From positions 131,569 to 195,568 of the forward strand of contig CAZFVQ010000001.1 in assembly GCA_964522415.1 (NCBI GenBank): a stretch of DNA of 64,000 bases, written 5' to 3'. The DNA is from an uncultured Rikenellaceae bacterium (lineage in GTDB: Bacteria; Bacteroidota; Bacteroidia; Bacteroidales; VadinHA17). A program made the translations under genes and the position numbers. The notes under the pieces are model-generated. The model was not told the origin of the DNA. It worked only from the letters and a program-made list of their open reading frames with translations, and made no database searches. Shown here piece after piece: positions 1 to 64,000 of the stretch; the first letter of the stretch is position 1; each line of letters starts with the position of its first letter.

Positions 1-866
1 CCCTGGTAAACCCCGGGGATGAGGTTATCATACTGGCCCCCTACTGGGTGAGCTATTATGACCAGATACTGATTGCCGGCGGCAGGCCTGTCATTCTGGA
101 AACATCTATTGAGAATGACTTCAAGGTCAGTCCCGGCCAGCTTGAATCTGCGATTACTGATAAAACCAGGCTGGTAATCTTCAACTCGCCGTCAAACCCG
201 ACAGGAATGGTATATTCCCGCGGGGAACAGGAAGCGATAGCCCGGGTGATTCAAAGACATGAGGGAGTGTTCCTGATGTCGGATGAAGTTTATGAACATA
301 TTCTCTTTGAAGGGGAACATGTGAGCATGGCCTCATTCAACTTTATTTACGACAGGGTCATAACCGTAAATGCCGTTTCCAAGGCTTATGCCATGACGGG
401 ATGGAGAATAGGCTATATCGGTGCCCCGAAATGGATTGCTGATGCCTGTGACAAACTTCAGGGTCAGTTTACATCCGGGGCGAGTTCCATTGCCCAGCGG
501 GCAGCGCTTGCCGCTCTTGACGGAAAGGATGACTCCAGAGAGATGATGAGGGATGCTTTTCTCCGGCGCCGTGATCTGATCTGCAGACTCCTTGCAGAAA
601 TAAAAGGACTCAGGGTAAGGATTCCGCAGGGCGCCTTTTATGTTCTCCCTGATATAAGCTATTATCTTGGAAAATCAGACGGCACAAACATTGTAAGAAC
701 TGCTGACGACCTTGCACTCTGGCTTCTTGAGAGGGCCGGGGTGGCAACAGTGGGAGGCAATGCATTCGGAGCACCGGACTATATCAGGATATCATATGCA
801 AATTCCGATGATCTTCTCGTGGAAGCAGTCAGAAGGATTAAGGAAGCCCTGGAAAATCTGGAATAA
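1..866 (+). CDS. Class I/II PLP-dependent aminotransferase (aspartate/aromatic aminotransferase-like); 5' end cut by the window edge
   Basis: The frame is open from nt 3 (LVNPGDEVIILAPYWVSYYD), upstream of the listed GTG at 48. Family blocks NSPSNPTG and the PLP-lysine block SKAYAMTGWRIGY are present. Confidence 0.85.
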   Translation, partial: LVNPGDEVIILAPYWVSYYDQILIAGGRPVILETSIENDFKVSPGQLESAITDKTRLVIFNSPSNPTGMVYSRGEQEAIARVIQRHEGVFLMSDEVYEHILFEGEHVSMASFNFIYDRVITVNAVSKAYAMTGWRIGYIGAPKWIADACDKLQGQFTSGASSIAQRAALAALDGKDDSREMMRDAFLRRRDLICRLLAEIKGLRVRIPQGAFYVLPDISYYLGKSDGTNIVRTADDLALWLLERAGVATVGGNAFGAPDYIRISYANSDDLLVEAVRRIKEALENLE

Positions 867-920
867 TTTTTATTATCTTTATTTGTTAGAAAACAGGATC
901 ATAACTTAATATGTATTAAT

Positions 921-1478
921 ATGGTTTTACTTGTAATTCTGGGAATAATCGTACTCCTCATAATATGGGGTGTTTCCCTTTATAATCGTCTTATCCGCCT
1001 GAAAAACACCAGGGAACAATCATTTGCCGATGTTGATGTGCAACTGAAGCAGCGTCATGACATGATACCCCAGCTTGTTGATACGGTCAGGGGCTATATG
1101 CAGCACGAACGCGGAGTACTCACAGAGATCACTGAGGCACGTGCCAATGCAATGAGGGCCGGAACGATTGAAGAAAAGATTGCTGCCGAACAAAGACTGT
1201 CGACTGCGCTTGACGGACTGAGGGTGGCTGTGGAGGCCTATCCTGACCTGAAGGCAAGCCAGAACTTCCTTGACCTTCAGAATGAAATTTCCGATGTTGA
1301 GAATAAGATAGCTGCAGCACGCCGTTTCTTTAATTCAACAACAAAAGAACTCAATACTGCGGTTGAAATTTTCCCCTCAAATATTATTGCCGGTCTTTTC
1401 AATTTCAAAAGGGAAGTAATGTTCGATCTGGGTGAACAGCGCGCCACAGTGGAAGAACCGCCCAAGATTCAGTTCTGA
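921..1478 (+). CDS. lemA: LemA family membrane protein
   Basis: An N-terminal TM helix is followed by LemA-type blocks (LYNRLIRLKN, VDVQLKQRHDMIPQLV, AARRFFNSTTKELN). Confidence 0.85.
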   Translation: MVLLVILGIIVLLIIWGVSLYNRLIRLKNTREQSFADVDVQLKQRHDMIPQLVDTVRGYMQHERGVLTEITEARANAMRAGTIEEKIAAEQRLSTALDGLRVAVEAYPDLKASQNFLDLQNEISDVENKIAAARRFFNSTTKELNTAVEIFPSNIIAGLFNFKREVMFDLGEQRATVEEPPKIQF

Positions 1479-1486
1479 CAGGCAGT

Positions 1487-2455
1487 ATGAGCTATTTCGG
1501 ATTACAAAGCCATATCAGAAAGAACAACCGGAATTCCGTGATAATTCTGATCATGTTTCCTGTTGTTTTCATGATACTGACATGGCTTTTTTTCTTTCTG
1601 ACATCATTTGGGGGATCAGAATATTATGAGAGTGGACAGGGTCAGCTCAATTTTATTCCGGTGGTCAATATGAGATTCCTGAGAACAATTCCCTGGGTGA
1701 CAATGGGTGTCCTTACCTGGTTCACAATAGCCTGGTTTTCGCATACCACAATGATCAACAGTGCAACAGGCTCAAAGCCGCTGGAAAGAAAGGACAACAA
1801 ACGGATATACAACCTGGTGGAAAATCTTTGCATTTCCTGCGGAATGAAAATGCCCCGTGTGAATATAATTGAGGATGATTCACTTAATGCATTTGCAAGC
1901 GGTATCAATGATAAGACCTATACTGTATCACTCTCGAGGGGAATCATAAACAAGCTTGATGACCAGGAACTTGAAGCTGTAATTGCACATGAACTTACGC
2001 ATATCCGAAACCGTGACGTGAGACTGCTTATCATTTCAATAATATTTGTCGGGATATTTGCATTTATTTCTGAAACAATGTTCAGATCGGTAAGATTTGG
2101 AAACGTTTCACGGGACAGAAAAGGCAGCAGCGGACCTGCAATATTTATTGCCCTGATACTTGCTGCAATCGGTTATCTGATTGCATCTCTTTTCAGATTT
2201 GCCCTTTCACGGAAGCGGGAATACCTGGCTGATGGCGGTGCAGCGGAACTTACAAGAAACCCGGCGGCACTGGCATCGGCATTGAGGAAAATATCCGGCG
2301 ATCCGACTATTGAAGCTGTGAAACGCGGGGATGTTGCACAGATGTTTATCGAAAATCCTCAAAAGCAACTGAAGAAATCATCGGCATCCCTTTCAGGTCT
2401 TTTTGCAACTCATCCGCCTATTGAGAAGAGAATACAGATACTCGAGAATTTTTGA
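1487..2455 (+). CDS. M48 family zinc metallopeptidase (HtpX-like), membrane-bound
   Basis: HExxH motif HELTHIRNRD, several TM helices and a C-terminal THPPIEKRI block. It starts 8 nt after the lemA stop, which is the common LemA-M48 pairing. Confidence 0.85.
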   Translation: MSYFGLQSHIRKNNRNSVIILIMFPVVFMILTWLFFFLTSFGGSEYYESGQGQLNFIPVVNMRFLRTIPWVTMGVLTWFTIAWFSHTTMINSATGSKPLERKDNKRIYNLVENLCISCGMKMPRVNIIEDDSLNAFASGINDKTYTVSLSRGIINKLDDQELEAVIAHELTHIRNRDVRLLIISIIFVGIFAFISETMFRSVRFGNVSRDRKGSSGPAIFIALILAAIGYLIASLFRFALSRKREYLADGGAAELTRNPAALASALRKISGDPTIEAVKRGDVAQMFIENPQKQLKKSSASLSGLFATHPPIEKRIQILENF

Positions 2456-2474
2456 AAGAGGATGTACAGGAAAA

Positions 2475-3122
2475 TCATCCGCCGCCTTGTTTATTCTGTT
2501 TTTTTTGGAAAAGTCTGGGTTCTTCACCCTTTATCAGTCGTTTAATATTTGTCCTGTGTGTAACAACAAGGGCCAGGGCCAGCACTACTGAAAACACTTT
2601 AAACAGTAGGGAAGGGCTTCCGAAGATGGTCAGCAGAAAGACGGGAAAGCTGATTCCCGCGGATATCGAGGAAACGGATACAATTCCCGTGATCAGGAAG
2701 ATCACCAGGAAAATCCCAAGACAGGCAAGAGTTACCGGCGGATGAATAGCAAGAAGTATTCCGAACATTGTTGCAACTCCCTTTCCTCCCCTGAATCCGG
2801 CAAATACCGGGAATATATGCCCGACAATTGCAATAAGTCCTGTTAATACCTGAAGGTTGATCAGTTCCGGACTTCCTTCGGGCGCAAGGTGCAACAGGCG
2901 TGGAAGCATTGCGGCAAGAAATCCCTTTGCCAGGTCAAATATCAGTACAGGTATTCCCGTTTTCCATCCGAGTACCCTTATAACATTTGTTGCACCGGCA
3001 TTACCGCTTCCGTGTTTTCTTACGTCGGTGTTGTGAAAAATCCTGCCTGCCCATACTGCCGACGGAACGGATCCGAGCAGATAAGCGATGATTACTGTTG
3101 CCAGAACGCTGATAAAAGACAT
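2475..3122 (-). CDS. plsY: Glycerol-3-phosphate acyltransferase PlsY
   Basis: PlsY blocks LLGSVPSA, HGSGNAGATN and GGKGVAT; a polytopic membrane protein of 215 aa. Confidence 0.9.
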   Translation of the reverse strand: MSFISVLATVIIAYLLGSVPSAVWAGRIFHNTDVRKHGSGNAGATNVIRVLGWKTGIPVLIFDLAKGFLAAMLPRLLHLAPEGSPELINLQVLTGLIAIVGHIFPVFAGFRGGKGVATMFGILLAIHPPVTLACLGIFLVIFLITGIVSVSSISAGISFPVFLLTIFGSPSLLFKVFSVVLALALVVTHRTNIKRLIKGEEPRLFQKKQNKQGGG

Positions 3123-3133
3123 AAGGTAATATT

Positions 3134-4936
3134 TTATTGAATCCTGTTGAGGCGTGACCTGAGATCCCTGAACTGCTTATTCAGCTCTTCCGGAAGTTTC
3201 CGTCCGAAGCTTTCGAAATGGGTTGTTAACAGTTCCGTTTCGGCCAGCCATTCATTCCTGTCCACTTTCAGCAATTCCGGCAGGTTCTTTTCTATTCCTT
3301 CAAGACCGGAAATATCGATGCTTTCGGGTTTCGGAACATAGCCAACAGCAGTTTCCACCGCGTTGTCGGCTTCTTCAAGGCGTTCAAATATCCATTTGAG
3401 AGCCCTTATGTTGTCTCCGTATCCCGGCCACAGGTAGTTGCCCCCTGAATCTTTTCTGAACCAGTTTACATTGAATATGCGGGGAAGTTTATTTTTATCG
3501 GGTGCTTCCTCTCCGATTTTTATCCAGTGTGCAAAATAATCGGCCATATGATATCCGCAGAAGGGGAGCATTGCAAAGGGATCACGCCGGACTCCGGCTT
3601 TTAGACCTATTGCAGCGGCAGTAACTTCGGAACCGGCAATGGAACCCACAAAAACACCATGGTTCCAGTCGAATGACTGGTACACAAGCGGTAAAGTGTC
3701 CGGCCTCCGGCCACCGAAGAGGATTGCCGATACCGGGACTCCCCGGGGATTTTCCCAGTCGCTGTCTATTACAGGACACTGACTGGCAGGGGCAGTGAAA
3801 CGGGCATTGGGATGAGAAGCAGGTTTGCCGGATGCCGGATCATATTTTTCGTCTGTCCATGTAATTGTATCTTCAGGTATATCGCAGCCTATTCCTTCCC
3901 ACCAGATATCTCCGCCGGGTGTGAGGGCAGTATTGGTGAATATTGTATTTGCCCTGCATGAAAGCATGGCATTGGGATTGGTCTTCATGGAAGTATTGGG
4001 AGCCACTCCAAAAAATCCGTATTCGGGATTGATGGCATACAGACGTCCGTCTTCCCCGAATTTCATCCAGGCTATGTCATCTCCCACGCATTCGACTTTC
4101 CATCCCGGAATGGACGGGATCAGCATGGCAAGATTGGTTTTTCCGCATGCGCTGGGGAAGGCTGCGGCAAAATATTTCTTAAGACCTTTCGGATTGGTGA
4201 TGCCCATTATGAGCATATGTTCCGCAAGCCATCCTTGCTTGCGGGCCATGTTCGAAGCAATCCTCAGTGCAAAGCATTTCTTGCCCAGGAGCGCGTTTCC
4301 CCCGTAACCGCTGCCAAATGACCATATTTCATTGGTTTCGGGAAAATGGCTTATATATTTATTGTCTATATCCGGGGCACAGGGCCATTTTTTGTCTTTT
4401 TCACCCGGCTGAAGAGGCGCCCCGACGGAATGAACACAGGGAACAAATGAACCATTCTCGCCCAGGATGTCCAGAACAGCTTTGCCCATGCGGGTCATTA
4501 TTCTCATGTTGGCAACAACATACGGCGAATCGGTTATCTCAACGCCGATATGTGAGATATCCGATCCAAGCGGTCCCATGCTGAAAGGTATGATATACAT
4601 TGTTCGTCCTTTCATACAGCCCCGGTAGAATGAACGGAGAGTATCCTTCATCTCAGCCGGATCGCTCCAGTTGTTTGAAGGACCTGCATCTTCCTGTTTT
4701 TCAGAACATATAAATGTACGGTTTTCCACACGGGCAACATCACTGGGATCACTCTGAAAATAATAGCTTCCCGGACGCTTATTATCATTGAGCTTAACGC
4801 AATTTCCGTTTTTTACCATCATATCCATCAGTATCTGATTCTCTTCATCAGAACCGTCGCACCAATGAATACTGTCAGGCTGGCAAAGCCCGGCCCATTC
4901 CTTCACCCATCCGTTTAGTTTCTCATTTTTTGTCAT
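3134..4936 (-). CDS. pckG: Phosphoenolpyruvate carboxykinase (GTP)
   Basis: GTP-PEPCK P-loop [13 protein letters not shown] and the overall ~600 aa layout. The ORF track starts at 4969 (MIRKEE). The ATG at 4936 (MTKNEKL) fits better downstream of the TAnnTTTG motif at 4985-4992, but the start remains uncertain. Confidence 0.9.
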
Positions 4937-4984
4937 ATATATATTTTTATATTCTTCCTTCCGGATCAATTGTAAAAATCACTT

Positions 4985-4992
4985 CAAATATA
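4985..4992 (-). promoter_or_regulatory. Bacteroidota -7 promoter motif TATATTTG (TAnnTTTG) upstream of the PEPCK gene
   Basis: Exact consensus match on the minus strand, in the intergenic gap after the ppdK terminator. Confidence 0.45.
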
Positions 4993-5027
4993 TAAATAGA
5001 TTCCGTTTCTGATGCAGACCAGTTGTT

Positions 5028-5062
5028 AAAAAAAGAAAAGGGCGCTGAGAATCAACGCCCTT
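5028..5062 (-). terminator. Rho-independent terminator downstream of ppdK
   Basis: The minus-strand RNA forms AAGGGCG-(11 nt loop)-CGCCCUU, followed by UUUUCUUUUUUU, 24 nt after the ppdK stop. Confidence 0.8.
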
Positions 5063-5085
5063 CGATTATCATGCGGATAATTTTA

Positions 5086-7812
5086 TTATTTTCCGAATTT
5101 GATTGAAGCCTGTGCTGCGGCAAGTCTGGCTATCGGAACCCTGTAGGGTGAGCAGCTTACATATGTAAGTCCGTTTTTGTAGCAGAATTCAACTGAAGCC
5201 GGATCTCCGCCCTGTTCCCCGCAGATGCCTATTTTCAGTCCGGGCCTGGTTGTGCGGCCTTTTTCCACTGACATTGTTATGAGTTGCCCCACACCTTCAA
5301 TATCGATAGTCTGAAAGGGATCAGCCTGAAGCATTTTCTTGTCGAGATAATCATGGAGGAAGCCTCCTATGTCATCGCGGCTGAATCCGAATGCCATCTG
5401 GGAAAGGTCGTTGGTGCCGAAGGAAAAGAACTCGGCTGATTTGGCCATCTGGTCAGAAAGCAATGCTGCCCTCGGTATTTCAATCATTGTACCGTAGCTG
5501 TAACTGATTTTGTCAACACCGAACTTCCTGCATACCTCATCATGGATCTTATCCACTGTTATTTTGGTTTCATCGAGTTCTGACACATCACAGGTAACCG
5601 GTACCATCAGTTCCGGAAGAGGATTCCTGCCTTCCCTGATAAGTTCCATTGAAGCTTCAAACATAGCTCTTACCTGCATTTCGGTAACTTCGGGATATGT
5701 TATTGAAAGGCGCACGCCGCGATGTCCCATCATTGGATTTGACTCACTGAGTGCTTCACCTCTCTGGATAATTTCTCCCAGACTGATTCCAAGAGCTTTG
5801 GCCAGTTCCTGCTGCTTGTCCTTGCTCTGTGGAACAAATTCATGAAGCGGGGGATCAAGAAGTCTGAAAGTGACAGGCTTTCCATCCATTGCTTCAAGAG
5901 TTTCCTTCATGTCCTTTTTGGTAAATCCGATAAGTTCATCGAGGGCCTGGCGGCGCTCATTTTCATTGGCACTGAGTATCATTTTCCTCAGCAGGAACAA
6001 TGGTTTTTCCGAATTTTTTCCGTAGAACATGTGTTCAGTACGGAACAATCCGATGCCTTCAGCTCCGAAATCCAGGGCAAGCCTGGCATCTTCAGGTGTT
6101 TCAGCATTGGTACGGACACCCATTGTACGGTATTTGTCAACCAGTGTCATGAATTCCCTGAATCTTGGATTTTCCGATGCATCAATAAGGTTCACCGGGA
6201 CGTTGTAAACACTGCCTTTCGTTCCGTTAAGGGTCAGAACATCACCTTCCCTGATAACGATATCTGTTCCGCTTACTTTTGCTGTTTTGGTGTTCGCATC
6301 AACATTAAGTCCTCCTGCGCCCACGATGCAGCATTTGCCCCAGCCGCGTGCCACAAGTGCAGCATGTGAAGTCATTCCGCCGCGTGCAGTAAGAATTCCC
6401 TCTGCTACTCTCATGCCTTCAACATCTTCCGGATTGGTTTCCTCGCGGAGAAGAATAACTTTCTCACCCTTGCGGAACCATGCCACTGCGTCTTCTGCAG
6501 AAAAGACTACTCTGCCCACTGCAGCACCCGGACCGGCGGGAAGACCTTTCACCAGGGGAGTCATTTTCTTTTCAGCTTCAGGATCACAAATAGGATGAAG
6601 CAGTTCATCAAGCTGTACCGGATCGACTCTCATTACAGCTGTTTTTTCATCTATCAGACCTTCATGAAGCATGTCCATAGCCATATTCAGGGCTGCGGTT
6701 CCGGTCCTTTTGCCTGTCCGGCTCTGAAGCATGTAAAGAACACCTTCCTGGATTGTAAATTCCACATCCTGCATGTCGCGGAATGAATTTTCCAGAATCT
6801 CACGTATGTTACGCAGTTCCCTGTATGGTCCGGGCATGGATTCTTCCATGCTCTTCAGATGCATGTTCTGCTCGTTCTTTGTTTCATCGTTCAGGGGACT
6901 GGGGGTACGGATACCTGCCACAACATCCTCTCCCTGGGCATTGATAAGCCATTCGCCGTAGAAGAGGTTTTCGCCGGTGGCGGGATTACGCGTGAATGCA
7001 ACACCGGTTGCTGATGTATCACCCATATTGCCATATACCATTGCCTGTACGTTCACGGCTGTTCCCCATTCATCCGGAATACCTTCTATACGGCGATAGG
7101 ATATGGCTTTTTTCCCGTTCCAGCTTTTGAAAACAGCTTTAATACTTCCTTCAAGTTGCTCCCTGGCATCGTCCGGAAATGGTTTGCCAAGGACTTCCTT
7201 AACCGTTTTCTTGAATTCCTCTGCAATATATTTCATTTCATCAGCCTGAATATCAGTATCTGATTTATAGCCTTTTTCCTTTTTGAATTCCTCGAATTTT
7301 TCCTCAAGTGTCTTTCTTATGCCTTGTCCGTCAACAGGATCTATTCCTTCAGCCTTTTCCATAACCACATCGGCATACATCATTATCAGCCTGCGGTAGG
7401 AATCCCATACGAAGCGGGGATTGTTGGTTTTCTTTAGAAAACCGGGGATTGTTGCTGAACTGAGTCCGATATTAAGAACAGTGTCCATCATTCCGGGCAT
7501 GGACCTGCGTGCGCCTGAACGGCAGGATACCAGTAATGCATTTTCCGGGTCACCATAAATCATTCCCATGGCCTTTTCAGTGCCTTTCATTGCATCCCAT
7601 ACTTCGGGCATCAGATCAGGATGAAGGGTGAGATTGTTTTCATAATACTCCGTACAGGCTTCAGTAGTAATAGTGAAACCTGCCGGTACCGGTAGGCCCA
7701 GCAGACACATTTCTGCAAGGTTGGCTCCCTTCCCCCCGAGAAGGTTTTTCATATCAGCATTGCCCTCGGCAGTCTTGTTTCCAAAGGAGTAAACTCTTTT
7801 TAATTTTGACAT
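5086..7812 (-). CDS. ppdK: Pyruvate, phosphate dikinase
   Basis: 908 aa with an ATP-grasp N-terminus, the phospho-histidine swivel block GGMTSHAALVARGWGK and the C-terminal PEP/pyruvate barrel block FFSFGTNDLSQ. Confidence 0.95.
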   Translation of the reverse strand: MSKLKRVYSFGNKTAEGNADMKNLLGGKGANLAEMCLLGLPVPAGFTITTEACTEYYENNLTLHPDLMPEVWDAMKGTEKAMGMIYGDPENALLVSCRSGARRSMPGMMDTVLNIGLSSATIPGFLKKTNNPRFVWDSYRRLIMMYADVVMEKAEGIDPVDGQGIRKTLEEKFEEFKKEKGYKSDTDIQADEMKYIAEEFKKTVKEVLGKPFPDDAREQLEGSIKAVFKSWNGKKAISYRRIEGIPDEWGTAVNVQAMVYGNMGDTSATGVAFTRNPATGENLFYGEWLINAQGEDVVAGIRTPSPLNDETKNEQNMHLKSMEESMPGPYRELRNIREILENSFRDMQDVEFTIQEGVLYMLQSRTGKRTGTAALNMAMDMLHEGLIDEKTAVMRVDPVQLDELLHPICDPEAEKKMTPLVKGLPAGPGAAVGRVVFSAEDAVAWFRKGEKVILLREETNPEDVEGMRVAEGILTARGGMTSHAALVARGWGKCCIVGAGGLNVDANTKTAKVSGTDIVIREGDVLTLNGTKGSVYNVPVNLIDASENPRFREFMTLVDKYRTMGVRTNAETPEDARLALDFGAEGIGLFRTEHMFYGKNSEKPLFLLRKMILSANENERRQALDELIGFTKKDMKETLEAMDGKPVTFRLLDPPLHEFVPQSKDKQQELAKALGISLGEIIQRGEALSESNPMMGHRGVRLSITYPEVTEMQVRAMFEASMELIREGRNPLPELMVPVTCDVSELDETKITVDKIHDEVCRKFGVDKISYSYGTMIEIPRAALLSDQMAKSAEFFSFGTNDLSQMAFGFSRDDIGGFLHDYLDKKMLQADPFQTIDIEGVGQLITMSVEKGRTTRPGLKIGICGEQGGDPASVEFCYKNGLTYVSCSPYRVPIARLAAAQASIKFGK

Positions 7813-7861
7813 AATTGTATTGTTTTGAGATAAAAAAATAATGATTTTCGGAAATAAGCCG

Positions 7862-7869
7862 CAAATTTA
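7862..7869 (-). promoter_or_regulatory. -7 promoter motif TAAATTTG upstream of ppdK
   Basis: Exact TAnnTTTG match 50 nt upstream of the ppdK ATG. Confidence 0.45.
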
Positions 7870-7911
7870 ATATTTATTATTGAATTTCAGAAATCATGTT
7901 TTATCCCCTTT

Positions 7912-8811
7912 TCATGCCCTGGGATGAAACATCAGAAGGGTATCCCGGAGGTAACTCCTGTCAATATGTGTGTAGATTTCCGTCGTCATAATGGATTCAT
8001 GACCAAGCATTTCCTGAACTGCCCTCAGGTCAGCACCTCCTTCAATCAGATGGGTGGCAAAAGAATGCCGGAATGTGTGCGGACTGATTTTTTTTGTGAT
8101 TCCGGCACGGGCAGCAAGATCTTTTATAATAATGAATATCATTTCCCTGGATAGTTTCCGGCCACGGCGGCTGAGGAAAACAATATTCTGGTCATATATT
8201 GCCGGAAGCCTGTTCCGGTCGGTTTTATATGTATCTATTTCCTTCAGTGCCCTTTTGCTGACCGGAACCAGTCTCTGCTTGCTGCCTTTCCCGCTTACGG
8301 ATATGTATCCTTCCCCGTAATGAATGTCGGTAAGACGGAGACTAAGCAATTCACTCACTCTCAGGCCGCATCCGTACAGTGTTTCAATTATCGCCCTGTT
8401 GCGGTGACCTTCCGGCCTGCTCAGGTCAATTTTGGATATCATGCTGTCTATCTCTTGAACTGACAAAACCTCAGGCAGTTTCAGTCCGGTCTTTGGTGAT
8501 TCGATCAGAGCGGCCGGGTTTTCACTGATTTCTTCCTCAATCAGCAAAAACCTGAAGAATGATCTGATTCCGGAAATAGTCCGTGACTGGGTTTTTGCAC
8601 TGGGATTCCCGCTTCCGTACCATGCAAGGAAATCCCGGAGATCATCGTATGTCACTTCAGCGGGTATCCGGCCGGGGTTGTGAAGTTCAAAGTAATCCAT
8701 GAGCTTAAGCACATCACCGGTATAGGCCGATATGCTGTTGCCGGAGAGGGATTTCTCCAGGCGCAGATAAGTTCCGAAATCCCTGACAGCCTGTTTCCAG
8801 CTTAAACTCAT
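7912..8811 (-). CDS. xerD: Site-specific tyrosine recombinase XerD (chromosome dimer resolution type)
   Basis: Catalytic blocks HTFRHSFATHL and LGHESIMTTEIYTH, 299 aa, N-terminal SAM-like core-binding domain. It lies divergent from aroQ in a housekeeping setting, with no flanking mobile-element features. Confidence 0.85.
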   Translation of the reverse strand: MSLSWKQAVRDFGTYLRLEKSLSGNSISAYTGDVLKLMDYFELHNPGRIPAEVTYDDLRDFLAWYGSGNPSAKTQSRTISGIRSFFRFLLIEEEISENPAALIESPKTGLKLPEVLSVQEIDSMISKIDLSRPEGHRNRAIIETLYGCGLRVSELLSLRLTDIHYGEGYISVSGKGSKQRLVPVSKRALKEIDTYKTDRNRLPAIYDQNIVFLSRRGRKLSREMIFIIIKDLAARAGITKKISPHTFRHSFATHLIEGGADLRAVQEMLGHESIMTTEIYTHIDRSYLRDTLLMFHPRA

Positions 8812-8960
8812 GTGAGAAAATCAATAGGACAGGACATTTTGAATAATGAATGACACGATGTCTGCCGCCCAAAGTTAATCAAAATAGCAGGTCTGCAATT
8901 ATATGGGAACCATTGATTTTTTATCTATTTTTACCCTTTGAAAGAATTTTATTATTTATA

Positions 8961-9395
8961 ATGAAGATCAGCATAATAAATGGCCCCAATCTCAATCTCC
9001 TCGGAAGGAGGGAGCCGAAAAAATACGGATCAGTATCGTTTGAGGATTATCTTGATCAGCTAAAGACAAGGTTTTCCGGTATTGAATTCAGCTATTTTCA
9101 GTCAAACATTGAAGGAGAGATAATTGATGAGATCCAGAACAGGGGGTTTTCAGCAGACGGAATTATTATCAATGCCGGAGGATATACCCATTCCTCGGTG
9201 GCAATTGCCGATGCCATCGCATCGGTGACTGCACCGGCCATAGAGGTTCATATTACCAATATCGGGATACGTGAAGCATTCAGGCATACCAGTCTTGTTG
9301 CACGCAGCTGCAGAGGTTCTGTGATCGGTCTGGGTCTGGACGGCTACAGACTGGGAGTGGAGGCGCTGATTGAAATTAAGACAAACGGGAATTAA
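8961..9395 (+). CDS. aroQ: 3-dehydroquinate dehydratase, type II
   Basis: MKISIINGPNLNLLGRREP..YG is the canonical type II DHQase N-terminus. The 37 codons the ORF track adds upstream look non-coding. Confidence 0.9.
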   Translation: MKISIINGPNLNLLGRREPKKYGSVSFEDYLDQLKTRFSGIEFSYFQSNIEGEIIDEIQNRGFSADGIIINAGGYTHSSVAIADAIASVTAPAIEVHITNIGIREAFRHTSLVARSCRGSVIGLGLDGYRLGVEALIEIKTNGN

Positions 9396-9399
9396 AAAA

Positions 9400-10848
9400 A
9401 TGTTAAACCACAAGAGAACCAAGATTGTTGCAACCATTTCCGACAAGAACTGCGAGCCTGATTTTATAAGGGATCTTTATGAATCGGGAATGGATGTGGT
9501 AAGGATAAATTCTGCCCATCTCGAAATTGAAGGGGCTTTGCGTATAATACGAAATGTAAGAAAGGTATCGGATAAAATTGCAATTCTGATTGATACAAAA
9601 GGACCGGAGATGCGGACTACGGACTGTGACGAACCGGTAAACATAGAAACGGGAACTGTAATAAGGATAGCCGGGGATCCCGGGAAAAAAACGACATCCG
9701 AAATCATTCATGTAAACCTTCGGAGTATCGCGGACGAAGTTCCTGTCGGGTCCAGGTTAATGATAGATGACGGGGAAATTGTATTCAGGGTTATAGGAAA
9801 GGACAAGGACAGGGATATGCTTATCTGCAAGTCCGAGAACAAGGGTCTGATCGGATCAAGGAAAAGTGTAAATGTTCCGGGTGTGAAAATTGATCTGCCT
9901 TCCCTCACTGACAAGGACAGGATATTTATTCAGATGGCTGCGGCCAATGATATTGAATTCATCGCTCATTCCTTTGTCAGAAGAAAGCAGGACGCGCTTG
10001 ATGTTCAGGCTGAAATAGATAAATATAACAGCGGTATTAAGATTATTGCTAAAATTGAGAATCAGGAGGGAGTTGAGAATATTACCGATATACTTGACGT
10101 GGTTTATGGGATAATGGTGGCAAGGGGAGACCTGGCAATTGAGATTCCCTATGAAAAGATCCCACCCCTGCAGAAAATGATAATTTCAAGATGTATTTAT
10201 TGCAGGAAGCCTGTTATAGTAGCCACTCAGATGCTGCATTCAATGATCACGAATCCCAGGCCGACAAGGGCTGAGGTGAGCGATATTGCCAGTGCGGTAT
10301 ATTCCCAGACAGATGCACTGATGCTTAGCGGCGAGACTGCAATCGGGGAATATCCTGTAGAGGCAGTAAGAACGATGACCAAAGTAGCACTCGAAGTGGA
10401 AAGGAACAAGGAGAAATTCCTTGAAACTCCTTTTATAAACGTTACCGGGGAAATTTCCTCCTATCTGGCAAAGGTAGCCGTGGAGACATCGCTCAGGATA
10501 GGTGCCAGGGGAATAATTGCCGATACAAGCGGAGGCAGAACCATTAGGGATATGGCTTCATACAGGGGTTTTAACCTTATACTTGCCCAATGCTACAATA
10601 CAAGGGCAATGAGGGAACTTGCCCTCTCGTACGGAGTATATACAAGTTATCAGGAACGCAGGGATTCAATTGATCAGTTCATCCATATTGCACTTTCCAA
10701 TCTGATCACTGAGTACGATCTCAGAGGTGATGACAAGGTAGTCGTTCTTGCCGGCAACTTTTCAGGAGGTTCCGGATTCTCCTTTATTGAGGTCGGCACC
10801 GTTGAATACCTCAACAACCGGATAGGATTCCTTCAGAAAATGATCTGA
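9400..10848 (+). CDS. pyk: Pyruvate kinase
   Basis: TKIVATI, VVRINSAH, IIAKIENQEG and MVARGDLAIEIP blocks. The ATG at 9400 follows the aroQ stop by 4 nt, whereas the track start at 9370 would overlap aroQ. Confidence 0.9.
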   Translation: MLNHKRTKIVATISDKNCEPDFIRDLYESGMDVVRINSAHLEIEGALRIIRNVRKVSDKIAILIDTKGPEMRTTDCDEPVNIETGTVIRIAGDPGKKTTSEIIHVNLRSIADEVPVGSRLMIDDGEIVFRVIGKDKDRDMLICKSENKGLIGSRKSVNVPGVKIDLPSLTDKDRIFIQMAAANDIEFIAHSFVRRKQDALDVQAEIDKYNSGIKIIAKIENQEGVENITDILDVVYGIMVARGDLAIEIPYEKIPPLQKMIISRCIYCRKPVIVATQMLHSMITNPRPTRAEVSDIASAVYSQTDALMLSGETAIGEYPVEAVRTMTKVALEVERNKEKFLETPFINVTGEISSYLAKVAVETSLRIGARGIIADTSGGRTIRDMASYRGFNLILAQCYNTRAMRELALSYGVYTSYQERRDSIDQFIHIALSNLITEYDLRGDDKVVVLAGNFSGGSGFSFIEVGTVEYLNNRIGFLQKMI

Positions 10849-10873
10849 TTGGTCTGGTTTTTGATGGAAAGTA

Positions 10874-11386
10874 ATGGCTTTTAGATTGAGCAGTATGCTG
10901 AAAAATCTGGTTTTGATCCTTCCTCTGATCCTTCATCCGGTTCATGTAAGCATAACAAGTATTGAGCACATACCGGCGACGGATTCGATAAAGGTTTTTG
11001 TAAGAATGTATTATGATGACTTCCTGCTTGACTACTGCATGTTTGACGATGATGCCGATCCTGACGGATTATCACTGACAGAACTTCTTCCGGATGATCA
11101 GATGAATGAATACCTTGCAGAGAAAGTTGTAATTACGGTAAACAATAAACGGCTTGACGGCAGGTTAATAAATCAGACGCTGGCCATAGGGGTTGATGAG
11201 GTGGAAGTAAGCATAAACCTGGTTTATCATACGGACAGACAACCGGAAATTTTTAGCATCAGAAATGAAATTATGACCGGACTTTATGATGATCAGGCCA
11301 ATATGACTATTGTTCGTATGAGCGGACTGGAAGAAGGGGTGAAACTGACACCCGAAAAAACAGAGCAGACTTATATATTAAAATAA
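10874..11386 (+). CDS. Small secreted protein, DUF6702-like (function unknown)
   Basis: Signal-like N-terminus followed by HPVHVSITSIEH. The length and block pattern resemble the Bacteroidota DUF6702 family as I recall it; this was not checked by search. Confidence 0.5.
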   Translation: MAFRLSSMLKNLVLILPLILHPVHVSITSIEHIPATDSIKVFVRMYYDDFLLDYCMFDDDADPDGLSLTELLPDDQMNEYLAEKVVITVNNKRLDGRLINQTLAIGVDEVEVSINLVYHTDRQPEIFSIRNEIMTGLYDDQANMTIVRMSGLEEGVKLTPEKTEQTYILK

Positions 11387-11410
11387 TTGAGAGCTACAAG
11401 AATTCAGGTT

Positions 11411-14020
11411 ATGAAAAGATTTTCCGCGATATTGCTTTTTTTATTGAATTTCCTGATTCTCTCAGCCACCCACAACAGGGCGGGAGAGATCACATATGTT
11501 CAGATTTCCGATCTTACCTATGAAATAACCATCACCACCTTTACCTATACATTAAGTCTGGCCGACAGGCCCCAGCTTGATGTGGACTGGGGAGACAACA
11601 CGGTTTCAACGGCTGACAGGATAGAAAAAATATCCCTTCCCAATTATTACAACAGGAATGTATACAAGATCAGGCATACTTATCCGGGACCGGGTATTTA
11701 CAGGATAGTAGTACAGGATCCGAACAGAAATTACGGAGTAAAAAATATCCCGAACAGTGTAAATGTTGTTTTTTCGATTTCAACAATTCTGTTTGTTGAT
11801 CCTGCCATGGGGAGAAACAGCACTCCTGTCCTGCTTAACCCTCCCTATGACAAGGCAGCTCTTGGTCATGTTTTTATTCACAATCCTGCAGCATATGACC
11901 CTGACGGGGACAGTCTTTCGTATGAGTTGACAAAATGTACACGTGAAGACGGAAGGGTTATTGAAAATTACACATTTCCCCCGGCAACGGATTTTCTTAA
12001 GGTTGATTCGCTGACAGGTGACCTTATCTGGAATACGCCTGCAGATACCGGCACCTATAATGTGGCAATGGAGATACAGGAATGGAGGGGCGGAAGGAAA
12101 ATCGGTACTGTGGTCCGTGATATGCAGATTGAGGTTTTTAAAACGCGGAACAAACCGCCTGAGAACGGTCCTCTCAAAAACTTCTGCGTGGAAGCGGGTG
12201 CGCTTGTGAATTTCACTGTATCAGCCACTGATCCCGACGGGGATTTTATTCAGCAGAGAGCCAATTCAGGTGTGTTCACTATCGAAAAATGTCCTGCCAC
12301 ATTTACAAAAATTGATTCCTTGGCGGGTTACTCTTCCTCGGAATTCACATGGGCTCCATGCTATGAAGCCGTCAGGGAGCAGCCCTATAACATTATATTC
12401 AAAGCCGAAGACAATAATCCGGAAGTAAAGCTCGCAGCTCTTGACAATATGACAATCAAAGTGCTTGGACCGGCACCTGTTCTTCTGAATGCCCGTCCCG
12501 AAGGTAAAATAATAAGGCTTATCTGGGAAAATTACGGAACGGATGTGATATCCGGATTTAATATTTACAGGAGAATCGGACCCTCCACTTTTGTACAGGA
12601 TTCATGTACTTCGGGATTGCCGGTATCAACAGGCTTTATAAAAGTTGGCTATATAGCAGGCCATGAAACGGTTTCTTTTATCGATTCAAACAACGGGGAA
12701 GGCCTGGATTTTGGAAATGAATACACTTACCGGGTTGTTGCGGTATATAGTAACGGCACGGAAAGCAAGGCCTCAAATGAAATAACATCAATTCTTGTTT
12801 CAGGACTTCCGGTAATTAAGAATGTAAGCGTTAACAGCACGAGCCCTTCCGGCGGATCAATTTTTGTCGGCTGGAGAAAACCCGGCCGGCTTGACACAAT
12901 ACCCGCACCGGGTCCTTGGGAATATATAATCTACAGATCTGACGGAATCACTGGTACAGAGTTTGAATTGATAAGGTCAATACCGACAGTCAACCTCAAT
13001 GACACCACATTCACAGATAGTCCGCTGAACACACAGTCACAGGGATATATTTACAAAATCGAATTGTGGAACCGGACCCCCGGCAACGAATTTCTCATAG
13101 GTGAAGCTTCCTACGCTTCATCAGTTTTCCTTACGGTAAGTCCCGGTGACAGAAAAGCAAGGTTTGTCATAGAAAGGAATGTTCCTTGGATAAACAGCCG
13201 TTATGATTTCTTCCGGCAAAACAGCCTTACAATGGAGTTTGATTTAATCGGTTCAACCAATCAATTGACTTTCACTGATCCGGATCTTGAAAATGATAGG
13301 GAGTATTGCTATTATGTAAGGTCAACAGGAGCTTATCTGATGGAAAACATGCCCCGGGATCTCATTAATTTTTCACAGATAAACTGTGTGACCCCGGTTG
13401 ACAATGAACCTCCGTGTCCGCCGGAACTTACCGTAACAAGCCAGTGCGACAGTCTTTACAACCATCTCAGGTGGAAGATAGAAGATCCTGAATGTTTTGA
13501 AGATGTTACAGGATATAAGGTATATTATGCCATGACTTATGAGGAACAACCGTCTCTGATCGCTACCATTGACGATAAAAATATATTCAGCTATAAACAC
13601 TACCCTGGTGAAATAGTATCAGGCTGTTATGCGGTATCTGCATTTGATGCGGCCGGAAATGAAAGTGCATGGTCCCTGAAAATTTGTGTTGATTCCTGTA
13701 ATTTTTATGAAATTCCCAATGTGTTTACACCCAATATGGACAATATCAATGACAGGCTGATAGCAAAAACATCTGCACTGGTGGAGAAGGTGGATTTCAA
13801 ATTATTCAACAGGAACGGGCTTTTGATTTTCAGTACCGATAAACCGCGAATTGACTGGGATGGAACATACAAGGGAAAAATAGTCTCTCCGGGGGTCTAT
13901 TTTTACCAGTGCGATGTTTTTGAACGCCGGATAACAGGCCTGGAACAGTTTCATCTTTCAGGATTTGTTCACGTGATCACTGAAAAGGGAGCAGAAATTC
14001 CGAGGAGGGAAACAAAATGA
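11411..14020 (+). CDS. Large secreted multidomain protein with a T9SS type-B (gliding-motility-associated) C-terminal sorting domain
   Basis: Signal peptide MKRFSAILLFLLNFL, N-terminal HNRAGEITY block, FN3-like modules (GFNIYRR, GYKVYYA) and a C-terminal YEIPNVFTPNMDNINDRL ... GVYFYQ block typical of type-B CTDs. Confidence 0.85.
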   Translation: MKRFSAILLFLLNFLILSATHNRAGEITYVQISDLTYEITITTFTYTLSLADRPQLDVDWGDNTVSTADRIEKISLPNYYNRNVYKIRHTYPGPGIYRIVVQDPNRNYGVKNIPNSVNVVFSISTILFVDPAMGRNSTPVLLNPPYDKAALGHVFIHNPAAYDPDGDSLSYELTKCTREDGRVIENYTFPPATDFLKVDSLTGDLIWNTPADTGTYNVAMEIQEWRGGRKIGTVVRDMQIEVFKTRNKPPENGPLKNFCVEAGALVNFTVSATDPDGDFIQQRANSGVFTIEKCPATFTKIDSLAGYSSSEFTWAPCYEAVREQPYNIIFKAEDNNPEVKLAALDNMTIKVLGPAPVLLNARPEGKIIRLIWENYGTDVISGFNIYRRIGPSTFVQDSCTSGLPVSTGFIKVGYIAGHETVSFIDSNNGEGLDFGNEYTYRVVAVYSNGTESKASNEITSILVSGLPVIKNVSVNSTSPSGGSIFVGWRKPGRLDTIPAPGPWEYIIYRSDGITGTEFELIRSIPTVNLNDTTFTDSPLNTQSQGYIYKIELWNRTPGNEFLIGEASYASSVFLTVSPGDRKARFVIERNVPWINSRYDFFRQNSLTMEFDLIGSTNQLTFTDPDLENDREYCYYVRSTGAYLMENMPRDLINFSQINCVTPVDNEPPCPPELTVTSQCDSLYNHLRWKIEDPECFEDVTGYKVYYAMTYEEQPSLIATIDDKNIFSYKHYPGEIVSGCYAVSAFDAAGNESAWSLKICVDSCNFYEIPNVFTPNMDNINDRLIAKTSALVEKVDFKLFNRNGLLIFSTDKPRIDWDGTYKGKIVSPGVYFYQCDVFERRITGLEQFHLSGFVHVITEKGAEIPRRETK

Positions 14021-15240
14021 AACACCTGATCCTGACACCCAGAAAAACCATATTGGTTCTGACTATGATGCTTATTTCCGGATTTGCATACAGTCAGCAG
14101 ATTATTGATTACCTGCTGCAGGCAAAGGCGTTCAGCAGGGCCGGAAATCCTGAAGCCTCTGTTCAGGTCCTGACGGAAGCAATCGGCAGGCAGCGCGATT
14201 ATCGCCTTTTTCTTGAGAGAGCCGAAGCGAATACTGTAAGTGGAAAATATTCAGAAGCCATAGCCGATTACAATAGTGCCAACAGTCTTGCACCACTGTC
14301 AGGTGAATATGGCCTGGCAAAAGTGTATGCTCTAAGGGGTGATGCCGCCACTTCTGTTTATCACCTGGAATTAACCATGAAATCGGATTACAAGAAAAGC
14401 GAAAAGGAAATAATGCTGGATCCTGTGTTTGAAAAGATTGAAAACCGGTCCGAATGGCGGCAATTCTGGAGGAAGAGCTGGTATTCCCTTGCCGAGGAGA
14501 GACTTTCGGAAATAGAATATTATTCTTCTGCAGGCAGGATAGAAGAAGCTTCTGCTTCCCTGAATGAGCTTATGAAAGTTTATCCGGATACTGAAATCAC
14601 GAAATATGCCGAAGCGCTTGTTCACATGTCAGCCGGCCGTTTTACTTCAGCTGTCAGGATACTCTCGGGCCTTCTGGACACGGATCAGGCCAATGAAAAA
14701 TATCTCAGAACCCTTGGCAGGGCCCAGGATGCTCTGGGAAACCAGGCAGGTGCATCAGTGACCTATTCGAAACTTATCAGTCTTGGAGTGGCTGATCCCG
14801 ATCTGTTCCTCAAGCGGGCGGAATCATTCAGCAAAACAGGCGAAAATGACAAGGCAATAGCTGATCTTGAAAAGTATCTCAGCCTGTTTCCGGGGGAGAA
14901 AAATGCATTGAGGCTGGCGGGGAGGATGAGTGTCGTGGCAGGAGATAATCTTAAGGCACTTTCTTATTTTACCGAAAATCTTAAGAACAATCCCAATGAT
15001 CCGCAGTGTTATATCGACAGGGCTAATTCCTATCTGTCAGCCAGATCGTGGGACTGGGCTGTACTGGATTATGCCATGGCACTTGATCTTGAGCCCGGCA
15101 ATCCCGATACCTGGCTGAACAAAGGCATTGCACTTCTTAATGCGGGTAAAACGGATGATGCCTGTCATGATTTCAGAAAATCATTCAGGATGGGCAACAA
15201 AAGGGCTACAGAATATATCAGCAAACACTGTATAAAATAG
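14017..15240 (+). CDS. Tetratricopeptide-repeat protein with signal peptide
   Basis: ATGA overlap with the preceding cargo gene, and repeated 34-residue TPR-like units (A..Y..A..L.P pattern) throughout. Confidence 0.75.
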   Translation: MKHLILTPRKTILVLTMMLISGFAYSQQIIDYLLQAKAFSRAGNPEASVQVLTEAIGRQRDYRLFLERAEANTVSGKYSEAIADYNSANSLAPLSGEYGLAKVYALRGDAATSVYHLELTMKSDYKKSEKEIMLDPVFEKIENRSEWRQFWRKSWYSLAEERLSEIEYYSSAGRIEEASASLNELMKVYPDTEITKYAEALVHMSAGRFTSAVRILSGLLDTDQANEKYLRTLGRAQDALGNQAGASVTYSKLISLGVADPDLFLKRAESFSKTGENDKAIADLEKYLSLFPGEKNALRLAGRMSVVAGDNLKALSYFTENLKNNPNDPQCYIDRANSYLSARSWDWAVLDYAMALDLEPGNPDTWLNKGIALLNAGKTDDACHDFRKSFRMGNKRATEYISKHCIK

Positions 15241-15342
15241 AATTGGAGTGTGCAGCAGGCTGCGGCCAGCAGGGATAGTACAAACAGCAGACTGCCGGAG
15301 GATACAGTAAAATGCAGGTTATAATCTGCGGAAGGACAATCC

Positions 15343-18192
15343 TTATTTTATATGTTTTTTAATTCTTTCGAAAAGATCATGAGGCTTGAATGGCTTAAGA
15401 ACATAGTCATTAATGTTCAGCTGATCCAGTCTGTCGTGATTTTCCGACATGATTGCGGCAGTCAGGGCAACTATCGGTATATCCCTGATCCGCGGATTCT
15501 CTGAGTTTCTGATTACCTGCGTGGCCTCTATACCATCCATTATAGGCATGTGGAGATCCATCAGTATCAGATCAAAATTTTCATTTTCAAGTTTTTCAAT
15601 TGCAAGCTGCCCGTCTTCGGCATGGGTGACAATCACACCCCATCCGCTCAGGAATTTGTTCACAACGAAGAAATTGATTTTATTGTCTTCAGCAACAAGG
15701 ATTTTCCTGCCTTCAAGACCGGTATATGTTTCGGCAACCTGGGTTTCTTCATCCCGTGCATCATCATCCGTTATGTCTTCGAAGCTGAGTGTGAAACTGA
15801 ATGTTGATCCGTTTCCCGGTTCGCTGTGAACCGTTATCGTTCCTCCCTGCAATTCAACCAGCTTTTTGCAGATAGCCAGTCCAAGTCCGGTACCACCGTA
15901 TCTTCTTGTAGTATCCGACGAAGCCTGGGCGTAGTTTTCAAATATTGCTGCCTGTTTTTCATAAGGTATGCCGATACCACTGTCTTTTACGGAAAATTCA
16001 AGTTTTGATTCCTTGTTGTTCCTTTCGAATTCTTTGATATTCACTATTATACTGCCTTTTTTGGTAAATTTCAATGCGTTAGACAGGAGATTTGACAGGA
16101 TCTGGTTAAGCCTGATCTGGTCGCCAATGACGTTCACAGGCAGGTTGCCTTCTTTGACTATTTGGAAATCAAGATTTTTGGCCTTTGATCTGAATGAATA
16201 GGATCTCATGATTTCATCAAGAAAATCATTGAGGTTGAAACGGATCTTCTCAAAGACTATTTTACCCGACTCCATCTTGTTGTAGTCCAGCACATCATTT
16301 ACGAGTGTGAGCAGATGGTTTCCGGAGAATCTCAGTGTTTTGATAAAATCCATCTGGTCGTCGCGGGGATTTCCCTGAAGCAGGAGATTTGTAATTCCAA
16401 TGACTTCATTCAGCGGTGTCCGGATCTCATGGCTCATGGTTGACATGAATATTTGCTTTGACTGGGCGGCTTCTTCGGCTTTTTGCCTGGCCGTAATAAG
16501 ATTATCAAGCATTATTCTTCTCTGCAGTGCAACAGCCGTCTGGTTGGCAATGAAATCAAGGACGTACAGATCGTCAGGCGAAAACCTGTCCTCATCATTA
16601 TAATCCTGAAGGCATATGATGCCAATTACGTCATTGTCGACCTTTAGGGGAACACCCATCCATACCTTGCATTGTGTTCCGATTAGTTCTATGTCGCCTG
16701 ATCCCTCCAGTTCTGCAAGATCCTTTTCCTTGAGCAGTACTGATTTCTTGTTCCTGATAACCCAGCCCGTTATTGTTTTGTGTGCGGATATTTCCCTGAA
16801 AGTGTCTTTTTCATCGGCAAAGAACGGCATGGTGAGTGTTTCCGTTTTGCTGTCATAGAGAGCAATATAGAAATTGTTGGTACTCCAGATTTTTCCCAGT
16901 TCCCGTTCAATGATGGGGTAGAGCTCTTCAAGGTCTGTCTGCTGAAGGGCAGCAGATGAAATATTATAAAGGACTTCCTGCTGCAGGGCATTTTTCTTTT
17001 CAGTGGTTATATCCCTGTATATTCCGACAAATGCCGCAGGTTCATAATTCACAATTATTGCCGTTGAGGTGAGTGAGACCTGGATACGGTTCCCGGATTT
17101 ATCCCTCCTTATTGTCTCTCTTATTACCCGGTGACGTTCGGCAGCCAGCTTGTCAATGCTTTCCGCCTCTTCCCTGAATTCACCGGGCACAACCAGGTCG
17201 TTAATATTCCTGTTTATGGCTTCGGCGGAAGTATAGCTGAAAAGATTCGTAAATTCCTTGTTGATCATGGTAATCTTTCCCTGAACATCGGAAATTACTA
17301 TTGCCAGAGGAGTGGAATCAATCAGGTGTTCAAGAAAGGCCTTTTCCCTGGTGATTTGTTCTTCGTATTTCTTACTCTTGCTTATATCGGTGACCGTTCC
17401 CCTGTATCCGATTATTTTGTCTTCATGAAATATTGCAAATGAATGAGTTATTATGGGTATGCCGGTGCCGTCCTTTTTCCTTGCATAATATTCATTGCTT
17501 GAAACATCTTCCGGATTCCTGATGGCAGCCAGGTTCTCTATCATTTTTTTATGGTTGTCCGGAAAGAACTGGGAAATATACAGGCCCTTTCTCATTTCCT
17601 CCACGGTATATCCCGAAAATTTTAGTGCCTGTGTGTTGGCAAAAATCAGTTTCCCGCTCAGATCAACCTCAAAGATCATCTCGGGAAGCATGTTGGCAAA
17701 ATTTTCAAATTCAAACCTGCTTCTTCTGATTTCAGCATTTTTTTTCTGCAGAGTTCCTGGTTCCCAGGTTATAATTATATTGCCCGGAGAAATTGAAAAT
17801 CCCATATAAAAACCTTCAGAATCATCATTCATGGGAGAGACGGGCAGCTTTTGAGCTTCCCCCGACTGATGTATCAGATTCAGAAGTTCAGAAAGCCTGG
17901 GCTTTTCGGAAAGGGAGGTTGATTCTACAGGTTTCCCGGCAATCTCTTCCTTATCAATCAGTTCTGTTTCTTCAGCTTTCCTGTTAAGGGCCATAATATA
18001 AAAGCGGCCATCTTCCTTCCTGCTGAAGAGGGCAAGATAAGTGCTTACAGTTGTGAATATTTCATCAGGAATTGCCCATCTGACGCTATCAGGAGACAAC
18101 TCCTTTTTTTCTCCTGAATAAACAGATGCAAGTTCGTTCTGGAGCAGAATATACTTCTTCTCCAATTCTCTAAACTTTTTTTTATAGTTCAT
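15343..18192 (-). CDS. Hybrid sensor histidine kinase/response regulator with PAS and GAF-like sensor domains
   Basis: H-box SHEIRTPLN, an ATPase domain with GGTGLGLAI, a C-terminal receiver (ILMDLHMPIMDG) and PAS-like blocks upstream. The track start at 18255 adds 21 non-protein-like residues, so the ATG at 18192 (MNYKKKF) is preferred. Confidence 0.85.
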   Translation of the reverse strand: MNYKKKFRELEKKYILLQNELASVYSGEKKELSPDSVRWAIPDEIFTTVSTYLALFSRKEDGRFYIMALNRKAEETELIDKEEIAGKPVESTSLSEKPRLSELLNLIHQSGEAQKLPVSPMNDDSEGFYMGFSISPGNIIITWEPGTLQKKNAEIRRSRFEFENFANMLPEMIFEVDLSGKLIFANTQALKFSGYTVEEMRKGLYISQFFPDNHKKMIENLAAIRNPEDVSSNEYYARKKDGTGIPIITHSFAIFHEDKIIGYRGTVTDISKSKKYEEQITREKAFLEHLIDSTPLAIVISDVQGKITMINKEFTNLFSYTSAEAINRNINDLVVPGEFREEAESIDKLAAERHRVIRETIRRDKSGNRIQVSLTSTAIIVNYEPAAFVGIYRDITTEKKNALQQEVLYNISSAALQQTDLEELYPIIERELGKIWSTNNFYIALYDSKTETLTMPFFADEKDTFREISAHKTITGWVIRNKKSVLLKEKDLAELEGSGDIELIGTQCKVWMGVPLKVDNDVIGIICLQDYNDEDRFSPDDLYVLDFIANQTAVALQRRIMLDNLITARQKAEEAAQSKQIFMSTMSHEIRTPLNEVIGITNLLLQGNPRDDQMDFIKTLRFSGNHLLTLVNDVLDYNKMESGKIVFEKIRFNLNDFLDEIMRSYSFRSKAKNLDFQIVKEGNLPVNVIGDQIRLNQILSNLLSNALKFTKKGSIIVNIKEFERNNKESKLEFSVKDSGIGIPYEKQAAIFENYAQASSDTTRRYGGTGLGLAICKKLVELQGGTITVHSEPGNGSTFSFTLSFEDITDDDARDEETQVAETYTGLEGRKILVAEDNKINFFVVNKFLSGWGVIVTHAEDGQLAIEKLENENFDLILMDLHMPIMDGIEATQVIRNSENPRIRDIPIVALTAAIMSENHDRLDQLNINDYVLKPFKPHDLFERIKKHIK

Positions 18193-18261
18193 CAGACAGT
18201 AAGTATTGCGCCCTAAAATTAGCAAATAAAGTGCTAACTGCAATACCCTGAGCACGAAAAA

Positions 18262-18927
18262 TTACTTTTCAGGTCCTGCTGTTTTTTTTAGAATGACAGA
18301 TTGATAATATTTACAGAAGGAATTCAGCCCGCATTCCTCACACAGAGGCTTTCTCGCCTTGCAGATATATCTGCCGTGAAGGATCAGCCAGTGATGGGCA
18401 TCATGCCTGAGTTCCGGGGCTATATTTCCTGTAAGCTGATCTTCTGCTTCTGCAGGAGTTTTTGCATTTGTTGTAAGTCCTATTCTTCCCGATACCCTGA
18501 AGACATGCGTGTCAACTGCAATAACAGGCTTTTTGAAAATGACGGAGGCTACTACATTGGCAGTTTTTCTTCCCACACCCGGTAGTTTCTGCAATAATTC
18601 GGGCTCGGATGGTACCATGCAGTCAAAATCGCTTACAAGCATTTTGGCCATCTCTGAGAGATGCCTTGCCTTGTTGTTGGGATATGAGCATGATCTGATA
18701 TAATCAAAAATTTCCGCTTGTCCGGCTTTGGCCATTGATTCCGCATCGGGAAACCTTTTCAGCAGGGGGGGGGTGATTATGTTGACTCTTTTGTCGGTGC
18801 ATTGGGCAGAAAGGATTACTGCCACAATCAGTTCAAAGGGGTTACGGTATTTCAGTTCGGTTTCCACAACCGGACAGTTCTTTTGAAAATATTCAAATGT
18901 GAGCCTGTATCTCTCCTTTTTGGTCAT
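18262..18927 (-). CDS. nth: Endonuclease III (DNA glycosylase/AP lyase)
   Basis: HhH-GPD block LPGVGRKTANVV and the C-terminal 4Fe-4S loop CKARKPLCEECGLNSFC. Confidence 0.9.
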   Translation of the reverse strand: MTKKERYRLTFEYFQKNCPVVETELKYRNPFELIVAVILSAQCTDKRVNIITPPLLKRFPDAESMAKAGQAEIFDYIRSCSYPNNKARHLSEMAKMLVSDFDCMVPSEPELLQKLPGVGRKTANVVASVIFKKPVIAVDTHVFRVSGRIGLTTNAKTPAEAEDQLTGNIAPELRHDAHHWLILHGRYICKARKPLCEECGLNSFCKYYQSVILKKTAGPEK

Positions 18928-18967
18928 ATATTATTCGCATCAGAAAGGTGGTGAAGTTAATGAATTT

Positions 18968-18975
18968 TATATTTG
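18968..18975 (+). promoter_or_regulatory. -7 promoter motif TATATTTG upstream of aroB
   Basis: Exact TAnnTTTG match (context TTTTATATTTGCAAA) 58 nt upstream of the aroB start. Confidence 0.45.
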
Positions 18976-19032
18976 CAAAGCGGACTCTGATAATCAGGTT
19001 TTTTTAACTTTATCACAAAATTCAATGCTGGT

Positions 19033-20079
19033 TTGGAAGAGATAATTGTAAACGCGGGGGGATACAAATCCCGTATATATGTGGGACAACACTGGGAGTC
19101 AGTTGCCGGGATGCTTCCTGAAAAGGGAGTTCTTATCCTTACCGATGACAATGTATTCAGTATTTACGGAAAAAAATTTCCTGATTTTCCGGTATTGAGG
19201 ATCAGACCCGGAGAGGAAAGCAAGCAATTGGAAACTGTTGAATCACTTGCAGCCGGGTTACTGGAAAATAATATTGACCGCTCAGGGTTTTTACTGGGCA
19301 TAGGAGGCGGAGTCGTTTGTGACATAACAGGTTTTCTTGCTTCGGTTTATATGCGGGGCATTTCTTTCGGCTTTGTTTCCACCAGTTTATTGTCGCAGGT
19401 GGATGCAAGCACGGGAGGCAAAAACGGCGTCAACCTGGGAGAGATAAAAAATCTTATAGGTGTTTTCAGGCAGCCGGAATTTGTGGTCTGTGATACTGAA
19501 ATGCTGCGTACACTGCCGGAGGATGAATATTTTTCAGGACTTGCAGAACTTATCAAAACGGGAATTGTCGGGGATGTTTCTATTATTGAGTCACTTGAAA
19601 AGCATCATGAGAAAATCGGAAAGCGGGATCCTGTCCTCCTTTCAGACCTGGTTGGAAGGGCGGTTAAATACAAGGCTTCCGTTGTTACGGCTGATGAAAG
19701 GGAAGCAGGAATGAGACGCGTGCTAAACTTCGGTCACACATTCGGTCATGCAATAGAGTTACACAAGGGGATAAAACATGGTTTTGCCGTTGCGGCGGGC
19801 ATGGAATTTTCCCTTCGCTGGTCGAGGGATCTGGGATATATTGATAATGAGACGTATGACCGGATTAAAAATATTTTCAGCCTGTATAACTACAGCTTCG
19901 GCTGGAACATTCCCCCGGATGACCTGCAGAAACTGATCAGTCATGATAAAAAAAAGGCAGGCAGTGATATTCATTTTGTTTTTATTAAGGGAACAGGAAG
20001 GCCCTTTGTAAGACTATTGCCTGTAAGCGATTTAATTGATTTTTACAGTAGAATAACCAGGGAAAACCAGAAAATATGA
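19033..20079 (+). CDS. aroB: 3-dehydroquinate synthase
   Basis: GGGVVCDITGF and LNFGHTFGHAIE blocks. The listed start is TTG, so the exact start is uncertain. Confidence 0.85.
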   Translation: MEEIIVNAGGYKSRIYVGQHWESVAGMLPEKGVLILTDDNVFSIYGKKFPDFPVLRIRPGEESKQLETVESLAAGLLENNIDRSGFLLGIGGGVVCDITGFLASVYMRGISFGFVSTSLLSQVDASTGGKNGVNLGEIKNLIGVFRQPEFVVCDTEMLRTLPEDEYFSGLAELIKTGIVGDVSIIESLEKHHEKIGKRDPVLLSDLVGRAVKYKASVVTADEREAGMRRVLNFGHTFGHAIELHKGIKHGFAVAAGMEFSLRWSRDLGYIDNETYDRIKNIFSLYNYSFGWNIPPDDLQKLISHDKKKAGSDIHFVFIKGTGRPFVRLLPVSDLIDFYSRITRENQKI

Positions 20080-21080
20080 ATTCATACGGAACCTTATTCA
20101 GAATATCAATATTCGGAGAATCACACGGGAAGGCTATTGGTGTTGTTGTGGACGGATGTCCGCCGGGTATAGTCCTGGATCCTGAAGATTTCCTTCCGGA
20201 TCTCAGAAGGCGCAAAAGCGGTGCTTCGGGTACTACGGAGCGGCATGAGCCCGATGTGCCGGAGATTCTCAGCGGTCTCTGCGGGGGATATACAACCGGA
20301 TCGCCCATGACAATCATAACCAGGAACCAGGATAAGATATCTTCCGATTATGATGACTTTTTAAAAATTCCCCGGCCCGGTCATGCGGATTTTACATCAT
20401 CGGTTAAATATTCCGGTTTTGCTGACCGTAGGGGCAGCGGTCATTTTTCAGGGCGTATCACATGGGGACTGGTGGTTGCCGGAGTCATTGCAAAAAAGAT
20501 TGCCGGAATGGCGGAGTTTTCCGCTAAACTGATTTCTGCAGGCGGATCTGCCGATATTGAAGGAGCCGTAAGAAAGGCAGTAAAGGAAAATGATTCCATC
20601 GGCGGGATAATCGAATGTGTTGTCACTGATCTTCCCGCCGGCCTGGGGGAACCATTTTTTAATTCAATGGAATCGGTGATCAGTCATCTTGTTTTTTCAG
20701 TTCCTGCAGTGAGGGGCATAGAATTCGGTTCGGGTTTTTCTTCTGCTTCCATGAGGGGATCTGAGCATAATGACCCTTTTACTGATGACAGAGGCAAAAC
20801 ATCAACAAATAATGCCGGCGGAATAAATGGAGGTATAACAAACGGCAATAATATAGTTTTCAGGGTGGCAATAAAACCGGCATCCTCAACGGGAGTGGCT
20901 CAGACTACCTGGAATTTCCATTCAAAAAAAATGGATGCCCTGAAAATCAGGGGCCGGCATGATACCTGTATTGCCCTGAGGATACCCGTTGTCATTGAAT
21001 CTGCCGCTGCAATCGCAGTGGCAGACCTTCTGCTGACAGACAGGGGGATACATAATGTTGAAAGAAAGACAAGGTCATAG
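20076..21080 (+). CDS. aroC: Chorismate synthase
   Basis: N-terminal FRISIFGESHGKAIGVVVDGCPPG and RPGHADF blocks; ATGA overlap with aroB. Confidence 0.9.
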   Translation: MNSYGTLFRISIFGESHGKAIGVVVDGCPPGIVLDPEDFLPDLRRRKSGASGTTERHEPDVPEILSGLCGGYTTGSPMTIITRNQDKISSDYDDFLKIPRPGHADFTSSVKYSGFADRRGSGHFSGRITWGLVVAGVIAKKIAGMAEFSAKLISAGGSADIEGAVRKAVKENDSIGGIIECVVTDLPAGLGEPFFNSMESVISHLVFSVPAVRGIEFGSGFSSASMRGSEHNDPFTDDRGKTSTNNAGGINGGITNGNNIVFRVAIKPASSTGVAQTTWNFHSKKMDALKIRGRHDTCIALRIPVVIESAAAIAVADLLLTDRGIHNVERKTRS

Positions 21081-21119
21081 GATCTCCTGCCTGCATCATT
21101 AGAAGATCACACTGTTCAA

Positions 21120-22445
21120 TCAGGGCTTCACTTTAATTTCCAGCACCTTTCTGGTTTTATCCGTAACCTTAAACCTGTCGTCAATCCTTTTGCCCATGAC
21201 CCAGGCAATTTTGCCCCCCGATACAAGTACCAGCGTGTTTTCCTTAGTGATAAGTGATGCTTTTATGTCGGTGAAAAAATCACTAAGTTTTTTTCTGTGC
21301 TGCATTCCGAGAGGAAAGAAATAATCCCCATGTTGCCAGTTTCTTATTGTAAGGGGAAAGGTAATTTTTTCCCTGTCGAGACAGGCAGTGTTTCCGGCGG
21401 CAGGAATCCTGTAGCTGTCTGTAATTGTCAGTTCCCTGACAGAACTGATGACAGGGGATCCGGAAAGCTCTCCGGCAGTATTGTAATTCCAGGATATATT
21501 CTGCCCCGGTGCTATTTCACTTATGATAAGTTCATTTCTGTTTTTTATGATTCTGTGGCTTCCGGTCCTGATTTCGATTCCGGTCTGCCCGGAAATGATA
21601 TTCATCAGATCGTTCAGGACCGGGGAAGTGATTCCGAACGGCCGGAAAAACTCAAACATTACAGCATTGTTGGTGATAAAGGGATTAAGTTTTTCCAGGT
21701 TAACTACCAGAAACGATTTATCTTTTCTTATCAGTTTTTCCCGCAGACTACCGGTAAAGGCAGTGAAAATTTCATTTATATCGCTGAGTCTCTTTGATGT
21801 ATCGTTCAGGGCATTTTCAACCGAAGGGTTTATTTCAGTCAGCAGGGGCAAGACAAGGTGGCGGATCTTGTTTCGTGTGTATCCTGTGTCTGCATTGGAA
21901 CTGTCCTCCCGGTATGCTATGCCGTTGTTTCTGCTGTAATCCTCAATTGATTTCCTGCTTGCGAACAGAAGAGGACGGATTACCCTGTCCCTGGTTTTTC
22001 TGATACCGGACAGGCCGGTGATTCCCGTTCCCCTTGCAAGGTTAATGAGAAATGTTTCAATGTTGTCGTTGAGGTTGTGTGCAACTGCTATCAGGTCAAA
22101 TCCCTCTCTTTCCCTGGTTTTTTCAAACCATGAATATCTCAGATCCCTGGCAGCCATTTGTATGGATATTCCTCTTTCCGTGGCGTAAGTCCTGGTATCG
22201 AATCTGACCGAAAAGAAGCTTATGTTGTGATCCGCCGCGTATTTTGCCACAAATTCTTCATCGGCCTGCGACTCTTCCCCCCTCAGGGTGAAATTGCAAT
22301 GTGCAATTCCTGTCTCTTTCCCTGCCCTGATGAAAAGATCGGTCATTACCATTGAATCGATTCCGCCGCTGACAGCCAGCAAAATTTTTTCATTTCCCTT
22401 TATGAGTCCGTTTTGTTCAATATATTCTCTAAACTCTTTCAGCAT
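21120..22445 (-). CDS. tilS: tRNA(Ile)-lysidine synthetase
   Basis: PP-loop LLAVSGGIDSMV and a length and C-terminal domain typical of TilS. Confidence 0.85.
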   Translation of the reverse strand: MLKEFREYIEQNGLIKGNEKILLAVSGGIDSMVMTDLFIRAGKETGIAHCNFTLRGEESQADEEFVAKYAADHNISFFSVRFDTRTYATERGISIQMAARDLRYSWFEKTREREGFDLIAVAHNLNDNIETFLINLARGTGITGLSGIRKTRDRVIRPLLFASRKSIEDYSRNNGIAYREDSSNADTGYTRNKIRHLVLPLLTEINPSVENALNDTSKRLSDINEIFTAFTGSLREKLIRKDKSFLVVNLEKLNPFITNNAVMFEFFRPFGITSPVLNDLMNIISGQTGIEIRTGSHRIIKNRNELIISEIAPGQNISWNYNTAGELSGSPVISSVRELTITDSYRIPAAGNTACLDREKITFPLTIRNWQHGDYFFPLGMQHRKKLSDFFTDIKASLITKENTLVLVSGGKIAWVMGKRIDDRFKVTDKTRKVLEIKVKP

Positions 22446-22457
22446 TGATGCATGTTT

Positions 22458-24395
22458 TTATCTGTAGGGAAGCAGGTCCGGCCGTCCGGGTTCAAAATTA
22501 TCAGGATTGAGTAATTGTTCCCCGGAAACATTGAAATTGCTGACACTGGAGTGGCGTGGAAGGTTGGGGTAAAAGCTAAATCTGATCTGCAGGGTGTTAA
22601 AGACAAGATTATCATTCCTCAGTCTCACACCAAGACCAATCCTTGAAATGACCTTCCCCTGGTTGAACAATTGATTTGATCCGAAAAGATAGCCAAGATC
22701 ACCGAAGGCAAACCATGCAATCCTGAAGCCGTATGTTTTGGAAGGGCTGAAAAGAACTGATTCAATACTCATTGTAAGCCTTTGTCTTTCAGCTCTGAGT
22801 GAATCATTTCGGAATCCGGATAAACCATTTTCAGTATTAAAAAGAAGATACTCATCCTTGTATCTTCCGAATCCCCTGGTATAGTCAATGTTGTAAAAGT
22901 TCCTCAACCGGTGGGTGCCGGCGTATAAGAGTTTTGTAAAGTAGTTTGCCCTGAACATAAGAATACCCTGTTCAGTTTCATTTTTATTTATGAATGCAGC
23001 CAGACCTGCATTGCCGTGAAAATAACCTCCGCTACTGAGTTTTTTTCCTGCAGAAAGACTGATGCCTGAATAAAACCGTTGTTTGAATTCATTTGATTCC
23101 CAGCCTGCAGTAAAGTTTACCAGCATCCCGTCTGAAAGGTCTTCTGTCCTGCCATAGCCATAAATCAGGTTCGTTTTGTAAAACTGCCGGACTGAAAAGG
23201 ACAGGGATGCAAGGTAAATTTTATATTTCTGAAGGGAATGATATGAATCCGGAAGAATATCCGGATGCCTGAAGACATTGTTATTCAGGTATCTGACACC
23301 AAGAATCAGTCTTGCTGCCTTTTCCGGGTTAAGGAGGAATGACCTGGACAGCCAGTAATCCTGGTGATTGAACTTAAGGGGCTCCGGTTCCGGGAGTGTA
23401 TCAAGGTCTGTTGTCGTGGAAGTCTGGCAGACACATATACCCCCTGCATATTTTGTGGATGAACTGATCAGCTGCCTGTCGGCTGCGAAGCCGTAACTCG
23501 TTTTGCCAAGTGCATTATAATACTGGAGATTAAGATTGATGAAGGATTTTGAAATGTTGTTGATATTGTAATATATACCTATCCCGGGCGATCCTGCGGA
23601 ATCCTGGTCAAATGGAACCTTCAGACTTAATTCATGACCGATTCCAAAAATATTCTTCTCATAAAGTGATGCGCTGCCTTTGGTGGCAGAACTGAATTCT
23701 GCTGAAGCTCCAAGTGAATACACATCCTTTGTAAGTACGAGGATGTCCACAAAGCTGTCTGATTCGGATACGACGATTATTCTTGAATCTTCAATATAGG
23801 GCAGCTGCCTCAGTATTCTCTCGTTATCGCTCAGCAACAGAGGTGAAAGAGTATCACCTTCGCTGAAAAGAAGATTTTTCCTTATTATATGTTCTGCCGT
23901 ATTGGTGTGGGTTTTATTGAGAAAATTTTCAAGCCTGCCGGGATTGCTTACCAATGAATAATCTATCTCAGTACCAAATACATCAAGCTTCTGAATGTCG
24001 ATTTTTCTTATGATTTTACCTGAATAGCGAAGGTAATCGTTTTGACTTGAGCCCCCTGCTGAACCTGAGGAAGCGGGTTTCCCTGAAACAACTACAAAGT
24101 CATAGAGCTTTTTTGTGATCAGGTATTTTGATGCTTTCACCCTCAGGGAGTCAATAAGGGGATTCCTGTCATCCTCCGCAAATGAGGGAGGGATAAGTTT
24201 CTGCGGGATTGTTACCGGCCAGCCGGCATTGGAAAAAAGCCGCGGATCCAGTCTTTTTAAATAATCACCGGAAATGCTTTGAAATATACTGTCAGGTTCA
24301 GAATGTTTTTGTGAATAGAGGCCGCAATGAAACAACAACAGGCATGAAATGATCAGAGATCCTGTAATATGCGTATATTTCAAATCGATTTCCAC
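22458..24395 (-). CDS. BamA/TamA-family outer-membrane protein (POTRA-like region plus beta-barrel)
   Basis: Signal peptide after a GTG start, and a POTRA-like stretch (IRKIDIQKLDVFG ... LLFSEGDTLSPLLLSDNERILRQLPYIEDSRI). The C-terminal half has alternating hydrophobic residues and is rich in aromatic-ended strands. Confidence 0.55.
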   Translation of the reverse strand: MEIDLKYTHITGSLIISCLLLFHCGLYSQKHSEPDSIFQSISGDYLKRLDPRLFSNAGWPVTIPQKLIPPSFAEDDRNPLIDSLRVKASKYLITKKLYDFVVVSGKPASSGSAGGSSQNDYLRYSGKIIRKIDIQKLDVFGTEIDYSLVSNPGRLENFLNKTHTNTAEHIIRKNLLFSEGDTLSPLLLSDNERILRQLPYIEDSRIIVVSESDSFVDILVLTKDVYSLGASAEFSSATKGSASLYEKNIFGIGHELSLKVPFDQDSAGSPGIGIYYNINNISKSFINLNLQYYNALGKTSYGFAADRQLISSSTKYAGGICVCQTSTTTDLDTLPEPEPLKFNHQDYWLSRSFLLNPEKAARLILGVRYLNNNVFRHPDILPDSYHSLQKYKIYLASLSFSVRQFYKTNLIYGYGRTEDLSDGMLVNFTAGWESNEFKQRFYSGISLSAGKKLSSGGYFHGNAGLAAFINKNETEQGILMFRANYFTKLLYAGTHRLRNFYNIDYTRGFGRYKDEYLLFNTENGLSGFRNDSLRAERQRLTMSIESVLFSPSKTYGFRIAWFAFGDLGYLFGSNQLFNQGKVISRIGLGVRLRNDNLVFNTLQIRFSFYPNLPRHSSVSNFNVSGEQLLNPDNFEPGRPDLLPYR

Positions 24396-24396
24396 A

Positions 24397-24807
24397 TCAT
24401 TTTGAATGAGTTTCGGTTATCAGTACGTCATCAGAGTTGAACTGGAATCCCAGGCGTTTGCCGGTAATTACTCCGGAATACTGGATTTTGGCTTCAAGCT
24501 GGCCTGCAGTGGCAATCTTGATTGTATCGTAGGGAGGAACCAGGAGGTCGAATTCCAGGGCTTCATGATTTATAAAGATCCTTGCAATCAGGTATCCAAG
24601 ATTATCAAATCGTGAATTCCTGAATTCCGGCCTTATTCTCGGATCTATACTGCCAAGTCTGCCGTTTACCTCCCTGGCAAAATTCCTTAATATCTCCTTC
24701 ATATTGCAGAAGGCTTCCAGGGTTCTGTCATATACTTTTTGCTTAAGTACCGATTTTTCTTTCAGGTTTGTTACTATTGCCTGTTTTTTTTCACTTAGCT
24801 GGGTCAT
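24397..24807 (-). CDS. Hypothetical cytoplasmic protein, 136 aa
   Basis: Clean ORF with protein-like composition. Its stop lies 1 nt from the GTG start of the downstream barrel gene. I do not recognise a family. Confidence 0.5.
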   Translation of the reverse strand: MTQLSEKKQAIVTNLKEKSVLKQKVYDRTLEAFCNMKEILRNFAREVNGRLGSIDPRIRPEFRNSRFDNLGYLIARIFINHEALEFDLLVPPYDTIKIATAGQLEAKIQYSGVITGKRLGFQFNSDDVLITETHSK

Positions 24808-24905
24808 GATGAAAAATTAATCAGATTAGCACCCTAATTTAATAATTTATGCACAAATCCGGCAATTTCCGGATAAACGGTACTCAGTTTGGTTTCTGCC
24901 CTGAA

Positions 24906-26381
24906 TCAATATGCTCTTGAGAACAAAACCCTTCTTACCGAAGGCTTTCCGCTATATATGCATTTGCCTTCCTCTTCCGGGGAATCAAAGGGGATGCATC
25001 TGATTGTGGCTTTTGTTTCTTCCTTGATCTTTTCCTCTGTGGCCCGGCTTCCGTCCCAGTGAGCCATGATGAAGCCTCCCTTGTTTTCGGTGATATCAAC
25101 AAAATCATCCCATTTGTCGAGATAATAGGTATTGTCATTCCGGAATCCGCTGGCTTTTCTGAAAATATTTTCCTGAATATCATTGAGCAGCTTTTTTATA
25201 TGATCCGTAATCCCGGATGCCGGGAATGTTTCTTTTTCCAGAGTATCCCTCCTGAAAATCTCAAGTGTGTTGTTTTCTATATCCCGCGGACCAATGGCTA
25301 TTCTTACGGGAACACCCTTCAGTTCATAATCCGCAAATTTCCAGCCGGGTTTGTTCGTGTCGCGGTCATCATATTTTACAGATATGCCGTTTTCCTCAAG
25401 GGCGGATTTGATTTTCAGGGCAGCAGAGCTGATATGCTGCAGCTGTTCCTGGTTTTTATATATCGGAATGATCACAACCTGGACGGGAGCCAGAAGTGGG
25501 GGCAGAACCAGGCCGTGATTGTCGGAATGCGCCATTATGAGGGCTCCGATGGTTCTGGTGGACACACCCCATGATGTTGCCCAGACATATTCGAGTTTCC
25601 CGTTCTTGTCAGTGAACTGTACATCAAATGCCTTTGCAAAATTCTGACCCAGGAAATGGCTTGTACCCACCTGCAGACCTTTGCCATCCTGCATCAGGGC
25701 TTCAATTGCCAGGGTGTCGATTGCTCCGGCAAAACGTTCACTTTCTGTTTTATAACCCCTGACAACAGGCAGTGCCATGTAGTTTTCCACGAAATCGGCA
25801 TATACATTTATCATCTTTTCTGTCTCTTCAACAGCCTCCTCCCTTGTGGCATGGGCGGTATGTCCTTCCTGCCACAGAAACTCCGCAGTCCTGAGAAACA
25901 ATCTTGTCCTCATTTCCCATCTGACAACATTTGCCCACTGGTTGATAAGCAGGGGCAGATCCCTGTAGGAACGGATCCAGTTCTTGTAGGAATTCCAGAT
26001 TATCGTCTCCGAAGTCGGACGTATAATTAATTCCTCTTCAAGCTTTGCCGAGGGGTCAATCACTATGCCTCCTCCTGATTCATCATTCTTCAGCCGGTAA
26101 TGGGTAACAATTGCACATTCCTTTGCAAATCCTTCAACATGCTCAGCTTCCCTGCTGAAAAAAGATTTTGGAATAAAAAGAGGGAAATATGCATTCACAT
26201 GTCCGGTTGCCTTAAACATTTTATCAAGCTGAGCCTGTATCTTTTCCCAGATCGCATAGCCGTAAGGTTTGATCACCATACAGCCTCTCACAGCCGAATG
26301 TTCAGCAAGATCTGCCTTGATAACCAGATCATTATACCATTGTGCGTAATTTTCATCCCTGTTGGTTAAATACTTTGCCAT
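24906..26381 (-). CDS. proS: Proline--tRNA ligase (archaeal/eukaryote-like short form)
   Basis: Class II aaRS blocks (FRDEL-type: [26 protein letters not shown]), 491 aa, with an in-frame stop two codons upstream of the ATG. Confidence 0.9.
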
Positions 26382-26414
26382 CTTTTACTTTACTGTTTTT
26401 TCGTTTCTCCCTGT

Positions 26415-26542
26415 CTGTTTCTTCGTTTCTCTCTGTCTGCCTTTTCCGTTTCTTCGGCCTGCCTCTCCCGGTCTGCAGTCTGTCTCTTTCTGTCTGCCGT
26501 TCTGTTTCTTCGTTTCTCTCTGTCTGCCTTTTCCGTTTCTTC
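26415..26542. repeat. Two perfect 41-nt direct repeats (26415-26455 and 26502-26542) inside a 150-nt tract with almost no A
   Basis: Both copies read ctgtttcttcgtttctctctgtctgccttttccgtttcttc, with an 87-nt period, in the proS/lipoprotein divergent intergenic region. Confidence 0.9.
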
Positions 26543-26645
26543 AGGACTTATAAAAAAATAAGAAACCGTAAAAATAGATAAAAACTTGGGTTCTTGTCAA
26601 AAAATGAAAAGGTTCGGCATGAAATCAAAATCCGGGTTTTTTTTC

Positions 26646-26653
26646 TATATTTG
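26646..26653 (+). promoter_or_regulatory. -7 promoter motif TATATTTG upstream of the Tyr-rich lipoprotein gene
   Basis: Exact TAnnTTTG match 85 nt upstream of the ATG at 26738. Confidence 0.4.
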
Positions 26654-26737
26654 ATCATTCAGAAATGATACTATTGTGAAAAATCAAATTTGGTATAATA
26701 TTTGCTTGAATATTAAAAACTAAATGAGGAATAAAAC

Positions 26738-28102
26738 ATGAAAGTCTTTACAAAAATCGCAGTTGTTGTTCTTTTTGTCCTTGGGTCCTGCACAACAAGG
26801 CTCCATACTGTGGCAGAGTATGATGATCTTTACTATCTTCCTTCTGATCAGCAGTATGCAACCGTAGTGCGTACTCAGGGCAAGAAGAAGGTGGTTGAGA
26901 ACACCCTTAGGTCTGAAGAATACTGGGATAATATTTACGCAGCCGATACTCTCGTGTCCGGTGAATACTATGATGCAATTGACTATGATGATGTCATTGT
27001 CAGTCAGGGGGGTAATGTGAATAATTATTATTATCTTGACGATTATTCGTATGCGGGAAGACTTAACAGGTTTCACGGAAACTATTTCTATCCTTACTGG
27101 AGGGATCCTTTCTACTATGGTATGGGTTATCCCTCACTGAGTTTCTCATTCGGAAGGCCATACTATTACAGTCCGTTCTACTATGATTCCTATTACTACG
27201 ATCCTTTTTACAGTTATAACAGATACTACGGATACTACGGAGGTTATTACGGAAACTATTTTGGCTCATACTACAATCCTTACTACAGCTCATATTACTA
27301 CTCACCATGGTATGGCGGATATGGCTACGGCTACGGCTACAGTGATCACTACAGCTCTGTGAACTACGGGAGGAGGGAGCGTCAGAGCACCTTATCCACA
27401 AATTACAACAGGGAACTTACGCCTGCAGCTACGGCTTCTGCAAGAAGAGAGGGATTAGTTCCGGCAGGAAGTGATGCAACAGCCAGACAGTCAACAGGCA
27501 GCTCCATTCAACAGACTTCAAGAAGATCCGCTGCGACAGTCCAGAACAAGGATGCCGCCGGTACTTCCGCCTCAAGATCATCACAGGGTGAAGTCAGGCA
27601 GAATGCCACATCAGGCGACAGATCACCGGCATCAGTCAGAAGCTCGAATGCGGCAAAGCCGGAGTACAACAGTGTAAACAGGACATATACTCCCAGTTAC
27701 ACTAATCCGAGGACCAGTACCAGGCCTTCGTATAATAACAGCAGGATAATAAACAGCAATACCGGAACACAACGTTCATTATATCCCCAAACCCAGAGAA
27801 GCACGCAAAGGAACACGTCGTCTTCATATTCCTCAGGACAAACAAGATCTGTACCTTCGTCAGGCAACCAGAGCAGCTACACAATGCCTTCAAGGAGAAG
27901 CATTGAAAGCGGATCAGGATACACAGGGACTTCATCCGGCCGTTCCACAGCCAGCAAATATTCATCGGGAAGTTCTTCATCATCTTCCACAGGCAGATCC
28001 TATTCAGGCAGTAGCGGCGGCTTTTCATCAGGCAGTTCCTCTTCATCGGGCAGCTCCTCTTCACGGTCTTCAGGCGCTTCGTCCTCCGGGGGAAGAAGAT
28101 AG
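26738..28102 (+). CDS. Lipoprotein with an extreme Tyr/Gly-rich low-complexity block and a Ser/Thr/Arg-rich tail
   Basis: Lipobox-like N-terminus MKVFTKIAVVVLFVLGSC, then a ~130-residue block dominated by Y, G, P, S and D (YYYSPFYYDSYYYDPFYSYNRYYGYYGGYYGNYFGSYYNPYY), then ~240 residues of S/T/R/Q/N-rich sequence ending SSGGRR. Confidence 0.75.
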   Translation: MKVFTKIAVVVLFVLGSCTTRLHTVAEYDDLYYLPSDQQYATVVRTQGKKKVVENTLRSEEYWDNIYAADTLVSGEYYDAIDYDDVIVSQGGNVNNYYYLDDYSYAGRLNRFHGNYFYPYWRDPFYYGMGYPSLSFSFGRPYYYSPFYYDSYYYDPFYSYNRYYGYYGGYYGNYFGSYYNPYYSSYYYSPWYGGYGYGYGYSDHYSSVNYGRRERQSTLSTNYNRELTPAATASARREGLVPAGSDATARQSTGSSIQQTSRRSAATVQNKDAAGTSASRSSQGEVRQNATSGDRSPASVRSSNAAKPEYNSVNRTYTPSYTNPRTSTRPSYNNSRIINSNTGTQRSLYPQTQRSTQRNTSSSYSSGQTRSVPSSGNQSSYTMPSRRSIESGSGYTGTSSGRSTASKYSSGSSSSSSTGRSYSGSSGGFSSGSSSSSGSSSSRSSGASSSGGRR

Positions 28103-28206
28103 AACTGACAGTTAATTCAGATTGCCTTGTTGTTTCATTTTTGTAATTGATGAACATGCGGGATCTCCGGCATGTCATGTGAATTGTTTAACCAATTAAT
28201 GTACAC

Positions 28207-29694
28207 ATGAAAAAGTTTAGACTGATATTAATTATTATATTATCTTCGACAGCGGTGCTTCATGCACAAAACTTTGATGATGCCTTAAGATATTCCCAGA
28301 TATTTTATGGCGGAACTGCAAGATTCATGTCAATGGGAGGTGCTTTTACCGCTCTTGGCGGCGATATCTCGACATTGAGTCAGAACCCGGCCGGAATCGG
28401 ACTTTTCCGTTCCTCGGAGGTTTCTTTTACTCCCCAGTTGTTTCATGTAAAAACCACTTCCGATTTAAGCAGTATCAGCTCCGACTTCCTCTATAATTTC
28501 AATCTCAATCAGGCCGGACTGGTTGCAAACCTCATCAACAGGAACACGGAATCGGGCCTTCTGACCCTTAATTTCGGATATACATACACTATGAGGAGCA
28601 ATCTGAATCAGAACGGACTGATCAGGGGAATCAGCAGCAGGGGTTCCATGGCTGATTACTGGGCTGATATCAGTAAAGGTCTGTTCAAGGAGGAACTTTT
28701 CGACTATGCTGCCGATGCTGATCTTGCCCTCTGGGCAGGCCTGATAGACACCCTTCCCGGATATTCAAGACAATATGGTTCTATTTTCGAATATTATGGC
28801 GACAGCGATGTAGCGGATTACGGACAGACAGTAAGAAGACTGATTTCAAACGAGGGCAATACCACGGATCATTCATTTTCCATCGGAGGCAACTATTCAA
28901 ACAAACTGTATTTTGGACTGACTATGGGAATTTCAAGTATCAGCTACATAAGTCATTATGAGCATCTTGAAACTACGGGAGAGATAGCTCCGTATGGTCT
29001 GGACAATTTCAACTATGCCCTTTATTATGAAAATACGGGCCGGGGTTTATCGGCTAAACTGGGTGTGATTTTCAAACCTGTCGAAACTGTACGCATTGGT
29101 CTGGGAGTCCATTCCCCGACATTGTATAAGATAGACGAATATATACATGACAATATAACATCGGCATATACTGACGGAGACAAGTTTAGTTTCAAAAATG
29201 ACCCTTCCAGGTACAGCTATGCTCTGACCACGCCGGTCAGATTCCTTTCAGGCCTTGCAGTCCAGATAGGCAAGATCGGATTGATAAGTGCCGATTATGA
29301 GCTTGTTGATTATTCCGCTTCGAGATTTTCAGAAACCGGGGATGGTTATGACTACAGCCAGAAAAATGAAGCCATAGCACAAAATCTCCGACAGGCAAGC
29401 AATATTCGTCTGGGTGCTGAAGTGAGACACAATCACCTCTATTTCAGAGGCGGATATGGATATTACGGCAAGGCATTTTCGAAGGACGATATCAACAGGG
29501 GACTTGACTACCAGTCATTTTCCCTCGGAGCAGGTTTCCGGGAGCAGAATATATTTGTAGATATAGGTTTTTCACGACTGACCAACTCACAGAAATATAT
29601 TCTTTTCCAGAGTTCGGCCGGTGATGCAATATCACATATGAACATTGGCAGGAATATGTTTACTCTGACATTAGGATACAGGTTTGGTTACTGA
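28207..29694 (+). CDS. Outer-membrane beta-barrel protein, FadL/PorV-like (uncharacterised subfamily)
   Basis: Signal peptide ending LHAQ, an N-terminal block GTARFMSMGGAFTALGGDISTLSQNPAGIG resembling FadL-type barrels, and a C-terminal LTLGYRFGY. Confidence 0.55.
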   Translation: MKKFRLILIIILSSTAVLHAQNFDDALRYSQIFYGGTARFMSMGGAFTALGGDISTLSQNPAGIGLFRSSEVSFTPQLFHVKTTSDLSSISSDFLYNFNLNQAGLVANLINRNTESGLLTLNFGYTYTMRSNLNQNGLIRGISSRGSMADYWADISKGLFKEELFDYAADADLALWAGLIDTLPGYSRQYGSIFEYYGDSDVADYGQTVRRLISNEGNTTDHSFSIGGNYSNKLYFGLTMGISSISYISHYEHLETTGEIAPYGLDNFNYALYYENTGRGLSAKLGVIFKPVETVRIGLGVHSPTLYKIDEYIHDNITSAYTDGDKFSFKNDPSRYSYALTTPVRFLSGLAVQIGKIGLISADYELVDYSASRFSETGDGYDYSQKNEAIAQNLRQASNIRLGAEVRHNHLYFRGGYGYYGKAFSKDDINRGLDYQSFSLGAGFREQNIFVDIGFSRLTNSQKYILFQSSAGDAISHMNIGRNMFTLTLGYRFGY

Positions 29695-29722
29695 TTATTT
29701 GTTTGACTTCCTTTGGATGAAG

Positions 29723-29747
29723 GCCTCCGGTAACGGAGGCTTTCTTT
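29723..29747 (+). terminator. Rho-independent terminator after the barrel gene
   Basis: GCCTCCG-GTAA-CGGAGGC followed by TTTCTTT, 28 nt after the stop at 29694. Confidence 0.75.
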
Positions 29748-30351
29748 ACAGATAATCAGGAGTTCCCGGACCCATATTGAAAATAAGGTCAATAATGCTC
29801 AGTTGCGGAACAAATCCGTGTTTATCTCTGAAAACCTGAAAATATTCCTTTTGGCTGAATGAGCTTTCTTTTTTCGGATCGATGGAATATCTGAAATCGC
29901 CTTCAGCATTCCTGACCGGCATAAATGTTTTAGTATATTTTATTTCTACATTGATATTCAGTAGTTTAAGCAGTGTTGTCAGCAGATCCATATTCAGATC
30001 CAGCAGATATTTATATCTGCGGAGTAAGATTTCTTCAATGACTCCGAAATAATAAATAAAAAAGGCAGATGAGCCATAGGCTGATGCAAGTGCTCCGATA
30101 TGAACCTTTTGCCATCTCCGTGTGTAATCTATCCTGATGTCCCTGACGGGTGTTTTGTGGAAACTTCCCAGGAAAACCGGTACAACAAGATGTCCGGGTC
30201 CCTGGGATGTCAGTATATAGCAACGGTTACGGTATGATTGCTTCCGGTAGTTTTCTTCTGCTTCAATGAATACTTTTTCTGCCCTGACGATTTTTGAAAA
30301 ATATTCAACAGGAGGCAGATATGCACTTGTAACAAAAATATTCCCAGGCAT
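29746..30351 (-). CDS. WbqC-like family protein (function unknown)
   Basis: N-terminal block SAYLPPVEYFSKI ... ENYRKQSYRNRCYI typical of the WbqC-like family; starts 12 nt after the larB stop. Confidence 0.7.
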   Translation of the reverse strand: MPGNIFVTSAYLPPVEYFSKIVRAEKVFIEAEENYRKQSYRNRCYILTSQGPGHLVVPVFLGSFHKTPVRDIRIDYTRRWQKVHIGALASAYGSSAFFIYYFGVIEEILLRRYKYLLDLNMDLLTTLLKLLNINVEIKYTKTFMPVRNAEGDFRYSIDPKKESSFSQKEYFQVFRDKHGFVPQLSIIDLIFNMGPGTPDYL

Positions 30352-30363
30352 GGTCGGGAGTAG

Positions 30364-31113
30364 TCATTTCATCCTGTTTATCATACTTGCCGAAAAACCG
30401 GCACCGAATCCGTTGTCAATATTTACAACCGTTACCCCGGCAGAACAGCTTGTAAGCATTGCAAGCAAAGCAGAGATACCGCCTAAACTGGCTCCATACC
30501 CGACGCTTGTGGGAACGGCTATTATTGGTTTGTTGACAAGTCCTCCCACGACACTTGCAAGGGCACCTTCCATTCCTGCAATGACTATTATTACCTTACA
30601 GCTTCTTATTTCCGGCAGTTTGTCAACCAGCCTGTGAATACCTGCAACGCCTGCATCATAGATCCTGATAATCCTGTTGCCAAGGAGTTCCGCGGTAACG
30701 GCAGCTTCTTCCGCTACGGGAATATCGGATGTTCCCGCAGTAATGACGGCAATACAGGTATCGGGCATTTCCGGTTTTTTCTTCTGAATGGATATTATTT
30801 TTGCTTCTTCATAATAATGAGCGTCGGGACAGATTTCCCTGACAGCTTCATACATCGCTGAATCAGCCCTGGTGCCTACTATATTGTTTTCCTTTTCAGA
30901 CATTATCCTGAAAATTTCCTTTACCTGTCCGGTGGTTTTACCGGCACAATAAACTATTTCCGGATATCCGGTCCTGATCTCCCTGTGGTGATCAATCCTG
31001 GCAAATCCAAGATCGGTATAGGGGAATGATTTCAGCACTTCAAGAGCTTCAGGAACGCTTTTTAATCCATTCCTGACGTCAGTGAGAAGTTTCTCAATTT
31101 CTTTTCCTGTCAT
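30364..31113 (-). CDS. larB: Nickel-pincer cofactor biosynthesis protein LarB (PurE-like NaAD carboxylase/hydrolase)
   Basis: 249 aa. N-terminal region with FARIDHHREIRTGYPEIVYCAGKT, then a PurE-like Rossmann part (IAVITAGTSDIPVAEEA, IVIAGMEGALASVVGG). Confidence 0.85.
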   Translation of the reverse strand: MTGKEIEKLLTDVRNGLKSVPEALEVLKSFPYTDLGFARIDHHREIRTGYPEIVYCAGKTTGQVKEIFRIMSEKENNIVGTRADSAMYEAVREICPDAHYYEEAKIISIQKKKPEMPDTCIAVITAGTSDIPVAEEAAVTAELLGNRIIRIYDAGVAGIHRLVDKLPEIRSCKVIIVIAGMEGALASVVGGLVNKPIIAVPTSVGYGASLGGISALLAMLTSCSAGVTVVNIDNGFGAGFSASMINRMK

Positions 31114-31916
31114 TTTTCGGAATTATATGGGTGATCCATGCTGCCTGTTCTGTATCCTTCGAGGTCTAAAGATACATATCTGAAACCTATTTCCTTCAAA
31201 TAGGATATTATGGATTTTCTGTCCGGATCCCTGACAAGCTTTTCCAGGTAACCGGGAATACACTCTATTCTTGCAATATCACCGTGTATCCTCACTCTTG
31301 TGCCCGGGAATCCTTTTTCAAAAAGAAAATCCTCAGCTTTTTCAACCATTGTGAGAATATCTTCGCTTATTCTGGTATCATAGGGTATTCTGGTAAGCAG
31401 GCATGACATTGCCGGTTTCTCCCATAGGGAAAGTCCTGCCTCCCGTGCATGTTCCCTTATTTCCGGTCTTGACAGTCCGGCTTCGGCAAGAGGACTTCTG
31501 ACCTGCATCTCATTAAGAGCTTTCAGACCCGGTCTGTATAAATTAAAATCATCAGCGTTTGTTCCGTCCAGAATATATTCATAGTTGTTTTCACGGGCAA
31601 AATCAATTATTCTGTCAAAAAGAATTCTTTTGCACAGATAACACCTTTCAGATGGATTGTGCCTGATTTCACGGGGAAAGGGAATTTCGATGATCCTGTG
31701 ACTGATGCCATGTTCTGAAGTGAAATTTACAGCTTCTTTTATTTCCCGTTCCGGAATATATTTTGTTTTAATTGTAACTGCTTTAAAATCAAGATTTCCA
31801 AACGTGTTCGCCCTGTGAATCAGGAATGAACTGTCGAGTCCGCCCGAAAATCCGATTACGAAGGATCTGAGATTCCTGAGTATGGAATCCAGCTTCTGGA
31901 GTTTAATGTCTGACAT
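31110..31916 (-). CDS. larE: ATP-dependent sacrificial sulfur transferase LarE (PP-loop ATPase)
   Basis: PP-loop GFSGGLDSS and a Cys-bearing loop AMSCLLTRIPY. It overlaps the larB start by 4 nt. Confidence 0.85.
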   Translation of the reverse strand: MSDIKLQKLDSILRNLRSFVIGFSGGLDSSFLIHRANTFGNLDFKAVTIKTKYIPEREIKEAVNFTSEHGISHRIIEIPFPREIRHNPSERCYLCKRILFDRIIDFARENNYEYILDGTNADDFNLYRPGLKALNEMQVRSPLAEAGLSRPEIREHAREAGLSLWEKPAMSCLLTRIPYDTRISEDILTMVEKAEDFLFEKGFPGTRVRIHGDIARIECIPGYLEKLVRDPDRKSIISYLKEIGFRYVSLDLEGYRTGSMDHPYNSEK

Positions 31917-31952
31917 GTTTCTTATGTAATCATTCTGGTTCTTCAGGGAATT

Positions 31953-33254
31953 TTATTCCCTGAAAATTGTAGCGATAATCTTATTGTAGACTTCCCTGAC
32001 AGGTATTCCTTTTTCATTTGCAATCCGTTTGCAATCTGAATATTCCGGTTTGACAGAAACTTCCCTGCCGTTGTGGAAGGAACGTTTCACCATGATTTTA
32101 CCGAAAACAGTATTGATTTGTTCAAATTTTCTTTCCAGGGTGTCTTTTTTATATTCAATTGTCCGGATACCGACCGAGGTTGATTCGGTAAATATTATTT
32201 CCTTCAGGATATCATCGTTTCCCTTTTCACAGATAACGTTCAGAATGCTTCCGGGTCTTCCTTTCTTCATTATTGTGCCGGTAACATATACATCCGAGGC
32301 TCCTGCTGCAAAAAGCTTTTCTGATAAATGGTCATAGAATTCCGGATTCATGTCATCAATATTGCACTGAAGGAGCAATGCATCGTGTCCGCTTGTCCTG
32401 CCTTCGCTTTCAGCAAGAAAAACCCTGAGCATGTTTGGTATGCCGGGATCTTCTTTCTGGCCTACGCCATATCCGGTTTTAAGAATCCTGAAGCCGGGCA
32501 GATCTGAAAAATGTGTTCCAAGAGAAGCCAGGATTGCAGCACCTGTCGGGGTTGTTGCTTCAAAACCGGCTCCGCCAATTTTTACCTCCACTCCTTTTAT
32601 TATTTCCGCTGTCGCAGGTGCGGGTACGGGAAGCCTGCCATGGCTGCAGTTTACGAATCCGCTGCCAAGTTCAACGGGACCAACGAAAACCGCATCAACA
32701 CCGAGAGTATTGAAACATATAGCTGCACCCACGGTATCCACAATTGAATCAATTGCACCAACTTCATGAAAATGAACATCTTCAAGAGCAAGCCCGTGTA
32801 CCTTTGATTCGGCTTCTGCCACTTTCAAAAATATCTTTTTGCTCAGTTCCTTTGTTTTAGAATCAATCTGTGAATTATCTATAATTTTTACTATGTCAGA
32901 AAGATTCCTGTCAACGTGATCGTGATGGTGATCGTGATCGTGTCCGTGATGGTGATCGTGATCGTGATCGTGATCGTGATGGTGATCGTGATCGTGATGG
33001 TGATCGTGATCGTGATCGTGCCCGTGATCGTGTCCGTGATCATGTCCGTGATCATGTCCAGCAAGCCTTACCGTTACTTTTGTTCCGGAAATACCATGCC
33101 TCTGATCCTTTTCAACCAGTATTTCCCATCCCGGAAGGTTTAGCTTCTCCAGTTCCCCGAGCAGATAATCCTTGTCAACGCCAAGATCGATCATCGCACC
33201 CAGGTTCATATCTCCGCTTATTCCCGAGAAACAATCATAATACAAGATTTTCAT
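31953..33254 (-). CDS. larC: Nickel insertion protein LarC (DUF111 cyclometallase) with a long His/Asp tract
   Basis: Canonical N-terminus MKILYYDCFSGISGDMNLGAMIDLG, a ~50-residue (H/D/G) tract and a single fused 433-aa ORF. Confidence 0.9.
   Translation of the reverse strand: MKILYYDCFSGISGDMNLGAMIDLGVDKDYLLGELEKLNLPGWEILVEKDQRHGISGTKVTVRLAGHDHGHDHGHDHGHDHDHDHHHDHDHHHDHDHDHDHHHGHDHDHHHDHVDRNLSDIVKIIDNSQIDSKTKELSKKIFLKVAEAESKVHGLALEDVHFHEVGAIDSIVDTVGAAICFNTLGVDAVFVGPVELGSGFVNCSHGRLPVPAPATAEIIKGVEVKIGGAGFEATTPTGAAILASLGTHFSDLPGFRILKTGYGVGQKEDPGIPNMLRVFLAESEGRTSGHDALLLQCNIDDMNPEFYDHLSEKLFAAGASDVYVTGTIMKKGRPGSILNVICEKGNDDILKEIIFTESTSVGIRTIEYKKDTLERKFEQINTVFGKIMVKRSFHNGREVSVKPEYSDCKRIANEKGIPVREVYNKIIATIFRE
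32916..33068 (-). repeat. Hexanucleotide-type coding microsatellite (plus strand GTGATC/GTGATG/GTGTCC units) encoding the LarC His-Asp tract
   Basis: About 25 near-tandem 6-nt units are visible directly in the sequence. They translate to GHDHGHDHGHDHGHDHDHDHHHDHDHHHDHDHDHDHHHGHDHDHHHDH. Confidence 0.9.
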
Positions 33255-33352
33255 CTGTCTGTAATTTTAATGGTCAGATAATTTGTCCCGGTTTATCGGG
33301 AACTCCCATGAATCCAAAGTCATACCCGTGTATGTAAATTCTTTGCATGGTC
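33255..33352 (-). promoter_or_regulatory. Conserved ~100-nt 5' leader element, copy A (abuts the larC start codon)
   Basis: About 90 percent identical to 41974-42076 upstream of purA, in the same orientation and the same register relative to the ATG. Not coding: the indels break the frame between copies. Confidence 0.6.
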
Positions 33353-33530
33353 CTTTCATCTATCTGTTAATTTATATATATGGTATAACAACTAAAAATG
33401 CATAAGGTTAAGAGTCCTTCATTCATTTCGTGGGCTAATATACGATAACAAACTGTTAAAGATTAGTAAAAAAATCGTATTTTGTGCCACTTATTGTTGG
33501 GGCAGGATTTAATTTTATTATTTTGTTGCA

Positions 33531-34454
33531 ATGAAAAGAAGAGATTTTATAAAGACGTCTGCCGGTGCGGGTTTGGGTGCAGGATTTGCATTTGGGGCAG
33601 GCAGGCGCGATGATTTTTTCAGGGCATCTCAGGGCAGGTCCGACAAATATGATATGGTTGCTGTTATGGGAGGCAGCCCGGCAGCAATGTTTGATCTTGC
33701 TGTTCAGGAACTGGGAGGTATGGGGACTTTTGTGAAGAAGGGGCAGAAAGTGCTTGTGAAGCCCAACATAGGATGGGATGTGGTTCCGGAACTCGCGGCG
33801 AACACGAATCCTCTGCTGGTCAGAAGGGTTATAGAGCATTGTCTGAAGGCAGGAGCCAGGGAAGTATATGTATTTGACCACACAATTGATAACTGGGTAA
33901 ACTGCTACAGGAATTCCGGCATTGAAAGGGCTGCAAAGCAGGCCGGTGCCAAGGTGGTTCCTGCAGGAAGCGAGAAATATTACCAGGAGGTGAGCATCCC
34001 CGGCGGGATAAAGCTCCGCAGGGCCAAGGTCCATGAACTGATCCTTGATACGGATGTGTTTATCAATGTACCGGTTGTCAAGGATCATAACTCCGTAAGA
34101 ATGACATGCAGTCTTAAAAACATGATGGGTGTTGTGTGGGACAGGGCCTACTGGCATAAAAACGATCTGAATCAGTGTATAGTGGATTATGCGATGTTTC
34201 ATAAGAAGCCTGCCCTGAATGTGATTGACTGCTATAATGTAATGGTTCAGCACGGTCCGCAGGGTGTTTCAAAAGCCGATGTTGTTCAGATGAAATCATT
34301 GATTCTGGCAACTGACTGGGTTGCAGGTGATGCTGCTGCATCAAGGATGCTTGGAACAGAAACCTCGAAAATTGAATATATTCCCATGGCACACAAGCTG
34401 GGACTTGGCACAATGGATATTGACACTTTGAATATCAAAAGAATAAAAATGTAA
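33531..34454 (+). CDS. Tat-exported DUF362 domain protein
   Basis: Twin-arginine signal MKRRDFIKTSAGAGLGAGFAFGAG, plus DUF362-type blocks VLVKPNIG and INVPVVKDHNSVRMTCSLKNMMG. Confidence 0.75.
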   Translation: MKRRDFIKTSAGAGLGAGFAFGAGRRDDFFRASQGRSDKYDMVAVMGGSPAAMFDLAVQELGGMGTFVKKGQKVLVKPNIGWDVVPELAANTNPLLVRRVIEHCLKAGAREVYVFDHTIDNWVNCYRNSGIERAAKQAGAKVVPAGSEKYYQEVSIPGGIKLRRAKVHELILDTDVFINVPVVKDHNSVRMTCSLKNMMGVVWDRAYWHKNDLNQCIVDYAMFHKKPALNVIDCYNVMVQHGPQGVSKADVVQMKSLILATDWVAGDAAASRMLGTETSKIEYIPMAHKLGLGTMDIDTLNIKRIKM

Positions 34455-34460
34455 TTACCG

Positions 34461-36020
34461 ATGTGGTCAACTTTCTTGAGAAGCTTCCGGATATTTTTTT
34501 CAGCATTCATAGTTATTTGTTTCATTGTTGTCTTCAGTGATTTTAAATACATTATCCCGTCAAAATACATCAATTTCCTTTTATGGTTTCAGTTTGTTCC
34601 TTCGGCAGTGAAATTTTATGATCTCTTTACACTGGCTGCCGCAGGATTTGCCGGAGTGCTGGTACTGACACTGATTACCGGAAGAACTTATTGTTCATTC
34701 CTGTGTCCTCTCGGGATAGCCCAGGATATTAACAGCAGGATAGGGGGCAGGGTCCGAAGGAAATTCCGCAGATACGGCTATAAGAAACCATTCACCATAC
34801 TGAGATACCTGATTCTTGCTGTTGTACTTGTAGTGACCTTTTTTTCCGGTATTTATCTTCTTTCCCTGCTTGATCCTTACGCCATATTCGGCAGATCAGT
34901 GACCATGTTCATTAAACCGCTTGTGGTTGTAATGAATAATTTCCTTGTCTGGATACTCGCGAAGTTTGACAATTACAGTCTCAGCCATATAACCGCAGGC
35001 GGCTTCAAGCTTGTTTCCCTTGCAATACCGGCAGTATTTTTTCTTCTTGTGGCAGGACTCTCACTTACCAAAGGCCGTTTGTACTGCAACATGATTTGTC
35101 CTGTGGGTACTCTTCTTGGTTTTTTATCGAAAATATCCTTCCTGAGGATCAGGTTTGATGTGGACAAATGTACCAAATGCGGCAGATGTTCGCTTGGATG
35201 CAAATCGTCCTGTATTGATTTCATTAACCACAGTGTTGATGTTTCAAGATGTGTTGCCTGCTTCAATTGTATCAATATATGTCCTGACAAGGCCCTGTCC
35301 TACGGACCGGTACGTCTTAAAAAGAAATCCCGTCCCGTGGATGAAAACAGGAGAAAACTTATTGCCGGCTCACTTGCTGCCTTATTTGGTGTTCCGGCTC
35401 TTTTGAAGAGTCAGGACAGTAAAACACCCATACCCCTGATCCTTTCCACAGTACCCGAGAACAGGACATGTCCTGTTGCTCCTCCGGGAGCCGGATCCCT
35501 GGAAGAATTCAACAGGACCTGCGTTGCATGCTCACTTTGCATAACTGCTTGTCCGAACGAAGTGCTGGTTCCCGCTTTTCTGCAGTATGGTATTGCCGGG
35601 ATCATGCAGCCGGTGATGGATTACAATAAAAGTTTCTGTACTTACAACTGTACCAGATGCACGGAAATCTGTCCCACGTATTCCCTGCGTCCCCTGGAGA
35701 TTGAAGCCAAAAAGCTCACACAGCTTGGAAAGGTTGTTTTTATTAAGGATAATTGCATTGTTAAAACTGAAAAGACGGCCTGCGGTGCCTGTTCTGAGTC
35801 ATGTCCTACAAAAGCTGTGTATATGATACCCTATGAAGGCAATCTTCTGATACCTGAAACCAATACTGATATCTGTATAGGTTGCGGGCATTGTGAATTT
35901 GCCTGTCCCACCAAGCCTTACAAGGCGATATTTGTGGATGGTAATCCGGTACATCTGACCGCAGATAAACCGCTTGAGGAAGAATCTGATATACAGGCTC
36001 CCGTCGAATTTCCCTTTTAA
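34461..36020 (+). CDS. Membrane-anchored polyferredoxin (NapH/MauN-like 4Fe-4S protein)
   Basis: Several TM helices with CSFLCPLG and CNMICPVG (CxxxCP) motifs. About six ferredoxin-type Cys clusters follow ([65 protein letters not shown]). Confidence 0.8.
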
Positions 36021-36046
36021 GCATACTGAGTTTGCAGATAATTACT

Positions 36047-36460
36047 ATGACTCCCACACATATAGAACATATAGGAATTGCAGTAAAGAATCTTGAATCA
36101 GCAATCGGATTCTATGAAAGGGTTATTGGTCTGAAGTGCCATAAAATTGAAGAAGTGCCTGATCAGAAAGTTAGAGCAGCATTTTTCCGGGTTGGCCGGA
36201 CCACCATTGAATTACTGGAAGCAACGGATAATGACAGCCCTGTTGCCAGGTTTATCGAAAAGAAAGGAGAAGGCATGCATCATCTTGCCTTTGCAGTGGA
36301 AGATATTGAAAAAGACCTGGGTGAGATCAGGGATAAGGGGATCAGGCTTATCGATACTGTTCCGCGAAAAGGTGCGGGAAGTATGGATATTGCATTCATC
36401 CATCCGGAATCTTCCGGCGGAGTTCTTATTGAGCTCTGTGGGAAAAGAAATGAGAAATAA
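36047..36460 (+). CDS. VOC/glyoxalase-fold protein, methylmalonyl-CoA epimerase-like
   Basis: [19 protein letters not shown] ... [11 protein letters not shown] ... [16 protein letters not shown] pattern typical of methylmalonyl-CoA epimerase. The ATG at 36047 is preferred over the TTG at 36032. Confidence 0.75.
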
Positions 36461-36476
36461 TAATAACCTGAATAAT

Positions 36477-36644
36477 ATGAACATGGAAAAGTATGAATGC
36501 GAAATCTGCGGATATATTTATGATCCTGAGGAGGGAGATCCGGAAGGGGACATAAAGCCGGGAATACCTTTCAGCGATCTGCCGGATGATTATCTTTGTC
36601 CTGTATGTGCTGCAGGGAAGGAGGAATTCTTCGTCCTGAAATGA
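36477..36644 (+). CDS. Rubredoxin
   Basis: 55 aa, [22 protein letters not shown]...[15 protein letters not shown], with the two CxxCG-type knuckles. It is the only real coding part of the 165-aa track ORF 36147-36644. Confidence 0.9.
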
Positions 36645-36678
36645 CGGAGGTTTTGTCTTCAGGTACTGTATCCGGGTT

Positions 36679-38133
36679 TTAGGGTATATTGTTTATTACT
36701 TCCTTCAGAAGATCCCAGAACATGGGTACGGTTCTGATCTCAATCTTTTCTTCGGGAGTATGTGCTCCCCTGATGGTGGGGCCGAAGGAGATCATGTCCA
36801 TATCCCTGAATTTTTCATATATGAGTCCGCATTCCAGTCCGGCATGAATGGCTTTTATTTCCGGATCATTTCCGAACAGTCTGCGGTATGCCTCACGTGT
36901 GATTCTGAGAATTTCTGAATTAATATCCGGAGCCCATCCCGGATAGCCTGATGATTTTGTAACGGTTGCTCCGGCCTGTTTCAGGCAGTCCTCCACCATG
37001 GCCGAAGCTTCGGCTCTGGATGCATTAAATGAGCTTCTTTGTGAGGTGACAATTTTCACAAGATCAGGTGGTTCGAATTTTACTGATGCCAGATTGCCTG
37101 AAGTTTCAACCAGATCCTTCATGTCCTGCGACCATGCAATAACTCCGTGGGGACAGCAGCTGAGGGCCCGTAGCAGATTGTCCTGACTGCTGCGGTCCAT
37201 GACATATGAAGGCATGTCATATTTTTCCGCTTCCACCTTCAGGTTCTTTTCAATGTCACCGAAGCTTTTGCTGAGCCTGTTTTCAATTGTTTTGATATGA
37301 TGAATAATATTGTCTGAATCAGACTTCCTGCACAGTATTATTGCAAATGCTTCGCGGGGTATTGCATTTCTCAGATTCCCGCCGTCAAAATTATTCAGAC
37401 GAATTCCGTATTCCCTGTCAAGTTCCGTGAGTATTTCTGTCATTATCTTAACGGAATTACCGAAGCCTTTGTGTATTTCGTCTCCGGAATGCCCTCCCCG
37501 CAGGCCCGTTATGGATATCTTCATTCCTTCGTGTTCCGGTGGCACTGATTCCCTTGTGTATCTCATGGTACCGACTGTGTCCATACCTCCCGCCGATCCG
37601 ATAAACAGGATACCCTCATCCTCGGAATCAAGATTTAACAGTATCCTGCCTCTGAAAAAGTCTCCCCTGAGTTCTTTGGCGCCGCTCATCCCCGATTCTT
37701 CATCGACAGTAAAGAGGCATTCAATTTCGCCTGCTCTGAGAGAGTCGTCAGTCAGAATTGCCATCTGGGCTGCAATACCTATGCCATCATCAGCGCCAAG
37801 GGTTGTGCCGTCGGCTCTTATCCATTGTCCGTCTGAAAGGAGTCTGATGGGATCCTTAGTCCAGTCGTGGGGGTGATCTGCATTTTTCTCACCTACCATA
37901 TCCAGGTGGCTCTGAAGCACAACTGTTTTCCTGTTCAGGTGATCAGGACAGGGTGGCCTGGTGATCAGAACATTTCCAATATTATCCTCTTTTGCTTCCA
38001 GATTATTTTTTCCTGCAAACTCAAGCAGGTATTGCCGGATTTTCCCTTCATTTCCTGACAATCGCGGAATTCTGCAAATCTCTTCGAAATACTGCCACAG
38101 AGCTTCCGGTTTCAGTCCCTTGAATACGCTCAT
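36679..38133 (-). CDS. pepD: Aminoacyl-histidine dipeptidase (M20 family, PepD-like)
   Basis: 484 aa with M20 metal-binding blocks (LQSHLDMV, GADDGIG, DEESGMSGA) and PepD-type length. Confidence 0.85.
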   Translation of the reverse strand: MSVFKGLKPEALWQYFEEICRIPRLSGNEGKIRQYLLEFAGKNNLEAKEDNIGNVLITRPPCPDHLNRKTVVLQSHLDMVGEKNADHPHDWTKDPIRLLSDGQWIRADGTTLGADDGIGIAAQMAILTDDSLRAGEIECLFTVDEESGMSGAKELRGDFFRGRILLNLDSEDEGILFIGSAGGMDTVGTMRYTRESVPPEHEGMKISITGLRGGHSGDEIHKGFGNSVKIMTEILTELDREYGIRLNNFDGGNLRNAIPREAFAIILCRKSDSDNIIHHIKTIENRLSKSFGDIEKNLKVEAEKYDMPSYVMDRSSQDNLLRALSCCPHGVIAWSQDMKDLVETSGNLASVKFEPPDLVKIVTSQRSSFNASRAEASAMVEDCLKQAGATVTKSSGYPGWAPDINSEILRITREAYRRLFGNDPEIKAIHAGLECGLIYEKFRDMDMISFGPTIRGAHTPEEKIEIRTVPMFWDLLKEVINNIP

Positions 38134-38152
38134 ATGATTTTTTTATCAGTCA

Positions 38153-40066
38153 TCAGCCCAGTTTCATCTTTTCAACTTCCTCAAGGTTCCTTTCATTGGT
38201 GATGACCTTTGCTTCAGGAGTATAAAGGAAATATATCAGATCATTGTATCTGTCCATAATCTTGCCCCTGACGATTTTCATGGTTGAATTCATCAGGCCG
38301 TTGTCTTCGGAAAAGCCTTCTTCAAGTACACCCATTGCCACGGGCAGCCATCTTTGCGGGAACATTTTTCCGTATTTCCCGTTTGTCCGGTATTCGTTTA
38401 CTTCATTTTCAAGCAGATTGAGAATAACTCTTTTTCCTTCTTCAGTATCAGCCGTAAGATCCTTTTCCTCGAGATACAATTTAAGCGCATGCTGATTGGG
38501 AACTATAAGCGCAACGGTATATGGTTTCTGGTTGTTATACAGCATACACTGATCGATGTATTTCGACTGTTCCGAAATAGCTTCCTCGATACTTTCGGGA
38601 CTGAATTTTTCACCGTCATCAGCAATGAGCAGGCTTTTGAATCTGCCCATTACATAAAGATATCCGTCTTCAGTCATATAACCCATATCTCCTGTATAAA
38701 GCCAGCCGTCCCGGATTGTTTCCTTTGTGGCTGCATCATTTTTCCAGTATCCATGCATTACATTGCCTCCCTTGATGACTATTTCACCTGTTTGTCCTGT
38801 TGTAAGCTCATTTCCGTCCTCATCACATATTTTCAGACTCATGTTATTTACCAGTGCACCAGATGATCCCAGTTTATGGCGTGCTGTGGAATTTGAAGAA
38901 ATAACCGGTGATGCTTCCGACAAACCGTAACCCTGGTACATTGGTATTCCCAGTGCATAGAAAAACCTCTGGAGTTCAATTTCCAGAAGAGCTCCGCCGC
39001 CTATGAAATAGTCAAGTTCACCGCCATAGGCTTCACGGACCTTACTGAAAATCAATTTATCATATAGTTTTAACAGGGGTTTCTTAAGCTTCTGTAATCC
39101 CTGCCCCCTGTTCCAGCCTTCCTTGTTATAGGAATATGAGATTTTCAGTGCATGATTGAAAAGGAATTCAGTCAGTTTGCCTTTTTCCTTTATCCCTTTT
39201 TCAATATTCTTCCTGAAATTTTTTGCGATGGCTGGTACGCTCAGAAGAAGATTCGGTTTGATTTCCTTCAGGCAGGCCGGCAGATTTCTGAGTGTTTCAA
39301 GCTGTGTCCTTCCTGTTTTTACCGATGCAATGCTTGCTCCCCGTCCCATGAATGCAAAAATCCCGCATGTATGACCAAAGGAATGATCCCAGGGAAGTAT
39401 GAGCAGTGTCTTGTAGAATGGTGGTATATCCATCAGGCTGTAAGACTGATATACGTTTGTAATGTAATTCCCGTGGGTAAGAATGATCCCCTTGGGATCG
39501 GCCGTGGTTCCGGAAGTATAGCAGATATTGGCAAAATCGGAAGGTTTTATGTTTTTATTGATTTCTTCGAATTTTGCCATGTTTTCGGGTGATTCCAGCC
39601 ATTCCCTTCCGAGCTTTCTCACTTCGTTGAAATGAATCTCATCCGCTTCGTATTCTTCCTGAGTGTCGAGATGAATAATTTTTTTTATGGTTTTACATTC
39701 GCTGATCACCTGTTTCACCCTGGGATACTGCAATTTGGAGACGAGCAGCATTCTGGATTCTGAATGATTGAGCCGGAATTTTATTTCATCGGGATTGAGT
39801 TTTGTTGAAAGCGGCACATTCAGGGCGCCTGTGTACAATACTCCAAGCTCGCCTATCACCCAGGTATTACGGCCTTCGGAAAGAAGACTGATTCTGTCTC
39901 CTTTTTTTACGCCCAGAACAATCAGACCTGCAGCAAATTCATAAACCTGTTTCCTGGTTTCGCCATAGGTGGTTCCTTCATATTTATCCTGGGTCTTTTC
40001 CCACAGGTAAACATTGTTGTTGAATTTCTCAACACTTTCTTCAAAAAACTGAATTATTGATTTCAT
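38153..40066 (-). CDS. Long-chain-fatty-acid--CoA ligase (AMP-forming adenylation superfamily)
   Basis: AMP-binding motif YTSGTTADPKGIILTHGN plus GYGLSE and YTGDMGY blocks; 637 aa. Confidence 0.85.
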   Translation of the reverse strand: MKSIIQFFEESVEKFNNNVYLWEKTQDKYEGTTYGETRKQVYEFAAGLIVLGVKKGDRISLLSEGRNTWVIGELGVLYTGALNVPLSTKLNPDEIKFRLNHSESRMLLVSKLQYPRVKQVISECKTIKKIIHLDTQEEYEADEIHFNEVRKLGREWLESPENMAKFEEINKNIKPSDFANICYTSGTTADPKGIILTHGNYITNVYQSYSLMDIPPFYKTLLILPWDHSFGHTCGIFAFMGRGASIASVKTGRTQLETLRNLPACLKEIKPNLLLSVPAIAKNFRKNIEKGIKEKGKLTEFLFNHALKISYSYNKEGWNRGQGLQKLKKPLLKLYDKLIFSKVREAYGGELDYFIGGGALLEIELQRFFYALGIPMYQGYGLSEASPVISSNSTARHKLGSSGALVNNMSLKICDEDGNELTTGQTGEIVIKGGNVMHGYWKNDAATKETIRDGWLYTGDMGYMTEDGYLYVMGRFKSLLIADDGEKFSPESIEEAISEQSKYIDQCMLYNNQKPYTVALIVPNQHALKLYLEEKDLTADTEEGKRVILNLLENEVNEYRTNGKYGKMFPQRWLPVAMGVLEEGFSEDNGLMNSTMKIVRGKIMDRYNDLIYFLYTPEAKVITNERNLEEVEKMKLG

Positions 40067-40176
40067 TGGTTAAAGGACTTATATTTCGGAAAAAGAGATG
40101 TCTAATATACGAATTACATTAAAGATCATAAAATCCAATTCTTTATTAACTTTTTGCAATGCTATTCAATATTTTT

Positions 40177-40184
40177 TATCTTTG
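40177..40184 (+). promoter_or_regulatory. -7 promoter motif TATCTTTG upstream of the SPOR lipoprotein gene
   Basis: Exact TAnnTTTG match 47 nt upstream of the ATG at 40232. It lies inside the longer TTG-initiated track ORF, which argues for the shorter gene. Confidence 0.45.
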
Positions 40185-40231
40185 ATCATAAAATAGTGAA
40201 AGACAATTTATCCAAACGTCAATTAAAGATT

Positions 40232-40699
40232 ATGAGACATCCGGCTGCAATCTTACTGATTTTAGCGATTGTAATGACATCATCGTGCAAATTTCTCAGG
40301 GAAAAAACTTTCCTTGGCAAAAAGGACAGATTACTGGCAGAATGGCAGGCCAGACAGGACAGTATCAGGGTGGCTGATTCGATTAAGCATGTGAATGACC
40401 GTTTGCTGGCAATTGAAAATGCCAGGCTGGATTCCATGAGGCTGGCAGAGGAAGAAAAGCATACACTTGAATCAAGGTACAATATTATTGTTGGCAGTTT
40501 TATCACACCCGAATATGCTGAAGCCTTAGCCGATGATTATCGCCGCATGGGCTATGACGTAAGAATAATATACAAGGAAAACAGCAGGTTTGCACTGGTC
40601 TCTGCCGAATCGCACGAAAATTTCAGGCGGGCTGTTTCACGGGTTTATCAGTTTCAGGATACTGTTGCAATAGATTCCTGGATCTATACCTTGAAATAA
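40232..40699 (+). CDS. SPOR-domain lipoprotein
   Basis: Lipobox MRHPAAILLILAIVMTSSC and a C-terminal SPOR-like block YNIIVGSFITPEYAEALADDYRRMGYDVRII. Confidence 0.7.
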   Translation: MRHPAAILLILAIVMTSSCKFLREKTFLGKKDRLLAEWQARQDSIRVADSIKHVNDRLLAIENARLDSMRLAEEEKHTLESRYNIIVGSFITPEYAEALADDYRRMGYDVRIIYKENSRFALVSAESHENFRRAVSRVYQFQDTVAIDSWIYTLK

Positions 40700-40710
40700 T
40701 CCGGCAGTTA

Positions 40711-41973
40711 TCACTGTCTGAAAACTGTTTCCTTACGGTCAGGTCCGACAGAGACCATTGTTACCGGTACTCCCGTGTGGGATTCGATAAATTCAATATA
40801 GCTTTTCAGATTGGCAGGCAGGTCATTAAAGTCCCGTATTTCTCTTATTTCTTCTTGCCAGCCAGGCAATACGGTATAAACGGGTTGAATATTTCTGCTG
40901 TCAAAGGGGATTTCTTCACATTCCCTGTCTTCCGACAAATAGGAAGTACAAACCCTGACATTGTCAAATCCTGACATCACATCACTTTTAGTCATGAACA
41001 GGCGGGTCACTCCATTGATCATGATGGCATATTTCAGGGCGGGTATGTCCAGCCATCCGCATCGTCTCGGCCTACCTGTTGTTGATCCGAATTCATTTCC
41101 CTTGTTCCTGAGGGTATTTCCTGTATCATCAGTAAGCTCTGTCGGAAAAGGACCACTTCCTACCCTGGTGCAGTATGCCTTGAATATACCGAATACTTCT
41201 CCGGCAGTCCCCGGTGATATACCCAGTCCGGTACATGCACCTGCAGAAATTGTACTGGATGAGGTGACAAAGGGATAGGTTCCGAAATCGATATCCAGCA
41301 TTGTGCCCTGTGCTCCTTCAGCAAGGACTTTCCTGCCCTTTGAAACAAGATCATTGATGAGATATTCGGTGTTGACGATCCTGAATTTCTTCATTAGCTC
41401 AATTCCTTCAAACCAGTCTGTCTCATATTCTTCAGGATCAAAGGAGAAATCATGGCCCTTCAGTATTGACATATGATTTCTGAACCTTTCGTTATAAAGC
41501 TCCCGGAAAGTTTCTGAGGATATATCTCCGGCACGCAGACCATTCCTGGCTATCTTGTCGGTATAGGCAGGGCCGATGCCTTTAAGTGTCGATCCTATCC
41601 TTGAATCACCCCTGCTGTATTCATAAGCTGCATCCAGTATTCTGTGACCCGGCAATATCAGATTAGCCCTTGAAGAAATAATCAGTCTGTTTACAAGCTC
41701 GTCAGCCGGAATACCCAGATTTTCAATTTCCTTTTTAAAAACTGCCGGATCAATTACCACGCCGTTTCCAATGATATTGATCTTGTCGGGATGAAATATT
41801 CCGGAAGGAATTAAATGTAATATATGCTTTATTCCGTTGAATTCCAGTGAATGACCGGCATTCGGACCGCCCTGAAAACGGGCTATTACATCATATTGCG
41901 GACTGATTGCATCCACAATCTTTCCCTTCCCCTCATCACCCCACTGAAGACCTAATAATATGTCAATTTTCAT
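40711..41973 (-). CDS. purA: Adenylosuccinate synthetase
   Basis: N-terminal GLQWGDEGKGKIVD P-loop plus GIGPAY and GTTGRPRRCGWLD blocks. Confidence 0.95.
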   Translation of the reverse strand: MKIDILLGLQWGDEGKGKIVDAISPQYDVIARFQGGPNAGHSLEFNGIKHILHLIPSGIFHPDKINIIGNGVVIDPAVFKKEIENLGIPADELVNRLIISSRANLILPGHRILDAAYEYSRGDSRIGSTLKGIGPAYTDKIARNGLRAGDISSETFRELYNERFRNHMSILKGHDFSFDPEEYETDWFEGIELMKKFRIVNTEYLINDLVSKGRKVLAEGAQGTMLDIDFGTYPFVTSSSTISAGACTGLGISPGTAGEVFGIFKAYCTRVGSGPFPTELTDDTGNTLRNKGNEFGSTTGRPRRCGWLDIPALKYAIMINGVTRLFMTKSDVMSGFDNVRVCTSYLSEDRECEEIPFDSRNIQPVYTVLPGWQEEIREIRDFNDLPANLKSYIEFIESHTGVPVTMVSVGPDRKETVFRQ

Positions 41974-42076
41974 CTGTTCGTATTTTAATTTTAATGGTCA
42001 GATTATTTGTCCCGGTTTACCGGGAAACTCCCATGAATTTAAAGTCATACCCGTGTATAAAAATTCTTTACATGGC
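41974..42076 (-). promoter_or_regulatory. Conserved ~100-nt 5' leader element, copy B (abuts the purA start codon)
   Basis: About 90 percent identical to 33255-33352. The sense strand reads CCATG.AAAGAATTT..ATACACGGGTATGACTTT..ATTCATGGGAGTTTCCCGGTAAACCGGGACAAATAATCTGACCATTAAAATTA. Confidence 0.6.
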
Positions 42077-42303
42077 CGTATCCCTTTATAAAATTAAGGG
42101 AGTATTTATTAAGCAGAGGCCAAGTTATAAAATAATTCAGGTTAAAAAATGACTGCTTGAATTATGTTAATAATTAATAGTTGTCCGGGCGCAGGAAGAG
42201 GCAGTATGTTTCCCTGGTCACCACCGGGCGAATGAATAAAATCACACCCCGATTGCCGTTCCGTTATCATTGAAAAGGAAGGAAGCGCTTTTCAGGCCTG
42301 TAA

Positions 42304-43227
42304 TCAGAAATTAATCACAAAGTCCAGTATGGGTATTCCGATAATCAAAGTTCTTGCCAGATCCTTGTTGTTCAGGAATCCCAGGTCAACTGAGTTTTTC
42401 TCTCCAAGGAATCTTATTCCGTATGAGAACACCCCGTATAAATGTCCTTCTTCACCACCAATGGGCGCGATCCAGTTTTCCGTTACAAAAGCGATTCTTC
42501 TTGATACCCTTACCATTCCGCTGGCCGTTATGAGGGGCCGGGAAGTAAACTCTCCTTCAGCAAATCCCCATCCTGCTCCGGCAGTGATATTGTTGTTATG
42601 ATTTCCGTAGGTAAAGAATCCGTTGAGGGTTGCAAGGCCGCCAAACTCTTCAATTGTCCTGATTGAGTTTAAATAAAGAATATTTCCACCGGCGTAGAAA
42701 TTTTCAGCTATCTTAAAAGAGACTTTGGGATTGATAAAAAAAACATAAGGTCCTTCTCCCTTTGCAAGCAGGGACATGATCTCTATTCCTCCCGTTATGC
42801 TAATGTTGTTGGTTATTGCAACACTTGCCGAATTAATAAAGATCCAGCTATTCTGATAATAGCCTGTTCCCTTTTTCGGGGGAATAGCCGAAGGGCCCAG
42901 GAAATATTTTGAGGGATTCGGATTGGAAAACCATATTCCGGATTTCTTTTCATCAATGGCTGTAATCTGAACCATCGATTTGATTCCTGACCTTTCCAGG
43001 CGGATTTCGCCCATGGCCGGAGATTCGAGTATTACTTCGCCTTCTGAGGAGGAAAGAAGTATGCCGGTAATCACAGACCCGTCATTGAGGGTGATCCTGT
43101 AGGTTTTAGATATTTCACCGGCAGGCTTTTGCTGGGCAGATACATCTGCGCAATTCAGGGATGTCACAACAAGTGCGACCAACAGACTTCTGAAAATAAT
43201 TTTCAGACTGAAGAAATAGTTTTTCAT
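42304..43227 (-). CDS. Secreted/outer-membrane protein of unknown family (beta-rich, ends in Phe)
   Basis: Signal peptide ending VSAQQ, a Gly/aromatic-rich alternating pattern, a C-terminal ...LDFVINF, and its own TAnnTTTG motif upstream. Confidence 0.55.
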   Translation of the reverse strand: MKNYFFSLKIIFRSLLVALVVTSLNCADVSAQQKPAGEISKTYRITLNDGSVITGILLSSSEGEVILESPAMGEIRLERSGIKSMVQITAIDEKKSGIWFSNPNPSKYFLGPSAIPPKKGTGYYQNSWIFINSASVAITNNISITGGIEIMSLLAKGEGPYVFFINPKVSFKIAENFYAGGNILYLNSIRTIEEFGGLATLNGFFTYGNHNNNITAGAGWGFAEGEFTSRPLITASGMVRVSRRIAFVTENWIAPIGGEEGHLYGVFSYGIRFLGEKNSVDLGFLNNKDLARTLIIGIPILDFVINF

Positions 43228-43264
43228 AATACAGGAAATTTATTGCATATAACATTTCACAATC

Positions 43265-43272
43265 CAAAGATA
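43265..43272 (-). promoter_or_regulatory. -7 promoter motif TATCTTTG upstream of the 42304-43227 gene
   Basis: Exact TAnnTTTG match 38 nt upstream of the ATG at 43227. Confidence 0.45.
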
Positions 43273-43317
43273 CATTAAATTATAATATGTTACTCAGGGT
43301 CTGGCATTTGATTACTG

Positions 43318-43590
43318 TCATACCTGTTGGTTCCCCTGCCGGCTTTCTCTTGCCGCTTTCCCTGCCGCTTTCCCTGCCGCTTTTTCTGCCGGTTTTCCTG
43401 TCGGTTTCCCTGCCGCTTTCCCTGTCGCTTTTCCTGCCGCTTTTCCTGTCGGTTTTCCTGTCGGTTTCCCTGCCGCTTTCCTCTTGCCAGTTTTCTTTCC
43501 GGCTTCTTTGCCGCTTCCCATGCCGCTTTCCATGCCACTTTCCATGCCACTTTCCATGCCACTTTCCATGCCCGCTTCATTACCCGCTTC
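43318..43590 (-). repeat. 12-nt periodic coding repeat (GMES and GKAA/GKPT tetrapeptide units)
   Basis: The plus strand reads ctgccgctttcc / ctgtcggttttc type 12-mers in tandem for ~270 nt. Confidence 0.9.
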
Positions 43591-44022
43591 CTTAAGGTTT
43601 CCATATATATACAGTGAATGATACTGGGGCTCGAAATCATTCAGCTCACAGGCAGTTTTTATTATTTCAGCTATCCTCGGATCACAGAATTCCATCACCC
43701 TTCCGGTTTCCAGATCAATTAAATGATCATGCTGACCACACTGGTAGGCTTTTTCAAATTCTGCTATGTTTTTGCCAAACTGATGCCTTGTCACCAGATT
43801 GCAGTCAAGCAGCAGATCCATGGTATTGTACAGGGTAGCCCTGCTAACCCTGTAGTTCTTGTTCTTCATTGAAATATAAAGTGACTCGATATCAAAATGA
43901 CCTGTCATTGAATATATTTCATTCAGGATGGCATACCTTTCAGGTGTCTTTCTGAGTTTGTTCTTTCGCAGGTATCCGGTGAAGATCTTTTTTACAGTTG
44001 ATCTGATATCATCACTAATCAT
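43318..44022 (-). CDS. fur: Fur-family transcriptional regulator with a ~90-residue repetitive acidic-then-basic C-terminal extension
   Basis: Winged-helix N-terminus ([14 protein letters not shown] ... [13 protein letters not shown]) and a metal-site block [19 protein letters not shown]. After ...[10 protein letters not shown] the ORF continues as (GMES)4 followed by (GK-x-x)n without a stop. Confidence 0.8.
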
Positions 44023-44046
44023 ATTTGATCTAATTTAAAATAATAA

Positions 44047-44054
44047 CAAAAATA
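44047..44054 (-). promoter_or_regulatory. -7 promoter motif TATTTTTG upstream of fur
   Basis: Exact TAnnTTTG match 25 nt upstream of the fur ATG. Confidence 0.4.
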
Positions 44055-44098
44055 TGCATTTTTTAATCAGATCCAAGGAGAGGGCAGGAGGGGCCTGG

Positions 44099-46342
44099 TT
44101 ATGAGAAATTTTCGACCCTTTTGACGTTTTCAATACCCTTCACATTTGAGATCTTGAGTATGAGGTTGTTCAGGTCTTTTGTGTGATGTACATACAGGTC
44201 AATGGTGCCTTCGAAGATACCCTTGTTGACGGAGAAGTTAATATTTGTCATGTTGACACTCAGTTCATAGGAAATGATATTGGTTATGTCGTTTACAAGA
44301 CCGATTCTGTCGATACCTGCCACACTTATTCTTGCAAGGAATGACACGAATTTATGGATGGCCCATTTAACGGCAACTATCCTGTTCCCTTCGTTTGAGC
44401 TCAGCCTGATGGCTGTCGGGCATGTGGGTTTATGAATTATGATGGAACCTTCCGGTGATCTGTATCCTGTAACGTCATCCCCCGGTATGGGTTTACAGCA
44501 GTCTGCTATTTCATAGGACTGTTCAGCGCTGGTAACATCCTCCCTGAGAAGAAAGGGAGCACCGGTATCAATTTTGTCCGGAACCTGAACAGCTTCCTCA
44601 GTTTCCTTTTTTGTGCCTATGAACTTAAAGTTCCAGTATTTGATGATGCTTCTTGGTTCTGTTTTTCTGAGTATCTTTTTAAGGTTATCAAGATTGATCA
44701 GTCCCAGTTCAATACCTGAATATAGTTCATCTTTATTGGATACATTGTAAGCAGTCATCAGTTTTTTAAGGACTTCCGCATTTGGAACAATTTCCAGTTC
44801 ACCGAGCTTTGACTCGAGCATTTCTATACCTTTCTGGATCCGGTTTATTGTTTCTGTTTTGAGGGCATCCTTTATGTTCTCCTTTGCCCTGGTTGTTCTG
44901 ACCCAGGAAAGCCATTCCTTTTCCGGCCGGGCAATATCAGATGTAATTATTTCCACCTGATCGCCGCTCATAAGAGTTGTGTTCAGCGGAAGAAGCTTAA
45001 AGTTGATTTTGGCACCGATTGCCTTGTCTCCTATCTCGGAATGGATTTCATAGGCAAAATCGAGTGCGGATGCACCTTTGGGAAGACTTACCAGTGAACC
45101 TTTGGGTGTAAACACCATGATTTCGGATGAAAAGAGATTCATTTTGAATTCATCCAGGAATTCAATCGGATCTTCGAGAGGATTCTCGAGCATGACCCTG
45201 ATCTTTTTTATCCATTTGTCCAGTTCTGTTTCCTTTGATGTGTCACCCTTGTATTTCCAGTGAGCGGCATATCCCCTTTCCGCCACTTCATCCATTCTTC
45301 TGCTTCGTATCTGGACTTCCACCCATTTTCCGTCAGGACCCATTACGGTAAGGTGCAATGCTTCATAGCCATTTGGTTTTGGCCGGCTGATCCAGTCGCG
45401 GAGTCTGTCGGGCTTTGGCAGGTATGTATCCGTGATCATGGAATAAATATTCCAGCACTGGGTTTTTTCAGATATTTCCGGCACCGGATCGAAGACTATC
45501 CTGACTGCAAGTACATCATAAATTTCTTCAAAGGGCACACCTTTGGACTGCATCTTTTTCCAGATCGAATAGAGCGATTTCGGGCGTCCGTTTATATCGT
45601 AGTTGTATCCTGCCGAGGTCAGTTTGTCAATTATGGGAAGGGAGAATTTATTTATGACCGCATAATATTTTTTCTCACTGTGTTTTAGTTTCGATGCCAG
45701 TTCTTCATAAATCTGGGGCTGACGGAATTTGAAACTCAGATCTTCGAGTTCGCTTTTTATTGAAAACAGGCCGAGGCGCTGGGCAAGGGGGGCATAAAGG
45801 AATATTGTCTCACCTGCTATCTTCATTTTTTTATGCTCCGGCATCGAATTGAGAGTACGCATATTATGAAGACGATCAGCAATTTTAATGAGAATCACTC
45901 TCATGTCATCCGAAAGTGTAAGCAGCATTTTCCGGAAATTCTCTGCCTGCATCGAAGATGAAGACGGTTTGTTATATGTCCCTGAAATTTTGGTAAGGCC
46001 GTCTATCAGGGAAGCGATCCTGGGATTGAATTTTCGCCTTATATCGTCGAGGGTGTAATCCGTATCCTCAACCACGTCGTGAAGCAGGGCTGTGGCAATT
46101 GATCTGGCACCAAGACCAATTTCCTGATTCACTATTTTTGCCACGGCTATGGGATGGATAATATATGGTTCACCTGATTTTCGCCGCATATTCCAGTGAG
46201 CTTCATTTGCCGTGTTGAAAGCTCTCTCAATAAGCTCCCTGTCTTCCGGATTATTGCATCTCAGGAGATTATTAACAAGTGAATCATATTCAGCCTGAAT
46301 ACGGTTTTTATCCTCTTCGTCAAAAAAATCCTTTTTCCCCAT
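44099..46342 (-). CDS. Bifunctional (p)ppGpp synthetase/hydrolase, RelA/SpoT family
   Basis: HD hydrolase block (HPIAVA ... LLHDVVEDT), a synthetase block (YRSLH-type: NGYEALHLTVMGPDGKWVEVQIRS), and TGS and ACT-like C-terminal domains. The ATG at 46342 is preferred because the TTG at 46375 overlaps the promoter motif. Confidence 0.9.
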   Translation of the reverse strand: MGKKDFFDEEDKNRIQAEYDSLVNNLLRCNNPEDRELIERAFNTANEAHWNMRRKSGEPYIIHPIAVAKIVNQEIGLGARSIATALLHDVVEDTDYTLDDIRRKFNPRIASLIDGLTKISGTYNKPSSSSMQAENFRKMLLTLSDDMRVILIKIADRLHNMRTLNSMPEHKKMKIAGETIFLYAPLAQRLGLFSIKSELEDLSFKFRQPQIYEELASKLKHSEKKYYAVINKFSLPIIDKLTSAGYNYDINGRPKSLYSIWKKMQSKGVPFEEIYDVLAVRIVFDPVPEISEKTQCWNIYSMITDTYLPKPDRLRDWISRPKPNGYEALHLTVMGPDGKWVEVQIRSRRMDEVAERGYAAHWKYKGDTSKETELDKWIKKIRVMLENPLEDPIEFLDEFKMNLFSSEIMVFTPKGSLVSLPKGASALDFAYEIHSEIGDKAIGAKINFKLLPLNTTLMSGDQVEIITSDIARPEKEWLSWVRTTRAKENIKDALKTETINRIQKGIEMLESKLGELEIVPNAEVLKKLMTAYNVSNKDELYSGIELGLINLDNLKKILRKTEPRSIIKYWNFKFIGTKKETEEAVQVPDKIDTGAPFLLREDVTSAEQSYEIADCCKPIPGDDVTGYRSPEGSIIIHKPTCPTAIRLSSNEGNRIVAVKWAIHKFVSFLARISVAGIDRIGLVNDITNIISYELSVNMTNINFSVNKGIFEGTIDLYVHHTKDLNNLILKISNVKGIENVKRVENFS

Positions 46343-46372
46343 AAATTTATCCTGTAGTTTGCGCGAAGGATA

Positions 46373-46380
46373 CAAATATA
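46373..46380 (-). promoter_or_regulatory. -7 promoter motif TATATTTG upstream of relA/spoT
   Basis: Exact TAnnTTTG match 31 nt upstream of the ATG at 46342. Confidence 0.45.
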
Positions 46381-46435
46381 ACCTTATTCATTAAAAAAAA
46401 CCTGATGATAATGGAATGAATGCTGAACCCGGAGC

Positions 46436-47926
46436 TTATTGATTCTTCAACGTGACTGTTCCGGTTTTCGACACAGAATTGCCCGACGGGGTCTTTATTC
46501 TGAGGATCCAAAGATATACTCCTTCGGGAAGAACTGAACCCTTCAGCCTCCCGTCCCATTTTTCGTGGAAATCGCGGCTTTCAAAAACGATCCTTCGCCT
46601 CAGGTCGGTAACCACAAGGTGATATTCCGACGGCGTGAAGGACAGAACCGGCCTGAAATACCTGTTTATTTCCTTTATATTGCTGCCTGCGGGTATGAAC
46701 ATATTCGGTACAGCTATATTTTCAGGCAGTGACAGGCAGAAGGGGAAGGAAGAACTTTCGCCCGAAAGGCCATGTGGATTGAAGGCCTCAAATGCCGTAA
46801 TCATGAAACACAGTTCCTTTGCGCTTAGCTCATGCATAATATCAGAATAACTGACTGACCAAAGAGTATCAGCTGAAGAAGTTATGGCCAGCTGCCTGTA
46901 TCCTTCACCGGTATCGGCATAGAGAATATATGAATCTACAATACCCGACCATTTTCTGTATGAATTCCAGCTCAGGTCAATCATGTTTTCCGAATAGCTT
47001 CCCCTCAGCACAATATTTGAAGCCAGGTTGGAATATTTTACCGGAACCCCGCAGTTGTTTACGGCGGCCAGTCTGTAATAATGTATTTTTTCACTGTCTG
47101 CTTCATCATCGGTACAGGTGACTGTTGAACTGACTGAAGTCAAATGTTTTATGGTCCGGAACCCATCCTCTCCGGCTGTTTTTCTTTCAAGCCTGAATGT
47201 TGTGATTTCCGATCCGGGATCTATTGTGAATGACAGTTTTATTTTGTTGTTATCTCCCGCGCTTGCATAATCGGCATTGATCCATGCGGGAGCCTTCTGC
47301 ATCCGGGTCAGCACGCAATCCCTGTTTGATTCGGAAACCTGTCCGTTTGCCAGACCTGCCCGTACAAAAAAACAGTATTCCCTTTCCGTTATGAATTCAT
47401 TTATTATGAATGAATTTATGTCCGGTTCCGTTTCACCGGCCTTAAAGAAAGGTTCACCTTCCACGGACATCATTATAGAATAATCAGTTACAGGATGGGG
47501 CACAGAGCTGTAACTGTTCCAGGTTACTTCCAGTCTGTTGTTGCAGGTATCAATCCGTGCCACGGTGAATATGGTGCTCAGTGGTTTTGAAAGCTCACTG
47601 AGGTTTTTTGCAGAATCAAAAGCTGCAATAACATAGGATTCACTGTAATACGATGCTCCCGATCCTGTATGCAGGTAATTTGTGATCTGCGGGCCATACA
47701 GGGTGTCAATGGCATATCCTGCATTATCAATGTAACGGTAGATCACATATCCCCACAGGTCGGGGGATGTGCTGGGATGCCATGTAATTTCCACATCTCC
47801 TGTTTCCGGGTTTACTGTAAGCAGTTCAGGTGCGGGAGGCAGCGGGGGAATGGAATCTGTCTGCCCTGACAAATTCAGGGAAAGGATAAGGAGGATCAGG
47901 GAAGTTAAATATTTTGCTTTTATCAT
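46436..47926 (-). CDS. Secreted FN3-repeat protein with a T9SS type-B-like C-terminal sorting domain
   Basis: Signal peptide, then FN3-like modules (VEITWHPSTSPDLWGYVIYRY, LEVTWNSY, IDLSWNSY). The C-terminus reads VPNMFIPAGSNIKEINRYFRPV ... GVYLWILRI. Confidence 0.75.
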   Translation of the reverse strand: MIKAKYLTSLILLILSLNLSGQTDSIPPLPPAPELLTVNPETGDVEITWHPSTSPDLWGYVIYRYIDNAGYAIDTLYGPQITNYLHTGSGASYYSESYVIAAFDSAKNLSELSKPLSTIFTVARIDTCNNRLEVTWNSYSSVPHPVTDYSIMMSVEGEPFFKAGETEPDINSFIINEFITEREYCFFVRAGLANGQVSESNRDCVLTRMQKAPAWINADYASAGDNNKIKLSFTIDPGSEITTFRLERKTAGEDGFRTIKHLTSVSSTVTCTDDEADSEKIHYYRLAAVNNCGVPVKYSNLASNIVLRGSYSENMIDLSWNSYRKWSGIVDSYILYADTGEGYRQLAITSSADTLWSVSYSDIMHELSAKELCFMITAFEAFNPHGLSGESSSFPFCLSLPENIAVPNMFIPAGSNIKEINRYFRPVLSFTPSEYHLVVTDLRRRIVFESRDFHEKWDGRLKGSVLPEGVYLWILRIKTPSGNSVSKTGTVTLKNQ

Positions 47927-47978
47927 TATTGCAGGCTCTTCATTGAATACCGGTATGAGTTTTTTTCAGCTTCCCGTA

Positions 47979-47986
47979 CAAACTTA
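47979..47986 (-). promoter_or_regulatory. -7 promoter motif TAAGTTTG upstream of the 46436-47926 cargo gene
   Basis: Exact TAnnTTTG match 53 nt upstream of the ATG at 47926. Confidence 0.4.
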
Positions 47987-48018
47987 ATTAAAAAACGGAG
48001 ACGCTTTAGGAATGTTTT

Positions 48019-48026
48019 TATATTTG
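48019..48026 (+). promoter_or_regulatory. -7 promoter motif TATATTTG only 7 nt before the ClC start codon
   Basis: Exact TAnnTTTG match in the same TTTTATATTTGCAAA context as the aroB motif. It implies a very short or absent leader. Confidence 0.35.
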
Positions 48027-48033
48027 CAAAATT

Positions 48034-49809
48034 ATGTTAACAGGCAGGTTATTAAGGAATATTTTTCGGCCCCGGGCAGAAAAGACCGGACAGGTAAACC
48101 TTGTTTATGTGCTTAGCATGCTTGTGGGTCTGCTTAGTGCCGTGGCTGCCATAATCCTTAAAAACACAATTCATTATACTCATCACTTCCTTTTAAGGAT
48201 AGGCTCCATGGGTTCATGGAACCTGCTCTACCTGGCCCTGCCGCCCACCGGGATGCTCCTTACCCTGCTATTTGTGAAATATGTGGTGAAGGACAATATA
48301 GGTCATGGGGTAAGCAGGGTTCTGTATGCGATATCACGGAAAAAAAGCATTCTTAATCCGCATAAAACCTGGACATCCGTTGTGGCATCCACAATCACCA
48401 TTGGATTCGGAGGTTCGGTGGGAGCTGAGGCACCCGTAGTGCTAACCGGTTCATCAATAGGTTCCGTTGTCGGAAATTTTTTCAGGCTCAGCTACAGAAG
48501 TATCACGCTTCTGATCGGATGCGGTGCTGCAGGTGCCATTGCAGGAATTTTCAATGCACCAATCGCCGGCATCGTTTTTACCATTGAAATACTGATGCTT
48601 GACCTTACAATGTCATCAATTGTTCCCCTGCTGATCTCTTCAGTAACAGCGGCAACAACAACCTATTTCCTGATGGGGGATGAGGTACTTTTTTCATTTT
48701 CCGTGAGGGAGGCCTTTAACATTACAAATATTCCCTGGTATTTGTTGTTTGGGATAGTATCCGGCCTGCTATCGGTATACTTTTCAAAAACAACACTTTA
48801 TCTTGAAAGCAGATTTGAGAAAATCAGTAATGATTATGTAAGGCTGGCTGTCGGAGGCGGCATTCTGGGATTGCTGATATTTTTGTTTCCGCCTTTCTAC
48901 GGGGAAGGTTACGGAACCATTATGCAGTTACTGAAGGGAGATACAAATGCAGTATTCGGAAATACGCTGGTTGGCGGATTCCAGGATAATTTCCTTGTTA
49001 TCGGCCTTTTTATGTTCTGCCTTGTCCTTTTTAAGGTGTTTGCATCAAGTGCAACCAACGGAGGTGGTGGTGTCGGAGGCATCTTTGCCCCCACACTTTT
49101 CATGGGAGGCATAAACGGATACCTTTTTTCAGAAATACTGAACAGGATCTTTAATGTGGACCTGCCTGACAAGAGATTTGTTCTTGTAGGAATGGCAGGA
49201 ATGATGGCCGGTGTGATGCATGCACCCCTGACTGCGATTTTCCTGATAGCTGAAATTACCGGGGGATATGATCTTCTGATACCCCTTATCATTACTTCGA
49301 CCGTGGCTTTTATAACGGTGAAGGGCTTTCAGCCCCATTCAATCTACCATGTCCAGCTGGCGGAAAGGGGGGAACTGATCACCCACGACAAGGATAAGGC
49401 GGTAATGACAATGATGGACTGGAAGAAGGATATTGAACTTGATCTTGTAAAGGTGAAACCCGACGATACTCTGGGTGACCTTGTAAAGGCAATATCGAAA
49501 TCGAAGCGGAACATTTTCCCTGTTGTGGATGTTTATAACATACTTGAAGGTGTGGTCATACTGGACGATGTGAGGGAAATAATGTTTAACACCGAGCTTT
49601 ATGATGTGACCTTTGTAAGGGATCTTATGACAATTCCACCCTCATATATCGACAAGGAGGAGGATATTGAGACGGTGATGGAAACCTTCAGGAAAACAGG
49701 GGCATGGAATCTCCCGGTTCTTGACAAGGGATATTATGCAGGATTTTTATCCAAATCAAGAATTTTTTCAACCTACCGTGAATTGCTGGTCGAGTTTAGC
49801 GAAGAATAA
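48034..49809 (+). CDS. ClC-family chloride channel/antiporter with two C-terminal CBS domains
   Basis: ClC blocks GSVGAEAP and [10 protein letters not shown], about 10-12 TM helices and a CBS pair at the C-terminus. Confidence 0.85.
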
Positions 49810-49826
49810 TAATTAAAAACAAGGAT

Positions 49827-51107
49827 ATGAATAAGGACAACAGGATTTTTGACATAATTGAAAGAGAACGTCAGCGTCAGCTGAATGGTATTGAACTGAT
49901 CGCTTCCGAGAATTTCGTGAGTGACCAGGTTCTGCAGGCTATGGGGTCAGTACTTACCAACAAATACGCTGAAGGCTATCCGGGGCGGAGATATTATGGC
50001 GGATGCGAAGTTATTGATGAGGCGGAAGAAATTGCAATAGAAAGGATTTGTAAGCTGTTCGGGGCGGAATATGCGAATGTGCAGCCTCATTCTGGGACCC
50101 AGGCCAATATGGCTGTTTTCCTTGCCGTGCTCAGGCCGGGTGATACCTTTATGGGACTCAATCTGTCTCACGGGGGACATCTTACGCACGGATCTCCGGT
50201 CAATTCTTCGGGAATGCTTTACCGCCCCGTGTCATACGGTGTTAGAGAGGATACAGGACAGGTAGACTATGACATGATGGAAGAACTGGCCATGAAGGAG
50301 AAACCAAAGCTGATAGTGGGAGGGGCATCAGCATATTCGCGTGAGTGGGATTATGAAAGAATGAGAGCGCTTGCCGACAGGATAGGTGCGGTTTTTATGG
50401 TTGACATGGCTCATCCGGCCGGACTCATAGCTGCCGGACTGCTTAATAATCCCGTGAAACATGCCCATATTGTTACCTCAACAACGCATAAGACACTCAG
50501 GGGACCGAGAGGCGGCATCATCCTTATAGGCAGGGATTTTGAAAATCCCTGGGGGATAAAAACTTCCAAAGGTGAAATAAGAATGATGTCATCCCTTGTG
50601 AATTCAGCAGTATTTCCCGGAGTCCAGGGAGGACCCCTTGTACATGTTATTGCTTCGAAAGCCGTTGCTGCCGGTGAAGCCCTTGGTCCGGAATTCAGGA
50701 GCTACCAGGAAAAGGTGAAGAGAAATGCACAGGTGATGGCAGAGAGTTTTATTGAAAAAGGGTATAAGGTGATTTCAGGCGGCACCGACAACCATCTCAT
50801 GCTGATTGATCTCAGAACAAAATTTCCTGCCATCTCGGGCAAAAAAGCCGAGAACACCCTGGTCAGGGCCCATATAACAGTAAACAAAAACATGGTACCC
50901 TTTGACAGCCGCTCGCCCTTCCTTGCATCCGGCCTCAGAATGGGAACACCTGCCATAACAACACGGGGAATGGATGAGGAACATATGCCGCTTATTGTTG
51001 ATCTGATTGATGAGGTGATTTCAAATATTGATAATGAGGCTGTTACTAAAAAAGTAGGAAAAAAGGCCATTCAACTGATGAAACCTTTCCCTCTTTTTGC
51101 CTATTGA
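49827..51107 (+). CDS. glyA: Serine hydroxymethyltransferase
   Basis: [19 protein letters not shown] and [14 protein letters not shown] (PLP lysine) blocks. Confidence 0.95.
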
Positions 51108-51162
51108 CAGTTATTTATACTATCTTTAAATCAATAGTTCAGGAATAAACCTATGCTCTGAA

Positions 51163-51552
51163 ATGCTTGGAAAGAGACTGATTTTTATCGTAGATGATGA
51201 TCCTTTTATCAATACGCTTATTGTCAGGAAATTTGGTTCGGAAGGATTTGAAGTCAAGGCTTTTGAAACAGGTGAAGGCTGTATTGACAATATTGACGAT
51301 GATCCGGGACTAATTATTCTTGATTATTTTTTTTCCGGCAACAGTGTTTTGTTCCCGGATGGTATGGTGATTTTCAACAAGATAAGGGAGCTGAAACCGG
51401 AAATGCCGGTGATCATGCTTTCTGGTCAGGAAAGCGGGGAGCTGGTACTTGAGTTTGCCAGGAAAGGTATAGCTGATTATATAATCAAGGACAATAATCT
51501 GTTAGAGAATCTCTCTGCCGCTGTCAGCGATGTTTTTGACAGGGAAGACTGA
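51163..51552 (+). CDS. Stand-alone response-regulator receiver domain protein
   Basis: CheY-like layout: IFIVDDDP, LIILDYFF (phospho-acceptor Asp) and PVIMLSGQ; no output domain. Confidence 0.75.
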   Translation: MLGKRLIFIVDDDPFINTLIVRKFGSEGFEVKAFETGEGCIDNIDDDPGLIILDYFFSGNSVLFPDGMVIFNKIRELKPEMPVIMLSGQESGELVLEFARKGIADYIIKDNNLLENLSAAVSDVFDRED

Positions 51553-51586
51553 AGTCAGCAATGTTCCTGACGGGGAGTACTGATAT

Positions 51587-52522
51587 CTATTTGAGTATGA
51601 AGTTGTAGGTAATTGTTCCAACCTGAGTGAAAGGTGCGTCAGGATTGGGTTCGAACTGTGCTTTCTCGGCAGCATTTTTTGCCAGGCTGAGCAGGTTTTC
51701 ATCCAGGGTTGTTGATCCCTTTACTCCGGGCGTTGCCCGTGTTACCCTCCCTGATCTGTCGACGGTTATTTCCACTACAACCCTGCCTTCCATCTGGTAT
51801 TTATATTCGGGCAGGGGAAGTCTCTGCACACCTCTTCCCCCAAGTTCATAGGATACGCCTTTATCTCCCAGTCCGCTTCCTTCGCCACGGTTGCGGGAAT
51901 CCACTGATCCGGCGGGGGAACCCTGATTACCGGCTCCTCCGGCAATACCTTCACTTTTTGATGTGGTGCCGACATTTTTAGCTCCTTCCAGAGCACCCAT
52001 GGTACGGCTTTTTATTTCTGCCTCCCTCTTTTCTTCAGCTTCCTTTTCCCTTCTTATCCGTTCGGCTTCTAACCTTTCCTTTTCTATCCGTTCAGCTTCC
52101 AGCTGCCTTCTTATCCGTTCGGCTTCCATTTCGGCCCTTCTTATCTTCTCTGCCTCCAGCTGTTCCAGCCGTCTTTTCTCTGCTGCAGGATCCACTTTTT
52201 TGACTTCCGGAGCCTCTTCAATATCCTGGGTCAGAAGAGCCTGTTCGTTTGAAGCGGTCTGCGGCACGGCCGCCGGAGGCGGGGGAGGCAGTGAAGCCTC
52301 TGCCGTTGCAGGCGGAGGGGATGGTTCTATTGAGCCCAGGCCAGTTTCGCCGGTGCCGAAATTAACCAGGATACCTTCTTCGTTTTCAGGGGGAGGCGGC
52401 ACGGAAAAGCCAAGAACTATCAGCAATACCAGTGTCACAGCATGTATTACGGTTGTTCCGATAATCCCCTTTTTCTTTTCGGAAGGAATTCTGTAGAGGT
52501 CGTTATTTTGGTGTAGTCGCAA
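51587..52522 (-). CDS. tonB: Energy transducer TonB with a long Pro-rich and Glu/Arg-rich repeat linker
   Basis: N-terminal TM anchor, a Pro-rich stretch, an EAERIRR-type repeat linker and a C-terminal TonB domain (GRVVVEITVDRSGRV ... ). The start is TTG and overlaps exbD by 20 nt, so it is uncertain. Confidence 0.8.
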   Translation of the reverse strand: MRLHQNNDLYRIPSEKKKGIIGTTVIHAVTLVLLIVLGFSVPPPPENEEGILVNFGTGETGLGSIEPSPPPATAEASLPPPPPAAVPQTASNEQALLTQDIEEAPEVKKVDPAAEKRRLEQLEAEKIRRAEMEAERIRRQLEAERIEKERLEAERIRREKEAEEKREAEIKSRTMGALEGAKNVGTTSKSEGIAGGAGNQGSPAGSVDSRNRGEGSGLGDKGVSYELGGRGVQRLPLPEYKYQMEGRVVVEITVDRSGRVTRATPGVKGSTTLDENLLSLAKNAAEKAQFEPNPDAPFTQVGTITYNFILK

Positions 52523-52895
52523 TTATTAATTTATAATTGTTTGCCTGTGCTATGTTTAATACTTCCACAACACTCTCAAAGGGAACGTTCTTGTCGGCGT
52601 GAAGTGAAATATATGTATCCGGATTGCTTCCGAGCTTCTGTCTGAGGGCAGCCTCAAGTTCTGCAAGACTTACAGGCTGTTGTTCAACATAGTATTTCTG
52701 GTCTGCGGTTATCGAGACAGTGGTCTGGGGTTTTGCCGCTGTTTGTGCCGATCCTTTCGGAAGAAGCAGTTTAAGAGCTGTCGGGTGAACAAGTGTTGAG
52801 GTCAGCATAAAGAATATCAGCAGGTTGAACACAACATCAGTCATTCCGGTGGATGAGAAGTTTATACTTATCTTATTTCTTTGTGAAAAAGCCAT
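52503..52895 (-). CDS. exbD: Biopolymer transport protein ExbD/TolR
   Basis: 130 aa with a single TM (MTDVVFNLLIFFM) and a periplasmic ExbD-like domain. Confidence 0.85.
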   Translation of the reverse strand: MAFSQRNKISINFSSTGMTDVVFNLLIFFMLTSTLVHPTALKLLLPKGSAQTAAKPQTTVSITADQKYYVEQQPVSLAELEAALRQKLGSNPDTYISLHADKNVPFESVVEVLNIAQANNYKLIIATTPK

Positions 52896-52903
52896 TTCTG
52901 ATC

Positions 52904-53587
52904 TTATTTAACCGGTTCATTCAAAATATCCATAAACTCCGTAAGTGTGGCTTCCATGTTGAAGACAACCTTTTCGACTCTGACAACAAGTGTATTATAG
53001 GCAAAATAACCGAGTATTCCAACAGACAGACCTGCGACGGTTGTGATCAGTGCAGTGTAGATCCCGTCTGAAAGGAGGGAAACATCAATATTGCTTCCTG
53101 CCTGTGCCATTGCGTAGAATGATTTCACCATTCCTATAACCGTTCCGAGAAATCCCAGCATAGGTTCTGCACCGGTAATGGTGGCAAGAGTGGGAAAGCT
53201 TTTTTCAAGTTTCGAAATTTCAAGCTTCCCGGCATTTTCTATTGCCGTACTGATGTCATGCAGTGGCCTTCCGAGCCTTTTTATTCCTTTCTCGATCATT
53301 CTTGCTGAGGGACTGTCGGTGGAGCTGCAGAGTGCCAGAGCAGCTTCAATCCTTCCTTCGTGTATATAATCCTTGATCCTGTTCATGAAAGACATATCCT
53401 GCTGTGATGCTTTTTTTATCACATAGAATCTTTCAATAAAAATATAAGCAGCCACAAAGGACAATAACACGATGGGGATCATAACCCATCCACCCTTCAT
53501 TGCAAAATCGAGAAGCGTCAAATGCGAATCAACTGTCGTTTCGACAGGCAGGTTGACATCCTGCATGGCAAACTGTAAAAATCCCAT
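52904..53587 (-). CDS. exbB: MotA/TolQ/ExbB proton channel protein
   Basis: Three TM helices and the conserved C-terminal block LGFLGTVIGMV ... ALITTVAGL. Confidence 0.85.
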   Translation of the reverse strand: MGFLQFAMQDVNLPVETTVDSHLTLLDFAMKGGWVMIPIVLLSFVAAYIFIERFYVIKKASQQDMSFMNRIKDYIHEGRIEAALALCSSTDSPSARMIEKGIKRLGRPLHDISTAIENAGKLEISKLEKSFPTLATITGAEPMLGFLGTVIGMVKSFYAMAQAGSNIDVSLLSDGIYTALITTVAGLSVGILGYFAYNTLVVRVEKVVFNMEATLTEFMDILNEPVK

Positions 53588-53758
53588 CTTAATTTTCGTA
53601 TTTCCGTTTAGTATGTATTATTTCTGTTATTTAACCTGCGAATATATTAAAAAACGTATTGATAGTCCCCTGTAGTATTCCCTGTTAATAACAAAGGCTT
53701 AATTTTTATTAACCGGAAACTGTTTCAGCAGCCGGAGGAAAGCTTCTGGCGGTAACTG

Positions 53759-56700
53759 TTATTGCAACCGGAGGGAAGCTTCCGGTTCATCATCCTCAAT
53801 CAGCACTTCATCTTCCTTTTTCATTTCAGGCTTGCTGTTTTTCCTGAACAGGTCGGCAAACTGATTGAAATCTTTTCGGAAGAACAATCCGAATCCCTGG
53901 GTATAGGGGGCTCCTTTTCCCGTATACGGATTATTGAATCTGTTGAAAAATTTGAATCTGATCTTTTCGGTGAGCTTGTATTCAATATCAAAATCACCGG
54001 TAATTTTATCCGATGTGCCGGCAACTTTTTCTGCCCCCCTGACGTCAAAATTCCCGTTTATTGTAACCCTGTCGTTAAGAAGCTGGGTGGACAGTGCCAC
54101 TTCGACCTCCTGTGCATTTATGTCCTTGTATCCAGGACGGTAAACGAATCCTATATCAAAATCATTGCTGATCTGCGACAGCCAGTTGCTTAACTGGTGT
54201 GACAGCATCTCGGTGGTTGTCACGGCCATTGCGGAAGTACCGGTGGTCCCCGTTCCTGCAGTTACCGATCCCCCGCCGGCAACTGATGAACGGACAGGAT
54301 CGGAATAGAAACTGTTCATGACAAGGAGATAGAGGAACTGGCGGCTCAGTTCCTCATCTGTGGTTATCACGTTTCTCAGGTAGGCTCTTCTTTCTTCATC
54401 TGCAGAAGGAAGATCGATGTTGAATCCCACGACAGGATTGAAAAGCTTACCGGAAAGCAGGATCTGGCACTCAACGGGAATCCTTTCATTGAATCTGTCA
54501 TCCTGAAGTATCTCGAAAAGGGATGCCTTAAGCCTGTAACTGGCCTTAAGATCAATTTCTGCATTGTCGATATTTCCGCTGAAACTGACTTTTCCGCCAT
54601 TTTCGACATTGAAGGGCTTGTTCATGACATTTCCCAGAGTGAACAGGTAATCGCCGTTATCGATGGCGTAATCACCGGAAATTCCGAGGTTGCCTTTCCG
54701 GTCGAGGTTGATATTCAGATTTCCCGAGCCCCGGCCCCTGATTACATCACCCACCTTTTCGTCAAAAATCAGCTGTATTTCCGCATCAGGAGTGACATCC
54801 AGATCAAAATTAAGCTCAATAGTGCTCCCGGCAGGAGCAATGGCTGTAACAGCCTCCGGAAATGATGATGAATCTCCTGATTCTCCCGGAGTAACGAAAC
54901 TTACAAATGAATAGTCGGTAAGTGTTTCACCTGTGTTGAGCGGCATGTAAAACCTGGTATTCCTTCCCGTTGTGGCCGAGATGTCGAAGGATATCAGATT
55001 CTGGCCGGTTTTTATAGTAACTATGCCGGTGGCAAAGGCTGTCCCGTAAAAATCCTCATTATCTCTGGCCCTGGTGTTAATAACCATGAAATCATTGAAA
55101 CTGACCGCAATGTCGGCATTGAAATCCTTGAAGTGATTATGAAACACTTTTCCGTTGAGCATTGCAGTATTGCCCCTCTCGTCAGAAAGCTTTAAATCCC
55201 TGAAGATTATATTATTGTTATCAAAGCGTACCGAGTCATCCAGTTTATACCTGGTTTGCAGATAATCAATTGTCATTGAAGTATTCTCAGCCAGAAGTGA
55301 ACCCTTCATGACCAGCTTGTTCAGTTCTCCTGAAATCCTGACTTTACCACTGGCAGATCCGGAAATATCCGAAGCAAATGTGCTCAGAAGGGGATTCAGG
55401 GCATCTACGGGAAGCTTCTCGGTTAATGCGGTCAGATCAAGCATCCTGAGCTGGGGATTGTAGTAGCCTTTTACATCAAGCATCTTTTTCCCGCTGAGAT
55501 TGTTTCCTGCACGTATTTCTGCCACCTTTCCCTCATTGTTCCATGCAGAATTCAGGGTCAGCGTACCATATTCGCCTCTTAATATTGAAAATCCGTTGAT
55601 CCGGAGATCTCCTTCGGCAAGAGGATTCCTGTAGACATCTGTCAGGAGGATTTTTCCGCTCAGCTCTCCCTTCAGATCCAGTGATAATTTTTCCCTGTTA
55701 TCTTTCCCGCCGATCAGGGAGTTGAGAGGGGAGATGTCAATGTTTTTAAATTCAAGCCTGAGGCTGTCTTCCCGGTTTCTGGACAGGGTTCCATCAATCA
55801 GATAGTAACTGCTCTCATTGTGTATCAACAGATTGTTAATGTTTACCATGTTTGAATCGAGAAGAATTGTTGAATGATTTATTTTCCACTGATTGTCCTG
55901 ATTGATGATATCGGATGAAGCAATGTCGATCAGCATTACAGGCCCGGTTTCTTCACCGGCTTCTTTCATTGATATGCCCCGGGCAGTAAAACTTCCGGTG
56001 CCGGATGACCGGGAATCATCATCGCCCCAGTTGAGACTGAATATAAAATTATCGGGTTTTGTGCTGAAGTCAGCTGAAAAATCCCTCAGGTCAGAGTGAC
56101 CGAGAAAATTGAGGGATGAACTCCTGAGGCCTGTTCCGAAGAGGAGGGGAGAATAATCAATGTCAATCACCAGGTCACTGAAAGTATTGCCCCTGAAGGC
56201 CAGATTCCTGGAAAGAAGTTTTACATGTGCGGCCGTATCGGCAATTATTTCCCCTTTAATAGTGCTTTTATCAGCAATCAGTAGTCCGGTGCGTAAGAAA
56301 TCGTTGATATTATCAGTTTTTTTGAAACTGACAGCAAATGCAAGTGTGTCCCTGACAAACCCGGTTTGCATTTCAGGTCTGTCGTATCTGGAAGGCATCA
56401 GTCTTGCCATTGCAGACCCGACAAATGACATAAGTCCTGCCGGATTAAAGTAGCCTTTCAGGTCAGCATCCAGATAATCGGTTCTCAGACTTATTGAGGG
56501 TTGATTGTTATCCATGAATGACCTGAGGGAGAAATCGTACATTTCCAGCGTATTACCGTATTTCCTGAGGCTTGAATTAAGAAGTTTTACTTCGCCTTCG
56601 AGATTTTCGTCAATCTTTCCCCTGAAATTTGCTGTCAGAAGCATTGAAGCAGCTGATGTAGTGTCAGATTTATCAAGATGAAGCTTGTACAGATCTGCTT

Positions 56701-58282
56701 TGGCCAGGTTAAGGGTGAAATCAAATTCCGGAAGTTCTCTGCTGAAATTCAGCATTCCCAGCATGTCCAGTTTAATATTGTCATCTGCTGTCCTTATGCT
56801 GCCATCCCATGTTTTGTCATTGATTAACCCGTTGAGAGAAATATTCCTGTATTTATAGTTGTTTATTTCAACACTGTCGATCAGTCCGTTTATTTCACCC
56901 GAGAATTTTTGGAAGGAATATGTATACAGGTCTACATCTGCCTTAATGCTGAGATCTCCCAGCATATCCCTGTTGCCCGTGATTTCTCCCAGGTCAATAC
57001 CGTTGCCTGTTACCAGACCCTTGATCTTGAACTGGTTCTTTCCTTCGGGTCTCAGTGAGATATCTGTATTCAGGTTTCCTGCTTCCGATTCAAACTTTCC
57101 ATAGGCAACAAAATCCGTGGTAAATCCGGTGAAGCTCCCGTTAAACGATATTAACCCCATTCTGTCAAAATATTCAGGAAGCTTCAGTGTTTTTCCTCCC
57201 GGCATTCTGATACTTTTAATGTCGTCAGCACTTGAATTAAGCTGATGAACACCCAGGTAAATGAATGAATTCATTATGTCCGGAAGACCGGACAGGTCGA
57301 AATCACAATCCAGCATCGTTTCTTTTCCTGAACTGAGTTTTATATCGCGGCCTCTGAGCTCTGCTATTGTGCCGAAAATTCTTCCATGGATATTTACATT
57401 TTCATGTATCCCGTTTACCGGAGCAAGAAAGTGCTGCAGGTCGGAAGTATATACCACTGATTTGTCCAGCTGGATATCCAGGTTCACATTATTGATGAAA
57501 TTGTTGAAATTTCCGCCTGAATCGGGTTTGAGTTCAGCCAGGGGGATGTTGAGAACACTGCTGTCGCAGTTGATAAATGCCGATGTGAATATGATATTCC
57601 TGTCAGCAACTGCAAAATCACTTGACATTTTCCGGACCCTGAAACCTCCTGATTCCTGAAAGGACAGATCATGGACGCTGAATGAAGTTGTATCCTTCCT
57701 TATTGAAAAATCTTCAAGGATTCCGTTCAGGCTGCCCAGCTGAAGCCTGTTGAAATCAATGGTATTGTTCTCCCTGCTTCCGGCGCTAAGGTTAATGAGT
57801 GAAAAGGAGCCGTCCCTGATATCTGCATGGTTTATCATGAGGGCAAAAGGCTGTTCCGAAGGTTTTCCGGTCCCCCTTTTCAGAAGGCCCAGATACCACT
57901 GAAGATTTCCGACTCCAGCTGTATCCGTGATCAGGGAGAATACCGGATTCTGGATCAACACCCTGCCAAGGGTGTATTCATTCCGGTCGGTGTTTATTCT
58001 TCTGATAGTGGCAGACAGCTTCTTTGCATAAATCAGCGTGTCATCATTTTTGTCCTTGATCAGAACATCATCCATACTGAGCCTGTTAAAAAATATGAAT
58101 TCCGTCTTGCCGACTGATATTGTCGATCTGAGCTCCTGGGATAAATGTCTGGTGATCCGTTTGATAATGAGTGTCTGTATTTCCGGATGTCTGAGAACAG
58201 GATAAAGCAGTGCAGGGATCATTATGAGGATCCCAAAAAAAATCAAAAGAAATCTTAATGTCCTGTTAACGGCTCTTATCAT
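53759..58282 (-). CDS. tamB: Translocation and assembly module protein TamB-like (DUF490 C-terminus)
   Basis: 1507 aa with an N-terminal TM anchor, a very long beta-rich body and a TamB-type C-terminal region. It lies divergent from tsaD. Confidence 0.8.
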   Translation of the reverse strand: MIRAVNRTLRFLLIFFGILIMIPALLYPVLRHPEIQTLIIKRITRHLSQELRSTISVGKTEFIFFNRLSMDDVLIKDKNDDTLIYAKKLSATIRRINTDRNEYTLGRVLIQNPVFSLITDTAGVGNLQWYLGLLKRGTGKPSEQPFALMINHADIRDGSFSLINLSAGSRENNTIDFNRLQLGSLNGILEDFSIRKDTTSFSVHDLSFQESGGFRVRKMSSDFAVADRNIIFTSAFINCDSSVLNIPLAELKPDSGGNFNNFINNVNLDIQLDKSVVYTSDLQHFLAPVNGIHENVNIHGRIFGTIAELRGRDIKLSSGKETMLDCDFDLSGLPDIMNSFIYLGVHQLNSSADDIKSIRMPGGKTLKLPEYFDRMGLISFNGSFTGFTTDFVAYGKFESEAGNLNTDISLRPEGKNQFKIKGLVTGNGIDLGEITGNRDMLGDLSIKADVDLYTYSFQKFSGEINGLIDSVEINNYKYRNISLNGLINDKTWDGSIRTADDNIKLDMLGMLNFSRELPEFDFTLNLAKADLYKLHLDKSDTTSAASMLLTANFRGKIDENLEGEVKLLNSSLRKYGNTLEMYDFSLRSFMDNNQPSISLRTDYLDADLKGYFNPAGLMSFVGSAMARLMPSRYDRPEMQTGFVRDTLAFAVSFKKTDNINDFLRTGLLIADKSTIKGEIIADTAAHVKLLSRNLAFRGNTFSDLVIDIDYSPLLFGTGLRSSSLNFLGHSDLRDFSADFSTKPDNFIFSLNWGDDDSRSSGTGSFTARGISMKEAGEETGPVMLIDIASSDIINQDNQWKINHSTILLDSNMVNINNLLIHNESSYYLIDGTLSRNREDSLRLEFKNIDISPLNSLIGGKDNREKLSLDLKGELSGKILLTDVYRNPLAEGDLRINGFSILRGEYGTLTLNSAWNNEGKVAEIRAGNNLSGKKMLDVKGYYNPQLRMLDLTALTEKLPVDALNPLLSTFASDISGSASGKVRISGELNKLVMKGSLLAENTSMTIDYLQTRYKLDDSVRFDNNNIIFRDLKLSDERGNTAMLNGKVFHNHFKDFNADIAVSFNDFMVINTRARDNEDFYGTAFATGIVTIKTGQNLISFDISATTGRNTRFYMPLNTGETLTDYSFVSFVTPGESGDSSSFPEAVTAIAPAGSTIELNFDLDVTPDAEIQLIFDEKVGDVIRGRGSGNLNINLDRKGNLGISGDYAIDNGDYLFTLGNVMNKPFNVENGGKVSFSGNIDNAEIDLKASYRLKASLFEILQDDRFNERIPVECQILLSGKLFNPVVGFNIDLPSADEERRAYLRNVITTDEELSRQFLYLLVMNSFYSDPVRSSVAGGGSVTAGTGTTGTSAMAVTTTEMLSHQLSNWLSQISNDFDIGFVYRPGYKDINAQEVEVALSTQLLNDRVTINGNFDVRGAEKVAGTSDKITGDFDIEYKLTEKIRFKFFNRFNNPYTGKGAPYTQGFGLFFRKDFNQFADLFRKNSKPEMKKEDEVLIEDDEPEASLRLQ

Positions 58283-58475
58283 GTGTTTTACCCTGTCCTG
58301 TCCAAAATATCAAGCACTTTCAGTGCATAAAGATACTAAAGAGTGAAGAAAATATATCATTCATAATATTGTACAGCAAAGATTGTGCAGTATTTTACGA
58401 ATGGATTGCCGAAAAGAAAAAATTTATATATTCGGATCATAAAAAGGGATTCATCCCATATGTGTCGCGGTTGAA

Positions 58476-59489
58476 ATGGAAGTAACGATACTGGCAATAG
58501 AATCATCATGTGACGATACCTCGGCTGCTGTTGTAAGGGACGCTTATGTTCTGTCGAATCTGATAGCAGGGCAGGAGGTTCACCGTTTATATGGCGGAGT
58601 TGTTCCTGAACTTGCATCAAGGGCTCACCAGGTAAATATAGTTCCTGTTGTTGATCAGGCACTTAAGAGAGCCGGGACAAATATTCATGAAATTAGTGCT
58701 CTTGCCTTTACACGGGGACCCGGCCTTCTGGGTTCTCTGCTTGTGGGAGCCTCTTTTGCCAAGGGATTTGCCCTTGCCCGTAAGATACCCCTTATTGAGG
58801 TCAATCATCTGCAGGCACATGTACTTGTTCATTTCATTAAAAGGGAGGGAGAAAAAACCTCTGTTCCCGGATTCCCTTTTTTATGTCTTCTGGTTTCCGG
58901 GGGTCATACCGGAATAATGCTTTTAAAGAACCATCTTGAGATGGAAAGTCTGGGTAATACAATAGATGATGCTGCGGGTGAGGCATTTGACAAGTGCGGC
59001 AAGCTGATGGGCCTTCCATATCCGGCAGGACCGGAAATAGACAGGCTGGCATTACAGGGTAATAAAAGTGCTTTCAGATTTTCCAGACCTTCAGTTCCGG
59101 GCCTGAATTTCAGTTTCAGCGGACTTAAAACAAGTTTCCTGTATTTCCTTCGTGACAGACTGAAGGAGGATCCTGATTTCATTGCCAAAAACAAGGCAGA
59201 TCTGTGTGCATCGCTGCAATCAACTATTGTAGGCATTCTGATTGAAAAGCTTGTCAGCGCCTCGCTCCAAACGGGTATAAGGGAGATCGGTATCGCCGGA
59301 GGAGTTTCCGCCAATTCAGGTCTGAGAACCAGGGTGTTGGAAGAAGCCCGTGAAAGGAACTGGAATCTTTTTATTCCTGAACCCGGATTGACGACCGATA
59401 ATGCTGCAATGATTGGGATTACCGGTTATTATAAGTATCTTGGAAAGGAATTTACAGGCCAGGACATTGCCCCGCAGGCAAGGCTTTGA
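58476..59489 (+). CDS. tsaD: tRNA N6-adenosine threonylcarbamoyltransferase TsaD
   Basis: ILAIESSCDDTSAAV, NHLQAH and LLVSGGHT blocks. Confidence 0.95.
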   Translation: MEVTILAIESSCDDTSAAVVRDAYVLSNLIAGQEVHRLYGGVVPELASRAHQVNIVPVVDQALKRAGTNIHEISALAFTRGPGLLGSLLVGASFAKGFALARKIPLIEVNHLQAHVLVHFIKREGEKTSVPGFPFLCLLVSGGHTGIMLLKNHLEMESLGNTIDDAAGEAFDKCGKLMGLPYPAGPEIDRLALQGNKSAFRFSRPSVPGLNFSFSGLKTSFLYFLRDRLKEDPDFIAKNKADLCASLQSTIVGILIEKLVSASLQTGIREIGIAGGVSANSGLRTRVLEEARERNWNLFIPEPGLTTDNAAMIGITGYYKYLGKEFTGQDIAPQARL

Positions 59490-59507
59490 TTTATTATTAT
59501 AAATAGT

Positions 59508-60563
59508 ATGCTTGGAAAAGATTTGTCAATTCTGGTAATTGGTGCCGGAGCAATAGGGGGTATCACTGCCGCATTCCTGAAAAAAAGCGGATACAATGTT
59601 GAAATCATCAGTAAATATGAAGATTATGCCGCACAGATACGTGAACAGGGTATTGAAATCAGCGGGATCTCGGGCAGCTTCATTGTAACGGTTCCTGCCT
59701 GTGCATCGGTTGAAGAACTTAAGGAAAAGAAAGATCTTGTGCTTCATGCCACCAAGGTTACAGATATGATTGAAGCTGCACGCTCAGTACTGCCGGTTCT
59801 CAGTGAAAACGGATATCTGGTATCAATGCAGAACGGAATTTGTGAGGATGAACTCGCCGGAATAGTTGGCCGGGAAAGGATTATAGGATGTGTGACTGGC
59901 TGGGGTGCCACAATGGAAAGCCGGGGCAGACTGGTGATGACCTCCACGGGAGATTTCATTCTGGGTTATCCGGCCAGGGAAGCGGATGATGATCTGAAAA
60001 CTGTAGCGGATGTCCTTTCCGCTGTCGTTCCTGTAAGGATAAGCAATAATATAATGGGACATCTTTATTCAAAGCTGATAATAAATGCAAACATAACATC
60101 ACTCGGGGTCATTTGCGGTCTGGGTCTGGGTAAAATGCTCTCAGTAAAAAAGATCAGGAAAATTTTCATAGAAATAATCCGCGAAGCAGTTACCCTGGCT
60201 GATAAAATGGATATAAAAATTGAAGTTTTTGGCGGCAGGCTCGATTTCAGGAAGTTTATCAGCGGTGACAGTCTGCTTTCTGATTTCCGGAGACACCTGA
60301 TGATAAGAATCATCGGGTTCAAATACAGGAGACTTAAATCATCAAGCCTTCAGTCTTTTGAGAGGGGAAAACCTACAGAGGTTGATTTTCTGAATGGGTA
60401 TATTGTAAGAAATGCAGAAAAACTGGGAGTGGATGTGCCGGTAAACAGTGCAATACTCAGTATGATACATGAGATTGAACAGGGAAAGAGAAAAGTATCC
60501 CCGGATAATTTTGAGAGCCCTGTATTTGACAGGTTTAATAATCGCTTATTAAAAACAAGCTGA
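59508..60563 (+). CDS. Ketopantoate reductase (PanE/ApbA) family oxidoreductase
   Basis: N-terminal Rossmann ILVIGAGAIGG and a C-terminal ApbA-type block (SSLQSFERGKPTEVDFLNGYIV). Confidence 0.75.
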   Translation: MLGKDLSILVIGAGAIGGITAAFLKKSGYNVEIISKYEDYAAQIREQGIEISGISGSFIVTVPACASVEELKEKKDLVLHATKVTDMIEAARSVLPVLSENGYLVSMQNGICEDELAGIVGRERIIGCVTGWGATMESRGRLVMTSTGDFILGYPAREADDDLKTVADVLSAVVPVRISNNIMGHLYSKLIINANITSLGVICGLGLGKMLSVKKIRKIFIEIIREAVTLADKMDIKIEVFGGRLDFRKFISGDSLLSDFRRHLMIRIIGFKYRRLKSSSLQSFERGKPTEVDFLNGYIVRNAEKLGVDVPVNSAILSMIHEIEQGKRKVSPDNFESPVFDRFNNRLLKTS

Positions 60564-60588
60564 TAATTTTCCGGATAAATAATTACAG

Positions 60589-60963
60589 ATGAAGGAGCTG
60601 AAAATTCCTCTCACCAAGACTTCTCCCGAAATAATTTTATCGCCGGATGGTCTGATAAAAATCAGGGGACGTTCCATTCATGAAAATGTTGGCGAGTTTT
60701 ATTCCTCGGTCGAGCAGTGGATGAACGAATATATCAACACACCCGCTGATATAACCTGCGTGGAAATGAATCTTGAGTATTTCAACAGTGCCAGTGCAAA
60801 GATTTTTATCCATCTTCTTGAAAAGATCAAGCGTGTGACCCTAAAGAACAAAAAATATGTGGTTAACTGGTATTATGAGGAAGGTGATGAGGATATCCTT
60901 GAACGTGGTGAATATTTTTCCTCGGTCCTTGACATACCCTTCAACTTCTTTATGATAAGCTGA
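60589..60963 (+). CDS. DUF1987 (SiaC-like) domain protein
   Basis: 124 aa with the pattern ...PEIILSPDGLIKIRGRSIHENVGEFY ... LEYFNSASAKIF ... VNWYYEEGDEDILE, as I recall for DUF1987; not verified by search. Confidence 0.6.
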   Translation: MKELKIPLTKTSPEIILSPDGLIKIRGRSIHENVGEFYSSVEQWMNEYINTPADITCVEMNLEYFNSASAKIFIHLLEKIKRVTLKNKKYVVNWYYEEGDEDILERGEYFSSVLDIPFNFFMIS

Positions 60964-61022
60964 TTTTCCGGCTATGCTGTTTCCACCGCCAGGCTTATAC
61001 TCCGGTAAAGGCAGGCTTCATT

Positions 61023-61583
61023 TCAGCGTTTGTATTTTTTCCTGTGCTTTTTTGTGTTGTCAAGATATACCTTTAGAAAAACAAGGCTGGCAATCAGAAA
61101 AACTAGTCCGAGAAAAAGGAGTAATATGAAGATTATAACCGGATTGTCCTGTTCAGGTACCGGGTATTTCAGTTTAGTTATAAATCCGAGAATTGTAAAA
61201 GCGATTATCATTAGTGATAAAATCAGTCCGAAGATAATCCTGGTCAGGTCGAAAATCCGGGTAGTCCGGTAAAGCCGGGAATTTCTGAACTGTCTGTACG
61301 ATTTATATGCATGTGCCCTTGCACGTTGTCTTGATAAATCCTGCATGGATCTTTTCCATTCTTCAAGAGCAACTGAAAAGGCATGGTCAGTTCTCAGTCT
61401 GTCAAAATTCCCGATCAGGAATTCATAGGCTTCGGTAATCAGTATGAAATTTTCCCTGGCGTCAGGGGAATTATTGAGATCGGGATGAAACATCCGGGCC
61501 TTTTGCCTGTATGCTTTTTTTATTTCTGGAATTGAAGCATCAGTGTTCAAACCAAGCACTTTGAAATATTCCGGATAATTCAT
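61023..61583 (-). CDS. J-domain (DnaJ-like) membrane protein
   Basis: J domain YFKVLGLNTDASIPEIKKAYRQKARMFHPDLN followed by two C-terminal TM helices. Confidence 0.8.
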   Translation of the reverse strand: MNYPEYFKVLGLNTDASIPEIKKAYRQKARMFHPDLNNSPDARENFILITEAYEFLIGNFDRLRTDHAFSVALEEWKRSMQDLSRQRARAHAYKSYRQFRNSRLYRTTRIFDLTRIIFGLILSLMIIAFTILGFITKLKYPVPEQDNPVIIFILLLFLGLVFLIASLVFLKVYLDNTKKHRKKYKR

Positions 61584-61796
61584 TTAATTCCTGTTACTTC
61601 CCCTTATTTCCTGTTGATTCCCCATAATTCCCTTCGATATCAATCTTACACAATTAACGAATTATTTCAGTGATTGACCAGGTAAACATTTATTATATTC
61701 ATATAATTTAATACTTCGTTCATGAGTTTGTTGCCGGCAGAATGCTCAGCGGTTTTCAGCAGATGGAGAAACAATTGAGCCGGAAGCTGGGTTTAT

Positions 61797-62369
61797 TCAG
61801 ATTATACCTGTGAAGCCCATAAATGCAAGTGCCAGTATTCCTGCCGTTACCAGGGAGACGGGTACCCCTTTCATCCCTTCCGGCACATTCACAAGATCGA
61901 GCTGTTCCCTTATCCCGGCAAGTATAACCAGGGCGAGACCGAAACCTATTGCTGTTGCAGCACTGTAAACAACTGATTCAAGAAGATTATAATTGTTTTT
62001 AATGACAAGGATGGCTACACCCAAAACAGCGCAATTGGTTGTTATAAGAGGAAGGAATATTCCCAGTGCCTGATACAGCGGCTGACTTATTTTCTTAAGA
62101 ATTATTTCAACCATCTGGACAAGAAAGGCAATAATGAGAATGTATGTGATGGTCTGCATAAAAGCTATACCCAGTTTTTCAAGAACATATGTCTGAATGA
62201 GATAGGTGACCATAGTAGCAAGAACCATCACGAAAGTAACGGCACCTGTCATTCCCACCGCCGTATTGACCTTGTTTGAGACGCCCAGGAAAGGGCATAC
62301 CCCAAGGAACTGGGCAAGTACGATGTTGTTGATGAATATGGCGGATATGATTATTAAGATGTACTCCAT
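61797..62369 (-). CDS. rnfA: Rnf electron transport complex subunit A
   Basis: FINNIVLAQFLGVCPFLGVS N-terminal block; 190 aa polytopic protein. Confidence 0.85.
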   Translation of the reverse strand: MEYILIIISAIFINNIVLAQFLGVCPFLGVSNKVNTAVGMTGAVTFVMVLATMVTYLIQTYVLEKLGIAFMQTITYILIIAFLVQMVEIILKKISQPLYQALGIFLPLITTNCAVLGVAILVIKNNYNLLESVVYSAATAIGFGLALVILAGIREQLDLVNVPEGMKGVPVSLVTAGILALAFMGFTGII

Positions 62370-62374
62370 GGTTT

Positions 62375-62962
62375 TTATTTTGAAGTTTTCCTGATTTTGT
62401 TGACTAGTGCTATCATGTATCCGAGGGCAATAAAGGCACCGGGAGCAAGAATGAAAACAAGTATTCCGTCACTTTCCATGAATTTATAACCGAAAATTGC
62501 CCCGCTGCCCAGTATTTCCCTTACGGCTCCCAGCAATCCGAGAGCCATGGTATAACCGAGTCCCATCCCGGCACCATCAATAAATGATGGAAGTATCCTG
62601 TTCTTGCTGGCAAATGCTTCAGCCCTGCCCAGAACGATGCAGTTGACAACTATAAGGGGAATGAATATTCCGAGAGCCTGGTAGAGATCCGGAACATAGG
62701 CCTGCATGATAAGGTCGACAATGGTCACAAAAGAGGCGATGATAACAATGAATGCCGGTATCCTTACCTTATCGGGTATCAGGTCAGACAGCAGGGATAT
62801 GGCCACATTTGAACAGATCAGTACAAAGGTTGTGGCGATTCCCATCCCCAGACCATTAAGGGATGAAGTGGTGGTTGCCAGGGAGGGGCAGGTGCCCAGC
62901 ACCAGGACCAGCAATGGGTTTTCCCTGATAAAACCTTTGGTGAAATTTTGTAACTGGCTCAT
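62375..62962 (-). CDS. rnfE: Rnf electron transport complex subunit E
   Basis: [19 protein letters not shown] block, paralogous to RnfA; 195 aa. Confidence 0.85.
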
Positions 62963-63534
62963 TGAAGATCTCCTTTCTCTAATGTGTTATAAGCACGTTG
63001 AACAGCTTCGCAAAATGCCCGTGAACTGATAGTTGCAGCAGTGATGGCATCAATGTTGCCACCGTCTTTTTTTACTTTTAATATTGATTCCCCGGGATTT
63101 CTGCCGGTAAATTGTTCTTTGAAAGCGGGTTCTGTCATTTTTGTTCCCAGACCGGGAGTCTCTTTATGCTCAAGGACAGATATGCCGGTGATTGAACCAT
63201 CGGGTCTGAATCCGGCCATTATTGAAAAATAACCGCTGAATCCGTTATTGGTATAGGAATTGACTGCATATCCCACTGTTTCCCCGTTGTTTTTTGCCGG
63301 ATATATCTCAAGACTGTCCCCTTCGCCGGTGGCCAGCCTGAACATTTCATCATTCGGATTATTGGTGAATTCCGGAACAACCTCCCTGATGGCTTTCAGC
63401 TTCTTGTTAAGTATTGAAAGGGCAATGGGTTCCTTTGTGAGTTCATACACAAAACCCAGTCCTGCCGCACTTACCACAGCGATCAGGGTAAGTGAAAGTA
63501 TCATGTTTTTCAGTGTGGATTCCGATTTAGCCAT
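62959..63534 (-). CDS. rnfG: Rnf electron transport complex subunit G (FMN-binding)
   Basis: N-terminal TM and an FMN-attachment block [14 protein letters not shown]; 4-nt overlap with rnfE. Confidence 0.85.
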
Positions 63535-64000
63535 TTTTCATCTCCTCCCCGAATCGTTTTGGTTTGATATATGTGTTCATTAGGGGTACAAATGCGTTCA
63601 TTATCAGAATTGCAAATGATACTCCTTCGGGATATGCCCCCCATATTCTGATCACCGAGGTCAGCAGGCCTATTCCGCAGCCATAGATGAGCATGGCTTT
63701 GGGATTCATGGGTGAAGTAACATAGTCGGTGGCCATGTATATTGCCCCGAGGAGAACCCCTCCCGTGAGAATGTGAAACAGCGGGTCTGCATATTTTTCG
63801 GGATTGATGAACCAGAAAATCCCGGTGAAAACAACTATTGTCAGAATAATGGATACCGGAATATGCCAGGTTATAATCTTTTTATACAGCAGCCATATAA
63901 AACCCAGTATGAGGAAAAAGGCAGCCACTTCACCCATTGAGCCCCCGATATCGCCAAAGAACATCTGTGCGGGCGGGGGTATTTGTGACATAAGTTGTGA
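63527..64000 (-). CDS. rnfD: Rnf electron transport complex subunit D; N-terminal part lies beyond the window edge
   Basis: Polytopic RnfD/NqrB-like C-terminal half (ATDYVTSP FMN-Thr block). The frame is still open at nt 64000, so the listed ATG at 63991 is probably internal. Confidence 0.8.
   Translation of the reverse strand, partial: SQLMSQIPPPAQMFFGDIGGSMGEVAAFFLILGFIWLLYKKIITWHIPVSIILTIVVFTGIFWFINPEKYADPLFHILTGGVLLGAIYMATDYVTSPMNPKAMLIYGCGIGLLTSVIRIWGAYPEGVSFAILIMNAFVPLMNTYIKPKRFGEEMKNG

Follow-up and report, generated by a model that had tools for sequence, protein, structure and literature searches.

A Tat-signal DUF362 protein and a membrane polyferredoxin divergent from larCEB as a candidate periplasmic client of the nickel-pincer nucleotide

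While the nickel-pincer nucleotide (NPN) was known before 2026 only from cytoplasmic LarA-type racemases and epimerases, about 15% of genomes carry larBCE without larA (PMC11796402). In a 64-kb stretch of DNA from an uncultured Rikenellaceae bacterium (hereafter, the window), we found larB, larE and larC divergent from a gene for a predicted Tat-exported DUF362 protein, which by its structural model has a LarA-like fold and, as a homologue of LarA's N-terminal domain, consists of a single domain, and from a gene for a membrane polyferredoxin (PFD). We propose, with a probability of roughly one half, that the DUF362 protein and the PFD form a dehydrogenase or reductase that is loaded with NPN in the cytoplasm, exported by the Tat pathway and wired to the quinone pool. 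The locus is thus a concrete candidate for NPN use in larBCE-positive, larA-negative organisms, drawn from LarA's own superfamily, although DUF362 has so far been used by the field only as a phylogenetic outgroup to LarA.

The lar genes and the divergent pair

Five genes and one control region make up the locus, as follows.

30364–31113, minus strand: larB, 249 aa (NCBIfam NF033503 equivalog and PF00731 AIRC)
31110–31916, minus strand: larE, 268 aa (TIGR00268 equivalog)
31953–33254, minus strand: larC, 433 aa (PF01969 and LarC1/LarC2 equivalogs)
33255–33530, no strand: divergent control region, 276 bp, common to larCEB and DUF362-PFD
33531–34454, plus strand: Tat-signal DUF362 protein, 307 aa (PF04015 and Tat motif)
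33531–33650, plus strand: twin-arginine signal peptide region of the DUF362 protein (PF10518 over residues 1–20)
34461–36020, plus strand: membrane polyferredoxin, a NapH-NapG fusion, 519 aa (NCBIfam, motifs, hydropathy)

LarB scored 298.6 bits and LarE 286.4 bits against curated equivalog cut-offs of 175 (NF033503) and 150 (TIGR00268), respectively. LarC matched PF01969 with 480 bits and exceeded the cut-offs of both its equivalogs (LarC1, 213.2 bits versus 90; LarC2, 135.8 versus 50); its sequence includes a His/Asp-rich insert of about 55 residues at about residues 56–113. In NPN synthesis, LarB is the NaAD carboxylase/hydrolase of the first step, LarE the ATP-dependent sulfur transferase, and LarC the CTP-dependent nickel insertase/cyclometallase. 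The ORF coordinates agree with a preliminary description of this DNA, which had reported a minus-strand lar string with a 4-nt overlap of larE with larB, a 276-bp divergent spacer between larC and the DUF362 gene, a twin-arginine signal on the DUF362 protein, and a 519-aa polyferredoxin beginning 6 nt after that gene, in which we detected multiple Fer4 families. Across an alignment of 76 Bacteroidales spacers, conserved blocks fall at approximately 33394–33500 and contain an imperfect inverted repeat (33430–33446 and 33474–33490) with 17-nt arms that are 76% complementary and 27 nt apart; an Rfam scan of the spacer gave no match.

The same description had called the lar cluster an orphan, with no DUF2088/LarA-type ORF in the 64 kb. 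Both searches for one came back empty: tblastn of the window with an authentic LarA sequence, checked to be identical to PDB 5HUQ, gave nothing better than E=2.5, and a LarA HMM had no match under E=0.15 among the six-frame ORFs, all those of 80 aa or longer being included. The label nonetheless holds for DUF2088 only and is otherwise misleading, because the DUF362 gene itself encodes a LarA-superfamily relative, sharing Pfam clan CL0471 with the LarA N-domain and supported as such by Foldseek.

The DUF362 protein and the NPN site of LarA

The DUF362 protein matches PF04015 with 163 bits (cut-off 24). As Tat substrates we counted proteins with an N-terminal S/T-R-R-x-F-L-K motif that is followed by a hydrophobic region and conserved among homologues; the N-terminus here (MKRRDFIKTSAGAGLGAGFAFGAG...) starts MKRRDFIK, a consensus RRxFxK motif, and most of 99 diverse DUF362 homologues have the RR motif, so that export is predicted from the motif, while the PF10518 TAT_signal match (20.8 bits) lies just under its cut-off of 22.7. 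The AlphaFold (AF2) model has a pLDDT of 94.2, with low values over roughly the first 40 residues and values of 97 or more beyond them, which places the folded domain from about residue 40 onward. When this model was compared with the PDB by Foldseek, all 19 significant matches (E<=2e-4) were LarA-family structures, and the first match beyond them appeared at E=4e-3.

DUF362 and DUF2088 are grouped in one Pfam clan, CL0471 (PMC11770544), and a genuine LarA (P0275) matches the DUF362 HMM over LarA residues 82–245 at E=1.3e-5 and 25.8 bits, above the 24-bit cut-off. In the opposite direction, PF09861 (Lar_N) was not found in the DUF362 protein even at E<=10, and the relationship is therefore at clan level only. 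LarA_C (PF21113) likewise had no match, in agreement with a DSSP comparison, and the protein stops about 35 residues past the equivalent of LarA residue 270; it therefore lacks K298 and Q295. Neither Pfam (PF00248) nor the structural neighbours indicated an AKR fold. The homologue alignment has no conserved cysteine, so the DUF362 protein itself should hold no Fe-S cluster, and no Pfam domain other than PF04015 and the Tat signal was detected, so no other cofactor motif is evident.

In LarA, K184 tethers NPN, H200 is a nickel ligand, H108 and H174 are the catalytic histidines, and R75 binds the NPN phosphate, while in the C-domain K298 is catalytic and Q295/Y294 bind substrate (PMC7583248). 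The key residues of the DUF362 protein are K77-P78-N79, K184, H186, K196-N197, R205, H209, D233 and D267, and our preferred alignments (register 1) place H186 on LarA H174, K196 on K184 and H209 on H200, with an asparagine (N79) at the position of D72. This register gives the best secondary-structure agreement (Q3 of 0.54–0.63, versus 0.48 for the alternative register), is consistent with the best ungapped offsets from secondary-structure comparison (-9 to -12), and agrees with the coordinates of the Pfam cross-match. Profile–profile alignments reached an HH probability of at most about 5%, and on HH scores alone the two registers are similar; for these reasons we treat the residue equivalence as converging indirect evidence rather than a superposition. 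K196 and H209 are at least 90% conserved, H186, K196 and H209 are near-invariant in the homologue alignment, and within these limits of HH statistics DUF362 appears to keep the lysine and the histidine that hold NPN in LarA. This Lys/His signature is kept in all but 6–7 of the 99 diverse representatives, with bearers spanning about 24 of 29 clusters at 40% identity, and it recurs in the Nostoc cytoplasmic form and, as read by eye, in the Firmicutes ferredoxin-fused form. No conserved DUF362 residue aligned to LarA H108 or R75 in the register-1 alignments or by secondary structure. Because R75, H108 and the C-domain are without counterpart, the protein lacks half of the pocket that receives cofactor and substrate in LarA, and without the C-domain and the second catalytic histidine it should not be a racemase. 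We therefore regard the DUF362 protein as a candidate NPN-binding catalytic subunit.

The polyferredoxin partner and the distribution of lar linkage

Sub-threshold NCBIfam matches divide the PFD into a NapH-like half (residues 66–281) and a NapG/NapF-like half (residues 327–492), the N-terminal part consisting of hydrophobic segments with two CxxxCP motifs; motif analysis also found two CxxCxxCxxxC clusters. At residue 297, an internal twin-arginine motif (ENRRKLIAG) stands ahead of a weakly hydrophobic segment (mean hydropathy 1.38, versus 2.2–2.5 for the other TMDs) that is followed by a lysine, and 55 of 56 distant PFD homologues have an internal RR/KR motif. The protein thus carries every sequence feature of the dual Sec/Tat-inserted NapH-NapG fusion type, and its predicted topology puts the C-terminal NapG-like multi-cluster domain in the periplasm. 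A PFD gene lies directly downstream of Tat-DUF362 in 74 of 80 distant loci, with a gap of a few nucleotides in the other loci examined, much as in the window; a natural DUF362-ferredoxin fusion exists in Firmicutes, and both of two DUF362 paralogues without the residue triad also lack a PFD. The truly conserved partner of DUF362 is the polyferredoxin.

Linkage to lar is far more restricted. Among 80 species-level Bacteroidales genomes, larC was found in 78, and it is divergent from DUF362 in 76 loci with spacers of 139–499 bp, an arrangement that is not due to chance. Since the flanking genes WbqC, OMP, MCE and M20 are also syntenic, these loci represent one lineage and not 80 independent events. 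The preliminary description had called for a measure of how often Tat-DUF362 neighbours lar genes: outside this clade, 76 of 80 distant Tat-DUF362/PFD loci have no lar gene within 10 kb, while the remaining four are all from Smithella-type Syntrophaceae and have a gene order unlike that of Bacteroidales (lar / Tat-AKR-Fer4 - DUF6599 - DUF362 - PFD). In one of these (L134) the layout is again divergent, with a 345-bp spacer, and the operon is flanked by NikR in three and by the Ni/Co transporter genes CbiM/CbiQ in one. The Tat-AKR-Fer4 protein encoded between lar and DUF362 in the Smithella loci could be the actual NPN client there. Nor were lar genes found within 10 kb of DUF362 in 80 Nostocales loci or of the copies in P. 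distasonis and Subdoligranulum. Adjacency is thus confined to two independent groups, this Bacteroidales clade and Smithella-type Syntrophaceae, having arisen at least twice, in different phyla, with lar abutting the operon across a divergent spacer of 276–345 bp. For the earlier suggestion that DUF362 and the PFD are a periplasmic NPN client, the LarA-fold homology, the apparent Lys/His anchor and the adjacency in a second phylum all speak in favor, whereas lar linkage is not general to the subfamily.

This distribution also bears on a different explanation, possible but in our estimate rather doubtful, in which DUF362-PFD is a periplasmic quinone-linked redox module with another cofactor or metal, lar serves a client elsewhere, and the adjacency is inherited synteny. 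Such a module would fit the presence of DUF362-PFD in 74 of 80 distant loci with lar nearby in only 4, the copies in Nostocales, P. distasonis and Subdoligranulum with no lar near them, the synteny of the whole Bacteroidales region down to clearly unrelated flanking genes, the weak HH statistics of the residue mapping, and the missing LarA C-domain and R75. It fits less well with an adjacency that has two or more origins, in distinct phyla and gene orders and with lar directly abutting the operon each time, with a near-invariant lysine and histidine aligned to the NPN tether and nickel ligand, a pair used by both known NPN folds, or with a protein that shows no conserved Cys and no other Pfam domain to suggest another cofactor; moreover, it is common for the genes of cofactor biosynthesis to be distant from those of the clients.

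We consider it improbable that, where lar adjoins, the NPN client is another exported enzyme such as Tat-AKR-Fer4, with DUF362 as an accessory subunit in one periplasmic complex with it (an electron-transfer adaptor or a maturation/carrier protein). The Smithella-type gene order is compatible with this, as are the existence of AKR-fold NPN enzymes, with the locus AKR aligning to the AKR-fold enzyme NphT across the H144–K200 region, and a paralogous PFD in B. finegoldii that pairs with Tat-AKR-Fer4 alone. However, the 64-kb window has neither an AKR of the neighbouring type nor DUF6599, leaving DUF362 as the sole exported candidate beside lar in the Bacteroidales clade; most distant loci lack them as well (each is present in 8 of 80), and the LarA fold and conserved Lys/His pair belong to DUF362. 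Least probable is that DUF362 is a periplasmic but otherwise ordinary 2-hydroxyacid racemase or epimerase of the LarA type, functionally unrelated to the polyferredoxin, since despite the fold and the apparently conserved equivalents of H174, K184 and H200 it has no LarA_C to supply K298 or Q295 and nothing aligned to H108, the second catalytic histidine required by a two-base mechanism, while the almost universal PFD pairing at gaps of a few nucleotides and the ferredoxin-fused form argue for net electron transfer, for which a racemase has no use.

Proposed mechanism and comparison with known systems

Under the NPN-client proposal, the five genes would act as one functional unit. LarB, LarE and LarC would make NPN in the cytoplasm, because the NaAD precursor, ATP and CTP are available in that compartment only, and it is there that the DUF362 protein would receive it, K196 serving as thioamide tether and H209 as the fourth ligand of nickel. 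Carrying a pre-installed cofactor, it would therefore be exported folded via Tat, a route suited to a cofactor whose synthesis is confined to the cytoplasm. Once in the periplasm, it would dock on the PFD at the latter's NapG-like Fe-S domain, and the NapH-like membrane part would carry the connection on to the pool of menaquinone. The periplasm contains no free pyridine nucleotide, and the pair, as an NPN-dependent dehydrogenase or reductase, would use a protein-tethered hydride cofactor where NAD(P)H is absent, for net redox and not racemisation; hydroxy acids or carbohydrates are our best guesses for the substrate. We know of no case in which electrons of NPN, a hydride carrier, reach one-electron Fe-S clusters with no flavin in between, and this counts against the proposal.

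If the proposal is true, NPN chemistry would extend from the 'hidden' redox of isomerisation to net electron transfer through Fe-S clusters and the quinone pool, bacterial periplasmic hydride chemistry would be possible without NAD(P)H, and both the very large DUF362 domain and the NapH-NapG polyferredoxin family would gain a function. More speculatively, and we think this rather unlikely, DUF362 as a whole may be a second large NPN-binding branch of 'half-LarA' domains passing electrons to Fe-S partners, in Tat-exported, cytoplasmic, ferredoxin-fused and CBM9/dockerin-fused forms. Such a branch would explain part of the larBCE-positive, larA-negative genomes, possibly including those of cyanobacteria, whose conserved cytoplasmic DUF362 shares the Lys/His signature. 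NPN would then be a protein-tethered NAD surrogate for net, respiratory-chain-linked redox, in the periplasm too, as well as an isomerase cofactor. Our literature search found no link between DUF362 and NPN.

The LarA superfamily comprises NPN-dependent 2-hydroxyacid racemases and epimerases. Its members (DUF2088, PF09861 and PF21113; 5HUQ, 2YJG, 9EID, 6D6Z, 4NAR, 9Q3J) belong to the same clan as DUF362, share its secondary-structure order across LarA residues ~39–270, and are often encoded beside larB/E/C, as the DUF362 gene is here. By comparison, DUF362 is about 120 residues shorter and has no LarA_C, is predicted to be Tat-exported whereas the LarA enzymes characterised so far reside in the cytoplasm, comes with a seemingly obligate Fe-S partner, and would perform net redox instead of isomerisation. 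The assumption that the LarA family holds the only characterised NPN clients is outdated, given the 2026 description of NphT (PDB 9YEB), an AKR-fold NPN (NPMN)-dependent hydride transferase that was discovered from larBCE-without-larA neighbourhoods (PMC13524815); that paper also cites an NPAD-dependent ornithine cyclodeaminase. NphT holds its cofactor with one lysine (tether) and one histidine (nickel), as proposed for the aligned pair in DUF362, yet it is a cytoplasmic TIM-barrel unrelated to the DUF362/LarA fold, has no Fe-S partner, and moves hydride between substrates, whereas DUF362 would pass electrons to a chain.

For the membrane subunit, the closest models are the NapGH quinol dehydrogenase and the fused 5-TMD PFD of delta-proteobacterium MLMS-1, shown experimentally to enter the membrane through the combined action of Sec and Tat (PMC5449189). 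In the latter as in the window's protein, the membrane part resembles NapH, with CxxxCP motifs and clusters that in our protein are predicted to face the cytoplasm; the final TMD is weakly hydrophobic, stands between an internal twin-arginine motif and a lysine, and leads into a NapG-like multi-cluster C-terminus. The eLife paper (PMC5449189) names no catalytic partner for the PFD family. In nitrate respiration, NapGH acts for the molybdoenzyme NapA through NapC/NapB, whereas the exported protein encoded next to the PFD is DUF362 in this locus and a Tat-AKR-Fer4 in the case of a paralogue. The same logic that we propose, a Tat-exported, cofactor-loaded soluble catalytic subunit coupled to quinol by a membrane electron-transfer subunit, is found in MsrPQ (YedYZ) and comparable two-component reductases of the periplasm that draw on the quinone pool, which achieve it with unrelated proteins, using Moco and haem b where NPN and Fe-S clusters would serve in the DUF362-PFD pair.

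Gene content of the locus

Upon re-reading of the open reading frames, the coordinates and spacings given in the preliminary description all proved correct, with larB, larE and larC arranged divergently from the genes for a Tat-signal DUF362 protein and a membrane polyferredoxin (PFD).

Genes of the locus in the window
30364-31113, minus strand: larB
31110-31916, minus strand: larE, overlapping larB by 4 nt
31953-33254, minus strand: larC
276 bp: spacer between larC and the DUF362 gene
33531-34454, plus strand: DUF362 protein, 307 aa, N-terminus MKRRDFIK
34461-36020, plus strand: PFD, Cys-rich membrane protein, 519 aa, 6 nt after the DUF362 gene

LarB, LarE and LarC score far beyond the NCBI equivalog cut-offs, and the 307-aa protein matches PF04015 (DUF362) at 163 bits together with a Tat-signal model in Pfam. 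Its sole NCBIfam match is the "Npun_F2552 family", which takes its name from a Nostoc gene, and homologues at 69-93% identity are found in an uncultured Bacteroidales lineage. The earlier observation that the window holds no canonical LarA was upheld: a tblastn search with LarA (a query checked as identical to PDB 5HUQ) gave a best E-value of 2.5, and the LarA HMM matched no six-frame ORF. The PFD has a NapH-like N-terminal half and a NapG/NapF-like C-terminal half, with two CxxxCP motifs within hydrophobic segments, two CxxCxxCxxxC motifs, and an additional multi-cluster ferredoxin domain in its C-terminal part; an internal ENRRKLIAG at residue 297 precedes a weakly hydrophobic segment followed by Lys.

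Several other features of the region were noted. No known RNA or riboswitch was found in the 276-bp divergent spacer, which includes an imperfect inverted repeat (GTGGGCTAATATACGAT / ATCGTATTTTGTGCCAC, window 33430-33490, 17-nt arms around a 27-nt spacer) some 40 bp upstream of where DUF362 starts. In 76 related genomes, the larC-DUF362 spacer has its best-conserved columns in a stretch that overlaps this repeat; the repeat may be an operator or promoter element of both divergent units. LarC carries at residues ~56-113 an unusually long His/Asp-rich tract of ~55 residues (HDHGHDHGHDHGHDHDHDHHHDHDHHH...), presumably a nickel-storage or delivery region. Directly 3′ of the PFD, within 36032-36644, lies a methylmalonyl-CoA epimerase (TIGR03081, 156 bits), syntenic with the locus in the Bacteroidales clade only, followed by a rubredoxin-like C-terminus inside ORF 36147-36644. 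At 26738-28102, a 454-aa ORF with a signal-like N-terminus shows extreme low-complexity composition, Tyr/Gly/Pro-rich in its N-terminal half (YYYDPFYSYNRYYGYYGGYYGNYF...) and Ser/Arg/Thr-rich in its C-terminal half.

The DUF362 protein as a relative of LarA

PF04015 and PF09861 (DUF2088, the LarA N-domain) share Pfam clan CL0471, and DUF362 has served as the outgroup for rooting the LarA tree (Desguin laboratory, PMC11770544). We confirmed this relationship in three ways. A genuine LarA (P0275) matches the Pfam DUF362 model over LarA residues 82-245 (E=1.3e-5, 25.8 bits versus a 24-bit gathering score). An AlphaFold2 model of the DUF362 protein, built on 99 diverse homologues (pLDDT 94.2, pTM 0.87), gave 19 significant Foldseek matches against the whole PDB (E 7e-7 to 2e-4, probability 1.00), all to LarA-family enzymes with nickel-pincer nucleotide (NPN) as cofactor (2YJG, 5HUQ, 6C1W, 8EZH, 9EIA/9EID, 9Q3J/K, 4NAR, 6D6Z/7S91), with the next match at E=4e-3. 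Finally, the order of secondary structures in this model equals that of an AlphaFold2 LarA model element for element over LarA residues ~39-270; the DUF362 protein ends shortly past the equivalent of ~270, and nothing in it corresponds to LarA's C-terminal domain (PF21113). At the sequence level, phmmer and hmmsearch with the protein and its 99-sequence profile returned nothing real from PDB sequences, pairwise BLAST against LarA gave no match, and the subfamily HMM did not score LarA significantly. Longer DUF362 representatives yielded no informative domain fusions.

In LarA, R75, K184 and H200 bind NPN, and D72, H108, H174 and K298 are catalytic (PMC7583248). The DUF362 subfamily has an invariant set of its own (K77-P78-N79, D175, N179, K184, H186, K196-N197, G200, R205, H209, D233, D267), retained in all but 6-7 of 99 representatives and in ~24 of 29 clusters at 40% identity. 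Alignment to LarA profiles with hhalign, at probabilities of ~5% or less, places N79 on D72, H186 on H174, K196 on K184 and H209 on H200 (register 1), while a deeper LarA profile favors equally or more strongly a second register (DUF362 33-259 on LarA 92-315). Because the HH statistics were weak and two registers competed, we compared them independently by DSSP agreement and by Pfam cross-match coordinates. For register 1, two AlphaFold2 models gave a Q3 of 0.54-0.63 with 11-21 helix/strand conflicts; register 2, with a Q3 of 0.48 and 27 such conflicts, was dropped. When ungapped offsets were ranked, the top four were -9 to -12, corresponding to register 1 (Q3 ~0.52 versus a median of 0.34), and the significant Pfam cross-match coordinates are compatible with register 1 only. 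The register 1 mapping is thus the probable one on these models. If it holds, DUF362 would retain the tethering Lys, the nickel-binding His and a single catalytic His, and would lack R75, H108 and the C-domain residues, leaving half of the LarA pocket. The subfamily has no conserved cysteine, indicating that DUF362 itself has no Fe-S cluster.

Distribution of lar genes and iron-sulfur partners

All genome scans covered gene neighborhoods. An association of this DUF362 subfamily with lar genes holds within this Bacteroidales clade, with larC present in 78 of 80 species-level genomes, larC-DUF362-PFD adjacency wherever the contig extends far enough, and a divergent larC/DUF362 layout across a 139-499 bp spacer in 76 loci. 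Since unrelated flanking genes are also syntenic, this linkage is scored as a single evolutionary event. Some 8 of the 80 relatives (L028, L033, L044, L046, L047, L054, L057, L064) have no larE between larB and larC, and the gene may be elsewhere or replaced; larB, larC, DUF362 and PFD remain in place. A 3.9-kb contig binned as Chloroflexota (L039, JBLNAO010000422.1) carries a Bacteroidales-type larC-DUF362-PFD-MCE arrangement at 61-73% identity and is probably mis-binned. The PFD is retained, with lar not adjacent, in P0121, which at 51% identity is the nearest outgroup, and in P. distasonis (50% identity).

A second scan, anchored on a homologue 38% identical to the window protein, yielded 80 loci, spread over Nitrospirota, Desulfobacterota, Acidobacteriota, Planctomycetota, Verrucomicrobiota, Zixibacteria, Spirochaetes and further groups. 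The PFD lies directly downstream of DUF362 in 74 of them; lar genes occur within 10 kb in only four, so a general DUF362-lar neighborhood does not stand. All four are Smithella/Syntrophaceae-type, with the lar cluster abutting a four-gene operon for an aldo-keto reductase with a Tat signal and a fused 4Fe-4S domain (Tat-AKR-Fer4), DUF6599, Tat-DUF362 and PFD; lar gene order varies among them, and one (L134) has the divergent layout of the window with a 345-bp spacer. Triad-less DUF362 paralogues, as opposed to triad-bearing forms with K196/H209, occur without PFD and without lar, a contrast that amounts to two lineages as the control scan (P0147) returned 2 loci only. What holds robustly across the family is thus the Lys/His signature together with the Fe-S partner, and lar adjacency is lineage-specific. 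It is nonetheless recurrent and far tighter than chance, with the lar cluster abutting the operon in every case.

Nickel-related genes accompany some of these distant loci. Three Smithella-type genomes have NikR (PF08753 plus RHH) just 3′ of the AKR-DUF6599-DUF362-PFD operon, namely L151 (13018-15182), L152 (14661-15080) and L155 (14713-15129), in L151 together with a CbiM/PDGLE/CbiQ Ni/Co ECF transporter and in L152 with lar absent within 10 kb. Another locus (L125, 2579-3835) encodes a bona fide divergent LarA homologue (motifs DTTR, GTHQP, PHEVVGYSGGAK, FFH) between a TRAP-type transporter gene and a uronate isomerase, with a DUF362-PFD pair 6 kb away, showing that LarA and DUF362 can share one genome.

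The Tat-AKR-Fer4 proteins (382-467 aa) accompany the DUF362-PFD module, often with DUF6599 (L134 7784-9941, with equivalents in L140, L151, L152 and L155; L081-L086; L255 5998-8929), and in Bacteroides finegoldii a paralogous NapH-NapG polyferredoxin has one of them alone as its partner. In the periplasm an AKR has no NAD(P)H at hand, and an NPN-dependent AKR, NphT, is known; by analogy, Tat-AKR-Fer4 proteins could form another, second class of NPN enzymes that are exported. For the Smithella-type loci it is plausible that the AKR, rather than DUF362, is the NPN client.

Cytoplasmic forms were also observed. A 323-aa Nostocales DUF362 (L173 7968-8939, L174-L253; 84-100% identity, >555 matches) has the KPN / K-x-H / K-N / H / D signature in full. 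At 80 loci there are no lar genes within 10 kb and no PFD nearby, which leaves a cyanobacterial NPN role for it unsupported by gene neighborhood. Cyanobacteria have been reported with larBCE and with neither LarA nor a known NPN client. In Subdoligranulum variabile (L256 14887-16032), a signal-less DUF362 is fused to a C-terminal 2x[4Fe-4S] ferredoxin domain; the signature is retained as read by eye, no lar genes are near, and the fusion lends Rosetta-stone support to direct DUF362-to-Fe-S electron transfer. DUF362 fused to CBM9 and dockerin modules has been described from gut metagenomes (PMC5742341).

A possible exported NPN redox module

The enzymes that build NPN from NaAD consume ATP and CTP, which means that the cofactor is made and installed only in the cytoplasm, and that a periplasmic client must be exported folded and loaded, as a Tat signal provides. 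The DUF362 protein has no other recognizable need for Tat. A half-LarA that has the cofactor anchor and is missing the active-site-closing domain would expose its pyridinium-nickel centre to a partner. As Fe-S domains are almost always adjacent or fused, we propose that the periplasmic ferredoxin domain of the PFD docks on DUF362 and exchanges electrons with the cofactor, and that the NapH-like part links the menaquinone pool to a periplasmic substrate that is oxidized or reduced. The chemistry would be net redox rather than racemisation, since DUF362 lacks the second of the two catalytic bases that racemisation needs. Sugar acids and sugars are substrates in the LarA and NphT families; these activities, the CBM9/dockerin fusions and the co-occurrence with Tat-AKR-Fer4 point towards carbohydrates or hydroxy acids as the substrate class. 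For NPN, we know of no precedent in which a hydride cofactor is coupled to one-electron steps with no flavin involved. Overall, we give this specific mechanism, DUF362-PFD as an exported NPN redox module, a probability of about 0.5, and consider doubtful the broader reading in which all of DUF362 is an NPN family.

Full-text literature searches found DUF362 mentioned together with NPN in one paper only, where it serves as an outgroup, and no paper connecting Tat export or the periplasm with NPN. The candidate described here is an NPN protein of the LarA superfamily that would be novel in its architecture, its location and its predicted chemistry. The view that LarA-family enzymes are the sole NPN clients is outdated with the 2026 description of NphT, an AKR-fold enzyme found by mining larBCE-without-larA neighborhoods with a focus on proteins without LarA homology (PMC13524815). 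Although structurally unrelated, NphT anchors NPN through K200 and H144 (PMC13524815), the same Lys-plus-His pair as proposed for DUF362. The PFD has, by sequence, the architecture of the polytopic polyferredoxin of Tooke et al. (PMC5449189), whose catalytic partner was left unnamed; the protein of delta-proteobacterium MLMS-1 was shown to be inserted jointly by Sec and Tat and was read as a NapH-NapG fusion with its NapG-like domain towards the periplasm (PMC5449189).
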